Source of the DNA: Escherichia coli
GTDB lineage: Bacteria; Pseudomonadota; Gammaproteobacteria; Enterobacterales; Enterobacteriaceae
Assembly: GCF_041886205.1 (NCBI RefSeq)
Contig: NZ_CP169029.1
Reading direction: 5' to 3' (one strand)
DNA: 64,000 nt
Shown: piece by piece, positions 1 through 64,000 of the stretch
Layout: each line of letters begins with the position of its first letter
How positions within the stretch are numbered: position 1 is the stretch's first letter
The notes under the pieces: generated by a model
What the model was told of the DNA's origin: nothing
Seen by the model: only the letters and a program-made list of their open reading frames with translations
Database searches by the model: none
Position numbers and translations under genes: made by a program

Positions 1-19
1 CCGCCGCGATTAAGCATTG

Positions 20-41
20 TGCCGGATGCAAACATCCGGCA
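20..41 (-). repeat. REP-like hairpin just downstream of ushA stop (TGCCGGATG / CATCCGGCA inverted repeat)
   Basis: Perfect 9-bp inverted repeat with 4-nt loop read directly; no T-tract follows, so REP-like rather than a classic intrinsic terminator. Confidence 0.4.
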
Positions 42-49
42 CTTTCGGA

Positions 50-1702
50 TTACTGCCAGCTCACCTCACCTTTCGGTTCATAAACACTCACATCCAGCGG
101 CGAGCTTTTCTGGATATACGCTTTCAGCACTTCGGCATCAATAAAGCCGGTATTCACATAGCCCGGTTTGTTATCAAGGCGCGGATATCCATCACCGCCG
201 GTGGCATTGAAGTTTAATGTCGCCATACGGTAAGTTTTCGCTGGATCGACCGGTTCGCCTTTGATTTTAAGGTCGTTCAGTTTGCCGTCTTTCGCCACAA
301 AGCTAACGTTGGCAAATTGCGGGTAGGCACCTGAATCTGGCTTCATCTGCGCGACGGCGGTCAGGTAATCAATCACCTCTTTACCGGTCATGTCGGCATA
401 CACCACCACATTGCCGAATGGCTGCACTTTCAGTACGTTTTTATAGCTGATATCGCCTGCTTCGATAGAATCACGAATTCCTCCTCCACTCATCACCGCA
501 AAGTCGGCACCAGTGCGATCCATTTGGGCTGCCAGAATCAACCGCCCCATATTGGTCTGTACAAAACGCACTTTGTCACGATCGCCTTCCAGACGACCAT
601 TGGTTTCGCCTATTTTCACTTCCAACTGCGCTTTGCCTTTGTTCTGGAACGGCGATAACAGCGAGATCATTTGCTGGTTTTCAGCGATTTCAGGGGTGTA
701 CAGCACGCGCTCGCTTTTCCCGTCTTCCCAGGTCACTTTCTTCTTCAGGTTCACCGGAATCAGCTGGTAGTTAACCATTTTCATTTCGCCATTACGAAAC
801 TCAAAATCAGCCCGTCCCACGTATTTGCCCCACTCATGCGCCTGCACAATCCAGATGCCGTTTTGTTGATCTGGTTTGCATGGCGTACCCGGCACGTAAT
901 CGACCTGTTTTTTGTTTTCTGCCGCCATGCAGACCGGATCTTGCGAGTGACCACCGACGATCATCGCCAGCGATCCGGCAGGCAGCGCGCGTGCCATCTC
1001 CACATCGCCCGGTGCGTTAGAGCCGTGCTCACCATTATCGTAATGCCCCATATGGGTCGCCGCGATAATAATGTCTGGCTTTTCTGTCTGTTGCAGCTCC
1101 TGAATCACCAGCTTCGCTTCATCGGCGGGCTTACGAAATTCGATATCAGTGAAGTATTCCGGGTTACCAATTTTTGCTGTGTCATCGGTTGTCAGCCCAA
1201 TAACGGCAATTTTCAGATCCTGACGCTTAAACAGCGCCCACGGTTTAAACAGGCGCTCGCCAGTACTTTTCTGGTAGATATTCGCGGAAAGCAACGGGAA
1301 CTTGGCCCACTTTTCCTGCTGGCGTAATACGGTGAGCGGATTATCAAATTCATGATTACCGATCGCCATCGCGTCATAGCCCACCAGATTCATACCGCGA
1401 AAATCAGGTTCGGCATCCTGTAAGTCAGACTCGGGCACGCCAGTGTTAATGTCGCCACCGGAAAGTAGCAGCACGCTACCGCCTTCAGCCGCAACCTCTT
1501 TGCGGATACCATCCACCAGCGTTTTTTGCGCCGCCAGACCATATTCGCCATATTCATTGCGCCAAAAATGCCCATGATGATCATTGGTATGCAGAACTGT
1601 AATTTTGTAGGTTTTATCCTGCTCATACGCCAGAGCAGTTTCACTCGCCAGTGTAAATGTGGTTAACAGCGCTAACGCCACGCCCCGCTGCAATAATTTC
1701 AT
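50..1702 (-). CDS. ushA: UDP-sugar hydrolase / 5'-nucleotidase, periplasmic
   Basis: 550-aa ORF with N-terminal signal peptide and metallophosphoesterase motifs (DHHGHF, GNHEFD); length matches E. coli UshA. Confidence 0.95.
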   Translation of the reverse strand: MKLLQRGVALALLTTFTLASETALAYEQDKTYKITVLHTNDHHGHFWRNEYGEYGLAAQKTLVDGIRKEVAAEGGSVLLLSGGDINTGVPESDLQDAEPDFRGMNLVGYDAMAIGNHEFDNPLTVLRQQEKWAKFPLLSANIYQKSTGERLFKPWALFKRQDLKIAVIGLTTDDTAKIGNPEYFTDIEFRKPADEAKLVIQELQQTEKPDIIIAATHMGHYDNGEHGSNAPGDVEMARALPAGSLAMIVGGHSQDPVCMAAENKKQVDYVPGTPCKPDQQNGIWIVQAHEWGKYVGRADFEFRNGEMKMVNYQLIPVNLKKKVTWEDGKSERVLYTPEIAENQQMISLLSPFQNKGKAQLEVKIGETNGRLEGDRDKVRFVQTNMGRLILAAQMDRTGADFAVMSGGGIRDSIEAGDISYKNVLKVQPFGNVVVYADMTGKEVIDYLTAVAQMKPDSGAYPQFANVSFVAKDGKLNDLKIKGEPVDPAKTYRMATLNFNATGGDGYPRLDNKPGYVNTGFIDAEVLKAYIQKSSPLDVSVYEPKGEVSWQ

Positions 1703-1919
1703 ACTTCTCTCCCTGACCTGATTTCAACGTGTTGAAAAATAGTATGACGCGACATCATAGACAAGTCTGCGTCCGGTGAAGATAAATCTGCATCCAGATT
1801 AGAAATTCTGTATTCGGCGTTGAGACTTCCTTCAGACGACGCATACAGGTATGTTAGTCGGGTAATAATCACAAATAAGATCATTCTTTACATCGCAACC
1901 CTGAAAAAGTGACTTTCCT

Positions 1920-3140
1920 ATGGCAATGAGTGAACAACCCCAGCCTGTGGCGGGCGCGGCTGCGTCAACGACCAAGGCCCGAACATCGTTTGGTATTTTA
2001 GGTGCTATCAGCCTCTCGCATCTGCTGAACGACATGATCCAATCGCTGATTCTGGCGATTTATCCGCTGCTTCAGTCAGAATTTTCTCTGACATTTATGC
2101 AGATTGGCATGATAACCCTCACCTTCCAGCTCGCCTCTTCGCTACTGCAACCAGTGGTCGGCTACTGGACCGATAAATATCCGATGCCGTGGTCGTTGCC
2201 AATTGGCATGTGCTTTACCTTAAGTGGTCTGGTGCTGCTTGCGCTGGCGGGCAGTTTTGGCGCAGTTCTGCTGGCGGCGGCGCTGGTCGGTACCGGTTCA
2301 TCGGTCTTTCATCCGGAATCTTCTCGCGTGGCCCGTATGGCTTCCGGCGGGCGGCATGGCCTGGCACAATCTATCTTTCAGGTCGGCGGCAACTTTGGCA
2401 GTTCCCTGGGACCCTTGCTGGCGGCGGTGATTATCGCGCCTTATGGCAAAGGCAACGTTGCCTGGTTTGTGCTTGCGGCACTGCTGGCGATCGTGGTGTT
2501 GGCACAAATCAGCCGTTGGTACTCGGCACAGCACCGAATGAATAAAGGAAAACCCAAAGCGACGATAATCAATCCACTGCCGCGCAACAAAGTGGTACTG
2601 GCAGTCAGCATTCTGTTAATCCTCATTTTCTCGAAATATTTCTATATGGCGAGCATCAGCAGCTATTACACCTTTTATCTGATGCAAAAATTCGGATTAT
2701 CTATCCAGAATGCCCAGCTTCATCTGTTTGCCTTCCTGTTTGCCGTTGCGGCAGGTACGGTGATCGGCGGGCCTGTAGGGGATAAAATTGGACGGAAATA
2801 TGTGATTTGGGGCTCTATCCTCGGCGTTGCGCCGTTTACGCTGATTTTACCCTACGCCAGCCTGCACTGGACGGGGGTTTTAACGGTGATTATTGGATTT
2901 ATCCTCGCTTCGGCATTCTCTGCCATTCTGGTCTACGCTCAGGAGCTACTTCCGGGACGTATCGGTATGGTTTCTGGACTCTTTTTCGGTTTTGCTTTTG
3001 GCATGGGAGGTCTGGGAGCGGCAGTTCTGGGGCTTATCGCCGATCACACCAGCATCGAGTTAGTCTATAAAATCTGTGCTTTCCTGCCACTATTGGGGAT
3101 GTTGACCATATTCCTGCCTGATAACCGGCATAAAGACTGA
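1920..3140 (+). CDS. fsr: MFS transporter, fosmidomycin resistance protein
   Basis: 406-aa polytopic membrane ORF; recognised as Fsr; divergent from ushA as in K-12. Confidence 0.93.
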   Translation: MAMSEQPQPVAGAAASTTKARTSFGILGAISLSHLLNDMIQSLILAIYPLLQSEFSLTFMQIGMITLTFQLASSLLQPVVGYWTDKYPMPWSLPIGMCFTLSGLVLLALAGSFGAVLLAAALVGTGSSVFHPESSRVARMASGGRHGLAQSIFQVGGNFGSSLGPLLAAVIIAPYGKGNVAWFVLAALLAIVVLAQISRWYSAQHRMNKGKPKATIINPLPRNKVVLAVSILLILIFSKYFYMASISSYYTFYLMQKFGLSIQNAQLHLFAFLFAVAAGTVIGGPVGDKIGRKYVIWGSILGVAPFTLILPYASLHWTGVLTVIIGFILASAFSAILVYAQELLPGRIGMVSGLFFGFAFGMGGLGAAVLGLIADHTSIELVYKICAFLPLLGMLTIFLPDNRHKD

Positions 3141-3149
3141 TTTCATTGC

Positions 3150-3176
3150 AGCCAAAGGCAAACTTTGGCTGCATCG
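3150..3176 (+). terminator. hairpin downstream of fsr (GCAGCCAAAG...CTTTGGCTGC)
   Basis: 10-bp inverted repeat with 5-nt loop immediately after fsr stop, followed by a T-containing stretch. Confidence 0.5.
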
Positions 3177-3377
3177 TTTTACAGTCGCCATAAGCCTTTC
3201 CTCTGTTAAACCGCCTTCTGTTTTCCGATCCGTGCTTTTTTTGCAGCTAATTCCATTTTTCTGCAAAATTCAATAATTATTCATGAACATCATCAATGAA
3301 ATTGTCATAAACTATTACCTGTAATTTTGGTTTTCCCGGCCAAAAATGGACAATAACCACCAGGAAAAGGAGACGGA

Positions 3378-5054
3378 ATGCATCACGCCACCCCGCTTAT
3401 CACCACCATTGTTGGCGGCCTTGTGCTCGCCTTTATCCTCGGCATGCTGGCCAATAAACTACGTATTTCTCCTCTGGTGGGATATCTGTTAGCGGGTGTG
3501 CTGGCAGGACCATTCACTCCGGGCTTTGTTGCCGATACCAAGCTTGCCCCGGAACTGGCTGAACTGGGCGTCATTCTGTTGATGTTTGGCGTCGGTTTGC
3601 ACTTTTCGCTGAAGGATTTGATGGCGGTAAAGGCCATCGCCATTCCCGGTGCGATCGCCCAGATAGCCGTGGCGACGCTGCTGGGTATGGCGCTCTCTGC
3701 CGTGCTGGGCTGGTCGTTAATGACCGGTATCGTGTTCGGTTTATGTCTTTCCACCGCCAGTACCGTGGTGTTACTGCGCGCACTTGAAGAACGGCAATTA
3801 ATTGACAGTCAGCGTGGGCAAATCGCCATCGGTTGGTTGATTGTGGAAGACCTGGTAATGGTTCTGACGCTGGTGTTGCTGCCCGCAGTGGCAGGAATGA
3901 TGGAACAGGGCGATGTGGGCTTTGCCACTCTTGCAGTCGATATGGGGATCACCATCGGCAAAGTGATCGCATTTATCGCCATTATGATGCTGGTAGGTCG
4001 CCGTCTGGTGCCGTGGATTATGGCACGCAGCGCGGCAACCGGTTCTCGCGAGCTGTTTACCCTGTCGGTGCTGGCGCTGGCGTTAGGGGTTGCCTTTGGT
4101 GCGGTAGAGCTGTTTGATGTCTCCTTTGCACTCGGTGCGTTCTTTGCCGGGATGGTACTGAACGAGTCTGAACTGAGTCACCGTGCCGCCCACGATACGC
4201 TGCCATTGCGCGACGCGTTTGCGGTGCTGTTTTTTGTCTCCGTCGGGATGTTGTTTGATCCGTTAATTCTGATTCAGCAACCGCTGGCAGTGCTGGCGAC
4301 GCTGGCGATTATTCTGTTTGGTAAGTCGTTAGCCGCATTTTTCCTGGTGCGACTGTTTGGTCACTCCCAACGTACGGCATTAACCATCGCCGCCAGCCTG
4401 GCGCAGATTGGTGAGTTCGCGTTTATCCTGGCGGGACTGGGAATGGCATTGAATTTACTGCCGCAGGCCGGACAAAACCTGGTACTGGCAGGGGCGATCC
4501 TGTCGATTATGCTCAACCCGGTACTGTTCGCACTACTGGAGAAATATCTGGCGAAGACCGAAACGCTGGAAGAGCAGACGCTGGAAGAGGCAATCGAAGA
4601 AGAGAAGCAGATCCCAGTGGATATTTGCAACCATGCGCTACTGGTGGGTTACGGTCGTGTAGGCAGCCTGCTGGGGGAGAAATTGCTCGCCTCTGATATT
4701 CCGCTGGTGGTGATTGAGACGTCACGAACCCGTGTTGATGAGCTGCGAGAGCGCGGGGTCCGCGCAGTATTGGGCAATGCGGCGAACGAAGAAATTATGC
4801 AACTGGCGCATCTGGAATGTGCAAAATGGCTGATCCTGACGATTCCCAACGGTTATGAAGCGGGTGAGATTGTGGCATCTGCCCGCGCGAAAAATCCGGA
4901 TATTGAGATTATTGCCCGCGCCCATTATGACGATGAAGTGGCGTATATCACCGAACGTGGTGCGAATCAGGTAGTGATGGGCGAGCGTGAAATCGCCCGT
5001 ACCATGCTGGAACTGCTGGAAACGCCACCGGCGGGTGAGGTGGTGACGGGGTAA
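3378..5054 (+). CDS. ybaL: CPA2-family cation:proton antiporter with C-terminal TrkA-N (NAD-binding) domain, KefC-like
   Basis: 558-aa ORF; N-terminal multi-TM domain, C-terminal GYGRVG Rossmann motif; matches YbaL length. Confidence 0.93.
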   Translation: MHHATPLITTIVGGLVLAFILGMLANKLRISPLVGYLLAGVLAGPFTPGFVADTKLAPELAELGVILLMFGVGLHFSLKDLMAVKAIAIPGAIAQIAVATLLGMALSAVLGWSLMTGIVFGLCLSTASTVVLLRALEERQLIDSQRGQIAIGWLIVEDLVMVLTLVLLPAVAGMMEQGDVGFATLAVDMGITIGKVIAFIAIMMLVGRRLVPWIMARSAATGSRELFTLSVLALALGVAFGAVELFDVSFALGAFFAGMVLNESELSHRAAHDTLPLRDAFAVLFFVSVGMLFDPLILIQQPLAVLATLAIILFGKSLAAFFLVRLFGHSQRTALTIAASLAQIGEFAFILAGLGMALNLLPQAGQNLVLAGAILSIMLNPVLFALLEKYLAKTETLEEQTLEEAIEEEKQIPVDICNHALLVGYGRVGSLLGEKLLASDIPLVVIETSRTRVDELRERGVRAVLGNAANEEIMQLAHLECAKWLILTIPNGYEAGEIVASARAKNPDIEIIARAHYDDEVAYITERGANQVVMGEREIARTMLELLETPPAGEVVTG

Positions 5055-5059
5055 ACGGT

Positions 5060-5180
5060 GGTTGCCGGATGTAAAATATGAAAAATATGTAGGCATGATA
5101 AGACGCGCCAGCGTCGCATCAGGCATCGAGAGCCAAATGCCAGATGCGGCGTGAACGCCTTATCTGGCCTACGAACCGAC
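5060..5180. repeat. REP/BIME cluster between ybaL and gsk
   Basis: Two or more REP units with the GCCTGATGCGACGC / GCCAGATGCGGCGTGAACGCCTTATCTGGCCTAC motif read directly. Confidence 0.6.
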
Positions 5181-5186
5181 GATAAC

Positions 5187-6491
5187 TTAACGATCCCAGT
5201 AAGACTCTTCCAGGCTGTCTTCACGCTCCGGCAAGCCGCGCGTTAAACGAGGTGAATGCTGGTTCAGTACCTGATAGCTCACACGGTTAGCATATTTACA
5301 CACCTGCGCTAACGATGAATAAGTTAACCAGGTGAATTTATGTTTGCTGGAGTTTGGTACGTTGCTACGATGGTAGCTGTTGGCGGTAATGTCATGCAGC
5401 AACGCTGCCAATGCGCCATCCCCCGCTCCATTAGTGTTCATGATTTTTTCCGGCCCGCCCATGTACGGCGCAATGTGCGAATATACACGCAGCGGATTCT
5501 GGCAATCCTTGTGGCGCATGGCGCGGCTAAACTCATACTGGTTGAATTCCGCTATAGCGCCCGGCAGCAGCGGATGCTGGGTTTTACGTTTCGCTTCGTC
5601 TTCGGTAAAGCCCGCCATATACAAGCCGATTGGCCCTGCAGTGCACAGCACCAGATCAACCCAGTCCAGCGCCTTGTCAGATGCTAACAACGGATCGCTT
5701 TCTCCGGTCAACGCTTCGGCTTCATCTTCGTTCATCGCAAGGATAGAGACGTGGTCTTTGAGGAATTGCTGCCACCACTGCGGATTCTCGGCAATGACAA
5801 ACTTGGTGCCCAGCGTCAGCACCACCGGTACGTTATATTTCTTCGCGTACTCAATGGCTTTCATGGTTGCTTCCGGCATGGGTTCACCCGGCTTGCAACG
5901 CACCAGATAAGAGGTGAGAACCAGTGCCGAGGCTCCGGCAATCACATCTTCCGGAATGCTTTCAGCCCGCAGCTGGTTCATGTGGCCAGGACTGATAGCA
6001 AAGGTACGTTCCCCGGACTCGCCAATCAGCGTAAAGCAACGACCAATCGGACCATCCACGCCTTGTAGATAGTTAAGATCGGTACGGCTGGAGGTGTTAC
6101 ACAGGTAACGATAGGCATAGCTGCCAATTTCAATATTGCTGCACATCACACCCAGCAGCACCGAACGGTCGTCCGCGAGCACCGAGTAGTTGTGCATGGT
6201 GTTGCCAATGGTGCCACCCGCAAACTGATGGGTAATCAGGTTTTTCTGTTTTAGTTCCTGATAAAGCGCTTCGGCTACGTCATCCTCAATCACCAGTGAA
6301 TGCCCGGCGCTTAATCCATAACGCTCAATGAATTCATCATCCACTTTCGCTTCAATATCGACCAGCGTCTGGTCAATACCTACGACCCAGGCGGCGCTGG
6401 TTTCGTTTTCTGGCTGGAATTGCTGAAGCAGCGGATCGCGTGCATTTACAGGGAAGTAATGTTTGGATTTACGTTTACCGGGAAATTTCAT
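5187..6491 (-). CDS. gsk: inosine-guanosine kinase
   Basis: 434-aa ORF recognised as Gsk (PfkB-family sugar kinase); K-12 synteny. Confidence 0.95.
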   Translation of the reverse strand: MKFPGKRKSKHYFPVNARDPLLQQFQPENETSAAWVVGIDQTLVDIEAKVDDEFIERYGLSAGHSLVIEDDVAEALYQELKQKNLITHQFAGGTIGNTMHNYSVLADDRSVLLGVMCSNIEIGSYAYRYLCNTSSRTDLNYLQGVDGPIGRCFTLIGESGERTFAISPGHMNQLRAESIPEDVIAGASALVLTSYLVRCKPGEPMPEATMKAIEYAKKYNVPVVLTLGTKFVIAENPQWWQQFLKDHVSILAMNEDEAEALTGESDPLLASDKALDWVDLVLCTAGPIGLYMAGFTEDEAKRKTQHPLLPGAIAEFNQYEFSRAMRHKDCQNPLRVYSHIAPYMGGPEKIMNTNGAGDGALAALLHDITANSYHRSNVPNSSKHKFTWLTYSSLAQVCKYANRVSYQVLNQHSPRLTRGLPEREDSLEESYWDR

Positions 6492-6642
6492 GGTTGTTTT
6501 TACGGGTGGTTAACTGAGCGGCGAATGTTAACACAATCTGACGGGAGCGCGCGAGACGCAGCCAGTTTCAATATCAGCAGGCGGGATCGCATTTTCATGG
6601 CAGTGGTTCCTTACAATGACCTCATTTGAAAGGAGTTTTTGC

Positions 6643-7602
6643 ATGAAGCCGGAAAACAAATTACCCGTTCTGGACCTTATCTCTGCTGAAATGAAGACCG
6701 TTGTGAATACTCTTCAGCCGGATTTACCGCCCTGGCCTGCAACGGGAACGATTGCTGAGCAACGACATTATTACACGCTTGAGCGCCGATTCTGGAATGC
6801 GGGCGCTCCAGAAATGGCAACCAGCGCTTACATGGTTCCAACAAAATATGGGCAGGTGGAAACACGTCTCTTTTGTCCGCAGCCAGATAGTCCGGCGACG
6901 CTATTTTATTTGCATGGCGGCGGTTTTATTCTCGGCAATCTCGATACCCACGATCGCATCATGCGCCTTTTGGCAAGCTACAGCCAATGTACGGTGATTG
7001 GCATTGATTACACCCTTTCACCTGAAGCGCGTTTTCCGCAAGCGATAGAGGAAATTGTGGCTGCCTGTTGTTATTTCCACCAGCAGGCGGAGGATTATCA
7101 AATCAATGTGTCCCGCATTGGCTTTGCCGGTGATTCCGCAGGTGCCATGCTGGCGCTCGCCAGTGCGTTGTGGTTGCGTGATAAACAGATCGATTGCGGT
7201 GAAGTTGCGGGCGTTTTGCTGTGGTATGGGCTTTACGGATTACGGGATTCCGTGACACGTCGTCTGTTGGGCGGTGTCTGGGATGGCTTAACGCAACAGG
7301 AGTTGCAGATGTATGAAGAGGCGTATTTAAGCAACGACGCGGACCGCGAGTCGCCGTATTACTGTCTGTTTAATAACGATCTCACTCGCGAAGTTCCGCC
7401 CTGTTTTATTGCCGGGGCGGAGTTCGATCCGCTGCTGGATGACAGTCGTCTGCTTTACCAGACGTTAGCGGCGCATCAGCAGCCCTGTGAGTTCAAACTC
7501 TATCCAGGCACGCTGCACGCCTTTTTGCATTATTCACGGATGATGAAAACCGCCGACGAGGCTCTTCGCGACGGCGCTCAGTTCTTTACCGCTCAGCTTT
7601 AG
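6643..7602 (+). CDS. aes: acetyl esterase (alpha/beta hydrolase, HSL family)
   Basis: 319-aa from [10 protein letters not shown] with AAGGAG RBS 9 nt upstream; HGGGF and GDSAG motifs; the ORF-track start at 6616 is an N-terminal over-extension. Confidence 0.93.
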
Positions 7603-8561
7603 CGATACGCGGCAACAAGATTAGCCATCATTTCAATATGTTCCGGCGTGGCATTAAGCGACGGAATATACTCATATTTTTTCCCGCCCGCACCGAGGAA
7701 GACCTCACGGTTTTGCTCAGCAATCTCTTCCAGCGTCTCCAGACAATCCGCAGCAAAGCCCGGGCACATCACCTGAATATGACCTACGCCTTTTTCTCCG
7801 AGCATTTTCAGCGTTTCGTCGGTATAAGGCATCAGCCAGGGTTCCCGACCAAAGCGCGACTGAAAGGTCATCATCACTTTTTCCGGTGCCATCCCCAGTG
7901 CGGAAGCCAGTTCGCGAGTCGTTGTGCGGCAACGTTGCGGGTAATCATCGCCTTCATCGGCATAACGCTGGGGAATGCCATGATAAGAGAGCAGCAGCAG
8001 ATCCGGTTCGCCATGTTTGGCAAAAGAAGCGCGTACGCTGTTCGCCAGTGCATTAATGTAATCGTGGTTATCGGCGTAATCACGAATAAACGATATGCCC
8101 GGAATGCTACGTTTGCGCGCCAGAATGCGTGCCAGTTCATCCCATACCGCACCGACCGTAGAACAGGAGAATTGCGGATAAAGCGGCAGCACCACAATAT
8201 GATCTACATGCTCTGCCAGGAGTTCATCTACGGCGCTTTCCAGTGATGGCGAGCCGTAGCTCATTCCCAGCGCTACGGGCGTCTCCGGTAAACGTTGTGC
8301 CAGCGCCTGCTGTTGCTGGCGGCTGTAAACCATCAGCGGCGAGCCACCTTCCATCCAGACAGAGGCATACAGCTTCGCCACACGCGGCGAGCGCAGCGGC
8401 AAAATCACGCCGCGTAATAAGGGCCACCATAACAGTCGTGAGGTATCGACCACACGTCTGTCGCTTAAAAATTGTTTCAGGTAGCGTTTTACCGCTTCAG
8501 GAGTGGGGGCATCGGGTGTACCCAGGTTTGCCAGCAGAATACCAGTTTTAGTCTGACGCAT
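7599..8561 (-). CDS. hemH: ferrochelatase
   Basis: 320-aa ORF recognised as HemH; convergent 4-nt overlap with aes. Confidence 0.95.
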
Positions 8562-8692
8562 TACCGCCTCTTATCGATTCAACTTGTTGATAATTGTAGC
8601 GGAAAAGTGAAGAAGAAGAACTAATTGCTGTAAGAGGTATTGCCTGAGGAGGATGAGCAGACCTGCCCGAAAGCAGATCTGCTGCGGCTTGA

Positions 8693-9409
<717 letters not shown>

Positions 9410-9517
9410 TCAAGAAAGGCACCTGGGGCTGAAACGGTTAATGGCGAGATAAATTGCGGAAAGTGCAGATGATGAAAAGAAAAATGCCGGATGACACGAA
9501 GGTCATCCGGCATGACA

Positions 9518-11392
9518 TCAGGAAACCAGCAGCTGGTTCATACGACGAATAAACAGGTTCGGATCTTCCAGCGTGCCGCGTTCTGCCAGCAGCGCCTGAT
9601 CCAGCAGCAGTTCTACCCACTCGCTGAACTTCGCTTCATCTTCAGTATCTGCCGCACGTTTCACCAGTACGTGATCCGGGTTCAGTTCGAAGATGTATTT
9701 CACTTCCGGCACTTTCTGGCCCGCTGCGGCAAACAGTTTCGCCATCTGAGTGCTCATTTCGTCCGCATCGGTAGAGACAATCGCTGGCGTATCGGTCAGA
9801 CGGTGAGTCAGACGGACATCTTTCACGCGCTCGCCGAGCAGGGCTTTCACACGGTCGATGAACGGAGTCAGTGCTTTCTCCGCTTCTTTCGCGCTCTCAT
9901 CAACTTCGTCAGCCAGTTTTTCCAGCGACTCGTCAACTTTAGACACCGACTGGAACGGTTTACCGTCGAACTCAGTCAGATAGTTCATCATCCACTCATC
10001 GATGCGGTCGGAAAGCAGCAGAACTTCGATGCCTTTCTTACGCAGCAGTTCCAGGTGCGGGCTGCTCTTCGCTGCCGCATAGCTGTCTGCAGTGATGTAG
10101 TAGATTTTCTCCTGCCCTTCTTTCATGCGGGAAACGTAGTCTTCCAGAGACACGGTCTGCGCAGAAGAATCGGTATGAGTAGAAGCAAAACGCAGCAGTT
10201 TGGCGATCGCTTCCTGGTTAGCGAAATCTTCCGCCGGACCTTCTTTCAGTACCAGGCCAAACTGTTGCCAGAAGGTCTGGTATTTTTCCGCGTCGTCTTT
10301 GGCCAGTTTTTCCAGCATTTGCAACACACGCTTGGTCAGCGCATTGCGCAGGTTACGCGTTACCGTGCTGTCCTGGAGGATTTCACGGGAAACGTTCAGC
10401 GGCAGATCGCTGGAGTCAATCAGACCACGCACGAAGCGCAGATAGTTCGGCATGAACTGTTCTGCGTCGTCCATGATGAACACGCGCTGGACGTACAGTT
10501 TCAGGCCGTGTTTATGATCGCGGTTCCACATATCCCACGGAGCCTGGGACGGGATGTACAGCAGGCTGGTGTACTCCTGCTTACCTTCAACACGGTTGTG
10601 GCTCCAGGTCAGCGGATCGTTAAAGTCGTGGGCGATGTGTTTGTAGAACTCTTTGTACTCTTCATCGGTGATTTCCGACTTGTTACGAGTCCACAGCGCC
10701 TGCGCTTTGTTAATTTTCTCCCAGGAGATAACGGTTTCGCCGTCTTTCTCTTCGCGTTTTTCGATCTCTACCGGCAGCGCGATATGGTCGGAGTATTTGC
10801 TGATGATGGAACGCACACGCCAGTCATCGAGGAACTCGTCTTCGCCTTCACGCAGATGCAGGGTGATTTCAGTACCACGATCTTCTTTGGTGATGTCGGC
10901 AACGGTGTATTCACCTTCGCCAGCCGATTCCCAGAACACGCCATTTTCTGGTTTTTCGCCTGCCGCGCGAGTACGCACGGTCACTTTGTCGGCCACGATA
11001 AACGCAGAGTAGAAGCCAACACCAAACTGACCGATCAGCTGGCTGTCTTTCGCCTGGTCAGAACCCAGCGATTCAAGGAATGATTTGGTGCCGGATTTAG
11101 CGATAGTCCCCAGATGGTCAATCACTTCGTCGCGGGTCATCCCCACGCCGTTATCGGAGATGGTCAGCGTACGCTTGTCTTTATCGAAAGAGACACGAAC
11201 GCGTAGTTCGCCATCACCTTCGTACAGGTCCGGGTTAGAGAGCGCGCGGAAACGCAGCTTGTCCGCCGCATCGGAGGCGTTAGAGATAAGCTCACGCAGG
11301 AAGATTTCTTTATTGGAATAGAGAGAATGGATCATCAGGTGCAGAAGCTGTTTCACTTCTGACTGAAAACCACGAGTTTCTTGTCCTTTCAT
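9518..11392 (-). CDS. htpG: Hsp90-family chaperone HtpG
   Basis: 624-aa ORF with GHKL ATPase N-terminus; recognised as HtpG. Confidence 0.96.
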
Positions 11393-11468
11393 GTAGGTCT
11401 ACCTCAATAATGCCATTTTAAGGTTAAAAACAGGATGAGGGAGAGATGGGGACAAGGGAGAATAATTT

Positions 11469-11493
11469 CAAGCGAGAGCAGGTGATCCTGCTC
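11469..11493 (-). terminator. hairpin between recR and htpG
   Basis: Inverted repeat GCGAGAGCAGG...CCTGCTCTCGC read directly downstream of recR stop. Confidence 0.45.
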
Positions 11494-11501
11494 TCGTTTG
11501 C

Positions 11502-12106
11502 TTAAAAACGAATCTTATGACGCCCGGCAAGGGAGTGTGACAGCGTGGTGCCATCGACCATTTCCAGTTCGCCGCCAACCGGTACGCCATGAGCGATTCG
11601 GCTGGCTTCCACGTCATATTGCGCGCAAAGCTCGGCAATGTAGTTAGCGGTAGCTTCACCTTCAACCGTGGGATTGGTGGCGAGGATCACTTCAGTGATT
11701 TTTTCCTCTGCCAGACGCTGTTCCAGACGATCAAGCCCGATATCATCCGGACCGATGCCGTCCAGCGGTGACAGATGCCCCATCAACACAAAATAACGAC
11801 CTGAAAACTGCCCCGTCTGCTCAATGGCGTAAATGTCCGCCGGACTCTCCACCACACAGATTTGACCGTTTTCCTGACGACGCGGATTCGAACAGATGTT
11901 ACAGACTTCCTGTTCGGTGAAAGTGCGGCAATCGGCGCAGTGGCCGATTTCCGACATCGCCCGGGTGAGCGCCTGCGCCAGACGCATCCCGCCGCTACGA
12001 TCGCGCTGAAGCAGCGTGAACGCCATACGCTGCGCCGACTTCGGGCCAACGCCCGGCAGACAGCGCAGTGCTTCCATAAGCTGTGTTAACAGCGGGCTGG
12101 TTTGCA

Positions 12107-12107
<1 letters not shown>
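11502..12107 (-). CDS. recR: recombination protein RecR
   Basis: 201-aa ORF with C4 zinc finger and Toprim region; start overlaps ybaB stop. Confidence 0.95.
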
Positions 12108-12451
<344 letters not shown>

Positions 12452-12488
12452 TCACGTTAAGGATGACGAACGTAAGCTGTGCTTACGA

Positions 12489-14420
12489 TCAAATGGGGCG
12501 GATACTTTCTTCATCCAGCTCCGCATCGAAAAACCGACGCAGGGTCTGAATATTATTATCCGCAATAATGGACTCGCGCGCCTGCGCAAGTTTTTCTTCG
12601 TATATCGCCTGACGCCACTCCAGCGGCGTACGCACCGCGGGATTATCATCTTCAACGATAGTCAGTTCAACCGTTGAACCTTTTAACATGCTCAACGCTT
12701 CAGCCAGTTTTTGCTGTGCACCGCGGTTGTTCAAATGCCGCTGAGAGGAGCGCAAATGCAGACATACTGCGTTGTCGCTCTCCTCTTTCCAGGCATTTAA
12801 CGCCACCTGTTCGACCAGTTTTGGTAGCGAAAGTTGGCTCACCTGTGCCGCCCACGGGTCGCGCTCAATGGCTTCTGCCGCCAGCTTCGCCGCCAGTTCC
12901 GGCGTTTTTTCATGTTCCAGCGCTTTTTTCAGCGCCTTCGGCGTGGCGACCACTTCTTTTTGCTGCATCACTGGAGTGGTAGCCTTCCAGCGATACGCTT
13001 CTTTTTTGGCTGGCGCTTTTTCCAGCGCCGATGGCACCGGACGCGCCTGAACGCGATCGGTGACCGAAGCCAGTCTTTCCAGCGCAGCGTTATTCACCGG
13101 CCGCGCGCGGGTAGCGGCTGCCGGTTCACTCTTTTTTGCTTTGGTTGCTCCCTGCACGCGCTGCAACTGCTGGCGCGCCGCCAGCACCTGGCTGGTGGTT
13201 TCCGGGAGCGGTACAGTCGGTGCCTGCTGCGGCGCTGATTGCGGTTGCGGCGGCACCTGGGTTGGCGTCATTACTGCCGTTGGCGCGACGGGCGCAAAGG
13301 ACTGGCGTGGCACTTCTGGCTCAGGCAGAGGCATACGTGGATGGAACGCCAGCGCGCGCAGCAGCGTCATCTCAACGCCCATGCGGCGGTCCGGCGCATA
13401 CGGTAATTCTTTGCGACCAATCAACAGCGTCTGATAGTAAAGCTGAATATCCGTCGGCGGTATGGTGCGCGCCAGTTCACGCATCCGCAGCTCAATGGCG
13501 GCCATGTCGTTGCCAAGTGCAGCAGGCGAAAGTTGTACCATCGCAATACGATGCAACAGGCCGAGCATTTCCACCAGCAACGCTTCCCACTCGATACCAC
13601 GGGCAGCGGCTTCATTAATCAGCGCCATTACGCGCTCGCCGTTGGCCTCGACCATCGCTTCAACCAGCGACAGCGCCTGATCGTCATCAAGCGTACCCAG
13701 CATCGCACTGACTGCCTGGGTTGAAACCTGGCCGTCACCGCTGGCAATCGCCTGGTCGGTCAGACTTAAGGCATCTCGCAGGCTGCCTTCAGCGGCGCGC
13801 GCCAGCAATTGCAACGCCCGCGGCTCGTGAGCGATATGTTCTTCGTTGAGGATGTGCTCAAGTTGATGGCGAATTTGCTCGACATCCAGCGCCTTGAGAT
13901 GAAATTGCAAACAGCGCGACAAAATCGTCACCGGCAATTTCTGTGGATCGGTCGTCGCCAGCAGAAACTTAACGTGCTCCGGCGGCTCTTCAAGGGTTTT
14001 TAACAGTGCGTTAAAGCTGTGGCGCGACAGCATATGCACTTCGTCGATCAGATAAACTTTGAAACGACCACGCGCCGGAGCGTACTGGACGTTATCCAGC
14101 AGGTCGCGGGTATCTTCAACTTTGGTGCGCGAGGCGGCGTCGATTTCAATCAGATCGACAAAGCGCCCCTGCTCGATTTCACGACAGTTATCGCACACGC
14201 CGCACGGCGTCGCGGTAATGCCGGTTTCGCAGTTTAGCCCCTTCGCCAGCAGTCGGGCGATAGAGGTTTTTCCGACGCCACGGGTGCCGGAAAAAAGATA
14301 AGCATGATGAATACGCCCTAACGACAAGCCGTTCGCCAGTGCGGTCAGCACATGTTCCTGGCCGACGACGTCAGCAAAGGTTTGTGGGCGCCATTTTCGG
14401 GCTAAGACCTGATAACTCAT
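12489..14420 (-). CDS. dnaX: DNA polymerase III tau subunit (gamma by programmed frameshift)
   Basis: 643-aa ORF with AAA+ clamp-loader motifs; recognised as DnaX. Confidence 0.96.
   Translation of the reverse strand: MSYQVLARKWRPQTFADVVGQEHVLTALANGLSLGRIHHAYLFSGTRGVGKTSIARLLAKGLNCETGITATPCGVCDNCREIEQGRFVDLIEIDAASRTKVEDTRDLLDNVQYAPARGRFKVYLIDEVHMLSRHSFNALLKTLEEPPEHVKFLLATTDPQKLPVTILSRCLQFHLKALDVEQIRHQLEHILNEEHIAHEPRALQLLARAAEGSLRDALSLTDQAIASGDGQVSTQAVSAMLGTLDDDQALSLVEAMVEANGERVMALINEAAARGIEWEALLVEMLGLLHRIAMVQLSPAALGNDMAAIELRMRELARTIPPTDIQLYYQTLLIGRKELPYAPDRRMGVEMTLLRALAFHPRMPLPEPEVPRQSFAPVAPTAVMTPTQVPPQPQSAPQQAPTVPLPETTSQVLAARQQLQRVQGATKAKKSEPAAATRARPVNNAALERLASVTDRVQARPVPSALEKAPAKKEAYRWKATTPVMQQKEVVATPKALKKALEHEKTPELAAKLAAEAIERDPWAAQVSQLSLPKLVEQVALNAWKEESDNAVCLHLRSSQRHLNNRGAQQKLAEALSMLKGSTVELTIVEDDNPAVRTPLEWRQAIYEEKLAQARESIIADNNIQTLRRFFDAELDEESIRPI
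13131..13137 (-). promoter_or_regulatory. dnaX: dnaX programmed -1 ribosomal frameshift heptamer A AAA AAG (gives gamma subunit)
   Basis: Plus-strand cttttttgc at 13131-13139 is the reverse complement of GCAAAAAAG; encoded ...AKKSEP...; GC-rich stem-loop follows on the mRNA (13101-13128). Confidence 0.8.
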
Positions 14421-14548
14421 TGGCAGGCTCTGAAACGCTGGAAGGTGGATTCACGAAGGGGTAATGCTAACACAGCCCCGTCAGAACGGCGAGGCTGAAT
14501 GCACATCTTGTGCTGTCCGTAGCGTGGGCAGCACAAGACTGGCGATAA

Positions 14549-15100
14549 TTAATGGCCCGGGAACGGGACAAGGCTGTAGCTGGTAATGCCCTGTTTTTCG
14601 AGACGCTGTTCGCCGCCGAGATCGAACAGGTTGATAATGAACGCAGCGTCAGCCACTTCACCACCCAGACGACGGATCAGTTTAACGGTCGCTTCAATAG
14701 TGCCGCCGGTTGCCAGCAGATCGTCCACCACCAGAACTTTGTCGCCCGGTTTGATGGCATCAACGTGGATCTCCAGCTGATCGGTGCCGTATTCCAGATC
14801 GTAAGTTTCACTGATAGTTTCACGCGGCAGTTTGCCCGGTTTACGGACCGGCACAAAGCCAACGCCCAGACCCAGAGCTACCGGAGCGCCAAACAAGAAG
14901 CCACGCGCTTCGGTGCCGACAACTTTGGTAATGCCCGCATTTTTGTAACGCTCAACCAGCAAGTCGATGCTGAGAGCGTAAGCTTTCGGGTCTTCCAGTA
15001 AGCTGGTGACATCGCGGAAAAGAATGCCGGGTTTTGGGTAGTCCTGAATGCTTTTGATGCTATTTTTGAGATACTCAAGCTGCTGTGCAGTCGCGGTCAT
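14549..15100 (-). CDS. apt: adenine phosphoribosyltransferase
   Basis: 183-aa from [13 protein letters not shown] with PRPP-binding motif [13 protein letters not shown]; ORF-track start at 15154 is over-extended. Confidence 0.95.
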
Positions 15101-15252
15101 AAGTGTATGCCTGCTTGTTACGGTGGTACTCACGGCGCGTTTTAAACGTATCAAAAGTAACAGTTGTTTAACCTTTGACCGCCTGCGCCTGTGCTCGAAA
15201 ACGCCAGAATGTACTGGCTGTACGCAATAATTGCAACTGCGATTGTTGTGCT

Positions 15253-15630
15253 TCAGTGCTTTTCTTGCTTTTCATCAATCACCGGAATTCGCCACATATA
15301 GAAAAGCAAACAGGCGAGAATTACCAGCAACATGATGCGCACCCATGGCATCTGGACGAACCACAGAGAAATGGCAAACGTGAGCAAAATAAGCAAAATC
15401 GCCCGCGGTTTGACGCCGCGCGGCATCGCATGATGTTTCTGCCAGAAACGTAGATAGCTGCCAAACCATGAGCGGTACAGCAACCAGGCGTGAAAGCGCG
15501 GGGAAGAACGGGCAAAGCACCAGGCCGCCAGCAGGATAAACGGCGTCGTCGGTAATACCGGTAATACCACGCCCAGCGTACCCAGCACTACCGCCAGCCA
15601 GCCAATGATGATTAAAATGATTCGTTGCAT
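15253..15630 (-). CDS. ybaN: inner membrane protein YbaN (DUF454)
   Basis: 125-aa hydrophobic ORF; K-12 synteny between apt and priC. Confidence 0.9.
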
Positions 15631-15699
15631 ATTGAGTGTTGTCAGCTTACAGAGTGGCTACTTTAGCATAACAATTATCATTTTCATTGAGGTCTTATC

Positions 15700-16227
15700 G
15701 TGAAAACCGCCCTGCTGCTGGAAAAACTGGAAGGACAGCTCGCTACGCTGCGTCAGCGTTGTGCCCCGGTGTCACAGTTCGCCACGCTAAGTGCTCGTTT
15801 CGACAGGCATCTTTTTCAGACTCGTGCGACAACACTACAGGCTTGTCTCGACGAGGCGGGCGATAATCTGGCTGCGCTTCGTCATGCAGTTGAGCAGCAA
15901 CAGCTGCCGCAAGTGGCCTGGCTGGCGGAACATCTGGCGGCACAACTGGAAGCCATCGCGCGTGAAGCCTCCGCCTGGTCATTGCGCGAGTGGGACAGTG
16001 CGCCACCGAAAATTGCCCGCTGGCAGCGTAAACGTATTCAGCATCAGGATTTTGAGCGGCGGCTACGTGAGATGGTTGCCGAACGCAGAGCCCGCCTGGT
16101 GCGGGTGACCGATCTCGTGGAACAGCAAACGCTGCATCGTGAAGTGGAAGCCTATGAAGCGCGCCTGGCACGCTGCCGCCATGCGCTGGAAAAAATCGAA
16201 AACAGGCTAGCGCGCTTAACCCGCTAG
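15700..16227 (+). CDS. priC: primosomal replication protein N'' (PriC)
   Basis: 175-aa ORF, apparent GTG start at 15700; recognised as PriC. Confidence 0.9.
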
Positions 16228-16240
16228 CAATGGAGAGAGT

Positions 16241-16402
16241 ATGTCACTTGAAAATGCCCCTGACGATGTCAAACTGGCTGTCGATTTGATTGTGCTGCTG
16301 GAAGAAAATCAGATCCCAGCCCGCACCGTGCTGCGCGCGCTGGATATTGTAAAACGCGATTATGAAAAGAAATTAACGCGCGATGATGAGGCGGAAAAGT
16401 GA
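16241..16402 (+). CDS. ybaM: small uncharacterised protein YbaM (53 aa)
   Basis: Hand-translated [53 protein letters not shown]; below the 60-aa cutoff so absent from the ORF track; position matches K-12 ybaM. Confidence 0.75.
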
Positions 16403-16454
16403 GAAATAAATGGGGCCGCTAAATGTCCCCTAAGATTGTGGGCAAACGCAAAAC

Positions 16455-16553
16455 TGCCTGATGCGCTACGCTTATCAGGCCTACACCGCTCCTGCAATAT
16501 ATTGAATTCTTGCGGTTTCGTAGGCCGGATAAGGCGGTCACGCCGCATCCGGC
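16455..16553. repeat. REP/BIME cluster between ybaM and mscK
   Basis: REP units GCCTGATGCGCTACGCTTATCAGGCCTAC and TAGGCCGGATAAGGCGGTCACGCCGCATCCGGCA read directly. Confidence 0.6.
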
Positions 16554-16613
16554 ATGAACAACGCGCACTTTGTCAGTAATCTCGGGGCAACTAAATGTCG
16601 CCCCCTTTGGTTA

Positions 16614-19600
16614 TTACCCAACCGCTGGTGTCGGATCGTCGCCTTTGTAGTCGCGTTTTACTTCCGTCACCTCATCGCCCTTCTCGTTGTGCAGATGCAC
16701 TTCAAGCTGGTTAAAGGCAATGTTGATGTCGTTTTCACGGCACAGCTGATCGATAGTACGGTTCAGCTCATCGACAGTACGACTACGGTCACGCAGTTCA
16801 CGCACATACAGACGCAGCTCATGATCCAACGTGCTGGCACCAAACGCCGTAAAGAAGACTTCCGGCATTGGTTCGTGCATCACTCTTGGGTGCTCAGTCG
16901 CCGCCTTCAGTAACACTTTACGCACTTTTTCCAGATCGGAGCCATAGGCCACGCCGAGACGGATCACCAGACGCGTAGTAGTGTCAGTCAACGACCAGTT
17001 GATCAGACGCTCGGTAACAAACGCTTTGTTCGGGATGATCACTTCTTTGCGATCGAAATCGGTAATCGTTGTCGCACGAATACGGATCTTACTTACCGTC
17101 CCCGAGAAGCTACCAATGGTTACCGTATCGCCAATACGCACCGGACGTTCGAATAGAATGATCAAACCGGAGACGAAGTTACCGAAAATTTCTTGTAAAC
17201 CAAAACCAAGACCTACGGATAATGCTGCGGCCAGCCACTGGAGTTTATCCCAAGAGACGCCCAGCGATCCGAACACCGTCATCGCACCAACAGCAATAAT
17301 GATGTAGTTAAGGATGGTAGTAATGGCATACGACGCGCCCTGGCGCATATTCAGTCGCGAGAGCACCAGCACTTCCAGTAAACCAGGCAGGTTGCGAATC
17401 AACGCCCAGGCCACCATTGAGGCGATAATCGCAAACAACAGACTGCCCATGGTGACGTTTTTCACCACCGCAGCGCCAGCTTCAGTGCCGTTGTAATGCC
17501 AGAGCGTGATGCTGTCGAGATAGCTGAACACGGTGATCAAATCGGACCAAATTGCCCAGAACATGACACCGAACAGCGCAAACATCAGCAACATGGTAAT
17601 ACGCAGCGTCTGCTGGTTAACTTGCTCCAGTGCAATGGTGGGTTCTTCCGGCGGTTCAGCACCTTCTGCGCCCTCTTTCACCAGATTCTGCCGACGCGCC
17701 AGCGCACGACGCCAGGCGATACGCCGCGCCGCTACGCTTAAGCCACGCAGTACCGTCTGGTACAGCAGGTTCCAGATGATCACCAGATAAACGGTTTCAA
17801 TCCAGCGTCCTGCCAGACGCAGCGTAGTGTAGAAGTAGCCTGTAGCAGTCAGCACCATCAGCGCAATCGGGATTATCGACAGCACGGTAATGGTGACCAG
17901 TCGCATGGTGTGCGACTCTTTATCACGCCAGCTTTCGCGGCACATCGGCCATACCAGGAAGGCAATCAGCAGCAGGTTGAAGAAAATCATCGCTTGCCCC
18001 AGCACATCATCCATCAGATGCAGCGGGGAAAGTTCTGCCACCACAGACCAGAAATGGATAGGCAGCAATGCGAGACTGATGCGGACAATTTGCCGACGCC
18101 AGTGGCTGGTCTGCTGTTCCGGCATGCCGAAGTGACGTACGGCAACGCCGTTTTTCTCCAGTACCTTCCAGCACAGGCCAAACACCAGCCAGAATATCGC
18201 CAGTTTTTTGCTGAACGACCATAGCAGTTCGCTGATGTTGAGCTGCATGGTCAACAGAATCAGGCCAACCGCGAGAATAATCAGGCACACCGGCAGCGCA
18301 CGGATCAGGTCGATAAGGATCGCTTTTGGTGTGTTGAGCTGGCTGTCGTTACGCAGGGAACCCACAGCGGAAGCCAGTTTTTGTTGATACGCTTTCAGCC
18401 AGCCCAGACGCCAGTGGATCAGCCCGGCAATCAACAGCAGCGGCAAACCAGCGAGGAAAGCGATAAAAACGGCGGGCCAGGCTTTTTGCCAGTTCACCGT
18501 GATTTTCATCGACTTAAATTCATCTTTCAGGCTTTGCGGGAACGCTTTGATCCAGTCCCAGTCCATTGGACGGTTACTGTTCACCCAAAAGATTTGCTGA
18601 GTCAGGATGGATTTCAGGTTTTTCGACACACTCATTAACTGCTGCTGGTTGATTTGCAGGTTAATGGCCATCATCAGCTGGTTACCCAACTGTTTGTTGA
18701 GTTGATCCAGCAATTCGCGACGCATATCAACCACTTGCAATAACGCATCGTGAACTTCGCTGTTGACTTCGTTGGTGTGACCTTCTTCCAGTTTGTTGAC
18801 GAACGCATCGCTCTGGAAGAGTGCATCACGCTGCTGGTTAACTTCAAACTGTTCGAGACGCAAATCCGCGATGCGGTTGGTCATGTTTTCCAGTTCATCC
18901 GCCGAGGGCAGCGTTTGTTGTTGCTGGTAAAGGATACGAGACAACAGCAGGCTGCCCTTCAGGACGGCAATCTGCTCTTTAATATTGCGTTCCGATTGCA
19001 GCGCCCGCTCCAGCCAGTTTTTGACTTTAATGTTTTGCTGCATCAACTGATTACCGTTTTCAGTCGCGGTAATCAGACGCTGACTTAACTGCTGGTTAAT
19101 TTCCAGTTCCTGCTTCACCAGCGGATTAGCCTGAATACGCGCGGCTTCATCCGGGGAGACGGCTTCCTGCGCCGTTTTTTCGGTTAAAGTCAGGCGCTTG
19201 CTGTTTACCGCTTCTTGCAACAGTTGTAACTGGTGCTCCAGACGAGCGCTGTTCGCCGTCACGTAATCACGTTGCTTTTGCAAGGTATCCTGCAAGACGG
19301 TGTTCCCTTCCAGGCTTTTACGCTGCTGGTCAATCTCCGCATTCAGCAACGCCTGCTGGGCCTGCATTAACACTTTCTGGCTGGGACGTAAGGCTGTCTC
19401 GCCGACATCAGTCCCATCCAGACGACTGCGAATTTGTTGCAGCTGCTGCGAAGCGTTATACATCGCATTTTGCACGCGTTCGGGCTGCGTCTGTAACGAA
19501 ACCAGCTGGCTGTTATAAGACGCCAGATCGTTTTGTGCGTTTTGCAAATCGTCCAGCGCCTGGGCAACGCGAGTTTCCAGCTGGCGCAACGAAAGCGTGC

Positions 19601-19976
19601 TCAGAATTTTGCGCGTTTCTTCGTCGTTATCGACATCGCTAAGTGCTGTTAACGCCGCGGTCGCCTGGCGCATTTTTTCCGGCGCTTCAGCGACTTTTTG
19701 CCGTAGCTGAACTGTCTCTTCTTTTATGCGATCGATTTTATCGAGGGTGGCTAATGTATCTGTCAGATCCTGCTGCACCAGTTTGTCCTGAGCAGAAAGA
19801 TCTTTTTGTTTATTTAGTGAGTCAAGTTGCGCCTGCAGGTCCGCTTTTGTCGGCAGATCACCATTCGATGACGCCCGCGCAAACGCCGTGTTCTGGCATA
19901 ACAAGACAAAAACAAAAGCAATAAATGCTGAAAAAACAAAATGCCGTGATCGTTTGTAATACTGGAACATAGTCAT
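16614..19976 (-). CDS. mscK: potassium-dependent mechanosensitive channel MscK (KefA)
   Basis: 1120-aa ORF with signal peptide, long coiled-coil periplasmic region and C-terminal MscS-like domain. Confidence 0.95.
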   Translation of the reverse strand: MTMFQYYKRSRHFVFSAFIAFVFVLLCQNTAFARASSNGDLPTKADLQAQLDSLNKQKDLSAQDKLVQQDLTDTLATLDKIDRIKEETVQLRQKVAEAPEKMRQATAALTALSDVDNDEETRKILSTLSLRQLETRVAQALDDLQNAQNDLASYNSQLVSLQTQPERVQNAMYNASQQLQQIRSRLDGTDVGETALRPSQKVLMQAQQALLNAEIDQQRKSLEGNTVLQDTLQKQRDYVTANSARLEHQLQLLQEAVNSKRLTLTEKTAQEAVSPDEAARIQANPLVKQELEINQQLSQRLITATENGNQLMQQNIKVKNWLERALQSERNIKEQIAVLKGSLLLSRILYQQQQTLPSADELENMTNRIADLRLEQFEVNQQRDALFQSDAFVNKLEEGHTNEVNSEVHDALLQVVDMRRELLDQLNKQLGNQLMMAINLQINQQQLMSVSKNLKSILTQQIFWVNSNRPMDWDWIKAFPQSLKDEFKSMKITVNWQKAWPAVFIAFLAGLPLLLIAGLIHWRLGWLKAYQQKLASAVGSLRNDSQLNTPKAILIDLIRALPVCLIILAVGLILLTMQLNISELLWSFSKKLAIFWLVFGLCWKVLEKNGVAVRHFGMPEQQTSHWRRQIVRISLALLPIHFWSVVAELSPLHLMDDVLGQAMIFFNLLLIAFLVWPMCRESWRDKESHTMRLVTITVLSIIPIALMVLTATGYFYTTLRLAGRWIETVYLVIIWNLLYQTVLRGLSVAARRIAWRRALARRQNLVKEGAEGAEPPEEPTIALEQVNQQTLRITMLLMFALFGVMFWAIWSDLITVFSYLDSITLWHYNGTEAGAAVVKNVTMGSLLFAIIASMVAWALIRNLPGLLEVLVLSRLNMRQGASYAITTILNYIIIAVGAMTVFGSLGVSWDKLQWLAAALSVGLGFGLQEIFGNFVSGLIILFERPVRIGDTVTIGSFSGTVSKIRIRATTITDFDRKEVIIPNKAFVTERLINWSLTDTTTRLVIRLGVAYGSDLEKVRKVLLKAATEHPRVMHEPMPEVFFTAFGASTLDHELRLYVRELRDRSRTVDELNRTIDQLCRENDINIAFNQLEVHLHNEKGDEVTEVKRDYKGDDPTPAVG

Positions 19977-20103
19977 GATGAATGAAGGTTTCTGAACCTG
20001 AAGAACGACCTGAAAAAGTCAAACCGCAAGAATATCACGACGCAGTGAACCAGAATAGCAACGACGAAAATGTCCAGGAAAAATCCTGGAGTCAGATTCA
20101 GGG

Positions 20104-20751
20104 TTATTCGTTAGTGGCAGGATTACGAAGCGTGGGGCACAGGAGATACATCTCCAGTAAGATGGCAACGTAATCGCGGGCTTCTTTTTTAAGATCAAAA
20201 GATTGCGGGGCAAAGAGCCAGTTTTCCATCAGGCCGGAAATATAGCCGCGCATAATAATTGCTGCGCGACGCGTCATTAAATCCGCAGGCAACATTTTCG
20301 CTTCAATACAATGTTTTAACGTTTGTTCTATACGGTCATAACTTTCCAGACAGAGATTACGTTGTGCCTGTTGCACAACAGCCATTTCTCCGACAAATTC
20401 GCATTTGTGGAATATAATCTCCATCAATAATCGACGCCGTTCTTCTGTCACCGTGGATTCAAGAACATGAATTAATATCTCTCTTAATACTGAGAGTGGA
20501 TCGCCAGGGAATTTTGCCTGATACTCAAGCTCTAGTTCACCAATATTGGATTCTGACAGTTCCCAGATCTCACTGAACAAATCCGACTTGTCTTTAAAAT
20601 GCCAGTAGATTGCACCGCGCGTAACGCCAGCTGCTTTTGCAATCTCGCCCAGCGAGGTGGATGATACCCCCTGCTGTGAGAAAAGACGTAGAGCCACATC
20701 GAGGATGTGTTGGCGCGTTTCTTGCGCTTCTTGTTTGGTTTTTCGTGCCAT
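20104..20751 (-). CDS. acrR: TetR-family repressor of acrAB
   Basis: 215-aa ORF with N-terminal TetR HTH; divergent from acrA. Confidence 0.95.
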
Positions 20752-20779
20752 ATGTTCGTGAATTTACAGGCGTTAGATT

Positions 20780-20803
20780 TACATACATTTGTGAATGTAT
20801 GTA
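20780..20803. promoter_or_regulatory. AcrR operator, 24-bp palindrome TACATACATTTGTGAATGTATGTA
   Basis: Perfect 10-bp inverted arms around a 4-bp centre in the acrR/acrA divergent promoter region; matches the known AcrR binding site. Confidence 0.8.
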
Positions 20804-20892
20804 CCATAGCACGACGATAATATAAACGCAGCAATGGGTTTATTAACTTTTGACCATTGACCAATTTGAAATCGGACACTCGAGGTTTACAT

Positions 20893-22086
20893 ATGAACAA
20901 AAACAGAGGGTTTACGCCTCTGGCGGTCGTTCTGATGCTCTCAGGCAGCTTAGCCCTAACAGGATGTGACGACAAACAGGCCCAACAAGGTGGCCAGCAG
21001 ATGCCCGCCGTTGGCGTAGTAACAGTCAAAACTGAACCTCTGCAGATCACAACCGAGCTTCCGGGTCGCACCAGTGCCTACCGGATCGCAGAAGTTCGTC
21101 CTCAAGTTAGCGGGATTATCCTGAAGCGTAATTTCAAAGAAGGTAGCGACATCGAAGCAGGTGTCTCTCTCTATCAGATTGATCCTGCGACCTATCAGGC
21201 GACATACGACAGTGCGAAAGGTGATCTGGCGAAAGCCCAGGCTGCAGCCAATATCGCGCAATTGACGGTGAATCGTTATCAGAAACTGCTCGGTACTCAG
21301 TACATCAGTAAGCAAGAGTACGATCAGGCTCTGGCTGATGCGCAACAGGCGAATGCTGCGGTAACTGCGGCGAAAGCTGCCGTTGAAACTGCGCGGATCA
21401 ATCTGGCTTACACCAAAGTCACCTCTCCGATTAGCGGTCGCATTGGTAAGTCGAACGTGACGGAAGGCGCATTGGTACAGAACGGTCAGGCGACTGCGCT
21501 GGCAACCGTGCAGCAACTTGATCCGATCTACGTTGATGTGACCCAGTCCAGCAACGACTTCCTGCGCCTGAAACAGGAACTGGCGAATGGCACGCTGAAA
21601 CAAGAGAACGGCAAAGCCAAAGTGTCACTGATCACCAGTGACGGCATTAAGTTCCCGCAGGACGGTACGCTGGAATTCTCTGACGTTACCGTTGATCAGA
21701 CCACTGGGTCTATCACCCTACGCGCTATCTTCCCGAACCCGGATCACACTCTGCTGCCGGGTATGTTCGTGCGCGCACGTCTGGAAGAAGGGCTTAATCC
21801 AAACGCTATTTTAGTCCCGCAACAGGGCGTAACCCGTACGCCGCGTGGCGATGCCACCGTACTGGTAGTTGGCGCGGATGACAAAGTGGAAACCCGTCCG
21901 ATCGTTGCAAGCCAGGCTATTGGCGATAAGTGGCTGGTGACAGAAGGTCTGAAAGCAGGCGATCGCGTAGTAATAAGTGGGCTGCAGAAAGTGCGTCCTG
22001 GTGTCCAGGTAAAAGCACAAGAAGTTACCGCTGATAATAACCAGCAAGCCGCAAGCGGTGCTCAGCCTGAACAGTCCAAGTCTTAA
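20893..22086 (+). CDS. acrA: multidrug efflux periplasmic adaptor (membrane fusion lipoprotein) AcrA
   Basis: 397-aa from MNKNRGFTPLAVVLMLSGSLALTGC (lipobox); ORF-track start at 20857 is over-extended. Confidence 0.95.
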   Translation: MNKNRGFTPLAVVLMLSGSLALTGCDDKQAQQGGQQMPAVGVVTVKTEPLQITTELPGRTSAYRIAEVRPQVSGIILKRNFKEGSDIEAGVSLYQIDPATYQATYDSAKGDLAKAQAAANIAQLTVNRYQKLLGTQYISKQEYDQALADAQQANAAVTAAKAAVETARINLAYTKVTSPISGRIGKSNVTEGALVQNGQATALATVQQLDPIYVDVTQSSNDFLRLKQELANGTLKQENGKAKVSLITSDGIKFPQDGTLEFSDVTVDQTTGSITLRAIFPNPDHTLLPGMFVRARLEEGLNPNAILVPQQGVTRTPRGDATVLVVGADDKVETRPIVASQAIGDKWLVTEGLKAGDRVVISGLQKVRPGVQVKAQEVTADNNQQAASGAQPEQSKS

Positions 22087-22105
22087 CTTAAACAGGAGCC
22101 GTTAA

Positions 22106-25258
<3,153 letters not shown>

Positions 25259-25277
25259 TACAACGTGTAATCACTAA

Positions 25278-25299
25278 GGCCGCGTAAGCGGCCTTTTTT
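25278..25299 (+). terminator. rho-independent terminator of acrB (GGCCGC-GTAA-GCGGCC + T6)
   Basis: 6-bp GC stem, 4-nt loop and TTTTTT tract 20 nt after the acrB stop. Confidence 0.7.
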
Positions 25300-25423
25300 A
25301 TGCATAACCTACGAACATTAAGGAGTAATTGAACCACCAACTCAGGATCTCATACGAAAACCAGTATTAACCTCGCATAAAATTCATAAAAAATACTGAT
25401 TGTTAGTTAATTTATATTAAGTA

Positions 25424-25432
25424 GCGCTAATA
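25424..25432. repeat. IS1 target-site duplication, left copy (GCGCTAATA)
   Basis: 9 bp immediately outside the IS1 end, identical to 26201-26209. Confidence 0.9.
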
Positions 25433-25447
25433 GGTAATGACTCCAAC

Positions 25448-25951
25448 TTATTGATAGTGTTTTATGTTCAGATAATGCCCGATGACTTTGTCATGCAGCT
25501 CCACCGATTTTGAGAACGACAGCGACTTCCGTCCCAGCCGTGCCAGGTGCTGTCTCAGATTCAGGTTATGCCGCTCAATTCGCTGCGTATATCGCTTGCT
25601 GATTACGTGCAGCTTTCCCTTCAGGCGGGATTCATACAGCGGCCAGCCATCCGTCATCCATATCACCACGTCAAAGGGTGACAGCAGGCTCATAAGACGC
25701 CCCAGCGTCGCCATAGTGCGTTCACCGAATACGTGCGCAACAACCGTCTTCCGGAGCCTGTCATACGCGTAAAACAGCCAGCGCTGGCGCGATTTAGCCC
25801 CGACATAGCCCCACTGTTCGTCCATTTCCGCGCAGACGATGACGTCACTGCCCGGCTGTATGCGCGAGGTTACCGACTGCGGCCTGAGTTTTTTAAATGG
25901 CGGAAAATCGTGTTGAGGCCAACGCCCATAATGCGGGCGGTTGCCCGGCAT
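25448..25951 (-). CDS. insB: IS1 InsB' reading frame (expressed as InsAB' transposase by -1 frameshift at A6C motif)
   Basis: 167-aa frame recognised as IS1 InsB; slippery A AAA AAC motif on the minus strand at about 25887-25896 (plus-strand gttttttaaa). Confidence 0.88.
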
Positions 25952-26145
25952 CCAACGCCATTCATGGCCATATCAATGATTTTCTGGTGCGTACCGGGTT
26001 GAGAAGCGGTGTAAGTGAACTGCAGTTGCCATGTTTTACGGCAGTGAGAGCAGAGATAGCGCTGATGTCCGGCGGTGCTTTTGCCGTTACGCACCACCCC
26101 GTCAGTAGCTGAACAGGAGGGACAGCTGATAGAAACAGAAGCCAC
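25870..26145 (-). CDS. insA: IS1 InsA (transposition inhibitor / N-terminal part of InsAB' transposase)
   Basis: 91-aa [23 protein letters not shown]... zinc-finger/HTH protein, recognised as IS1 InsA. Confidence 0.92.
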
Positions 26146-26200
26146 TGGAGCACCTCAAAAACACCATCATACACTAAATCAGTAAGTTGGCAGCATCACC

Positions 26201-26209
26201 GCGCTAATA
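26201..26209. repeat. IS1 target-site duplication, right copy (GCGCTAATA)
   Basis: 9 bp immediately outside the IS1 end, identical to 25424-25432. Confidence 0.9.
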
Positions 26210-26580
26210 GATTTAATAATCCATAATCATTTAGAGGCTATTCTTAATTATTTGCGGTAATTCTTTATTCATTCCTCGGTTATTACGTCATATTCAGAGC
26301 AATCCTGGTATTAGTGTCACCAATGTCATCTGGCGATAATCCTGAAATGTTATGAACTGTTCGAGCAAACTGCTTTTACCTACTGCGGGTTGGTGCTAGT
26401 ATGAAAAAGTGAGTCCTGTCCTGCTTCCTTCCTAATTGTAATTTTTCGTAATAATGCGATGAAAACCTGCAAAGAGTGGCTTATAGTTAAGCTAACAAAC
26501 GAGAGGGCAAGTCTAGGTCAGTAAGTTTTTTCCATCCCGAAAGGTGTCCGTTAGTTCAACCACTAAGAAGGGGACGCGTT

Positions 26581-26955
26581 ATGGATGAATACTCACCCAA
26601 AAGACATGATATCGCACAGCTTAAGTTTCTCTGTGAAACCCTGTATCATGACTGCCTTGCAAACCTTGAAGAAAGCAATCATGGCTGGGTAAACGACCCA
26701 ACCTCGGCGATCAACCTCCAGTTGAATGAACTGATTGAGCATATTGCGACCTTCGCACTTAATTACAAAATTAAGTATAATGAAGACAATAAGCTCATTG
26801 AGCAGATCGACGAATATCTGGATGACACCTTTATGTTGTTCAGTAGTTATGGTATTAATATGCAGGATCTTCAGAAATGGCGGAAGTCAGGTAATCGACT
26901 ATTCCGTTGTTTTGTCAATGCGACGAAAGAGAATCCTGCGAGTTTATCTTGTTAG
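26581..26955 (+). CDS. tomB: Hha toxicity modulator TomB (YbaJ)
   Basis: 124-aa ORF recognised as TomB; directly upstream of hha. Confidence 0.93.
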
Positions 26956-26980
26956 AATTATTACAACCATGGGTAGAAGT

Positions 26981-27199
26981 ATGTCCGAAAAACCTTTAAC
27001 GAAAACCGATTATTTAATGCGTTTACGTCGTTGCCAGACAATTGACACGCTGGAGCGTGTTATCGAGAAAAATAAATACGAATTATCAGATAATGAACTG
27101 GCGGTATTTTACTCAGCCGCAGATCACCGCCTCGCCGAATTGACCATGAATAAACTGTACGACAAGATCCCTTCCTCAGTATGGAAATTTATTCGCTAA
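26981..27199 (+). CDS. hha: haemolysin expression-modulating protein Hha (H-NS co-regulator)
   Basis: 72-aa [35 protein letters not shown]...; the ORF-track frame 26735-27199 is over-extended upstream. Confidence 0.93.
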
Positions 27200-27370
27200 T
27201 AAATAATTCGCTTTCGGAGCTATAACCGGCTGTTTATTAAGAATTTTATACTTTTTCGCCATGAAGACATACCCTATGTGATCTTTATCACACAGATGTA
27301 ATGGGAACGTTCTCTTCACTGACTTTTCGTCTTACTGTGTTGCCGCATTTTCAGCAACCAGAGGTCAGTA

Positions 27371-27958
27371 ATGAGCACAGAAAAAGAAAAGATGATTGCT
27401 GGTGAGTTGTATCGCTCGGCAGATGAGGCGTTATCTCGCGATCGCCTGCGCGCTCGTCAGCTTATTCACCGATACAATCATTCCCTGGCGGAAGAGCACA
27501 CATTACGCCAGCAAATTCTCGCTGATCTATTCGGTCAGGTGACAGAGGCTTATATTGAGCCAACGTTTCGCTGTGACTATGGCTATAACATCTTTCTCGG
27601 CAATAATTTTTTCGCCAACTTCGATTGCGTGATGCTTGATGTCTGCCCTATTCGCATCGGTGATAACTGTATGCTGGCACCAGGCGTTCATATCTACACG
27701 GCAACACATCCCATCGACCCTGTAGCACGTAATAGCGGTGCTGAACTGGGGAAACCCTTCACCATCGGTAATAACGTCTGGATTGGCGGACGCGCGGTCA
27801 TTAACCCTGGTGTGACCATTGGTGATAACGTCGTGGTAGCCTCAGGTGCAGTTGTCACAAAAGATGTCCCGGACAACGTTGTCGTGGGCGGTAATCCAGC
27901 CAGAATAATTAAAAAATTGCAATCGGTTTTTCGCAACTGTTATGCAAAATTGTGGTAA
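27371..27958 (+). CDS. maa: maltose O-acetyltransferase (left-handed beta-helix acyltransferase)
   Basis: Recognised as Maa; ORF here is 195 aa, 12 codons beyond the 183-aa K-12 length as I recall it (sense codon CAA at 27920-27922 where a stop is expected). Confidence 0.9.
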
Positions 27959-28037
27959 ATCTGTTACTTTCCCTCTACTATTCCCACGTTAAAATAGGGT
28001 GTTCCCTAGAAAGTTGCAGATACCACGAAGGCAAACG

Positions 28038-28508
28038 ATGACCGAAATACAACGCCTGCTGACCGAAACGATTGAGTCTCTGAATACCCGCGAAAAACGC
28101 GATAACAAACCCCGCTTTAGTATCAGTTTTATCCGTAAACATCCGGGGCTGTTTATCGGTATGTATGTTGCTTTTTTTGCCACCCTGGCGGTGATGTTGC
28201 AGTCCGAAACGCTTTCAGGCTCTGTCTGGTTACTGGTTGTATTATTTATCCTGCTTAATGGTTTCTTCTTTTTCGATGTCTACCCACGCTACCGCTATGA
28301 AGATATCGACGTGCTGGATTTCCGCGTTTGCTATAACGGCGAATGGTACAACACGCGCTTTGTACCTGCCGCGCTGGTTGAAGCCATCTTGAACTCTCCG
28401 CGTGTCGCGGATGTTCAAAAAGAACAACTGCAAAAAATGATCGTCCGTAAAGGTGAATTGTCTTTTTACGATATTTTTACCCTTGCTCGCGCCGAATCAA
28501 CATCTTAA
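28038..28508 (+). CDS. ylaC: inner membrane protein YlaC
   Basis: 156-aa from [15 protein letters not shown] with two hydrophobic helices; ORF-track start at 27999 is over-extended. Confidence 0.88.
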
Positions 28509-28665
28509 GTTAGAGTTACATACCAGGCGTAAAGCTCTGCGCCTGGTCAAATGACAACGTTCGTTTCCACCCATCACTTCATGAAATACCGGTTCTACCT
28601 CCTTATCTCCTGCCAGCCTTTTTCCACAATCGGATATACTTTCTCTACACTGTGTTAATAAGGAT

Positions 28666-30222
28666 ATGCTGGTGAGAACACGACATCTGGTCGGCCTTAT
28701 TTCGGGAGTACTGATTCTTTCAGTATTGCTGCCTGTCGGCTTAAGCCTCTGGCTGGCCCATCAGCAGGTAGAAACATCATTTATTGAAGAGCTGAATACC
28801 TATTCCTCCCGCGTCGCTATTCGGGCCAATAAGGTGGCGATACAAGGGAAAGATGCGCTGCAAGAGCTGGAAAGATGGCAAGGCGCTGCCTGTAGCGAAG
28901 CCCATCTCATGGAAATGCGTCGGGTATCTTACAGTTATCGCTATATTCAGGAAGTGGTTTATATCGATAACAACGTTCCCCAGTGTTCGTCTCTGGAGCA
29001 TGAAAGCCCGCCCGATACCTTCCCCGAGCCAGGTAAAATTTCGAAAGATGGTTATCGTGTCTGGTTAACATCGCATAACGATTTAGGCATTATCCGTTAC
29101 ATGGTCGCCATGGGAACGGCACATTATGTCGTCATGATCGACCCCGCTTCCTTTATTGATGTCATTCCCTATAGCTCATGGCAAATTGATGCCGCCATTA
29201 TTGGCAATGCCCATAACGTTGTGATAACCAGCAGCGATGAAATTGCTCAGGGAATTATTACCAGGCTACAAAAAACACCCGGTGAGCATATCGAAAATAA
29301 TGGAATCATTTACGATATCCTGCCCTTCCCGGAGATGAATATTTCGATCATCACCTGGGCTTCAACGAAAATGTTGCAGAAAGGCTGGCATTGGCAAGTC
29401 TTTATTTGGTTACCGCTCGGGTTGGTGATTAGCCTGCTGGCAGCGATGTTTGTGCTGCGTATTTTGCGCCGTATCCAGTCACCGCATCATCGGCTGCAGG
29501 ATGCTATCGAAAATCGTGATATTTGCGTGCACTATCAGCCAATTGTCTCCTTAGCCAATGGCAAAATTGTCGGTGCTGAGGCACTGGCGCGCTGGCCGCA
29601 GACAGACGGTAGTTGGTTGTCACCAGATAGTTTTATTCCGCTGGCACAGCAAACGGGCCTTTCTGAGCCATTGACGCTACTGATTATAAGAAGCGTCTTT
29701 GAAGATATGGGCGACTGGCTGCGTCAGCATCCACAGCAGCATATTTCGATCAATCTTGAATCCACCGTGCTCACCTCGGAAAAAATCCCGCAATTGCTGC
29801 GTGAAATGATCAATCACTATCAGGTTAATCCCAGACAGATCGCGCTTGAACTCACTGAACGCGAGTTTGCCGATCCGAAGACAAGCGCCCCGATAATTTC
29901 TCGCTACCGGGAGGCGGGCCATGAAATTTATCTTGATGATTTTGGTACGGGATATTCAAGTTTAAGTTATTTACAGGATCTGGATGTCGACATTCTGAAG
30001 ATCGATAAATCTTTCGTTGATGCGCTGGAATATAAAAATGTCACGCCGCATATCATCGAAATGGCAAAAACACTGAAACTGAAAATGGTAGCGGAGGGAA
30101 TCGAAACCAGTAAACAAGAAGAGTGGCTACGCCAGCATGGCGTGCACTACGGTCAGGGCTGGCTCTACAGCAAGGCATTACCGAAAGAAGATTTCTTACG
30201 CTGGGCCGAGCAACATTTGTGA
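28666..30222 (+). CDS. pdeB: c-di-GMP phosphodiesterase PdeB (YlaB), CSS-sensor plus EAL domain
   Basis: 518-aa ORF with N-terminal TM/periplasmic sensor and C-terminal EAL motifs (EALAR, DDFGTGYSSL). Confidence 0.92.
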   Translation: MLVRTRHLVGLISGVLILSVLLPVGLSLWLAHQQVETSFIEELNTYSSRVAIRANKVAIQGKDALQELERWQGAACSEAHLMEMRRVSYSYRYIQEVVYIDNNVPQCSSLEHESPPDTFPEPGKISKDGYRVWLTSHNDLGIIRYMVAMGTAHYVVMIDPASFIDVIPYSSWQIDAAIIGNAHNVVITSSDEIAQGIITRLQKTPGEHIENNGIIYDILPFPEMNISIITWASTKMLQKGWHWQVFIWLPLGLVISLLAAMFVLRILRRIQSPHHRLQDAIENRDICVHYQPIVSLANGKIVGAEALARWPQTDGSWLSPDSFIPLAQQTGLSEPLTLLIIRSVFEDMGDWLRQHPQQHISINLESTVLTSEKIPQLLREMINHYQVNPRQIALELTEREFADPKTSAPIISRYREAGHEIYLDDFGTGYSSLSYLQDLDVDILKIDKSFVDALEYKNVTPHIIEMAKTLKLKMVAEGIETSKQEEWLRQHGVHYGQGWLYSKALPKEDFLRWAEQHL

Positions 30223-30262
30223 ATTTTTGGGCTGACGGCACGCCGCACAGCCCGTCCGCTAC

Positions 30263-30616
30263 CTATTCGTCGATGATTGACTCGAATCCGCCATAGATCA
30301 TTCGCTTGCCGTCAAACGGCATGGACTCGCCGAACTCTTTCATCCGTGGGTCCGACATCATCTTTTGATTAGCAGCGTCGCGGACCTCTTTTGAAGGGTA
30401 TTCAATCCAGCTAAAGACAACCTCTTCATTCTCTTCCGCTTTCACCGCCATACGAAAATCGGTCACTTTGCCATCCGGTACATCGCTGGCCCAGCATTCG
30501 ACAATACGAAGCGCGCCAAACTCTTTAAACAATGGCGCAGCCTTAGCGGCCATTTCCCGATAGGCATCCTTTTTATCGGCAGGAACGGCAACCACAAAAC
30601 CATCAACATACTTCAT
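30263..30616 (-). CDS. ybaA: DUF1428-family protein YbaA
   Basis: 117-aa ORF; K-12 synteny adjacent to ffs. Confidence 0.9.
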   Translation of the reverse strand: MKYVDGFVVAVPADKKDAYREMAAKAAPLFKEFGALRIVECWASDVPDGKVTDFRMAVKAEENEEVVFSWIEYPSKEVRDAANQKMMSDPRMKEFGESMPFDGKRMIYGGFESIIDE

Positions 30617-30726
30617 CAGACATACCTCCGAAGCGTACTGCGCAGCCAGACAATTCTTGCGACGTCAGTTGTGGTTAAAGTTTAGCCATGTTGGGATTTT
30701 TTGACGAAACGGTGGGAGGCAGAAAT

Positions 30727-30840
30727 GGGTGGGGGCCCTGCCAGCTACATCCCGGCACACGCGTCATCTGCCTTGGCTGCTTCCTTCCGGACCTGACCTG
30801 GTAAACAGAGTAGCGTTGCGGGAGAACCAACAGAGCCCCC
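30727..30840 (-). ncRNA. ffs: 4.5S RNA (signal recognition particle RNA)
   Basis: Plus strand 30727-30840 is the exact reverse complement of the 114-nt E. coli 4.5S RNA as I recall it (GGGGGCUCUGUUGGUUCUCCCGCAACGC...GGCAGGGCCCCCACCC). Confidence 0.95.
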
Positions 30841-30916
30841 ATTGAGAGCGTTGAGAACCAACGCGCAGGCGCATTATCACTGCTGCCCCGGCTAATTGCA
30901 ACCCATCGCGTGCCAG

Positions 30917-31306
30917 ATGCTGGTTTCTTGCGCAATGCGACTTCACTCGGGCGTTTTTCCAGATTATGCTGAAAAATTACCTCAGGAAGAAAAGATGGAA
31001 AAAGAAGATTCATTTCCCCAACGCGTCTGGCAAATCGTCGCCGCTATTCCCGAAGGCTATGTCACCACTTACGGTGATGTGGCGAAACTGGCGGGATCGC
31101 CCCGCGCCGCGCGCCAGGTGGGCGGTGTGTTAAAGCGTCTCCCTGAAGGCAGCACCTTACCCTGGCACCGGGTGGTTAATCGCCACGGCACAATTTCGCT
31201 AACCGGACCGGATTTACAGCGTCAGCGACAGGCATTACTGGCAGAAGGTGTGATGGTATCGGGAAGCGGGCAAATCGACTTGCAGCGTTATCGCTGGAAC
31301 TACTAA
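30917..31306 (+). CDS. atl: alkyltransferase-like DNA-binding protein ATL (YbaZ)
   Basis: 129-aa from MLVSCAMRLHSGVF; Ada/Ogt-like C-terminal fold with the conserved motif but no active-site cysteine; ORF-track start at 30896 is over-extended. Confidence 0.9.
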   Translation: MLVSCAMRLHSGVFPDYAEKLPQEEKMEKEDSFPQRVWQIVAAIPEGYVTTYGDVAKLAGSPRAARQVGGVLKRLPEGSTLPWHRVVNRHGTISLTGPDLQRQRQALLAEGVMVSGSGQIDLQRYRWNY

Positions 31307-31336
31307 CCCTCTCCGGGCGGAGAGGGTTAACGTCGC

Positions 31337-31909
31337 TTAATATTGCGTAGGAGCTGGAACTGCCGAAGACGGATTCACCTGAGTTGGTGAAGTCGAAGGT
31401 ACGGTAGTCGTTGCACCACCGCTGGCCTGAACCGGCACGGCGGTTTGCTGCACCGGCACCAATGTCAGGTCGGCTTTAGTTCCGCCCTTGTTGATCACCG
31501 GCTGAACGGTATCGGTAATAAATACCAGTTTGTCATTCACGGTAATCGCCGCACTCAACAGAATACGCGCGTTCGGCTGAACATCTGCCGGGTTAAATGG
31601 CAGAACAAAGCTGAATGGTGACTGTTTACCTTCGGTACGCACCGCTTTCTGCGCCAGCACTTTTGACGGTGCATCGGCTAACGACGCGTCAGAAAGTGTC
31701 ACGGTCAGCACAGCATCAGGCGGCAGTGCGACTTTCTGACGGATCCAGACGGTACCGGAGACATTCGGTTGCTGGATAGCAGGTTGTTGTGTTGCTGAAA
31801 TAGACGTATTTGCAGCCGGGGCTGGCGTCTGAATATCCGCGCTTTTATCTGCGCAAGCCGCCAACGCAATCGCAACCGCTAAACCACTGGCCATGTGCAC
31901 GAGTTTCAT
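31337..31909 (-). CDS. ybaY: lipoprotein YbaY
   Basis: 190-aa ORF with lipobox LAACA; K-12 synteny. Confidence 0.9.
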   Translation of the reverse strand: MKLVHMASGLAVAIALAACADKSADIQTPAPAANTSISATQQPAIQQPNVSGTVWIRQKVALPPDAVLTVTLSDASLADAPSKVLAQKAVRTEGKQSPFSFVLPFNPADVQPNARILLSAAITVNDKLVFITDTVQPVINKGGTKADLTLVPVQQTAVPVQASGGATTTVPSTSPTQVNPSSAVPAPTQY

Positions 31910-32126
31910 TCATTTCTCCTTATTATCAATGCACCAGCGGGCTAACTTTCCTCGCCGGAAGAGTGGTTAACAAAATAGTAACGTCAATAAGTGTGGCACA
32001 CATCACGCATTTCTGCCTGTAATTAGCCCGTAATTCAGATTATTGCACCCATCGGACCAGTGGCAAATTTGCGTTATACTCAACTCACTTTGGCTTGCTG
32101 CGGCAGCTTTGTTACTGGAGAGTTAT

Positions 32127-32987
32127 ATGAGTCAGGCGCTAAAAAATTTACTGACATTGTTAAATCTGGAAAAAATTGAGGAAGGACTCTTTCGCGGCCA
32201 GAGTGAAGATTTAGGTTTACGCCAGGTGTTTGGCGGCCAGGTCGTGGGTCAGGCCTTGTATGCTGCAAAAGAGACCGTCCCGGAAGAGCGGCTGGTACAT
32301 TCGTTTCACAGCTACTTTCTTCGCCCAGGCGATAGTAAGAAACCGATTATTTATGATGTCGAAACGCTGCGTGACGGTAACAGCTTCAGCGCCCGCCGGG
32401 TTGCTGCTATTCAAAACGGCAAACCGATTTTTTATATGACGGCCTCTTTCCAGGCACCAGAAGCGGGTTTCGAACATCAAAAAACAATGCCGTCCGCGCC
32501 AGCGCCTGATGGCCTGCCTTCGGAAACGCAAATCGCCCAATCGCTGGCGCACCTGCTGCCGCCAGTGCTTAAAGATAAATTCATCTGCGATCGTCCGCTG
32601 GAAGTCCGTCCGGTGGAGTTTCATAACCCACTGAAAGGTCACGTCGCAGAACCACATCGTCAGGTGTGGATCCGCGCAAATGGTAGCGTGCCGGATGACC
32701 TGCGCGTTCATCAGTATCTGCTCGGTTACGCTTCTGATCTTAACTTCCTGCCGGTAGCTCTACAGCCGCACGGCATCGGTTTTCTCGAACCGGGGATTCA
32801 GATTGCCACCATTGACCATTCCATGTGGTTCCATCGCCCGTTTAATTTGAATGAATGGCTGCTGTATAGCGTGGAGAGCACCTCGGCGTCCAGCGCACGC
32901 GGCTTTGTGCGCGGTGAGTTTTATACCCAGGACGGCGTGCTGGTTGCCTCGACCGTTCAGGAAGGGGTAATGCGTAATCACAATTAA
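32127..32987 (+). CDS. tesB: acyl-CoA thioesterase II
   Basis: 286-aa from [30 protein letters not shown]; ORF-track start at 32043 is over-extended. Confidence 0.95.
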
Positions 32988-32993
32988 AAAAAT

Positions 32994-33025
32994 AGCCGGA
33001 GGTGAAAACCGTCCGGCTGTTTTTT
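32994..33025. terminator. bidirectional intrinsic terminator between convergent tesB and amtB
   Basis: Hairpin AGCCGGA...TCCGGCT flanked by an A-run on one side and a T-run on the other. Confidence 0.6.
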
Positions 33026-33035
33026 GCAGTGCTTG

Positions 33036-34322
33036 TTACGCGTTATAGGCATTCTCGCCGTGACTGTTGACGTCCAGCCCTTCTCGCTCCTGTTCTTCCG
33101 GCACACGCAGGCCAACCGTCAGATCCGCCAGTTTGTAGCCAATAAATGCCACCACACCGGACCAGACGATCGTAATGGCGATGCTTTCCAGCTGTACCAG
33201 CAACTGATGGCCCATCGTCACACCTTCAGCGAAGCCCACGCCGCCCAGCGAGCTGGCAGCAAAAATCCCGGTCATGATACAGCCGACAATGCCACAAACG
33301 CCGTGCACACCGAAGACATCGCAGGGATCATCCACCCGCAGCAAGCGTTTGAGCATGGTAACGCCCCACAAGCCCGCCAGACCAGCTACCACGCCGATAA
33401 TCAACGCGCCGCCAACACCAATGTAGCCACACGCTGGCGTCACGCCGACCAGACCGGCAATCGCGCCAGAACACGCCCCCAGCAGTGAAGGCTTACCACG
33501 CAGCGCCCATTCACCGAAGATCCAGCCAAGAATTGCCGCCGCCGTTGCGACCACAGTATTCACAAATGCCAGTGCTGCGATTTCATTCGCCGTGCCCGCT
33601 GACCCGGCATTAAAGCCAAACCAACCGATATAGAGAATGGCAGTCCCGGTGAAGACCATCGGCAGGTTGTGCGGTTTAAACGCCTCTTTGCCGAAGCCCA
33701 CGCGTTTGCCTACCAGATATGCGCCCACCAGACCGGCGATTGCGGCGTTAATGTGCACCACCGTGCCACCCGCGAAATCCAGTGCACCGTGAGAAGCCAG
33801 CAAACCGCCGCCCCAGACCATATGCGCAATCGGAATGTAGGAGAGCGTCAGCCATACCACCACGAAAATCAACACAGCTGAGAAGCGGATTCGTTCCGCC
33901 AGTGCTCCAACTATCAAGCCGACGGTAATGCAGGCAAACGAGCCCTGAAACGCCACGTGGATATACTGATAAATGCTGCCCATCACCGCCGTCAGTTCGA
34001 TGTTTTTTAGCATCAACCAGTTAATGTTGCCGAAGAAGTTGTTGCCCTCACCAAACGCCAGCGAGTAACCGTAAACCACCCAGAGAATACAGACCAGTGC
34101 AAACGTCACCGTCACCTGCGTCAGCATCGACAGCACGTTTTTGCCGCGAATCAACCCACCGTAAAACAGGGCAATCCCCGGAATAGTCATAAACAGCACC
34201 AGCGCAGTACAAATCATCATAAACGCATTGTCGGCTTTATCGGCCACCGCAGGTGCAGCCATTACCAGTCCCGGCAGCATCGCCAGTGAAGCAAGCCCAG
34301 TTTTTATCGTCGCTATCTTCAT
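33036..34322 (-). CDS. amtB: ammonium transporter AmtB
   Basis: 428-aa ORF with signal peptide and Amt/Rh-family TM core. Confidence 0.96.
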   Translation of the reverse strand: MKIATIKTGLASLAMLPGLVMAAPAVADKADNAFMMICTALVLFMTIPGIALFYGGLIRGKNVLSMLTQVTVTFALVCILWVVYGYSLAFGEGNNFFGNINWLMLKNIELTAVMGSIYQYIHVAFQGSFACITVGLIVGALAERIRFSAVLIFVVVWLTLSYIPIAHMVWGGGLLASHGALDFAGGTVVHINAAIAGLVGAYLVGKRVGFGKEAFKPHNLPMVFTGTAILYIGWFGFNAGSAGTANEIAALAFVNTVVATAAAILGWIFGEWALRGKPSLLGACSGAIAGLVGVTPACGYIGVGGALIIGVVAGLAGLWGVTMLKRLLRVDDPCDVFGVHGVCGIVGCIMTGIFAASSLGGVGFAEGVTMGHQLLVQLESIAITIVWSGVVAFIGYKLADLTVGLRVPEEQEREGLDVNSHGENAYNA

Positions 34323-34351
34323 TTTTCGTTCCTGTTGCTGTGTGCCAGAGA

Positions 34352-34690
34352 TTACAGCGCCGCTTCGTCGGCTTCGCCGGTACGAATACGAATGACGCGT
34401 TGCAATTCAGCGACGAAGATTTTGCCGTCGCCAATTTTTCCGGTGTAAGCCGCCTTACTGACGATATCGATCACTTCATCGAGTTGGTCATCAGCAATCG
34501 CCACATCAATTTTTACTTTTGGCAGGAAGTTGACGCTGTATTCCGCCCCCCGGTACAGCTCGGCATGCCCTTTCTGACGCCCGAAACCTTTCACTTCGGT
34601 GACGGTCAAGCCCTGAATACCAATGGAAGATAACGCTTCACGAACGTCTTCCAGCTTGAATGGTTTGATTATCACGGTCACCAGCTTCAT
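34352..34690 (-). CDS. glnK: PII nitrogen regulatory protein GlnK
   Basis: 112-aa from MKLVTVIIKPFKLEDVREAL; the ORF-track frame to 34828 is over-extended. Confidence 0.96.
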   Translation of the reverse strand: MKLVTVIIKPFKLEDVREALSSIGIQGLTVTEVKGFGRQKGHAELYRGAEYSVNFLPKVKIDVAIADDQLDEVIDIVSKAAYTGKIGDGKIFVAELQRVIRIRTGEADEAAL

Positions 34691-34743
34691 AGATCCCCTC
34701 CGGTCAGAATTCGGTAATGGTTCTGCTACACGAAGAAGGTATT

Positions 34744-34759
34744 GCAAGCGGTGTGCCAG
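34744..34759 (-). promoter_or_regulatory. sigma-54 (-24/-12) promoter of glnK-amtB: TGGCAC-N5-TTGCA
   Basis: Minus-strand TGGCACACCGCTTGCA read directly about 55 nt upstream of the glnK start; glnK-amtB is known to be NtrC/sigma-54 dependent. Confidence 0.75.
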
Positions 34760-34870
34760 AAATGAAAAACGAGAAAGAGAGCAGGAAGTTAAGAAGATTG
34801 AAAATGAAAACGCACTATGACAGTGCACAGTGCGTTACATTTTTGCACCAACGATGAAATATTGCGCTAT

Positions 34871-38417
<3,547 letters not shown>

Positions 38418-38446
38418 GCGTTGTGTCCTGACCTGATTCTGGATAT

Positions 38447-38905
38447 TTATTCGATGGGTAAAGAAGTGGTGTATTTAATCTGTTCCATCGCGAAGCTGGA
38501 AGTGACGTCCGACAGCCCCGGCACGCTGTTTACCAGACGCTTATAAAACTCGTCGTAGCGTTTCATGTCGGCAACCTGGACGCGCATCAGATAATCGTAT
38601 TCACCGGCCATGCGCCAGAACCCCAGCACTTCTGGCATTTCGGTAACCACCGTGACAAAGCGGCAATACCATTCGCTGCTGTGATGTTGCGTTTTTATCA
38701 GCACAAAAGCGGTCAGGCCGAGGCCTATTTTTTCCGGATCCAGCAGGGCGACTTTGCCGATAAGGATACCGTCGTCCTCCAGCCGTTTCAGGCGCTTCCA
38801 GCAAGGGGTGGTTGTCAGATTAACGGCTTCAGCCAGTGCCTGCAAAGAGAAGGTGCAATCCTGCTGCAGTAAGGCCAGCAGCTTACGGTCAATTTTATCT
38901 AACAT
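38447..38905 (-). CDS. decR: Lrp/AsnC-family transcriptional regulator DecR (YbaO)
   Basis: 152-aa from [16 protein letters not shown]; the ORF-track 228-aa frame is over-extended. Confidence 0.9.
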
Positions 38906-39057
38906 AGCCCTTCCACAGAGAATTTTTTTCTCTTTTAATTCTATTTTAAAGGTGAAATCACGACAATTTATTCTGTGCGGTTTAAACACCACGGCACAAA
39001 ATGACAAATTCAACGCAAAAAAAACCGGGCAATTGCCCGGTGCTGGAAGGGATCTCA

Positions 39058-39876
39058 TTATTCGGGGGAATAAGGTAGATGTGGATAGTCCAGCCAGTGC
39101 GTCAAATAGTGAGAGACAGCCTGATTTCGGCAATGTCCAATCACCGGTAAATGCGGGAGCTCCGCGCGCAGTTGCGGCATCGCATTGCCCATAATAAACC
39201 CGCTACCGACGCTGCCTAACATTTCGCGATCGTTCATCGCATCACCAAAGGCCATGCAATCGCGCAACGATAAACCTAAATGTTGGGTCAGCACCGTCAA
39301 TGCAGCGCCTTTATTGCAGCCCACCGGCAGCACTTCGAGGCAATCCGTGGCGGAAAAACACAAATGTGCACGCTCGCCTAATGCTTCGTATAGCTGGATC
39401 TGCAAGCGTGTAAGATCGTCGTGATCGCCACAGAAGCAGATCTTGGTGACGCTGCCGAGTGGCATTTTTTTGACATCGATTATCTGATAACGAAAACCGC
39501 TATAGACAAATGCCTGCAACAACGCAGGGATCTCTTTCCCGGTAAACCAACCGTCGTCATTGAAGATATGCATGCTGGCTCGGGTATCCCATTGCTGATA
39601 CAGCACCAGCTCCGCGACATCCGCAGGTAAATCATCACGATGTAAAAGTTCACCTTCCAGAGAATGCACGCGCGTTCCGTTGCCGGTAATCAAATATGCA
39701 TCCAGCGATAGCGCCCCGAGAATATGCTGCATCTCCAGCGCATGACGCCCCGTGACAAAAGTGAGGGTAATGTCGCGTTCACGCAGTCGCGCCAAAGTAG
39801 AGAGGGTTTTCTCACCTAAATGATGGTCAGGCATCAATAAAGTGCCATCCATATCAAATGCTGCCAGACGAGCCAT
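39058..39876 (-). CDS. cof: HMP-PP phosphatase Cof (HAD superfamily)
   Basis: 272-aa from [14 protein letters not shown] (HAD motif I DxDGT). Confidence 0.92.
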
Positions 39877-39975
39877 TTCTTTCTCCACTCTGTGACACGG
39901 TTAATGGTGATTGAGTATCACCTGATATATACGGAAGTAATAGTGAATAGTTAAATAATATTGTTCCGGGTTTAT

Positions 39976-41676
39976 ATGCGATTGCTCAACCGTCTTAACC
40001 AGTATCAACGTCTGTGGCAACCTTCCGCCGGAAAGCCGCAAACCGTCACCATCAGCGAACTGGCCGAACGCTGTTTTTGCAGCGAACGCCATGTTCGTAC
40101 GCTGTTGCGTCAGGCACAGGAGGCGGGATGGCTGGAGTGGCAGGCGCAGTCAGGACGCGGAAAGCGCGGACAATTACGCTTTCTGGTCACGCCGGAATCG
40201 CTACGCAATGCGATGATGGAACAGGCACTGGAAACCGGAAAGCAGCAAGATGTGCTGGAGCTGGCGCAACTGGCCCCAGGTGAGCTGCGCACTCTGTTAC
40301 AGCCGTTTATGGGCGGACAATGGCAAAACGATACACCCACGTTGCGTATTCCCTACTATCGCCCGCTCGAACCGCTACAACCAGGCTTTTTGCCCGGCCG
40401 TGCCGAGCAGCATCTCGCCGGGCAGATATTTTCCGGCCTGACCCGCTTCGATAATAATAATCAGCGCCCGATTGGCGATTTAGCGCATCACTGGGAAACC
40501 TCTACTGACGGGTTACGCTGGGACTTTTATCTTCGTTCAACCCTACACTGGCATAACGGCGATGCAGTAAAAGCCTCACACTTACACCAGCGATTATTGA
40601 TGCTGTTACAACTGCCAGCACTGGATCAATTATTTATTAGCGTGAAGCGTATTGAGGTCACCCATCCGCAGTGTCTGACCTTCTTTTTACATCGCCCCGA
40701 TTACTGGCTTGCGCACCGGCTGGCGAGCTATTGCAGCCATCTGGCGCATCCGCAATTCCCACTGATCGGCACGGGTCCTTTTCGCTTAACACAATTCACA
40801 GCGGAGCTGGTGCGCCTGGAAAGCCATGATTATTACCATTTGCGTCATCCGCTGCTTAAAGCGGTTGAGTACTGGATAACTCCGCCGCTTTTCGAAAAAG
40901 ATTTGGGAACCAGTTGTCGGCATCCCGTGCAAATCACTATCGGCAAACCTGAGGAGCTGCAACGGGTCAGCCAGGTCAGTAGTGGCATCAGTTTAGGTTT
41001 TTGCTATTTAACGTTGCGCAAAAGTCCCCGACTGTCCCTCTGGCAGGCGCGAAAAGTGATCTCCATTATTCATCAATCCGGTTTATTACAAACGTTAGAA
41101 GTCGGAGAAAACCTGATCACCGCCAGTCATGCATTACTGCCAGGCTGGACTATTCCGCATTGGCAAGTACCGGATGAAGTCAAACTACCGAAAACCTTGA
41201 CGCTGGTTTATCACCTACCGATAGAACTTCATACCATGGCAGAACGCCTACAGGCGACACTGGCAGCGGAAGGCTGTGAACTCATAATTATTTTTCATAA
41301 CGCAAAAAACTGGGACGACACGACCCTACTGGCACACGCAGACCTCATGATGGGCGACAGATTAATTGGCGAAGCACCGGAATATACTCTGGAGCAATGG
41401 CTACGTTGCGATCCACTGTGGCCACATGTTTTCGACGCTCCAGCATATGCACATCTGCAATCGACGCTGGACGCGGTGCAAGTAATGCCTGATGAGGAAA
41501 ACCGATTTAATGCCCTGAAAGCGGTTTTTAGCCAGTTAATGGCAGACGCGACGCTGACGCCGCTGTTCAACTATCACTATCGCATTAGTGCCCCTCCCGG
41601 CGTGAACGGTGTGCGACTGACACCGCGCGGCTGGTTTGAATTTACCGAAGCCTGGCTTCCCGCGCCGTCGCAATGA
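39976..41676 (+). CDS. ybaE: uncharacterised YbaE (SgrR-like N-terminus plus solute-binding-protein-like domain)
   Basis: 566-aa from MRLLNRLNQYQRLWQP; K-12 synteny; domain assignment from memory, moderately certain. Confidence 0.88.
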   Translation: MRLLNRLNQYQRLWQPSAGKPQTVTISELAERCFCSERHVRTLLRQAQEAGWLEWQAQSGRGKRGQLRFLVTPESLRNAMMEQALETGKQQDVLELAQLAPGELRTLLQPFMGGQWQNDTPTLRIPYYRPLEPLQPGFLPGRAEQHLAGQIFSGLTRFDNNNQRPIGDLAHHWETSTDGLRWDFYLRSTLHWHNGDAVKASHLHQRLLMLLQLPALDQLFISVKRIEVTHPQCLTFFLHRPDYWLAHRLASYCSHLAHPQFPLIGTGPFRLTQFTAELVRLESHDYYHLRHPLLKAVEYWITPPLFEKDLGTSCRHPVQITIGKPEELQRVSQVSSGISLGFCYLTLRKSPRLSLWQARKVISIIHQSGLLQTLEVGENLITASHALLPGWTIPHWQVPDEVKLPKTLTLVYHLPIELHTMAERLQATLAAEGCELIIIFHNAKNWDDTTLLAHADLMMGDRLIGEAPEYTLEQWLRCDPLWPHVFDAPAYAHLQSTLDAVQVMPDEENRFNALKAVFSQLMADATLTPLFNYHYRISAPPGVNGVRLTPRGWFEFTEAWLPAPSQ

Positions 41677-41740
41677 ATAGCTGGTCCGGGTTAATCGCAG
41701 GCGTTACCATAACGCTTTTATTGTTCAAGCAGGATTATCT

Positions 41741-42436
41741 ATGAAACGTGCTGTCGTTGTGTTCAGTGGAGGCCAGGATTCCACCACCTGTCTGGTGCAG
41801 GCATTACAACAATATGATGAAGTCCATTGCGTGACGTTCGATTACGGTCAGCGGCATCGCGCAGAAATCAACGTGGCACGCGAACTGGCGCTGAAACTGG
41901 GGGCACGCGCGCATAAGGTGCTGGATGTCACCCTGCTCAACGAGCTGGCGGTCAGTAGCCTGACGCGTGACAGCATTCCGGTGCCTGATTATGAACCTGA
42001 AGCCGATGGCATCCCGAATACGTTTGTCCCAGGGCGTAATATTTTGTTCCTGACGCTGGCGGCAATATATGCGTATCAGGTAAAAGCAGAAGCCGTAATT
42101 ACCGGCGTCTGTGAAACGGATTTCTCCGGCTACCCGGATTGCCGCGATGAGTTTGTGAAAGCACTAAACCATGCCGTCAGTTTGGGCATGGCGAAAGATA
42201 TTCGTTTTGAAACGCCGCTGATGTGGATTGATAAAGCGGAAACCTGGGCGCTGGCAGATTATTACGGCAAACTGGATTTAGTCCGTAACGAAACGTTGAC
42301 CTGCTATAACGGCATGAAAGGCGACGGTTGCGGTCATTGTGCGGCATGTAATTTACGCACCAACGGTTTGAATCATTATCTGGCCGATAAACCGACGGTG
42401 ATGGCCGCGATGAAGCAGAAAACCGGGTTGAAGTAA
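41741..42436 (+). CDS. queC: 7-cyano-7-deazaguanine synthase QueC
   Basis: 231-aa ORF with PP-loop SGGQDS and C-terminal Zn-binding cysteines. Confidence 0.95.
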
Positions 42437-42487
42437 TTATTCCGGGTGTCGCCGGATGCGGCTTGAGCATCCGGCACCACAAAACGT

Positions 42488-42886
42488 TTACTTAACCATC
42501 TGCTCCAGCTTTTCGCGCAATTCCCCTTCCAGAGCTAATGCTTTCTGCGTTTTAAGATCAATACAAACAAACGTAATAAGCGCATCCGCTACCACCTGCC
42601 CTTCCGGCTCCAGTGTAATGACCTGGCTTAAGATGCCGCTTTTACCGTTTAATTGCTGCAACTGACTGGTAATAGTTAACAGGTCGCTTAATACCGCTGG
42701 GCGACGATAGTTAATATTGATATTCACCACCACGAAGGCGATGTTATGGGCCGTCATCCACTGAAAACTCTCACTATTTTCCAACCCATCCCAGCGGGCT
42801 TCTTCGAGGAATTCAAGGTAGCGAGCGTTGTTGACGTGCTGGTAAACGTCGAGATGATATCCACGAACTTTGATTTGTGTTTGCAT
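42488..42886 (-). CDS. fadM: long-chain acyl-CoA thioesterase FadM (YbaW), hotdog fold
   Basis: 132-aa ORF recognised as FadM. Confidence 0.92.
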   Translation of the reverse strand: MQTQIKVRGYHLDVYQHVNNARYLEFLEEARWDGLENSESFQWMTAHNIAFVVVNININYRRPAVLSDLLTITSQLQQLNGKSGILSQVITLEPEGQVVADALITFVCIDLKTQKALALEGELREKLEQMVK

Positions 42887-42939
42887 AGCGCAATAACCTT
42901 ACGTTGTTGTTATAAGAACTGTTATAAGTACAGAGGTCA

Positions 42940-45385
<2,446 letters not shown>

Positions 45386-45577
45386 GGTGTAACAACACTC
45401 CGCTGTAGATGACTGTGTACCTCACGCAACGTATCGATGCGCGCAAAGGCCTATTGTGACAAGAAACGGGGGCAATTGTCAGCCCACAAGACACAGAAAG
45501 TCACCGAATACAAATAAAAAAGGCACATCAGTAGATGCGCCCCTTGAACTTCGTCACATCCCCACTGGGGACAACGC

Positions 45578-45850
45578 TTAGTTTACCGCGTCTTTCAGTG
45601 CTTTACCTGCACGGAAGCTCGGTACTTTAGCAGCAGCGATGGTGATCTCTTTACCGGTCTGCGGGTTGCGGCCAGTACGGGCAGCACGCTCTTTAACGGC
45701 AAAAGTACCAAAACCTACCAGTGCTACATCATCCCCTTCTTTCAGAGATTCAGTTACGGAAGCAATAATAGCATCTAACGCACGGCCAGCCGCAGCTTTA
45801 GAGATATCAGCCCCTGCAGCAATCTTGTCGATCAATTGAGATTTATTCAC
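45578..45850 (-). CDS. hupB: DNA-binding protein HU-beta
   Basis: 90-aa [50 protein letters not shown]... Confidence 0.96.
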
Positions 45851-46058
45851 TCTTCTCTTCCTCTTTATAATTTATATCGCACTTGAATCCTTCAAGGTAC
45901 GAACGCGCAGCAGTTATATCAGGCCAGCCATCCCCTTACAACACCCCTTAATAAGGGCAAGCCCGATCCGCCATCTAACTTAGCGAGACAAAAAAAGGCT
46001 GGCAAGCCCGAATTAGCCTGCCAGCCCTGTTTTTATTAGTGCATTTTGCGCGAGGTCA

Positions 46059-48413
46059 CTATTTTGCAGTCACAACCTGCATGCCAGACGGTTCATTTTG
46101 CAGCGCCAGAGTCAGAACTTCCTCAATGCGCTTCACAGGATGAATGTCCAGATCGGCAATTACGTTGTCAGGAATCTCTTCCAGATCGCGTTTATTTTCG
46201 AACGGAATTAACACTGTTTTAATCCCGCCGCGATGCGCTGCCAGGAGTTTTTCTTTCAAACCACCGATCGGCAGTACCTGACCACGCAGAGTGATCTCAC
46301 CGGTCATTGCCACATCGGCACGAACCGGGTTACCGGTCAGGCAAGAAACCAGCGCGGTGCACATAGCAATACCGGCACTCGGACCATCTTTCGGCGTCGC
46401 ACCTTCCGGTACGTGGACGTGGATGTCGCGTTTTTCGTAAAAATCAGGGTTGATCCCCAGTTTTTCCGCACGCGCACGAACCACCGTTAACGCCGCCTGA
46501 ATGGACTCCTGCATCACTTCGCCGAGCGAACCGGTATAGGTCAGTTTGCCTTTACCCGGAACACATGCGGTTTCAATGGTCAGCAAGTCACCGCCCACTT
46601 CCGTCCACGCCAGACCGGTTACCTGACCGACACGGTTTTCGTTATCCGCGCGACCATAGTCGAAACGCTGAACACCGAGATAGTCATGCAGGTTATCGCC
46701 GTTAATTTCGATATGTTTTAATGACTTATCGAGCAGTAACTGCTTAACCGCTTTGCGACACAGTTTGGAGATTTCACGCTCCAGACCACGCACGCCCGCC
46801 TCACGGGTGTAGTAACGAATAATGCCGATAATGGCGCTATCGTCGACGGTCAGCTCACCTTTTTTCAGTGCATTACGTTCAATCTGCTTCGGCAGCAGGT
46901 GACGTTTGGCGATGTTCAGTTTTTCATCTTCGGTATAACCGGAGAGGCGAATCACTTCCATACGATCCAGCAGCGGTGCCGGAATGTTCATGGAGTTCGA
47001 CGTCGCGACAAACATCACGTCGCTGAGATCGTAATCCACTTCCAGGTAGTGGTCGCTGAACGCTACGTTCTGCTCTGGATCCAGCACTTCAAGCAGTGCG
47101 GAGGCCGGATCGCCACGCATGTCAGAAGACATTTTGTCGATCTCATCGAGCAGGAACAGCGGATTTTTCACGCCCACTTTCGCCATTTTCTGGATCAGTT
47201 TACCCGGCATAGAACCGATGTAAGTACGGCGGTGACCACGGATTTCCGCTTCATCACGCACGCCGCCCAGCGCCATACGGACATATTTACGCCCGGTGGC
47301 TTTGGCAATAGACTGACCAAGAGAGGTTTTACCTACCCCCGGCGGCCCTACCAGGCAGAGGATCGGTCCCTTGATTTTGTTGACACGGCTTTGAACCGCA
47401 AGGTACTCAAGGATTCGATCTTTCACGCGCTCCAGACCATAATGGTCGGTATCAAGGATTTCCTGCGCCTGACGCAGGTCTTTTTTGACCTTGCTACGCG
47501 CATTCCACGGCACCTGTACCATCCAGTCGATATAACCACGCACTACGGTCGCTTCTGCCGACATCGGAGACATCATTTTCAGCTTCTGCAACTCTGCTTC
47601 CGCTTTCTCTTTTGCCTCTTTCGGCATCTTCGCCGCGTCGATTTTGCGCTTCAGGGCTTCGTTTTCGTCCGGCGCGTCGTCCATTTCACCGAGTTCTTTC
47701 TGAATAGCTTTCATTTGCTCGTTCAGATAGTACTCACGCTGGGATTTCTCCATCTGCTTTTTAACGCGGTTGCGAATGCGTTTCTCAACCTGCAGCAGAT
47801 CGATTTCCGATTCCATCATTGCCATCAGATATTCCAGACGTTCGTTAACGTCGGACATCTCCAGAACGGACTGTTTGTCAGCCAGTTTCAGCGGCATATG
47901 TGCAGCAATGGTATCCGCCAGACGCGCCGGATCGTCGATGCTATTCAACGACGTCAGCACTTCTGGTGGGATTTTTTTGTTCAGCTTGATGTAGCCTTCG
48001 AACTGGCTGATTGCAGTACGCACCAGCACTTCCTGTTCCCGCTCATCAATGGTCGGCGACTCCAGATACTCCGCCTTCGCAGAAAAGTGTTCGCCATTGT
48101 CAGAGAGCGCAGAAATACGCGCGCGCTGTAACCCCTCGACCAGCACTTTGACGGTGCCGTCAGGCAGTTTCAGCATCTGCAATATAGAGGCCACGGTCCC
48201 GACGGTGAAAAGATCGTTTACACCCGGCTCATCCGTTGAAGCTTCTTTCTGCGCGACCAGCATAATTTTTTTATCATGGTCCATCGCCGCTTCCAGACAA
48301 CGGATAGATTTTTCCCGCCCGACAAATAAGGGGATGACCATGTGCGGATAAACCACCACATCGCGCAGCGGCAATACGGGGATTTCAATGCGTTCAGAAC
48401 GCTCAGGATTCAT
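46059..48413 (-). CDS. lon: ATP-dependent Lon protease
   Basis: 784-aa from [18 protein letters not shown]; Walker [10 protein letters not shown], catalytic Ser in PKDGPSAG; ORF-track start at 48458 is over-extended. Confidence 0.96.
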
Positions 48414-48600
48414 AGAGCTCTCTCTTAGTTTAATTTCCGCCAGGTAATCAGATGACACGACTGTGCTTCACGCCATCTATTAACATGTACGTCAGTATAT
48501 GGGGATGTTTCCCCCACATTCAACGCCGAGAATAGAGGAAAAATTAAAGGGGAGATAAAATCCCCCCTTTTTGGTTAACTAATTGTATGGGAATGGTTAA

Positions 48601-49875
48601 TTATTCACCAGATGCCTGTTGCGCTTCCGGCTTGCCATAAATCAGCAACGGTTTGCTTTGACCATCAATTACCGACTCGTCGATAACCACTTTTTCGACA
48701 TCTTCCATGGACGGCAGATCGTACATGGTATCGAGCAGTGCGGCTTCTACGATGGAACGCAGGCCACGGGCACCGGTTTTACGCGCCATCGCTTTCTTAG
48801 CGATAGCATCCAGCGCCTCGTCACGGAATTCCAGATCCACGCCTTCCAGATTAAACAGCGCCTGATACTGCTTGGTCAGGGCGTTTTTCGGCTCTTTGAG
48901 GATCTGAATCAGAGCTTCTTCGCTCAGTTCATTCAACGTTGCGACAACCGGCAGACGACCAATAAACTCAGGGATAAGACCAAACTTGATCAGATCTTCC
49001 GGTTCAACCTGCGCCAGCAGCTCGCCTTCACTTGCTTTGTCGGACTTCGCTTTTACCGTCGCGCCAAAACCAATGCCGGAGCCGGTTTCTACACGATGGG
49101 AAATCACTTTATCCAGACCGGCAAACGCACCGCCACAAATAAACAGGATCTTAGAGGTATCAACCTGCAAGAATTCCTGCTGCGGATGTTTACGCCCACC
49201 TTGCGGTGGAACAGCAGCTACCGTACCTTCGATCAGTTTCAACAGTGCCTGCTGTACGCCTTCACCGGAAACGTCTCGGGTAATGGACGGGTTGTCTGAC
49301 TTACGAGAAATCTTGTCGATTTCATCGATGTAGACAATCCCGCGCTGCGCTTTCTGTACGTCGTAATCGCACTTTTGCAACAGCTTCTGAATGATGTTTT
49401 CAACGTCTTCGCCCACATAACCGGCTTCGGTCAGCGTGGTTGCGTCGGCCATGGTGAACGGGACGTCCAGCAGGCGCGCCAGCGTTTCAGCCAGCAGCGT
49501 TTTACCGGAACCGGTCGGACCGATCAGCAGAATGTTACTTTTGCCCAACTCGACACCATTGCTGGTATCGCCGTTGCGCAGACGTTTGTAATGGTTGTAT
49601 ACCGCGACCGCCAGCACTTTTTTCGCCTGTTCCTGGCCGATAACGTAATCGTCCAGGTGGTTGCGAATTTCATGCGGCGTCGGTAGCGCACTGCGTTCAC
49701 GATGCGGTGCAACTTCTTTAATCTCTTCGCGAATGATGTCGTTACATAAATCAACACATTCGTCGCAGATATACACGGATGGACCGGCAATCAGCTTGCG
49801 CACTTCATGCTGGCTTTTGCCGCAAAAAGAGCAGTACAGCAATTTGCCTGAGCCATCTTTGCGTTTATCTGTCAT
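48601..49875 (-). CDS. clpX: ClpX ATPase/unfoldase
   Basis: 424-aa ORF with N-terminal zinc-binding C4 and AAA+ Walker A GPTGSGKT. Confidence 0.97.
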
Positions 49876-50000
49876 GGGTCAAAACCTCTTCTTTGTTCTT
49901 TGTGCCGCACACGACGACGCAAATGCCATTCTCAGGCGCAAGCCGCTTACAGCGTTGTGCCGCCCTGGATAAGTATAGCGGCACAGTTGCGCCTCAGGCA

Positions 50001-50624
50001 TCAATTACGATGGGTCAGAATCGAATCGACCAGACCGTATTCCACCGCTTCAGGGGCGGAAAGGAAGCGATCGCGCTCGGTATCACGTTCAATCTGTTCT
50101 AATGATTGACCCGTATGAAGCGCCATAAGTTCATTCATGCGCCCTTTAACTTTCAGAATTTCACGGGCATGAATTTCGATATCGGTCGCCTGGCCCTGGT
50201 AGCCGCCCAACGGCTGGTGAATCATCACGCGCGAATTCGGCAGGCAAAAACGTTTACCTTTTGCCCCTGCGGTCAGCAAGAAAGCGCCCATCGAGGCCGC
50301 CTGGCCCATACAGATGGTGCTGACATCAGGCTTGATAAACTGCATGGTGTCATAGATAGACATCCCGGCAGTGATCACCCCGCCTGGGGAGTTAATGTAC
50401 AGATAGATATCTTTTTCTGGGTTTTCCGCTTCCAGGAACAGCATCTGCGCCACAATCAGGTTAGCCATGTGGTCTTCAACCTGGCCAGTCAGAAAAATGA
50501 CGCGTTCCTTAAGTAGACGAGAATAGATATCAAAAGAGCGCTCACCGCGTGAGGTCTGTTCAATGACCATCGGCACCAGCGCCATATGGGGTGCAAAGTT
50601 ATCTCGTTCGCCGCTGTATGACAT
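50001..50624 (-). CDS. clpP: ClpP protease subunit
   Basis: 207-aa ORF with Ser-His-Asp triad context (GQAASMGA). Confidence 0.97.
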
Positions 50625-50869
50625 TTCCGTCTCCTGGATAAAATTGAAAAAACCTGCTGTACCGATTGTAACCTTATGGACGGATTATCAGCTAGTCCCT
50701 GTGTTATGGGTACGGCATCACCATATTTCAAGCATAACAATCTTTTGTTGTTACGCTAACACCGAAAGAGGCTTTTCGCACGGTTCCATGCAAAATTCAT
50801 GACAAAAAAAAACCCACCACCTGGCGGTGACGGGCCTTTGTGCGAATTTAGCGCGTTATGCTGCGTAAA

Positions 50870-52177
<1,308 letters not shown>

Positions 52178-52511
52178 TCAAAAAATCACAGTGCTCGGTC
52201 AACTCTTACCCCGCAAGCACAGGTTGTTGGCTTCGCGGAACCGGGATGTTCTTATAATCAATCACATTCCCTGTTACCAGAATCATCCCGAAAGCATTCA
52301 AATAGGACGCGGCATTATAGCGGCATCACTTTTATGAGTCGAGAACGGTTATTGCGCGCTGTCGCGTATTTTTTCACAATTCCCGGGCAATTTTCGTCTG
52401 AATGCTGGGCAAAAAGCGCAAAATCCAGACAAAACAAAACGGCCCGCAGGCCGTTTTTCATAAAATCTTTAGCAACATACTGGAAAAGCGCCGACAGTTG
52501 CAAATGCGTTT

Positions 52512-52829
52512 TTACGCGATGCTTCCTGCTCCACGACAGGGAGGAGAGGCAAAGACGGTGTCCTGCAACCCTTCCCACTCCTTAATAGTGTAAGTATGCA
52601 GAGCCAGCGCATGAACGGTAGTAGAGAGTTCCTCCGCTAAAGTACTGTAAATCATTCGATGACGATTCAGAAAACGTTCACCCGTAAAACGATCGCTGAC
52701 CAGCACAACTTTAAAATGGCTTTCAGAGCCGGCTGGGACATTGTGACGATAGCTTTCATCCACTACTTCGAGGAATACGGGTTGGAACGCCGCCCTTAAT
52801 TTTTCTTCTATCCGCTCACGTATCATCAT
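52512..52829 (-). CDS. bolA: stress/morphogene regulator BolA
   Basis: 105-aa from [26 protein letters not shown]; ORF-track start at 52862 is over-extended. Confidence 0.92.
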
Positions 52830-53133
52830 GAAATATCTCCTCCGACAACGCTGAGATGTCATCCATCCCTTTAAATACTAGCCGCTTTTACCGTTTCCAT
52901 TGCAGCTTAACAACAAATATTTAGGTTTCGTCCTGGTTTTTCCGTCAAGCGTATGAAGTTTACTGATTTAAAGATTGAAACACAGGCCTCGCATCAGCGT
53001 TTCTTTTACCAGGGGCGATTATTTCGTCAACATGATGAATTTACATGCCTTACCCACTTCCCCTCGCCGTTGGCAATGTTATGATGGCGAGAATTTTTAC
53101 CAAACACGCTTAAGAGTCTCTGAGAGCCCGAAC

Positions 53134-53712
53134 ATGTTCAAAAAAATCCTCTTCCCGTTAGTTGCTCTGTTTATGCTTGCAGGATGCGCAAAACCGCCAA
53201 CAACTATTGAAGTTTCCCCGACGATTACACTGCCACAGCAGGATCCAAGCCTGATGGGCGTCACCGTAAGCATTAATGGTGCCGATCAGCGTACCGATCA
53301 GGCGCTGGCAAAAGTCACCCGCGATAATCAAATCGTTACCCTGACCGCCTCCCGCGATCTGCGTTTCCTGCTGCAAGAAGTGCTGGAAAAACAGATGACC
53401 GCGCGTGGTTACATGGTTGGTCCGAATGGCCCGGTTAATCTGCAAATCATCGTTAGCCAACTGTATGCTGACGTGTCCCAGGGCAACGTGCGCTACAACA
53501 TCGCGACCAAAGCGGATATCGCCATCATCGCTACCGCGCAGAATGGCAACAAAATGACCAAAAACTATCGTGCCAGCTACAACGTTGAAGGTGCGTTCCA
53601 GGCCTCCAACAAAAATATCGCCGATGCGGTTAACAGTGTGCTGACCGATACCATCGCTGATATGTCTCAGGACACCAGCATCCACGAATTCATCAAGCAG
53701 AACGCGCGTTAA
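53134..53712 (+). CDS. yajG: lipoprotein YajG
   Basis: 192-aa from MFKKILFPLVALFMLAGC (lipobox); the ORF-track frame from 52975 is over-extended. Confidence 0.9.
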   Translation: MFKKILFPLVALFMLAGCAKPPTTIEVSPTITLPQQDPSLMGVTVSINGADQRTDQALAKVTRDNQIVTLTASRDLRFLLQEVLEKQMTARGYMVGPNGPVNLQIIVSQLYADVSQGNVRYNIATKADIAIIATAQNGNKMTKNYRASYNVEGAFQASNKNIADAVNSVLTDTIADMSQDTSIHEFIKQNAR

Positions 53713-53755
53713 TTTCTGCCCTCTGGCCCGGTGCAAGCCGGGCCTGTAGACGCCC

Positions 53756-55231
53756 ATGTCCAGTCAATATTTACGTATTTTTCAACAGCCGCGTTCAGCC
53801 ATATTGCTGATCCTGGGTTTTGCTTCCGGGCTACCGCTCGCCCTGACATCCGGTACCTTACAGGCCTGGATGACGGTCGAGAATATTGATCTCAAAACCA
53901 TTGGTTTCTTCTCTCTGGTAGGCCAGGCTTACGTTTTTAAATTCCTCTGGTCACCGCTGATGGACCGCTACACGCCCCCATTTTTTGGGCGGCGGCGCGG
54001 TTGGCTGCTCGCCACGCAAATCCTGTTATTAGTCGCCATTGCGGCGATGGGTTTTCTCGAACCTGGCACCCAACTCCGCTGGATGGCGGCACTGGCAGTG
54101 GTGATCGCTTTTTGCTCGGCCTCCCAGGATATTGTCTTCGATGCGTGGAAAACCGATGTGCTCCCGGCAGAAGAACGTGGTGCGGGCGCGGCAATCAGCG
54201 TGCTGGGTTACCGTTTAGGGATGCTGGTTTCCGGCGGCCTAGCCCTGTGGCTGGCAGATAAATGGCTGGGCTGGCAGGGCATGTACTGGTTGATGGCGGC
54301 GCTGTTGATCCCCTGTATTATCGCGACGTTGCTTGCACCAGAACCGACCGACACCATTCCTGTGCCAAAAACGCTGGAACAAGCGGTTGTTGCACCTCTG
54401 CGAGATTTCTTTGGTCGCAATAATGCCTGGCTTATTTTGCTTCTTATCGTGCTGTATAAGCTGGGCGACGCATTCGCCATGAGCCTGACAACCACGTTTT
54501 TGATTCGCGGCGTCGGGTTTGATGCGGGTGAAGTAGGCGTGGTTAACAAAACGCTTGGCTTACTAGCAACCATTGTTGGCGCATTGTACGGTGGGATTTT
54601 GATGCAGCGCCTGTCACTGTTCCGGGCACTGCTGATTTTCGGCATTTTACAAGGTGCGTCTAACGCTGGTTACTGGCTGCTGTCGATTACTGATAAGCAT
54701 CTCTACAGCATGGGCGCAGCCGTCTTTTTCGAAAACCTCTGTGGCGGGATGGGCACATCAGCCTTTGTCGCGCTGTTAATGACGCTATGTAATAAGTCAT
54801 TTTCCGCTACTCAATTTGCCCTGCTCTCAGCGCTTTCTGCTGTAGGGCGAGTTTATGTCGGCCCCGTGGCGGGTTGGTTTGTTGAAGCACACGGCTGGTC
54901 GACATTCTATCTATTCTCCGTCGCCGCTGCCGTACCGGGGCTTATTTTGCTGCTGGTTTGCCGCCAGACGCTTGAATATACACGAGTAAATGACAACTTT
55001 ATCTCCCGTACCGAATATCCGGCAGGTTATGCCTTTGCCATGTGGACACTGGCGGCGGGCGTCAGCCTGTTGGCCGTGTGGTTACTGCTGTTGACGATGG
55101 ACGCGCTGGATTTGACGCACTTCTCTTTCCTGCCTGCACTGTTGGAAGTCGGGGTTTTAGTCGCCCTTTCTGGCGTCGTGCTTGGTGGTTTACTGGATTA
55201 TCTGGCGCTACGAAAAACGCATCTGACGTAA
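53756..55231 (+). CDS. ampG: muropeptide (anhydromuropeptide) permease AmpG, MFS
   Basis: 491-aa polytopic membrane ORF recognised as AmpG. Confidence 0.93.
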   Translation: MSSQYLRIFQQPRSAILLILGFASGLPLALTSGTLQAWMTVENIDLKTIGFFSLVGQAYVFKFLWSPLMDRYTPPFFGRRRGWLLATQILLLVAIAAMGFLEPGTQLRWMAALAVVIAFCSASQDIVFDAWKTDVLPAEERGAGAAISVLGYRLGMLVSGGLALWLADKWLGWQGMYWLMAALLIPCIIATLLAPEPTDTIPVPKTLEQAVVAPLRDFFGRNNAWLILLLIVLYKLGDAFAMSLTTTFLIRGVGFDAGEVGVVNKTLGLLATIVGALYGGILMQRLSLFRALLIFGILQGASNAGYWLLSITDKHLYSMGAAVFFENLCGGMGTSAFVALLMTLCNKSFSATQFALLSALSAVGRVYVGPVAGWFVEAHGWSTFYLFSVAAAVPGLILLLVCRQTLEYTRVNDNFISRTEYPAGYAFAMWTLAAGVSLLAVWLLLLTMDALDLTHFSFLPALLEVGVLVALSGVVLGGLLDYLALRKTHLT

Positions 55232-55691
55232 TCTGTAAATATTATTTAGCCGTAGTAATCACTCGCCGTAATTATTACGACTAAATAAACATCAGCATCG
55301 CTTATTAATATTTGTTCTTTTGTGCGGCTTAGCGTCTGGAAATTATTGACGCCATTTATGAATTCTATTTTTCTTACACGATTCAGCTAATGAGTCTTTA
55401 TTTTCTCACCACCCGGTTGTCACCTTAATGATAATTTTTTGTTAAATAATTGTTTTATTTTTCTATTGGTTATACCAATTACCCGCCCAAACTCCTACTG
55501 CACTCCCCTTTCGTTATAACGCCCTTTTGCAACAGCTTCTTAAAATCAACCCGATATGTTTTGCAACATATGTGACCTGACAGCCAAATCCAAGTAACAG
55601 GAATTTAATCATGTTTACAGTAATGTAACCTTCCCGTAAAATGCCCACACACTTTAAACGCCACCAGATCCCGTGGAATTGAGGTCGTTAA

Positions 55692-56639
<948 letters not shown>

Positions 56640-56648
56640 AGGGGTTGA

Positions 56649-59585
<2,937 letters not shown>

Positions 59586-59596
59586 GAGCGGCGGTT

Positions 59597-60487
59597 ATGA
59601 TGTTTAAGCAATACCTGCAAGTAACGAAACCAGGCATCATCTTTGGCAACCTGATCTCGGTGATTGGGGGATTCCTGCTGGCCTCAAAGGGCAGCATTGA
59701 TTATCCCCTGTTTATCTACACGCTGGTTGGGGTGTCACTGGTTGTGGCGTCGGGTTGTGTGTTTAACAACTACATCGACAGGGATATCGACAGAAAGATG
59801 GAAAGGACGAAGAATCGGGTGCTGGTTAAAGGCCTGATCTCTCCTGCTGTCTCGCTGGTGTACGCCACCTTGCTGGGTATTGCTGGCTTTATGCTGCTGT
59901 GGTTTGGCGCGAATCCGCTGGCCTGCTGGCTGGGGGTGATGGGCTTTGTGGTTTATGTCGGCGTTTATAGCCTGTACATGAAACGCCACTCAGTCTACGG
60001 CACATTGATTGGTTCGCTCTCCGGCGCTGCGCCGCCGGTGATTGGCTACTGTGCAGTAACCGGCGAGTTCGATAGCGGCGCAGCGATCCTGCTGGCTATC
60101 TTCAGCCTGTGGCAAATGCCTCACTCCTATGCCATCGCCATTTTCCGCTTTAAGGATTACCAGGCGGCAAACATTCCGGTATTGCCAGTGGTAAAAGGCA
60201 TTTCGGTGGCGAAGAATCACATCACGCTGTATATCATCGCCTTTGCCGTTGCCACGCTGATGCTCTCTCTTGGCGGTTACGCTGGGTATAAATATCTGGT
60301 GGTCGCCGCGGCGGTTAGCGTCTGGTGGTTAGGTATGGCTCTGCGCGGTTATAAAGTTGCTGATGACAGAATCTGGGCGCGCAAGCTGTTCGGCTTCTCT
60401 ATCATCGCCATCACTGCCCTCTCGGTGATGATGTCCGTTGATTTTATGGTGCCGGACTCGCATACGCTGCTGGCTGCTGTGTGGTAA
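59597..60487 (+). CDS. cyoE: protohaem IX farnesyltransferase (haem O synthase)
   Basis: 296-aa from [18 protein letters not shown]; ORF-track start at 59552 is over-extended. Confidence 0.95.
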
Positions 60488-60506
60488 CACAACCTCTCAG
60501 TTAAAA

Positions 60507-60527
60507 AGGTGCTACGGCACCTTTTTT
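60507..60527 (+). terminator. rho-independent terminator of the cyo operon (AGGTGC-TACG-GCACCT + T6), A-run upstream so potentially bidirectional
   Basis: 6-bp stem, 4-nt loop, TTTTTT tract 20 nt after the cyoE stop. Confidence 0.7.
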
Positions 60528-60544
60528 ATTGTCTGAGATCAGAG

Positions 60545-60563
60545 ATACGGCTAATAACCGTAT
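60545..60563. promoter_or_regulatory. inverted repeat IR-A (ATACGG-N7-CCGTAT), candidate operator upstream of the antitoxin promoter -35
   Basis: Perfect 6-bp arms with 7-bp spacer read directly; same architecture as IR-B 55 bp downstream. Confidence 0.5.
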
Positions 60564-60566
60564 GTC

Positions 60567-60595
60567 TTGACAGAGTGAGCAGATGAACATAAATT
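60567..60595 (+). promoter_or_regulatory. candidate sigma-70 promoter of the antitoxin-toxin operon (-35 TTGACA, 17-bp spacer, -10 TAAATT)
   Basis: Consensus -35 hexamer at 60567-60572 and plausible -10 at 60590-60595, about 75 nt upstream of the antitoxin start. Confidence 0.5.
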
Positions 60596-60599
60596 AATC

Positions 60600-60618
60600 A
60601 TACGGTTGATAGCCGTAT
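60600..60618. promoter_or_regulatory. inverted repeat IR-B (ATACGG-N7-CCGTAT), candidate operator overlapping the predicted transcription start
   Basis: Perfect 6-bp arms with 7-bp spacer just downstream of the -10; contains the spurious ATG of the ORF-track frame at 60606. Confidence 0.5.
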
Positions 60619-60671
60619 TATGTATGAGATCGACTCCCTACGATTTCATTCAGTTAATCAAAGAGGTCATA

Positions 60672-60983
60672 ATGCCTGGAAAAACAGCCACTCTACCCGA
60701 TGTCGATAAAACGCTGAAAAATGCGCGGGTCGAACTCAAAACTAGTCCCGACGCCAAAAACAAACTTCGTGAAGCTGCGCAAGCCGTTGGGGTAGATTTA
60801 AGCGCTTTTATTTTGAGCGCTGCTATGGAACGCGCCGAAAGTGTGCTTGATAACCAACGTCGCCGTGAGCTTTCGAATCAAAGCTGGGAACTGATGAACC
60901 AACTCATCGCTGAACCTGCTCAACCGACGCTCGCCCTCAAGGCGTTAATGAAAAGGAAAAACAGCGATGGTCGACAAGCATGA
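60672..60983 (+). CDS. ribbon-helix-helix (DUF1778-like) antitoxin of a GNAT-type toxin-antitoxin pair
   Basis: 103-aa from MPGKTATLPDVDK, RBS AAAGAGG 6-7 nt upstream; RHH-like N-terminus (RVELKTSPDAKNKLREAAQAVGVDLSAFILSAAMERAESVL) resembling TacA/AtaR/KacA-type antitoxins; overlaps the toxin gene by 17 nt. Confidence 0.8.
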   Translation: MPGKTATLPDVDKTLKNARVELKTSPDAKNKLREAAQAVGVDLSAFILSAAMERAESVLDNQRRRELSNQSWELMNQLIAEPAQPTLALKALMKRKNSDGRQA

Positions 60984-61509
60984 AGAGATTACTCTGCCCA
61001 TAGTCCTCTCCTGTAATTATCAGTCTGATATTACTTATCCTGGGCAAAAACAGTTTGATTGCGGTAACCCTGTTATCGATAAATTTGTACGCGCATCGCT
61101 AAAGAAAAGTGTGCGTAATAGCGACTGTGCGGCTAAAGCACTTATTGACAGACAAAGTGGTGAACTGATCGGCATCTGTACTTTTACGGCATATTCGCTG
61201 GAAAAACAACGCGTTTCTGGCGTCCTTCAGGGTTCACAACCTTCAGAAATTGGTGTTGTCAGATTAGTCATGTTGGGGGTAGCACGGAAGTATCAAAAGC
61301 GGGGCTTTGGTCAGGACCTACTATGTGATTTTTTTGAACATGTAAAAATAATTCACCAGGCATTACCAATTAAAGGGGTTTATCTTGATGCTGACCCTGC
61401 CGCCATTAATTTTTATGCTCGTCTCGGCTTTGTTCAGCTTTCAGCGACACCAAATGCTTTTGGTGCTGTACCTATGTTTTTGGCGATTCAGCATATTCTC
61501 GCGGCTTAG
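60967..61509 (+). CDS. GNAT-family acetyltransferase toxin (TacT/AtaT/ItaT/KacT-like, probable aminoacyl-tRNA acetyltransferase)
   Basis: 180-aa ORF with acetyl-CoA-binding motif A (VRLVMLGVARKYQKRGFG), motif B (AINFYARLGF) and N-terminal FDCGNPVIDKFV typical of GNAT toxins; immediately downstream of and overlapping an RHH antitoxin. Confidence 0.85.
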   Translation: MVDKHEEITLPIVLSCNYQSDITYPGQKQFDCGNPVIDKFVRASLKKSVRNSDCAAKALIDRQSGELIGICTFTAYSLEKQRVSGVLQGSQPSEIGVVRLVMLGVARKYQKRGFGQDLLCDFFEHVKIIHQALPIKGVYLDADPAAINFYARLGFVQLSATPNAFGAVPMFLAIQHILAA

Positions 61510-61564
61510 ATTATTATCGCCACCCGCCAGGGCAAGTTTTGCCTCAGCCGGGGGCTGAGCAGCG

Positions 61565-62500
61565 TTACCACTTTTGTTCAATTGCCCCCGCTTTCAGCAA
61601 CTCCACATCCTTGCCGTTAATGGTTGCCGTTGCGGCAACGATTGTGGTCCTTACAGTTGCACAAGATTTTCGCTCAAATTCCGGTTTATAAAGAATAAGA
61701 GACGAATTACTGGTAAATGAACCAAATAGGTAATCAGTAAAGCTAATATTCAGCCGGTTTAAACCGAAAGGCGCGAAGCCAACCGTTTGGTTAATCTCCT
61801 TACCGGATGGGCGACGAATGCTGAATGTCACGCGAAGGTTGGCCACTTCGCCTAATTTATTGGTGGTGGCGAAGAGGCTATCCATGCAGGAAAAACCTTC
61901 ATCTAAAAAATTATCCCGCATCCCAGAACGGGTAACCGTGATCACGGGTAACGTATCGTCAACCGTTTTTCTGTCAATCATGTCTTTTCGACAAGTAGCC
62001 AGAAAGTCTTCCGGGCCACCATAAATGTGGACACCTTTATCAAGATATTCCTTCGCTTTCTTACAATCTACCTCAACATACTGACCATTGGCGTACATCA
62101 TGCCCAACCTGGACCATGCTAAATTCACACCGTATTGCGCGGCCTGATTAAATAGCGCATACGCTTTGGCATAATCCACCCGCACCTGCTCGCCGTCGTA
62201 GTAGATACTCCCCAGCGCTAACGGTGCTTCTCTGTCACCGTGTTTAGCGGCTAACTCGAACCATTTAATCGCTTCCTGAACATCAGGTTTGGTATCATAG
62301 CGAGGCTGATAATATTCCCAGCCTAACAGGCTCTGCGCGTCGGCACCCCCCGATTCAGCCATTTTATGCAGTGTATTTATAACATTGGGCGCAGGTTTAC
62401 CACCGTATATGCTGTCATACAATTCATGTGCTTTCTCGCTTGCCACCACGCCTGGTGAAACTATTAGCATTAAAGAAAATAGTATTCTTTTAGTTAACAT
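61565..62500 (-). CDS. secreted Sel1-like repeat (TPR-like) protein with uncharacterised C-terminal domain of about 150 aa
   Basis: 311-aa from MLTKRILFSLMLIVSPGVVASE (Sec signal peptide, AAAGG RBS upstream); about three Sel1-like repeats (e.g. AIKWFELAAKHGDREAPLALGSIYYDG, YAKAYALFNQAAQYGVNLAWSRLGMMYANGQ); C-terminal half not recognised; the ORF-track start at 62560 is probably over-extended. Confidence 0.8.
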   Translation of the reverse strand: MLTKRILFSLMLIVSPGVVASEKAHELYDSIYGGKPAPNVINTLHKMAESGGADAQSLLGWEYYQPRYDTKPDVQEAIKWFELAAKHGDREAPLALGSIYYDGEQVRVDYAKAYALFNQAAQYGVNLAWSRLGMMYANGQYVEVDCKKAKEYLDKGVHIYGGPEDFLATCRKDMIDRKTVDDTLPVITVTRSGMRDNFLDEGFSCMDSLFATTNKLGEVANLRVTFSIRRPSGKEINQTVGFAPFGLNRLNISFTDYLFGSFTSNSSLILYKPEFERKSCATVRTTIVAATATINGKDVELLKAGAIEQKW

Positions 62501-62907
62501 GTATACCTTTATGTTCTCTCTGTCATATATTTCCATAATAATTAACCACCAAACATCCATTTAATGAATAAATACAGTGCCATAAAGGCCCAAGTAATAA
62601 GCACACATTTAACCTGAAACATTATCATCGATGTCACCAAATCGTTTATTTAGTGAGATAAAAATAGCATGTTCGTAAGATAAAAAATGCACATAGCAAT
62701 CAAGAAATAATATTATTACTTTTGATGTAAAACTATTTAGCTTTAAGATTCATTTTTTTCAACATATAGAGCATTCATTTTATGAATGCAAAATAAACAT
62801 ACCTGACACACAAACTATTCTCCTCTGTAATATTTTCTCATTAACACTCTGTTTACCCAACATGCGCTCCGCACTACACTATGTGGGCATTTTTTTAAGG
62901 GGTGGTA

Positions 62908-64000
62908 ATGAACGATTATAAAATGACGCCAGGTGAGAGGCGCGCGACCTGGGGTTTAGGGACCGTATTCTCGTTGCGCATGCTGGGCATGTTTATGGTT
63001 CTGCCGGTTCTGACCACGTACGGCATGGCTCTGCAAGGTGCCAGCGAAGCATTAATCGGTATTGCCATTGGTATTTATGGTCTGACTCAGGCCGTTTTTC
63101 AGATTCCGTTTGGCCTGCTTTCCGACCGCATTGGTCGCAAACCATTAATTGTCGGTGGGCTGGCGGTGTTTGCCGCCGGTAGCGTTATCGCTGCGCTTTC
63201 CGACTCCATCTGGGGAATTATTCTGGGCCGGGCGCTACAAGGCTCTGGAGCAATTGCCGCCGCCGTTATGGCGCTGCTTTCCGATCTCACGCGCGAACAA
63301 AACCGCACCAAAGCGATGGCGTTTATCGGCGTGAGCTTTGGCATTACCTTTGCCATTGCGATGGTGCTTGGCCCGATCATCACTCACAAACTTGGGCTGC
63401 ACGCGCTGTTCTGGATGATCGCTATTCTGGCAACAACCGGCATTGCGTTGACCATTTGGGTTGTGCCCAACAGTAGCACTCACGTACTTAATCGTGAATC
63501 CGGGATGGTGAAAGGCAGTTTCAGTAAAGTACTGGCGGAACCGCGACTGCTGAAACTCAACTTTGGCATTATGTGTCTGCATATTTTGCTGATGTCGACG
63601 TTTGTTGCCCTGCCAGGGCAACTGGCTGATGCGGGGTTCCCGGCGGCTGAACACTGGAAGGTCTACCTGGCAACGATGTTAATCGCCTTTGGCTCGGTCG
63701 TGCCTTTCATTATCTACGCTGAAGTTAAGCGCAAAATGAAGCAAGTCTTTGTCTTCTGCGTCGGGTTGATCGTGGTTGCGGAAATTGTGTTGTGGAACGC
63801 ACAAACGCAGTTCTGGCAACTGGTGGTCGGCGTGCAGCTTTTCTTTGTGGCGTTTAATTTGATGGAAGCCCTTCTGCCCTCACTTATCAGTAAAGAGTCG
63901 CCAGCAGGTTACAAAGGTACGGCGATGGGTGTCTACTCCACCAGCCAGTTTCTTGGCGTGGCGATTGGCGGTTCGCTGGGCGGCTGGATTGACGGCATGT
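62908..64000 (+). CDS. yajR: MFS transporter YajR, N-terminal part (CDS runs off the window end)
   Basis: Open frame from ATG 62908 (MNDYKMTPGERRATWGLGTVFSLRMLGMFMVLPVLTTYG...) to window end without a stop; absent from the ORF track; recognised as YajR. Confidence 0.93.
   Translation, partial: MNDYKMTPGERRATWGLGTVFSLRMLGMFMVLPVLTTYGMALQGASEALIGIAIGIYGLTQAVFQIPFGLLSDRIGRKPLIVGGLAVFAAGSVIAALSDSIWGIILGRALQGSGAIAAAVMALLSDLTREQNRTKAMAFIGVSFGITFAIAMVLGPIITHKLGLHALFWMIAILATTGIALTIWVVPNSSTHVLNRESGMVKGSFSKVLAEPRLLKLNFGIMCLHILLMSTFVALPGQLADAGFPAAEHWKVYLATMLIAFGSVVPFIIYAEVKRKMKQVFVFCVGLIVVAEIVLWNAQTQFWQLVVGVQLFFVAFNLMEALLPSLISKESPAGYKGTAMGVYSTSQFLGVAIGGSLGGWIDGM

Follow-up and report, generated by a model that had tools for sequence, protein, structure and literature searches.

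A weak stem-loop without a uridine tract between the convergent itaT toxin and Sel1-repeat genes of Escherichia coli, in the 3' tail of an itaRT segment

The window, a stretch of 64,000 nucleotides of Escherichia coli DNA (contig NZ_CP169029.1 of assembly GCF_041886205.1), contains the gene order cyoABCDE (+ strand), itaR, itaT, a short spacer, a gene for a Sel1-repeat protein (- strand) and yajR, the last starting at 62908. Positions 60400-62900 are 100% identical to strain 6EVA. The main features of the locus are as follows.

60503-60526, + strand: intrinsic terminator of cyoE, AAAAAGGTGC-TACG-GCACCTTTTT, -13.4 kcal/mol, with a T5 run, bidirectional in form
60528-60531: left copy of an ATTG direct repeat flanking the itaRT segment
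60545-60618, + strand: itaRT promoter region, with TTGACA-17-TAAATT at 60567-60595
60672-60983, + strand: itaR, antitoxin gene of the DUF1778/TacA family, ribbon-helix-helix (PF08681 TacA1, E 1e-17)
60967-61509, + strand: itaT, GNAT toxin gene (match to PDB 7BYY, E 4e-118 over residues 1-180)
61510-61564: convergent spacer of 55 nt, from the itaT stop to the stop of the Sel1 gene
61565-62500, - strand: gene for the Sel1-repeat (TPR-like) protein, 311 aa in RefSeq; the mechanical ORF reaches 62560
61581-61584: right copy of the ATTG repeat, at the right junction and within the last codons of the Sel1 gene

The upstream gene pair is the itaRT module described in 2018 (PMC6125619) and by Zhang et al. 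in 2020 (PMC7367177): the toxin is equal or nearly equal to characterised ItaT, and the DUF1778/TacA antitoxin gene lies directly upstream and overlaps the toxin gene by 17 nt. According to these two papers, ItaT acetylates aminoacyl-tRNA and the ItaRT complex represses its own operon; the earlier paper (PMC6125619) also reports the toxicity of ItaT and a virtually identical pair in BL21(DE3). The module is carried by BL21(DE3), by E. coli W, by E. coli HS and by O26, O111 and O104:H4 strains. Its promoter is bracketed by two palindromic ATACGG-N7-CCGTAT sites, at 60545-60564 and 60599-60618, which are mutually 90% complementary (an inverted repeat) and are the probable ItaRT operators; the first of them is kept in Pseudocitrobacter (L006), in CP057686 (L020) and in the related locus L024. 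A term search of the 2018 paper (PMC6125619) returned no "operator", "palindrom" or terminator, and "downstream" appeared twice, on other matters. Since that paper does not mention a terminator by this search, the hairpin and the cassette junctions described below can be regarded as a new, minor annotation of itaRT.

The N-terminus of the Sel1 protein resembles a signal peptide. Upstream of its gene (62450-62900) the GC content falls to 28-30%, and a scan of this region on the - strand revealed no sigma-70-like promoter. An 8-bp palindrome, GCATTCAT-TTT-ATGAATGC, is located there at 62771-62789. A functional link in defence between the Sel1 protein and itaRT was considered and rejected, as PADLOC gave no meaningful match. 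Moreover, no Sel1 homologue lies in the 3-kb flanks searched around the itaT homologues of Serratia, Rahnella, Superficieibacter, Edaphovirga and Buttiauxella, and two plasmid copies of itaT (Citrobacter, Serratia) have none among the genes annotated within 1.5-2 kb.

Together, the itaRT module and the Sel1 gene form a 2.3-kb islet (60531 to ∼62821) between cyoE and yajR. Of 5426 complete E. coli genomes, 1367 carry this islet, and K-12 has ∼17 nt in its place. The GC content of the islet is 43-48%, versus 52-57% in the flanks. One apparent exception to this arrangement, strain HH97 (L004, NZ_CP116409.1, 3440-4450), was taken at first for a Sel1 remnant devoid of the toxin-antitoxin pair, and was discarded as a corrupted, low-quality assembly of the same islet, rich in G runs; this stretch carries no annotated genes. 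Matches to E. coli "plasmids" of more than 1 Mb were likewise set aside, these being chromosome-sized records.

Related loci were collected by way of the Sel1 protein, from the contigs on which its homologues are encoded, and their comparison indicates that the gap between cyoE and yajR is a hot spot of variable content. It is empty in K-12, contains itaRT and one Sel1 gene in the window, and contains two Sel1 genes without itaRT in Escherichia sp. E4930 (L023). In Escherichia sp. E4694/E4385 and in Pseudocitrobacter the gap is occupied by itaRT and two Sel1 paralogues (311 and ∼499 aa), and in CP057686 by itaRT and two Sel1 genes. E. albertii carries a Sel1 gene and, after it, an ORF of 39 aa and one of 325 aa without a Pfam match. 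In L025, two extra small ORFs lie between its two Sel1 genes and itaRT is missing, and in L024 only itaR is present, with a gap of 305 nt in the place of itaT. The 499-aa Sel1 paralogue fills the yajR-side region in E4694/E4385 and CP057686, and from its presence there the window strain appears to have lost ∼1.5 kb upstream of its Sel1 gene.

The limits of the itaRT segment can be placed by comparison with E4930. In the window TATTG comes directly after the terminator of cyoE. The window shares the junction motif TTTTTTATTG/A with 8 of the 9 related loci that were compared (K-12 retains only TTTTTT). In E4930 TTTTTTATTG runs uninterrupted into CCCCC (the whole junction sequence reads TTTTTTATTGCCCCC), and the same sequence is split in the window by 60532-61580. 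Since E4930 is uninterrupted and ATTG is doubled in the window, the itaRT segment, ∼1053 bp with one copy of the repeat, includes the spacer and the hairpin, the latter sitting in the 75-nt 3' tail of the segment (61510-61584). As the right ATTG lies inside the last codons of the Sel1 gene, the segment also supplies the last 5 Sel1 codons and the stop. The C-terminus of the Sel1 protein varies with what lies downstream: after the sequence ...GAI it ends in IEQKW in the window, KNPPE in E4930 and HPKP in E. albertii. A direct repeat of 23 nt with 83% identity was also observed, GCTTTCAGCGACACCAAATGCTT at 61437-61459 (the 3' end of itaT) and GCTTTCAGCAACTCCACATCCTT at 61590-61612, the second copy beginning 6 nt past the right junction of the segment; it may be due to chance (0.03-0.3 expected, by a rough estimate) or may have been left behind by the recombination event from which the junction arose.

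In the two relatives L023 and L025, both of which lack itaRT, the Sel1 gene converges directly on cyoE, and the two genes have a common bidirectional terminator, AAAAAACCCGC...GCGGGTTTTTT, in which the stem is enclosed by an A-tract and a T-tract (AAAAAA...TTTTTT). The lack of a proper terminator beside the Sel1 gene of the window thus has an evolutionary explanation, and the comparison exemplifies a wider point on a small scale: the itaRT segment, situated beside the terminator, separates the Sel1 gene from the element that it has in common with cyoE in the itaRT-less relatives, and leaves it with a makeshift stem-loop and a different C-terminus.

The spacer between the two stop codons (TAG at 61507-61509 for itaT; TAA at 61565-61567 on the - strand for the Sel1 gene) has a GC content of 62%, with runs of five G and five C. 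Its structural features, and one that extends beyond it, are the following.

61543-61559, either strand: main palindrome CTCAGCC-GGG-GGCTGAG, 7-bp stem, -10 kcal/mol, without a T-tract
61530-61544, + strand: small hairpin GGGCAA-GUU-UUGCCU, a neighbour of the main stem with 2 nt in common
61546-61592, + strand: alternative, imperfect and stabler stem-loop, in which GGGGGC (61550-61555) pairs with GCCCCC (61584-61589)

The main palindrome had been pointed out in an initial annotation made from the sequence, together with its position between a convergent toxin gene and Sel1 gene and the absence of a uridine tract on both strands, and on all three points that description proved accurate. The sequence was read at exactly those coordinates: CTCAGCC (61543-61549) pairs without a mismatch with GGCTGAG (61553-61559), giving a stem of 7 bp with 5 G-C pairs, closed by the 3-nt loop GGG (61550-61552), and the stem lies 5 nt from one stop codon and 33 nt from the other. 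The first 8 bases of the tail contain 2 T on the + strand (CAGCGTTACCAC) and 1 T on the - strand (GCAAAACTTGCC), and the nearest T-run, TTTT at 61572-61575, begins 13 nt past the stem on the + strand. The feature had been made to start at 61530, so that it also covers the small hairpin, which is broken in the MRY15-117 allele described below.

In neither direction does the hairpin at 61543-61559 qualify as an intrinsic terminator. The uridine tract of such terminators starts 0-2 nt from the stem, and neither strand has one; similarly, no A-run of the kind found in bidirectional terminators adjoins the stem on the 5' side, where the + strand flank reads AAGTTTTGC. A scan with a consensus terminator model made no call at 61543-61559 on either strand, and the same scan called the cyoE terminator at 60503-60526. 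The likeness to canonical bidirectional intrinsic terminators, such as those of cyoE and E4930, is confined to a GC-containing stem-loop between gene ends. In contrast to the hairpin, which lacks both runs, these terminators combine an A-run, a stem and a T-run (T5-T6) with folding energies of -13 to -14 kcal/mol.

Most itaT homologues in other settings are better provided for in this respect. A strong hairpin lies directly 3' of the itaT stop in 6 of the 8 homologues examined (Citrobacter and Serratia plasmids; Serratia, Rahnella and Buttiauxella chromosomes; Edaphovirga), mostly followed by several T, with three T in the next eight bases in the case of Edaphovirga. Of the remaining two, Superficieibacter has no obvious hairpin, and Pseudocitrobacter has one that lacks a good T-tract. 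In view of the strong hairpins and T-runs elsewhere, the E. coli arrangement of itaRT is comparatively poor in terminators.

The folding energy of the hairpin is modest. As an isolated 17-mer it reaches -10 kcal/mol, compared with -13.4 for the cyoE terminator and -12 to -22 for the hairpins behind the itaT homologues, and the z-scores of the hairpin region against dinucleotide shuffles were -1.2 to -1.9. In its sequence context the main stem is out-competed, because the G5 run (61550-61554) can instead pair with a C-rich tract at 61518-61528 or with five C at 61585-61589. By partition function, the seven pairs had a probability of ∼0 on the itaT-sense (+) strand, whichever of the six contexts was tried, and of 0 to 0.73 on the Sel1-sense (-) strand, depending on the context.

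The competitor on the + strand raises the question of a leaky canonical terminator formed not by the palindrome but by the extended stem-loop, which is followed by UUUC. In the minimum-free-energy fold of the 101-nt + strand segment 61500-61600, this long imperfect stem-loop (61546-61592) indeed displaces the 7-bp hairpin and ends just before TTTC. Only three U follow it, though, and the scan made no call; its z-score was -1.8, it has no equivalent on the - strand, and its arms are hit by the same allelic substitutions as the hairpin (see below). A leaky terminator of this type is thus very unlikely.

Perfect stems of this kind (at least 7 bp, loop of 3-8 nt) were counted in several backgrounds. 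Shuffling the spacer produced one in 1.8% of cases, and when the window was cut into arbitrary 55-nt tiles, 27 out of 1163 (2.3%) contained one. The window as a whole contained 58 such stems, each loop length being counted separately, against ∼27.5 in Markov simulations with the same counting. Two of these stems belong to the neighbouring coding sequences (61448-61465 and 61623-61639). The hairpin thus exceeds chance only marginally. No Rfam family matched at E <= 1 across 60300-63000 on both strands.

Conservation was assessed with a 60-nt spacer query against complete E. coli genomes. The query was found in 1368 carriers, at exactly one place per genome; 1233 of these spacers were at least 99% identical to the query, 31 carried one mismatch, 102 carried four and two carried seven. 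The spacers of E. coli W and NEBExpress are identical to the 60-nt query. One representative of each variant class was then compared, together with Escherichia sp. E4694 and CP057686. The stems on the + strand of these alleles read as follows.

33E (class with one mismatch): CTTAGCC...GGCTGAG
MRY15-117 (class with four mismatches): CTCAGCC...GACTGAG
MFDS1019527 (class with seven mismatches): CTCAGCC-GGA-GACTGAA
Escherichia sp. E4694/E4385: CTCAACC...GACTGAG
CP057686: CTCAGCC...GATTGAG

All of the stem changes among the alleles are single transitions. In MRY15-117, the sole genome inspected from the class of 102, the A at 61554 breaks one pair on the + strand. No double-sided (compensatory) change was found on either strand among the six alleles, and in the test for covariation the shuffled controls equalled the observed alignment. 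Through G-U wobbles, 95% of the pair cells are kept on the Sel1-sense strand, versus 86% on the itaT-sense strand, in the six alleles. Among roughly five independent transitions in the stem, three leave a wobble in place on the Sel1-sense strand and the other two abolish pairing at their position on that strand, too few to speak of strand-specific conservation. The hairpin was as variable as the spacer around it: 6 of its 17 sites vary, compared with 11 of 38 in the remaining spacer and 6 of 53 in the coding flanks, such that no extra constraint on the hairpin relative to the rest of the spacer is indicated. The G at 61554, which perfects the palindrome, is confined to the major allele and 33E; the four divergent sequences compared, the Escherichia sp. 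sequence included, all carry A. Read by parsimony, this distribution makes the perfect stem of the major E. coli allele a derived condition.

In the three E. coli genomes with divergent spacers that were fetched (L003, L005 and L014), the Sel1 gene is annotated as a pseudogene. It is frameshifted in two of them (MRY15-117 and SWHEFF_69) and has an internal stop in the third (MFDS1019527); itaR and itaT are intact in each.

Outside Escherichia, a Pseudocitrobacter genome (L006) had the same gene order, with cyoE, itaRT and two Sel1 genes, the genes being 66-87% identical in DNA sequence to those of the window. Its spacer, of 36 nt, is unalignable with that of E. coli (36% identity) and contains a hairpin of different sequence (3544-3579 of L006), which is stronger and likewise without a good T-tract. 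The hairpin of the window, as judged from this comparison, is not conserved beyond Escherichia. The strong Pseudocitrobacter hairpin, ATCGGATGG...CCATCCGAT, may derive from a REP-like element. REP-like sequences (e.g., GCCTGATGGCGGCTATGCCTTATCCGGCCTAC) follow the Sel1 stop in L024 (2928-2970) and L025 (2928-2975), and are unrelated to the hairpin at 61543-61559.

On these grounds, the palindrome may be a product of chance without any role, a by-product of a GC-rich spacer, the transcript ends being set wholly elsewhere, by Rho, by terminator-like sites further on (61832-61851 on the + strand, 61224-61208 on the - strand) or by decay. The frequencies of such stems in shuffled spacers and tiles and the two further examples in the flanking coding sequence fit this account, as do the weak z-scores, the near-zero pairing probability in context on the + strand, the lack of covariation, the variability equal to that of the remaining spacer, the derived state of the perfect stem and the unalignable spacer of Pseudocitrobacter. 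Four observations run counter to it: the probability for this particular spacer is ∼0.02; a 3' stem-loop would be looked for at just this place, 5 nt past one stop codon and 33 nt past the other; wobbles retain the - strand stem in most alleles; and Pseudocitrobacter independently has a hairpin at the same position. We consider a chance palindrome a substantial possibility, nearly as likely as the reading preferred below.

A site that acts at the level of DNA could also be envisaged for a perfect 7-3-7 palindrome located within the itaRT segment, 21 nt from its right end; it might bind a protein (for instance as a second ItaRT operator), serve in recombination or be one copy of a repeat family such as REP. 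The hairpin does not resemble the operator-like ATACGG-N7-CCGTAT sites of the promoter and, unlike the multi-copy REP elements, occurs once per genome in the 1368 E. coli genomes; the operator and REP readings were rejected for these reasons. In addition, related sites are not in excess in the window (3 found versus 2.4 expected), the palindrome is imperfect in all of the divergent alleles and no Rfam family was matched. Any role of this sort is therefore highly improbable.

The reading that we prefer, with a probability of about one half, is that no efficient intrinsic termination takes place between the two genes, that Rho ends the untranslated read-through RNA and that the hairpin serves at most as a pause site or a barrier to exonucleases. 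RNA polymerase leaving either itaT or the Sel1 gene would be released inefficiently at the hairpin and would run into the antisense strand of the opposite gene. Since such antisense RNA is untranslated, Rho would end the read-through at C-rich, G-poor tracts, two of which were found.

61540-61637, + strand: C-rich, G-poor tract, candidate for Rho loading; C/G 1.65-1.73, 95th percentile of the window
61243-61340, - strand: C-rich, G-poor tract antisense to itaT, 220-320 nt past the Sel1 stop; C/G 2.1-2.4, ∼99th percentile

The ratios were measured in 78-nt windows (starts at 61540-61560 on the + strand), and a C/G above 1 is a loose criterion for Rho loading. On the Sel1-sense strand the ratio is ∼0.95 beside the stem and attains 2.1-2.4 only 220-320 nt downstream. 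The point of release by Rho would accordingly differ between the two directions, lying directly past the hairpin for the itaT-sense RNA and ∼220-320 nt further on for the Sel1-sense RNA. The terminator-like site at 61224-61208 follows the C-rich tract of the Sel1-sense strand, and the other, at 61832-61851, is on the + strand. As to the hairpin, its role would at most be to make the polymerase pause, or to block 3'-to-5' exonucleases, in which case steady-state 3' ends would pile up just past the stem. The read-through itself, the involvement of Rho and the exonuclease barrier are what we infer from the arrangement of the locus, and a literature search by locus tags and by itaRT found no transcript mapping for the itaRT-Sel1 locus.

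[quoted passage not shown] The hairpin resembles this class in having neither downstream uridines nor an upstream A-tract. The enrichment in C over G adjoins the hairpin on the itaT-sense strand and is 220-320 nt away on the Sel1-sense strand. The structures of Dar & Sorek are reported to be nearly equal to intrinsic terminators in stem and loop lengths and in folding energies, whereas the hairpin is weaker (-10 kcal/mol) and is out-competed in context.

Termination by Rho with the hairpin in a subsidiary role is favoured by the missing T-tract and the lack of a scan call, by the canonical terminator of L023 and L025, by the hairpins and T-runs of the itaT homologues, by the C/G signature of the type described in PMC6061677, by the 95% of pair cells that wobbles keep on the Sel1-sense strand and by the presence of a spacer hairpin in both Escherichia and Pseudocitrobacter, even though the two are unrelated in sequence. 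It is weakened by the marginal fold, the lack of compensatory changes, the class of 102 genomes with four mismatches (A61554 in MRY15-117) and the looseness of the C/G criterion. The proposal in the initial annotation that termination here is inefficient or Rho-dependent thus gains from the lack of a canonical terminator, from the C-rich tracts compatible with Rho in both directions and from the terminators of relatives. Its treatment of the hairpin as a meaningful element fares less well, the stem being weak, out-competed, devoid of covariation and not conserved beyond Escherichia. The hairpin is an ordinary, weak feature, and the toxin-antitoxin module beside it has been characterised before.

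A stem on both strands, without a U-tract and between convergent genes, also fits the description of a class of bidirectional terminators that act by collision (Wang et al. 2022, bioRxiv 10.1101/2022.10.23.513370). The terminators of that class are unlike intrinsic ones and independent of Rho; the hairpin positions the collisions, and the efficiency rises with the expression of both genes. At the present locus, the hairpin would pause the polymerases coming from both genes and fix the place of head-on collisions, and trailing polymerases would release them. With the collision-driven terminators of Ju et al. 2019, as far as they are described by Wang et al., the locus has in common the convergent genes, a hairpin in both directions and a non-intrinsic appearance. 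That mechanism works best for highly expressed pairs, whereas here an autorepressed operon (PMC6125619) faces a Sel1 gene behind an AT-rich region (28-30% GC) without an obvious promoter, and convergent traffic is therefore probably low. As the stem is in addition weak and not conserved, a collision-type terminator is improbable.

The initial annotation had also suggested that read-through could couple the expression of the toxin and Sel1 genes, which is speculation. If the Sel1 gene is left without a functional terminator wherever itaRT is present, read-through from it into the antisense strand of itaT is conceivable. Sel1 transcripts reading 200-350 nt antisense into itaT might then act as a cis-antisense RNA, or by interference, and lower the expression of the toxin relative to that of the antitoxin, with the A-to-G change at 61554 tuning the read-through, but we regard this as a very long shot. 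If it were true, antisense read-through from the Sel1 gene would give a type II toxin-antitoxin module a further layer of control at the RNA level, a small novelty in how such modules are regulated. The significance of the hairpin is otherwise small, amounting at most to a 3'-end annotation added to the characterised itaRT module.

Follow-up and report, generated by a model that had tools for sequence, protein, structure and literature searches.

The window, by which we mean the whole stretch of 64,000 nucleotides of Escherichia coli DNA that was analysed, carries a variable segment between cyoE and yajR. This segment holds a toxin-antitoxin (TA) pair, a gene whose putatively exported product we call the Sel1/IrmA-like protein, and an AT-rich spacer. 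The features are listed here with the evidence on which each was placed.

60528..62897, no strand assigned: variable 2.37-kb segment comprising itaR, itaT, the Sel1/IrmA-like gene and the AT-rich spacer (98 bp in K-12, from a blastn comparison of its yajR-cyoE region with the window)
60669..61509, plus strand: neighbouring type II TA pair, itaR (60669-60980) and itaT (60967-61509) (7BYY match; DUF1778/TacA antitoxin annotation)
61565..62500, minus strand: Sel1/IrmA-like coding sequence, complete, 311 codons and a stop (RefSeq WP_001490882.1, ORF list, dN/dS, E. coli prevalence)
61568..61942, minus strand: predicted IrmA-like FnIII/Ig-type beta-sandwich, aa 187-311 (AF2 model, structure and profile comparisons)
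61943..62035, minus strand: linker, aa 156-186, with a helix at 166-178 and the conserved C170 (AF2 secondary structure, family alignment)
62036..62344, minus strand: three Sel1 repeats, aa 53-155, in an alpha-solenoid with capping helices from about aa 22 (Pfam PF08238, PDB sequence matches, AF2 helices)
62441..62500, minus strand: putative signal peptide, aa 1-20 (MLTKRILFSLMLIVSPGVVA), with a signal peptidase I cut predicted after VVA (sequence reading, same layout in homologues)
62506..62510, minus strand: AAAGG, Shine-Dalgarno-like, 5 nt 5' of the ATG at 62498-62500 (sequence reading)
62501..62907, no strand assigned: AT-rich divergent spacer between the Sel1/IrmA-like gene and yajR, 407 bp, 30.7% GC (GC count)

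The genes flanking the variable segment are 98-99% identical to K-12, and the 2.6 kb around the Sel1/IrmA-like gene, at this site between cyoE and yajR, is 100% identical to strain 6EVA. The TA pair is ItaRT, its toxin matching PDB 7BYY over 180/180 residues (E 4e-118). Because itaT stops at 61509 and the Sel1/IrmA-like gene at 61565-61567, the two are convergent, as the first-pass annotation had described them, and they do occupy one variable location. Folding of the 55-bp spacer between the two stops is no better than that of shuffled sequences (z -1.24), giving no sign of a bidirectional terminator. On the other side of the gene, the spacer at 62501-62907 presumably holds the promoters of both yajR and the Sel1/IrmA-like gene; no consensus-like sigma-70 promoter for the latter was found on the minus strand of this upstream region.

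The mechanical ORF list extends the reading frame to 62560 (61565..62560, 331 aa), whereas RefSeq, under the name 'tetratricopeptide repeat protein', starts it at the ATG at 62498-62500. We favor the 311-aa start because it is preceded by AAAGG, because homologues from other genera begin at the equivalent Met in the alignment, and because it yields a Sec-like N-terminus. This N-terminus reads as an n-region MLTKR, an h-region ILFSLMLIVSPGVV and a c-region VVA with the cut falling before SE; it lacks a lipobox cysteine, and aa 1-15 have low pLDDT in the AF2 model. The mature protein is predicted to be 32.5 kDa with a pI of 5.9. The position and length given for the gene in the first-pass annotation thus hold, and the Sec signal peptide proposed there is supported by the n/h/c layout and its conservation in homologues. 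The description of the gene as strongly AT-rich needs correction, since the ORF has 45.8% GC against 51.4% for the window and is only mildly AT-rich; the figure of 30.7% belongs to the spacer upstream.

The N-terminal half of the protein is a Sel1-like repeat (SLR) domain. Pfam PF08238 matches aa 53-89 (E 1.6e-6), 95-122 and 131-155, which agrees with the roughly three repeats counted on first reading, while NCBIfam gives sub-threshold repeat matches only. AF2 places helices at 40-49, 53-64, 74-86, 92-102, 110-122, 126-138 and 146-155, mostly with pLDDT >90, so that tandem repeats of ~36 aa coincide with paired antiparallel helices in a solenoid. EsiB (4bwr) is the best PDB sequence match (E 1.7e-40, aa 43-146), and all matches to SLR proteins in the PDB are confined to aa 26-170. 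In the family alignment C146, in the last Sel1 helix, and C170, in the linker helix, are both nearly invariant, from which we infer a C146-C170 disulfide joining the linker helix to the last Sel1 repeat.

The C-terminal residues, about 150 in number, had been reported as impossible to assign to any family, and as far as direct searches go this stands: aa 156-311 have no Pfam match even at E<=10, and searches of the C-terminal domain against NCBIfam, PADLOC, PHROGs and the PDB, by sequence or profile, return nothing meaningful. Matches of the domain to hemocyanin and protein A were rejected as repeat-summed noise. Comparison of structures and profiles, in contrast, points to an IrmA-like sandwich. 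When aa 156-311 were compared by phmmer with 1.84 billion representative proteins, 26 matches were obtained, ~15 of them convincing and nearly all of them the C-termini of Sel1 proteins. Four cysteines are nearly invariant in this family (C146, C170, C205 and C280), and its alignment shows the conserved motifs LP, TNKLGEVANLRV, PFGLN and AATATINGK, the last three of them in the sandwich. AF2 models built with the family alignment are confident both for the full-length protein (pLDDT 86.2, pTM 0.83; solenoid to aa 155, linker helix 166-178, beta-sandwich 187-310) and for the C-terminal domain alone (pLDDT 83.4). In a Foldseek search of the PDB, two IrmA chains rank first and are the sole matches at E<=0.001 (1.2e-5); IrmA is the closest solved structure to the domain by two methods. 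The predicted domain is in other words an FnIII-like beta-sandwich of the IrmA type.

Whether this likeness reflects common descent was judged from sequence profiles. Aligning the domain family with the IrmA family by hhalign gives P=0.003 at a probability of 10%, and the score of 25.8 is not reached by any of 300 column-shuffled alignments (mean 12.3, sd 2.3, max 23.4). In this register C205 and C280 fall on both IrmA disulfide cysteines, and the motifs L-x-[VI]-T, K-x-x-G, FG and AT-x-x-x-NG are also aligned between the two families. At E<=0.001 the IrmA profile PF18673 matches 2 of 19 family members, the better of them at 6.4e-5, and at E<=0.1 the number rises to 6. The long paralogue P0021 is matched too (E=0.011), along positions 16-102 of the 109 in the model; neither the E. 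coli protein nor its isolated C-terminal domain matches it even at E<=10. An HMM of IrmA made from sequences that are >=56% identical is too insensitive to detect the Sel1/IrmA-like family. This sequence evidence for homology to PF18673 is weak but consistent, and we regard the C-terminal domain as a divergent IrmA-type FnIII-like sandwich that is probably, though not provably, homologous to the IrmA family. The domain may instead have converged on a common beta-sandwich: the hhalign probability is low, and IrmA is absent from the best 50 Foldseek matches in AFDB50. No characterised protein with homology over the full length was found.

The solved relative, IrmA (interleukin receptor mimic protein A; CFT073 c1275, PDB 5EK5, Pfam PF18673), is a UPEC vaccine candidate and shares just 15-17% identity with the C-terminal domain. 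It is a stand-alone protein of ~13 kDa from the agn43-yeeR-irmA operon of pathogenicity islands, and in CFT073 its gene lies downstream of agn43. The domain described here, in contrast, is fused behind Sel1 repeats and a linker helix that a disulfide would hold in place, is encoded at a core-chromosome site between cyoE and yajR, and has an insertion of ~18 residues (aa 250-270) relative to IrmA. IrmA has an unusual intradomain disulfide (Cys21-Cys80 of the mature protein), forms a strand-swapped dimer, occurs in culture supernatant and binds IL-2, IL-4 and IL-10 in vitro (PMC4807369). Proteins of the IrmA family are also found in Brenneria, Serratia and Photorhabdus.

For the Sel1 half the nearest comparison is EsiB (CFT073 c5321, PDB 4BWR), which binds secretory IgA. 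Both proteins are built from Sel1 repeats, and export of the Sel1/IrmA-like protein is predicted, but EsiB has ~11 repeats and no beta-sandwich where the Sel1/IrmA-like protein has three repeats and caps. The likeness is one of repeats and not of orthology. Other SLR comparators are the Helicobacter pylori cysteine-rich proteins 1klx and 1ouv and AlgK; Legionella LpnE/EnhC are further exported Sel1-like repeat proteins. On PAI-serX of CFT073, ~10 kb from irmA, the gene of a 378-aa SEL1-like repeat protein, hydrophobic in an N-terminal segment, precedes that of a hypothetical protein of 180 aa (L022 34724-36438). This pair was considered as a split version of the Sel1 and IrmA architecture and rejected, since inspection of the translations revealed no likeness to the C-terminal domain.

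Within E. coli the gene is an intact but patchily distributed one. Of 5426 complete genomes, 1370 show any match to it, and in 1363 of these it is full length; roughly one complete genome in four thus carries it, and ~75% lack it. Carriers include the protein-production strain C43(DE3), O104:H4 and strains labelled ETEC and STEC, as well as commensal, animal, soil and water isolates. Compared with the C43(DE3) allele the dN/dS ratio is 0.20, and compared with an Escherichia sp. orthologue it is 0.23; the two halves of the protein do not differ much in this respect. The gene is under purifying selection and is not a chance ORF: a dN/dS of ~0.2 together with full length in nearly all matching genomes marks it as real, and it is not a pseudogene. 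The suggestion made on first reading, that its phylogenetic distribution be examined, yields an intact gene in E. coli and, as set out below, in other genera.

The allele in the window is rare, with >=99% identity in just 15 genomes. Most carriers have an allele that is ~97% identical and differs at 10 aa; nine of these changes affect the signal peptide or the Sel1 half, and one (E201K) the beta-sandwich. In ~20 complete E. coli genomes, HH97 among them, the cyoE-yajR spacer is in a third state, 1.17 kb long, unannotated, without itaRT and with a frameshifted, internally deleted remnant of the gene (83% nt identity over 386 nt; in HH97, L030, NZ_CP116409.1, at 3286-4459). Strain C5 has an IS3 insertion, and Shigella sonnei carries truncated forms.

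Outside E. coli the family was surveyed by Foldseek against AFDB50 and by a scan of species-representative genomes with a tight alignment. The combination of Sel1 repeats and sandwich occurs in Escherichia (E. coli, the cryptic clades, E. albertii and E. fergusonii), Pseudocitrobacter, Salmonella enterica (27-33% identity, up to 617 aa), Pectobacterium spp., Affinibrenneria, Morganella and, as a single match, Achromobacter; the match in Proteus mirabilis is just a 144-aa uncharacterised fragment. Fusions of Sel1 repeats with an IrmA-like domain are thus a small family, mostly of Enterobacterales. At 390-617 aa, most relatives exceed the E. coli protein in length, with additional Sel1 repeats at the N-terminus. 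Long paralogues of 484-617 aa, from Pseudocitrobacter, Salmonella enterica, E. fergusonii, Pectobacterium, Affinibrenneria, Morganella and Achromobacter, share with the short form the last Sel1 repeats, the linker helix, the four cysteines and the beta-sandwich at 27-43% identity, but add ~180-300 N-terminal residues with more Sel1 repeats, and some stand in tandem with a short form beside cyoE. In such tandems a gene of 478-494 aa lies directly 5' of a 308-aa form with a gap of 21-22 bp, an operon-like arrangement (L010 4222-6654; L006 4542-6927). E. coli has the short form only, and no remnant of a long paralogue was found 5' of its gene. No family member has been characterised, and searches of a literature library for the gene or for a fusion of Sel1 with IrmA found nothing.

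The genomic contexts of these homologues bear directly on the relationship between the gene and its TA neighbour. Several metagenome contigs were too short for such a comparison; the informative loci are as follows.

L010, Pseudocitrobacter MAG: cyoE, itaR, itaT, then the 308-aa short form, with a 494-aa long paralogue preceding it in tandem
L006, Enterobacteriaceae contig: itaR, a truncated itaT (79/180 aa), then a short and long pair beside yajR
L004 and L027, Enterobacteriaceae contigs: the long form alone beside cyoE, with no TA
L009, Escherichia sp. MOD1-EC7003: yajR next to the short form, with a LysR fragment and an M20-type hydrolase where the TA would be
L003 and L011, Affinibrenneria, and L013, Pectobacterium: the homologue at another site, directly 3' of a DJ-1/PfpI-AraC (GlxA-type) regulator

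In E. coli the whole 2.6-kb segment is present in 1367 genomes and the Sel1/IrmA-like gene in 1363, so the three genes travel together. Beyond the species this co-occurrence, which the first-pass annotation had proposed as a check, breaks down: other Enterobacteriaceae carry the gene without a TA, with a decayed one or with other cargo, and the two are not conserved in co-orientation, being convergent here. The association is therefore one of position, and a functional link, which had been left open at the outset, is unlikely. Nor does the gene look like recent cargo of the islet, a question that had also been left open; its remnant survives in ~20 genomes. The simplest reading is that it is an old resident of the cyoE-yajR spacer in Enterobacteriaceae, repeatedly lost, also by many E. 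coli lineages, where the TA and other cargo come and go.

Some further details of these loci may be noted. The intact itaR beside the truncated itaT (L006 6984-7547) is apparently a decaying TA with an orphan antitoxin. Outside the Enterobacteriaceae the only recurring neighbour is the GlxA-type regulator (L013 4057-5085; L003 5022-6068), which possibly regulates the Pectobacterium and Affinibrenneria homologues; across the loci compared, no conserved partner gene adjoins the Sel1/IrmA-like homologues. In Escherichia sp. MOD1-EC7003 the itaRT position is taken by a LysR-like fragment and a 315-aa M20/amidohydrolase-like ORF (L009 4194-5759). UniProt labels some copies of the Sel1/IrmA-like protein "putative zinc-dependent hydrolase", a label that we reject because the protein matches no hydrolase family or motif in Pfam or NCBIfam. 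Our guess is that it may stem from a neighbour such as this M20-like ORF.

We propose, with moderate confidence, that the gene product is a Sec-exported binding protein of two domains without catalytic activity, in which Sel1 repeats and an IrmA-like domain act together and independently of ItaRT. Hypothetically, the signal peptide would be cut after Ala20 to release a mature protein of ~32.5 kDa into the oxidising periplasm, and further release, by analogy with IrmA, is possible. Two disulfides would then form: one between C146 and C170, fastening the linker helix to the last Sel1 repeat, and one between C205 and C280, inside the beta-sandwich at the positions of IrmA Cys21-Cys80. The short Sel1 alpha-solenoid would serve as a scaffold for binding a protein or peptide, and the sandwich as a second binding surface, or perhaps as a dimerisation module like the strand swap of IrmA. 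Solenoid and sandwich together could in this way act as a bivalent clamp on a partner in the envelope or outside the cell. A role in binding and not in catalysis is proposed because no catalytic family was matched in Pfam, NCBIfam, PADLOC or PHROGs, no catalytic motif is apparent, and both domains are classic binding modules. As no conserved partner gene adjoins the homologues, the ligand is a guess. A host protein is attractive because EsiB and IrmA are the nearest precedents for each half; a conserved envelope partner or a general extracellular one is at least as likely, since the family and the IrmA family both occur in plant-associated or environmental Enterobacterales and since C43(DE3) carries the gene.

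The most serious alternative, though we consider it rather unlikely, is that the protein is a host-interaction or immune-evasion factor, released from the cell to bind host immune proteins through its EsiB-like and IrmA-like modules. The best PDB match of each half, by sequence for the Sel1 repeats and by structure for the sandwich, is a protein of this kind, IrmA is found in supernatant and binds cytokines (PMC4807369), and ETEC, STEC and O104:H4 strains are among the carriers. However, the similarity to EsiB is generic to the repeat, and the gene also occurs in C43(DE3), a laboratory derivative of a B strain, and in commensals and isolates from animals, soil and water. The family also extends to plant-associated Pectobacterium and Affinibrenneria, as the IrmA family does to Brenneria, Serratia and Photorhabdus, and because both families reach plant-associated or environmental taxa, a ligand specific to mammals is unlikely as the ancestral function.

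Sel1-repeat immunity proteins are known from Pseudomonas (Tli5b/PA5086-5088), and the gene could by extension encode an orphan of this kind, acting in the periplasm against an effector of a type VI or other inter-bacterial system. A putatively exported Sel1 protein at a variable spot would suit such a role, and the tandem paralogues of ~308 and 478-494 aa in Pseudocitrobacter and another Enterobacteriaceae contig are typical of immunity arrays. We nonetheless find this improbable: the window, like loci L003-L016 and L026-L027, has no effector, T6SS, Rhs or CDI gene beside it, neither PADLOC nor NCBIfam yields a relevant match, and the gene keeps a stable position under purifying selection across genera.

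Slightly less probable still is that the gene is silent or decaying and without function in present E. coli. Its absence from most genomes, the remnant in ~20 of them, the IS3 insertion in C5 and the truncations in Shigella sonnei would all fit with decay, and an upstream region of 30.7% GC, a composition that is often H-NS-silenced, in which no sigma-70-like promoter was found on the minus strand, might indicate silence. Yet dN/dS is ~0.2 in both domains, nearly every matching E. coli genome has the gene at full length, and the cysteines and motifs are conserved across genera. These last two readings, like the one that follows, are less well supported than that of a binding protein.

That the gene is a functional third component or cargo of the ItaRT module is very improbable and largely refuted by the cross-genus contexts: its near-perfect co-occurrence with itaRT in E. 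coli and a distant GNAT toxin-like ORF near the Pectobacterium carotovorum homologue are outweighed by the convergent orientation, the different compartments that the proteins would occupy, the orthologues without an intact TA listed above, and the description of ItaRT in E. coli HS and BL21(DE3) as a self-contained two-gene module, in which the Sel1/IrmA-like gene is unmentioned (PMC6125619). The GNAT-like ORF in question (L013 8631-9083) encodes 150 aa with 24% identity to ItaT, lies ~2 kb from the homologue and is probably a coincidence of variable regions.

Both domain types were known before, and this is not a new system; what is undescribed is their fusion, the divergent IrmA-like branch and the gene itself. 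The assignment of an IrmA fold turns a hypothetical "TPR protein" into a two-module binder that can be tested, and the very small IrmA family gains a fused, chromosomal branch that crosses genera. It also raises the question of whether cytokine mimicry is the real function of the IrmA family. One could go further and hypothesize that the fusions are a previously unrecognised group of exported bivalent binders of Enterobacterales, of which stand-alone IrmA is a stripped-down, island-borne offshoot, a speculation that we think has a small chance of being right. If true, the function shared by the IrmA fold would be to bind a conserved ligand of the bacterial envelope or the environment, or to oligomerise by strand swapping, and not to mimic cytokine receptors, which would change how IrmA, as a vaccine candidate, is read. 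Because C43(DE3) carries the gene, the idea of a bivalent binder is testable in strains of the BL21 lineage. Setting the gene apart from ItaRT should in addition be useful for work on that module or on the cyoE-yajR variable site.

A last observation concerns the yajR end of this site. At ~62850-62895, before the 10 bp that precede the yajR ATG, ~45 bp look homologous to K-12 but strongly diverged, roughly two-thirds identical by eye. This suggests that two old haplotypes of the yajR promoter region exist, and not that the segment was inserted recently.

Follow-up and report, generated by a model that had tools for sequence, protein, structure and literature searches.

The divergent intergenic region between a Sel1-repeat protein gene and yajR in Escherichia coli raises two related questions: whether this short and very AT-rich stretch of DNA is the border of a recently acquired foreign islet or the control region of genes that have long been neighbours, and whether the palindrome found in it serves any regulator. 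The window investigated here, meaning the whole stretch of 64,000 nucleotides that was analysed (contig NZ_CP169029.1), harbours cyoB, cyoC, cyoD and cyoE in this order, all on the + strand, to the left of a variable gene cluster. Between cyoE and the Sel1 gene are found, in turn, a TacA-family antitoxin gene (60672-60983, + strand) and a GNAT toxin gene (60967-61509, + strand). This pair is the published itaRT (PMC6125619, PMC7367177), the TacAT-type locus of E. coli HS and BL21(DE3), and a full-length match (E 4e-118) was obtained between the toxin and the crystal-structure chain 7BYY of ItaT. Its immediate neighbour, the Sel1-repeat (Sel1/TPR) gene, is located on the − strand (61565-62500) and encodes a protein of 311 aa with a signal peptide. 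The ATG of the Sel1 gene ends at 62500 and the ATG of yajR, on the + strand, is at 62908 on the right flank. The whole intergenic region between the two divergent genes is 407 bp long (62501-62907) and is referred to below as the spacer.

The spacer belongs to a familiar kind, the divergent control regions of strain-variable genes; it is a two-way promoter region, ordinary apart from its very high AT content. Literature searches combining yajR with Sel1, for the locus tags ECD_00379, ECB_00379 and EcHS_A0503, and for cyoE/yajR with toxin-antitoxin found nothing. The analysis adds an undescribed regulatory region and a revised view of how the locus evolved; both are small novelties of modest importance, and nothing in them should surprise a specialist in bacterial gene regulation. 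Among the 60 RefSeq records listed there was no annotated feature in the spacer, and an Rfam covariance-model search of both strands from 60300 to 63200, with E values up to 1, gave no match.

The GC content of the spacer is 30.7%, compared to 51.4% for the window, which confirmed the description of an AT-rich stretch at 62501-62907 in the first-pass annotation. The bias is unevenly distributed: 62501-62837 has only 27.9% GC, whereas the remaining 62838-62907 has 44%. The most AT-rich 337-bp segment of the entire 64-kb window was found in the spacer region, with a peak of 73.9% AT at 62458-62794. TpA steps occur 11.1 times per 100 bp in the AT-rich segment against 4.3 in the window, a 2.6-fold difference.

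The yajR-proximal block of the spacer (62826-62907, + strand) is conserved backbone and would hold a sigma-70-type yajR promoter together with its ribosome-binding site. An upstream AATATTT(A/T)CT element on the + strand is located in this block, followed on the same strand by a −35 element TTTACC (62852-62857), a 17-bp spacing, a −10 element TACACT (62875-62880) and the yajR Shine-Dalgarno sequence GGGGTGG (62899-62905). Four other Escherichia alleles share this block at 95-98% identity, and E. albertii at 88%. In an alignment of nine alleles from at least three genera, which took in the K-12 type, Superficieibacter and a locus (L025) whose CyoE is named Salmonella enterica by NCBI, the TTTACC, the 17-bp spacing, the TACACT and the Shine-Dalgarno/ATG region were all invariant. 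The same TTTACC-17-TACACT was the top-scoring sigma-70-like site in each of the eight alleles scanned. Based on this conservation we interpret the pair as the native yajR promoter and predict the start site from it. The expectation that part of the stretch must still carry a native yajR promoter was thereby borne out, and the promoter could be pinpointed within the retained part.

Three lines of evidence agree on where the conserved and the variable DNA would meet. In the nine-allele alignment, conservation sets in at approximately 62826 and continues up to yajR, with no such conservation in the sequence to the left. In the K-12 type, the homology to the window is secure from TGTTTACCC (62850) at approximately 60-70% identity, and likely already from the AATATTT at about 62829. 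The third line comes from the E. coli O157:H7 strain TR01 (L003), which displays a rare scar allele where the first 36 bp of the cluster are joined to 62838, so that an independent deletion junction runs from 60562/3 to 62837/8 with 1 bp of microhomology. The yajR promoter block is kept in both the K-12-type and the TR01 scar alleles, in the latter from 62838, and survives in genomes without the cluster. Taken together, these lines place the core/variable boundary at 62826-62838, inside the spacer as the first-pass annotation had anticipated. Only the yajR-proximal 60-100 bp, approximately, aligns with the K-12-type spacer between cyoE and yajR, and the rest is accessory DNA, also as previously suggested. 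Extending the K-12 homology leftwards to the palindrome was attempted and rejected, as the best local alignment obtained with the leftmost 52 nt of that spacer scored no better than 19% of shuffles. On the other side of the cluster, the K-12 type and the window part right after the shared cyoE terminator, at 60526/60527. The variable cluster accordingly extends over 60527-62825 relative to the K-12 type and over 60563-62837 relative to the TR01 scar allele.

The origin of the variable segment (62501-62825, − strand, 72% AT) was revealed by a related locus with two Sel1 genes. In Escherichia sp. E4694, E4385 and E4930, and in the E. coli-labelled genome CP057686, the order is yajR, a spacer of 393 bp, a 499-aa Sel1 gene, a gap of 10 bp, the 311-aa Sel1 gene, (itaT-itaR) and cyoE. 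The window is colinear from 62538 to 62907, at 77% identity, with the 393-bp spacer separating yajR from the 499-aa gene in E4694, and the corresponding non-coding DNA of E4385, E4930 and CP057686 could be aligned to it as well. From 62500 downwards the window aligns instead to the start of the second, 311-aa gene, with an interruption of the BLAST alignments between 62538 and 62500. The colinear spacer and the second-gene alignment together imply that the lineage of the window lost the first gene in a deletion of approximately 1.5 kb. The junction zone (62505-62537, − strand) would consist of the decayed Shine-Dalgarno region of the 499-aa gene followed by the Shine-Dalgarno sequence of the second gene (AAAGG); this zone was compared by eye, and the exact point within it is an estimate. 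Judged from these alignments, 62501-62825 is the putative former promoter and leader region of a two-gene (499 aa + 311 aa) Sel1 operon, and by the deletion it would have come to drive the 311-aa gene directly.

The alleles of this segment fall into two classes. Class I comprises the window and most E. coli, Escherichia sp. MOD1-EC7003 (MOD1) and E. albertii, and class II comprises E. coli R32 and the two-gene genomes. Identity to the window over 62501-62825 is 81-84% for the other class I alleles and 61-63% for those of class II. Between the classes, 62542-62625 is the best conserved stretch (82-86% identical), and the adjoining 62626-62770 is only 57-60% identical. A simple weight-matrix scan found no Sel1-strand promoter conserved in both allele classes. 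A sigma-54-like TGGCAC-N5-TTAT was considered and set aside, as it is without the GC at −12.

Based on these observations, we regard the spacer as probably a back-to-back control region of yajR and the Sel1 gene, in which a conserved yajR promoter adjoins a fast-evolving Sel1 segment at an old and patchily retained locus. In this arrangement, 62501-62825 would originally have served a Sel1 operon of two genes, and dyads with 6-bp arms and a 3-nt centre, located 218 bp apart in it, would be putative operators, at which a dimeric protein could control the Sel1 promoter and perhaps yajR as well.

The more distal of these dyads is the palindrome GCATTCAT-TTT-ATGAATGC, with perfect 8-bp arms (62771-62778 and 62782-62789) around a 3-nt centre (62779-62781), and it was found exactly at 62771-62789 as first reported. 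Its core is ATTCAT-N3-ATGAAT (62773-62787). Approximately 107 bp separate the dyad centre from the predicted start of yajR further downstream, and 270 nt lie between the palindrome and the Sel1 start codon. Taken alone, the palindrome is not significant, because 6-12% of shuffled spacers hold one that is equal or better. When 5000 dinucleotide-preserving shuffles of the spacer were searched for perfect inverted repeats with arms of 8 bp or longer, 11.7% contained one whose loop did not exceed 8 nt, and 6.1% one whose loop did not exceed 3 nt. Perfect inverted repeats of such quality are present in the 64-kb window in 36 cases. To our knowledge, the palindrome resembles no recognised E. coli regulator motif.

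We noticed, however, that the core has a one-mismatch copy in the same spacer. This proximal dyad, ATCCAT-TTA-ATGAAT (62555-62569), precedes the Sel1 ATG by 54 bp, and the 218 bp to the distal dyad are measured from centre to centre. The likeness between the two copies, as read from the sequence, stretches over approximately 21-24 bp. Allowing at most one mismatch, the core has two matches in the 64 kb, both in the spacer, where 0.19 were expected. Scaled up to a complete genome, our own estimate of the number expected by chance is approximately 0.3 for exact cores and approximately 14 when one mismatch is allowed. A second such match within the 407 bp was obtained in 0.8% of shuffles of the remaining spacer, a figure which is optimistic because the 6-3-6 core was defined, and the test designed, after the data had been seen. 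The hexamer ATTCAT/ATGAAT occurs four times in the spacer against approximately 0.6 by chance according to our own estimate. An additional half-site, ATTCATTTT (62748-62756, + strand), is a direct repeat of 62773-62781 and starts 25 bp upstream of it.

Conservation of the dyads is divided between the allele classes. In MOD1 and E. albertii all 16 arm positions of the distal dyad are unchanged and the only change is in the 3-nt centre, so that 18 of the 19 positions are kept against a background of 82-84% identity in the surroundings. The centre change is identical in these two, and the three class I lineages are therefore not independent. In R32 the distal dyad reads GTATTAAT-GGC-AAGAATAC, where six of the eight pairs remain, one of them compensatory, and in the E4694-type alleles it is worse. 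Over all class II alleles its identity of 58-63% is no better than the background. The proximal dyad has been lost from MOD1 and carries two mismatches in class II; E. albertii has it unchanged. E. albertii keeps both dyads in a segment that is 84% identical overall.

There is not far short of an even chance that the palindrome is a functionless by-product of AT-rich, low-complexity sequence, and that its conservation in class I reflects shared ancestry only. The shuffles, the decay at background rate in class II and the common centre change argue for this, and the unchanged arms within class I, the second copy and the excess of hexamers argue against it. The balance between a candidate operator and a chance or lineage-specific feature is about even. 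Of the suggestion in the first-pass annotation that the palindrome is a regulator binding site, the conserved class I arms and the second copy speak in its favour, whereas the degraded class II alleles and the lack of a recognised motif do not; this evidence at best weakly suggests a putative regulator site. The two dyads may nevertheless be a candidate operator pair. They are unlikely to be read by the antitoxin next door. The 172-bp autoregulated promoter region described upstream of itaR (PMC6125619) belongs to the opposite end of the cluster, where the itaRT control region (60527-60671) contains palindromes of the form ATACGG-N7-CCGTAT (60545-60563 and 60600-60618). These are unrelated to GCATTCAT-N3-ATGAATGC, and an ItaR/TacA operator in the spacer was accordingly discarded.

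The first-pass annotation had regarded the AT-rich DNA as typical of a horizontally acquired, H-NS-silenced islet between cyoE and yajR, with its right end in the spacer. A recent foreign origin of this kind, with the palindrome brought along, is an unlikely account of the locus. It can draw on the GC content of 27.9% in the AT-rich segment against 51.4% in the window, and on a presence/absence polymorphism with a definable empty site. Of 5426 complete E. coli genomes, 1367 (25%) carry the cluster of itaRT and the Sel1 gene, as judged by a full-length match to a 2.7-kb query across it. In nearly all the other genomes only the ends of the query matched, around a cyoE-yajR spacer of 148 bp, which is the K-12 type. 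Among the carriers are BL21(DE3), HS, O104:H4 and many B1 strains. The location of the boundary inside the spacer, and the plasmid relatives of itaRT, also fit with an islet.

Two of the properties that define a foreign islet, a mobility signature and absence from related taxa, were nevertheless missing. No integrase gene, tRNA gene, att or other direct repeat, or IS was found at the cluster borders in the ORF list, the annotation or a repeat search. True plasmid relatives were found for the itaRT module only. For the Sel1 gene and spacer there was no true match of either kind: the full-length 'plasmid' matches were records above 1 Mb, apparently chromosomes with a wrong label, and the two listed as 'phage' were unannotated records of 2-6 kb. 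Sel1 genes adjoin cyoE in E. albertii, in cryptic-clade Escherichia, in Superficieibacter and in Pseudocitrobacter, and wherever both flanks were recovered the position was between cyoE and yajR. The Sel1 locus of Superficieibacter electus (L021) has nucleotide identities of 85% for cyoE and 79% for yajR, and further Sel1 genes beside cyoE were found in two Pseudocitrobacter loci (L024 and L026) and in L025. A form with a single Sel1 gene is present in E. albertii, in MOD1 and in the R32_14_1F type of E. coli, represented by 19 genomes, and in these itaRT is replaced by a gene for a 325-aa hypothetical protein or by the remains of an M20 amidohydrolase gene.

Since Sel1 genes are found at the shared cyoE-adjacent position across these taxa, the K-12 arrangement looks like a loss. 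The simplest reading of the comparisons is that the cluster would be an old Enterobacteriaceae locus, patchily retained, and that the K-12 form arose by loss. The picture of a cyoE-yajR islet is thereby corrected from a recent insertion to what is apparently an old locus, lost by K-12 and carried by a quarter of E. coli. The Sel1 protein of E. albertii is 81% identical, against 99% for CyoE and YajR, and because Sel1 diverges so much faster than its neighbours, allelic exchange or repeated acquisition through the conserved flanks could also have taken place.

It is very unlikely that the palindrome acts as an RNA hairpin, be it a terminator, an attenuator or a 5′-UTR structure of the Sel1 or yajR transcript. 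As RNA the palindrome folds at −8.7 or −8.4 kcal/mol, with z of approximately −4 relative to shuffles of the same 31 nt, and a consensus scan lists it as terminator-like on the minus strand. In Superficieibacter, the first Sel1 gene has an exact copy of the core, ATTCAT-GGA-ATGAAT, 5 nt ahead of its start codon and framing its ribosome-binding site, and in L025 a two-mismatch core at the matching place frames the Shine-Dalgarno sequence. The positions of these copies are homologous to neither dyad of the window. Against a hairpin stands the stem itself, where only three of the eight pairs are G-C, and the tails AAAAUAAACA and UCUAUAUGUU contain no U-run. Nothing upstream on either strand would need termination, and the distances to the Sel1 start codon and the predicted yajR start given above are equally unsuitable. 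In addition to the lack of an Rfam family, the sole covariation is the one compensatory pair in R32. An intrinsic terminator in particular was rejected because of the weak stem (about −8.5 kcal/mol) and the missing U-run; there is no convergent gene either.

That the spacer is a decayed pseudogene remnant of the lost 499-aa Sel1 gene instead of regulatory DNA is hardly tenable and was refuted: the lineage of the window did lose that gene, but 62538-62907 is colinear with the non-coding region upstream of it and not with coding sequence, and no ORF above 32 aa lies wholly within the spacer.

The two-way control region favoured here contains further elements in its variable part. On the − strand, a small hydrophobic ORF of 28 codons, MIMFQVKCVLITWAFMALYLFIKWMFGG*, occupies 62542-62628 and might encode a leader peptide. 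In the two-gene alleles it ends 21 nt before the ATG of the 499-aa gene. Six of the eight aligned alleles (those of the window, E. albertii and four class II members) keep the reading frame intact; a stop interrupts it in MOD1 and a frameshift in R32. The ORF has no match in Pfam or NCBIfam, and a codon-by-codon reading of the alignment by eye detected no third-position bias. The best conserved stretch of the variable segment, 62542-62625, coincides with this ORF, and it is at least as likely that the stretch is conserved as promoter or leader DNA rather than as coding sequence. Further towards yajR, two direct repeats of 20 bp in a 22-bp register, TTAGTGAGATAAAAATAGCA and TTCGTAAGATAAAAAATGCA, are located at 62650-62691, and their TTTTTATC cores are kept in both allele classes. 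These cores fit the degenerate AggR/Rns consensus WWWWWWWTATC (PMC6392122). By our own estimate, approximately 3-4 such matches are expected by chance at this composition. AggR/Rns sites were dismissed, as the consensus is too degenerate for DNA of 70% AT and no −10 element was found at the required 21-23 bp.

A more elaborate arrangement can be imagined, in which the spacer is the dedicated module of an ancestral, cyoE-adjacent periplasmic Sel1 operon. No regulator gene was found within the cluster. The two dyads would here be bound and looped together by a putative regulator from the core genome, and the 28-codon ORF would be a conserved hydrophobic leader directly upstream of the ribosome-binding site of the first gene. 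We consider this improbable. It recalls the paired distant dyad operators of gal, lac and deo in that the spacer likewise has two related dyads, one perfect and one imperfect. The 218 bp between them correspond to approximately 21 helical turns, and an argument based on such spacing is numerology. The candidate dyads also differ from the gal, lac and deo operators in not being conserved in the class II alleles.

H-NS prefers AT-rich DNA with TpA steps, and the composition of the AT-rich segment makes its binding there plausible. The segment would then probably be coated by H-NS, and the Sel1 gene would as a result be poorly expressed. The predicted curvature is mildly above the background (21.7 against 15.9 degrees per 31 bp, calculated with wedge parameters). 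The spacer is similar to the H-NS-silenced AT-rich divergent promoters of E. coli and Salmonella in being TpA-rich, in having a GC content 23 points below its surroundings and in preceding a gene that varies between strains and encodes a secreted protein. It differs from them by its lack of a mobility signature, its synteny across genera and its curvature, which is only slightly above background. H-NS ChIP-seq data have reportedly been published for ETEC H10407, and the genome of this strain displays the K-12 arrangement.

The protein encoded on the Sel1 side (RefSeq WP_001490882.1) matched Pfam Sel1 with an E value of 1e-17. Its orthologues are 81-87% identical in other Escherichia and approximately 50-61% identical in other genera, and nearly all homologues of high identity come from Escherichia. 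Among solved structures, its repeat region matches EsiB best (c5321; 4BWR, E 2e-40). EsiB is a different protein from a different locus, and only the repeats match. For studies of this uncharacterised secreted Sel1 protein, or of itaRT, the two dyads, the two direct repeats and the small ORF are now defined targets, together with a core/variable boundary placed by the alignments at 62826-62838. The spacer is also a site of insertion in one strain: in TUM17668, an IS1 element was found inserted in it, adjoining the proximal dyad.

The gap between cyoE and yajR is a multi-allelic hotspot, with alternative fillings of the site located at L004 1807-3040, L006 4130-5830 and L019 4548-5525. A 325-aa hypothetical protein without any family match occupies the site in R32-type E. 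coli and in E. albertii. The MOD1-EC7003 site harbours an M20-type amidohydrolase gene, of which R32 has kept just the 3′ end. The alternative fillings also include a different cyoE terminator.

The cyoE terminator is common to the K-12-type and window alleles. In the yajR upstream region, the K-12-type spacer (L001 689-836) displayed approximately 60-70% identity to the conserved block at window 62826-62907, a block that is 95-98% identical across the other compared Escherichia alleles and 88% identical in E. albertii. A simple deletion as the origin of the K-12-type allele does not fit such divergence despite the common terminator, and the K-12-type yajR upstream region therefore either reflects a dimorphism of long standing or was imported as a segment.

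A rare scar allele was identified in E. coli O157:H7 TR01 (L003 2926-3070), in which the initial 36 bp of the cluster are fused straight to window position 62838. This is a clean deletion of the whole cluster with a microhomology of 1 bp, and one ItaR-type palindrome is retained within the 36-bp remnant. Partial matches of this kind were found in at most 6 of 5426 genomes.

Other variants affect the spacer itself. In E. coli TUM17668 an IS1A insertion (L005 2289-2986) lies at about window 62555, adjoining the proximal dyad, and cuts the Sel1 gene off from most of its own upstream region. The same allele shares with the B-type alleles a 9-bp duplication (TCTGTAATA) at about window 62826, on the border of the conserved yajR block; the spacer of the B/BL21-type alleles carrying it is 417 bp long compared to 408 bp.

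The toxin-antitoxin pair at window 60527-61509 is itaRT, the toxin matching the ItaT structure chain 7BYY with an E-value of 4e-118. A promoter-like site, TTGACA-17-TAAATT (window 60567-60595), is flanked on both sides by ATACGG-N7-CCGTAT palindromes (60545-60563 and 60600-60618), which are likely ItaR-ItaT operators, unmapped in published itaRT work. Within the cluster, only the itaRT part has plasmid relatives, found in Citrobacter, Rahnella and Serratia at 65-72% identity. Two records from phage collections, OR845150.1 (6.5 kb) and OR844664.1 (2.3 kb), were 100% identical to the itaRT end; both are very short and unannotated, and probably represent host DNA fragments rather than phage genes.

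A 28-codon hydrophobic ORF (MIMFQVKCVLITWAFMALYLFIKWMFGG) lies on the minus strand (window 62542-62628), where the variable spacer is best conserved; it is open in six of eight alleles and broken in two, and its substitutions show no coding signature. A pair of 20-bp direct repeats, spaced at 22 bp and with conserved TTTTTATC cores (window 62650-62691), matches the degenerate AggR/Rns consensus, as expected by chance at this composition.

The core of the window palindrome recurs identically, at non-homologous positions, in Superficieibacter, where ATTCAT-GGA-ATGAAT (L021 2022-2036 and L022 530-544) brackets the first Sel1 gene's Shine-Dalgarno sequence. ATTCAG-GGA-GTGAAT likewise brackets that gene's Shine-Dalgarno sequence, again at a non-homologous position, in L025, a locus whose CyoE is called Salmonella by NCBI, 5 nt ahead of the start codon at 1746.
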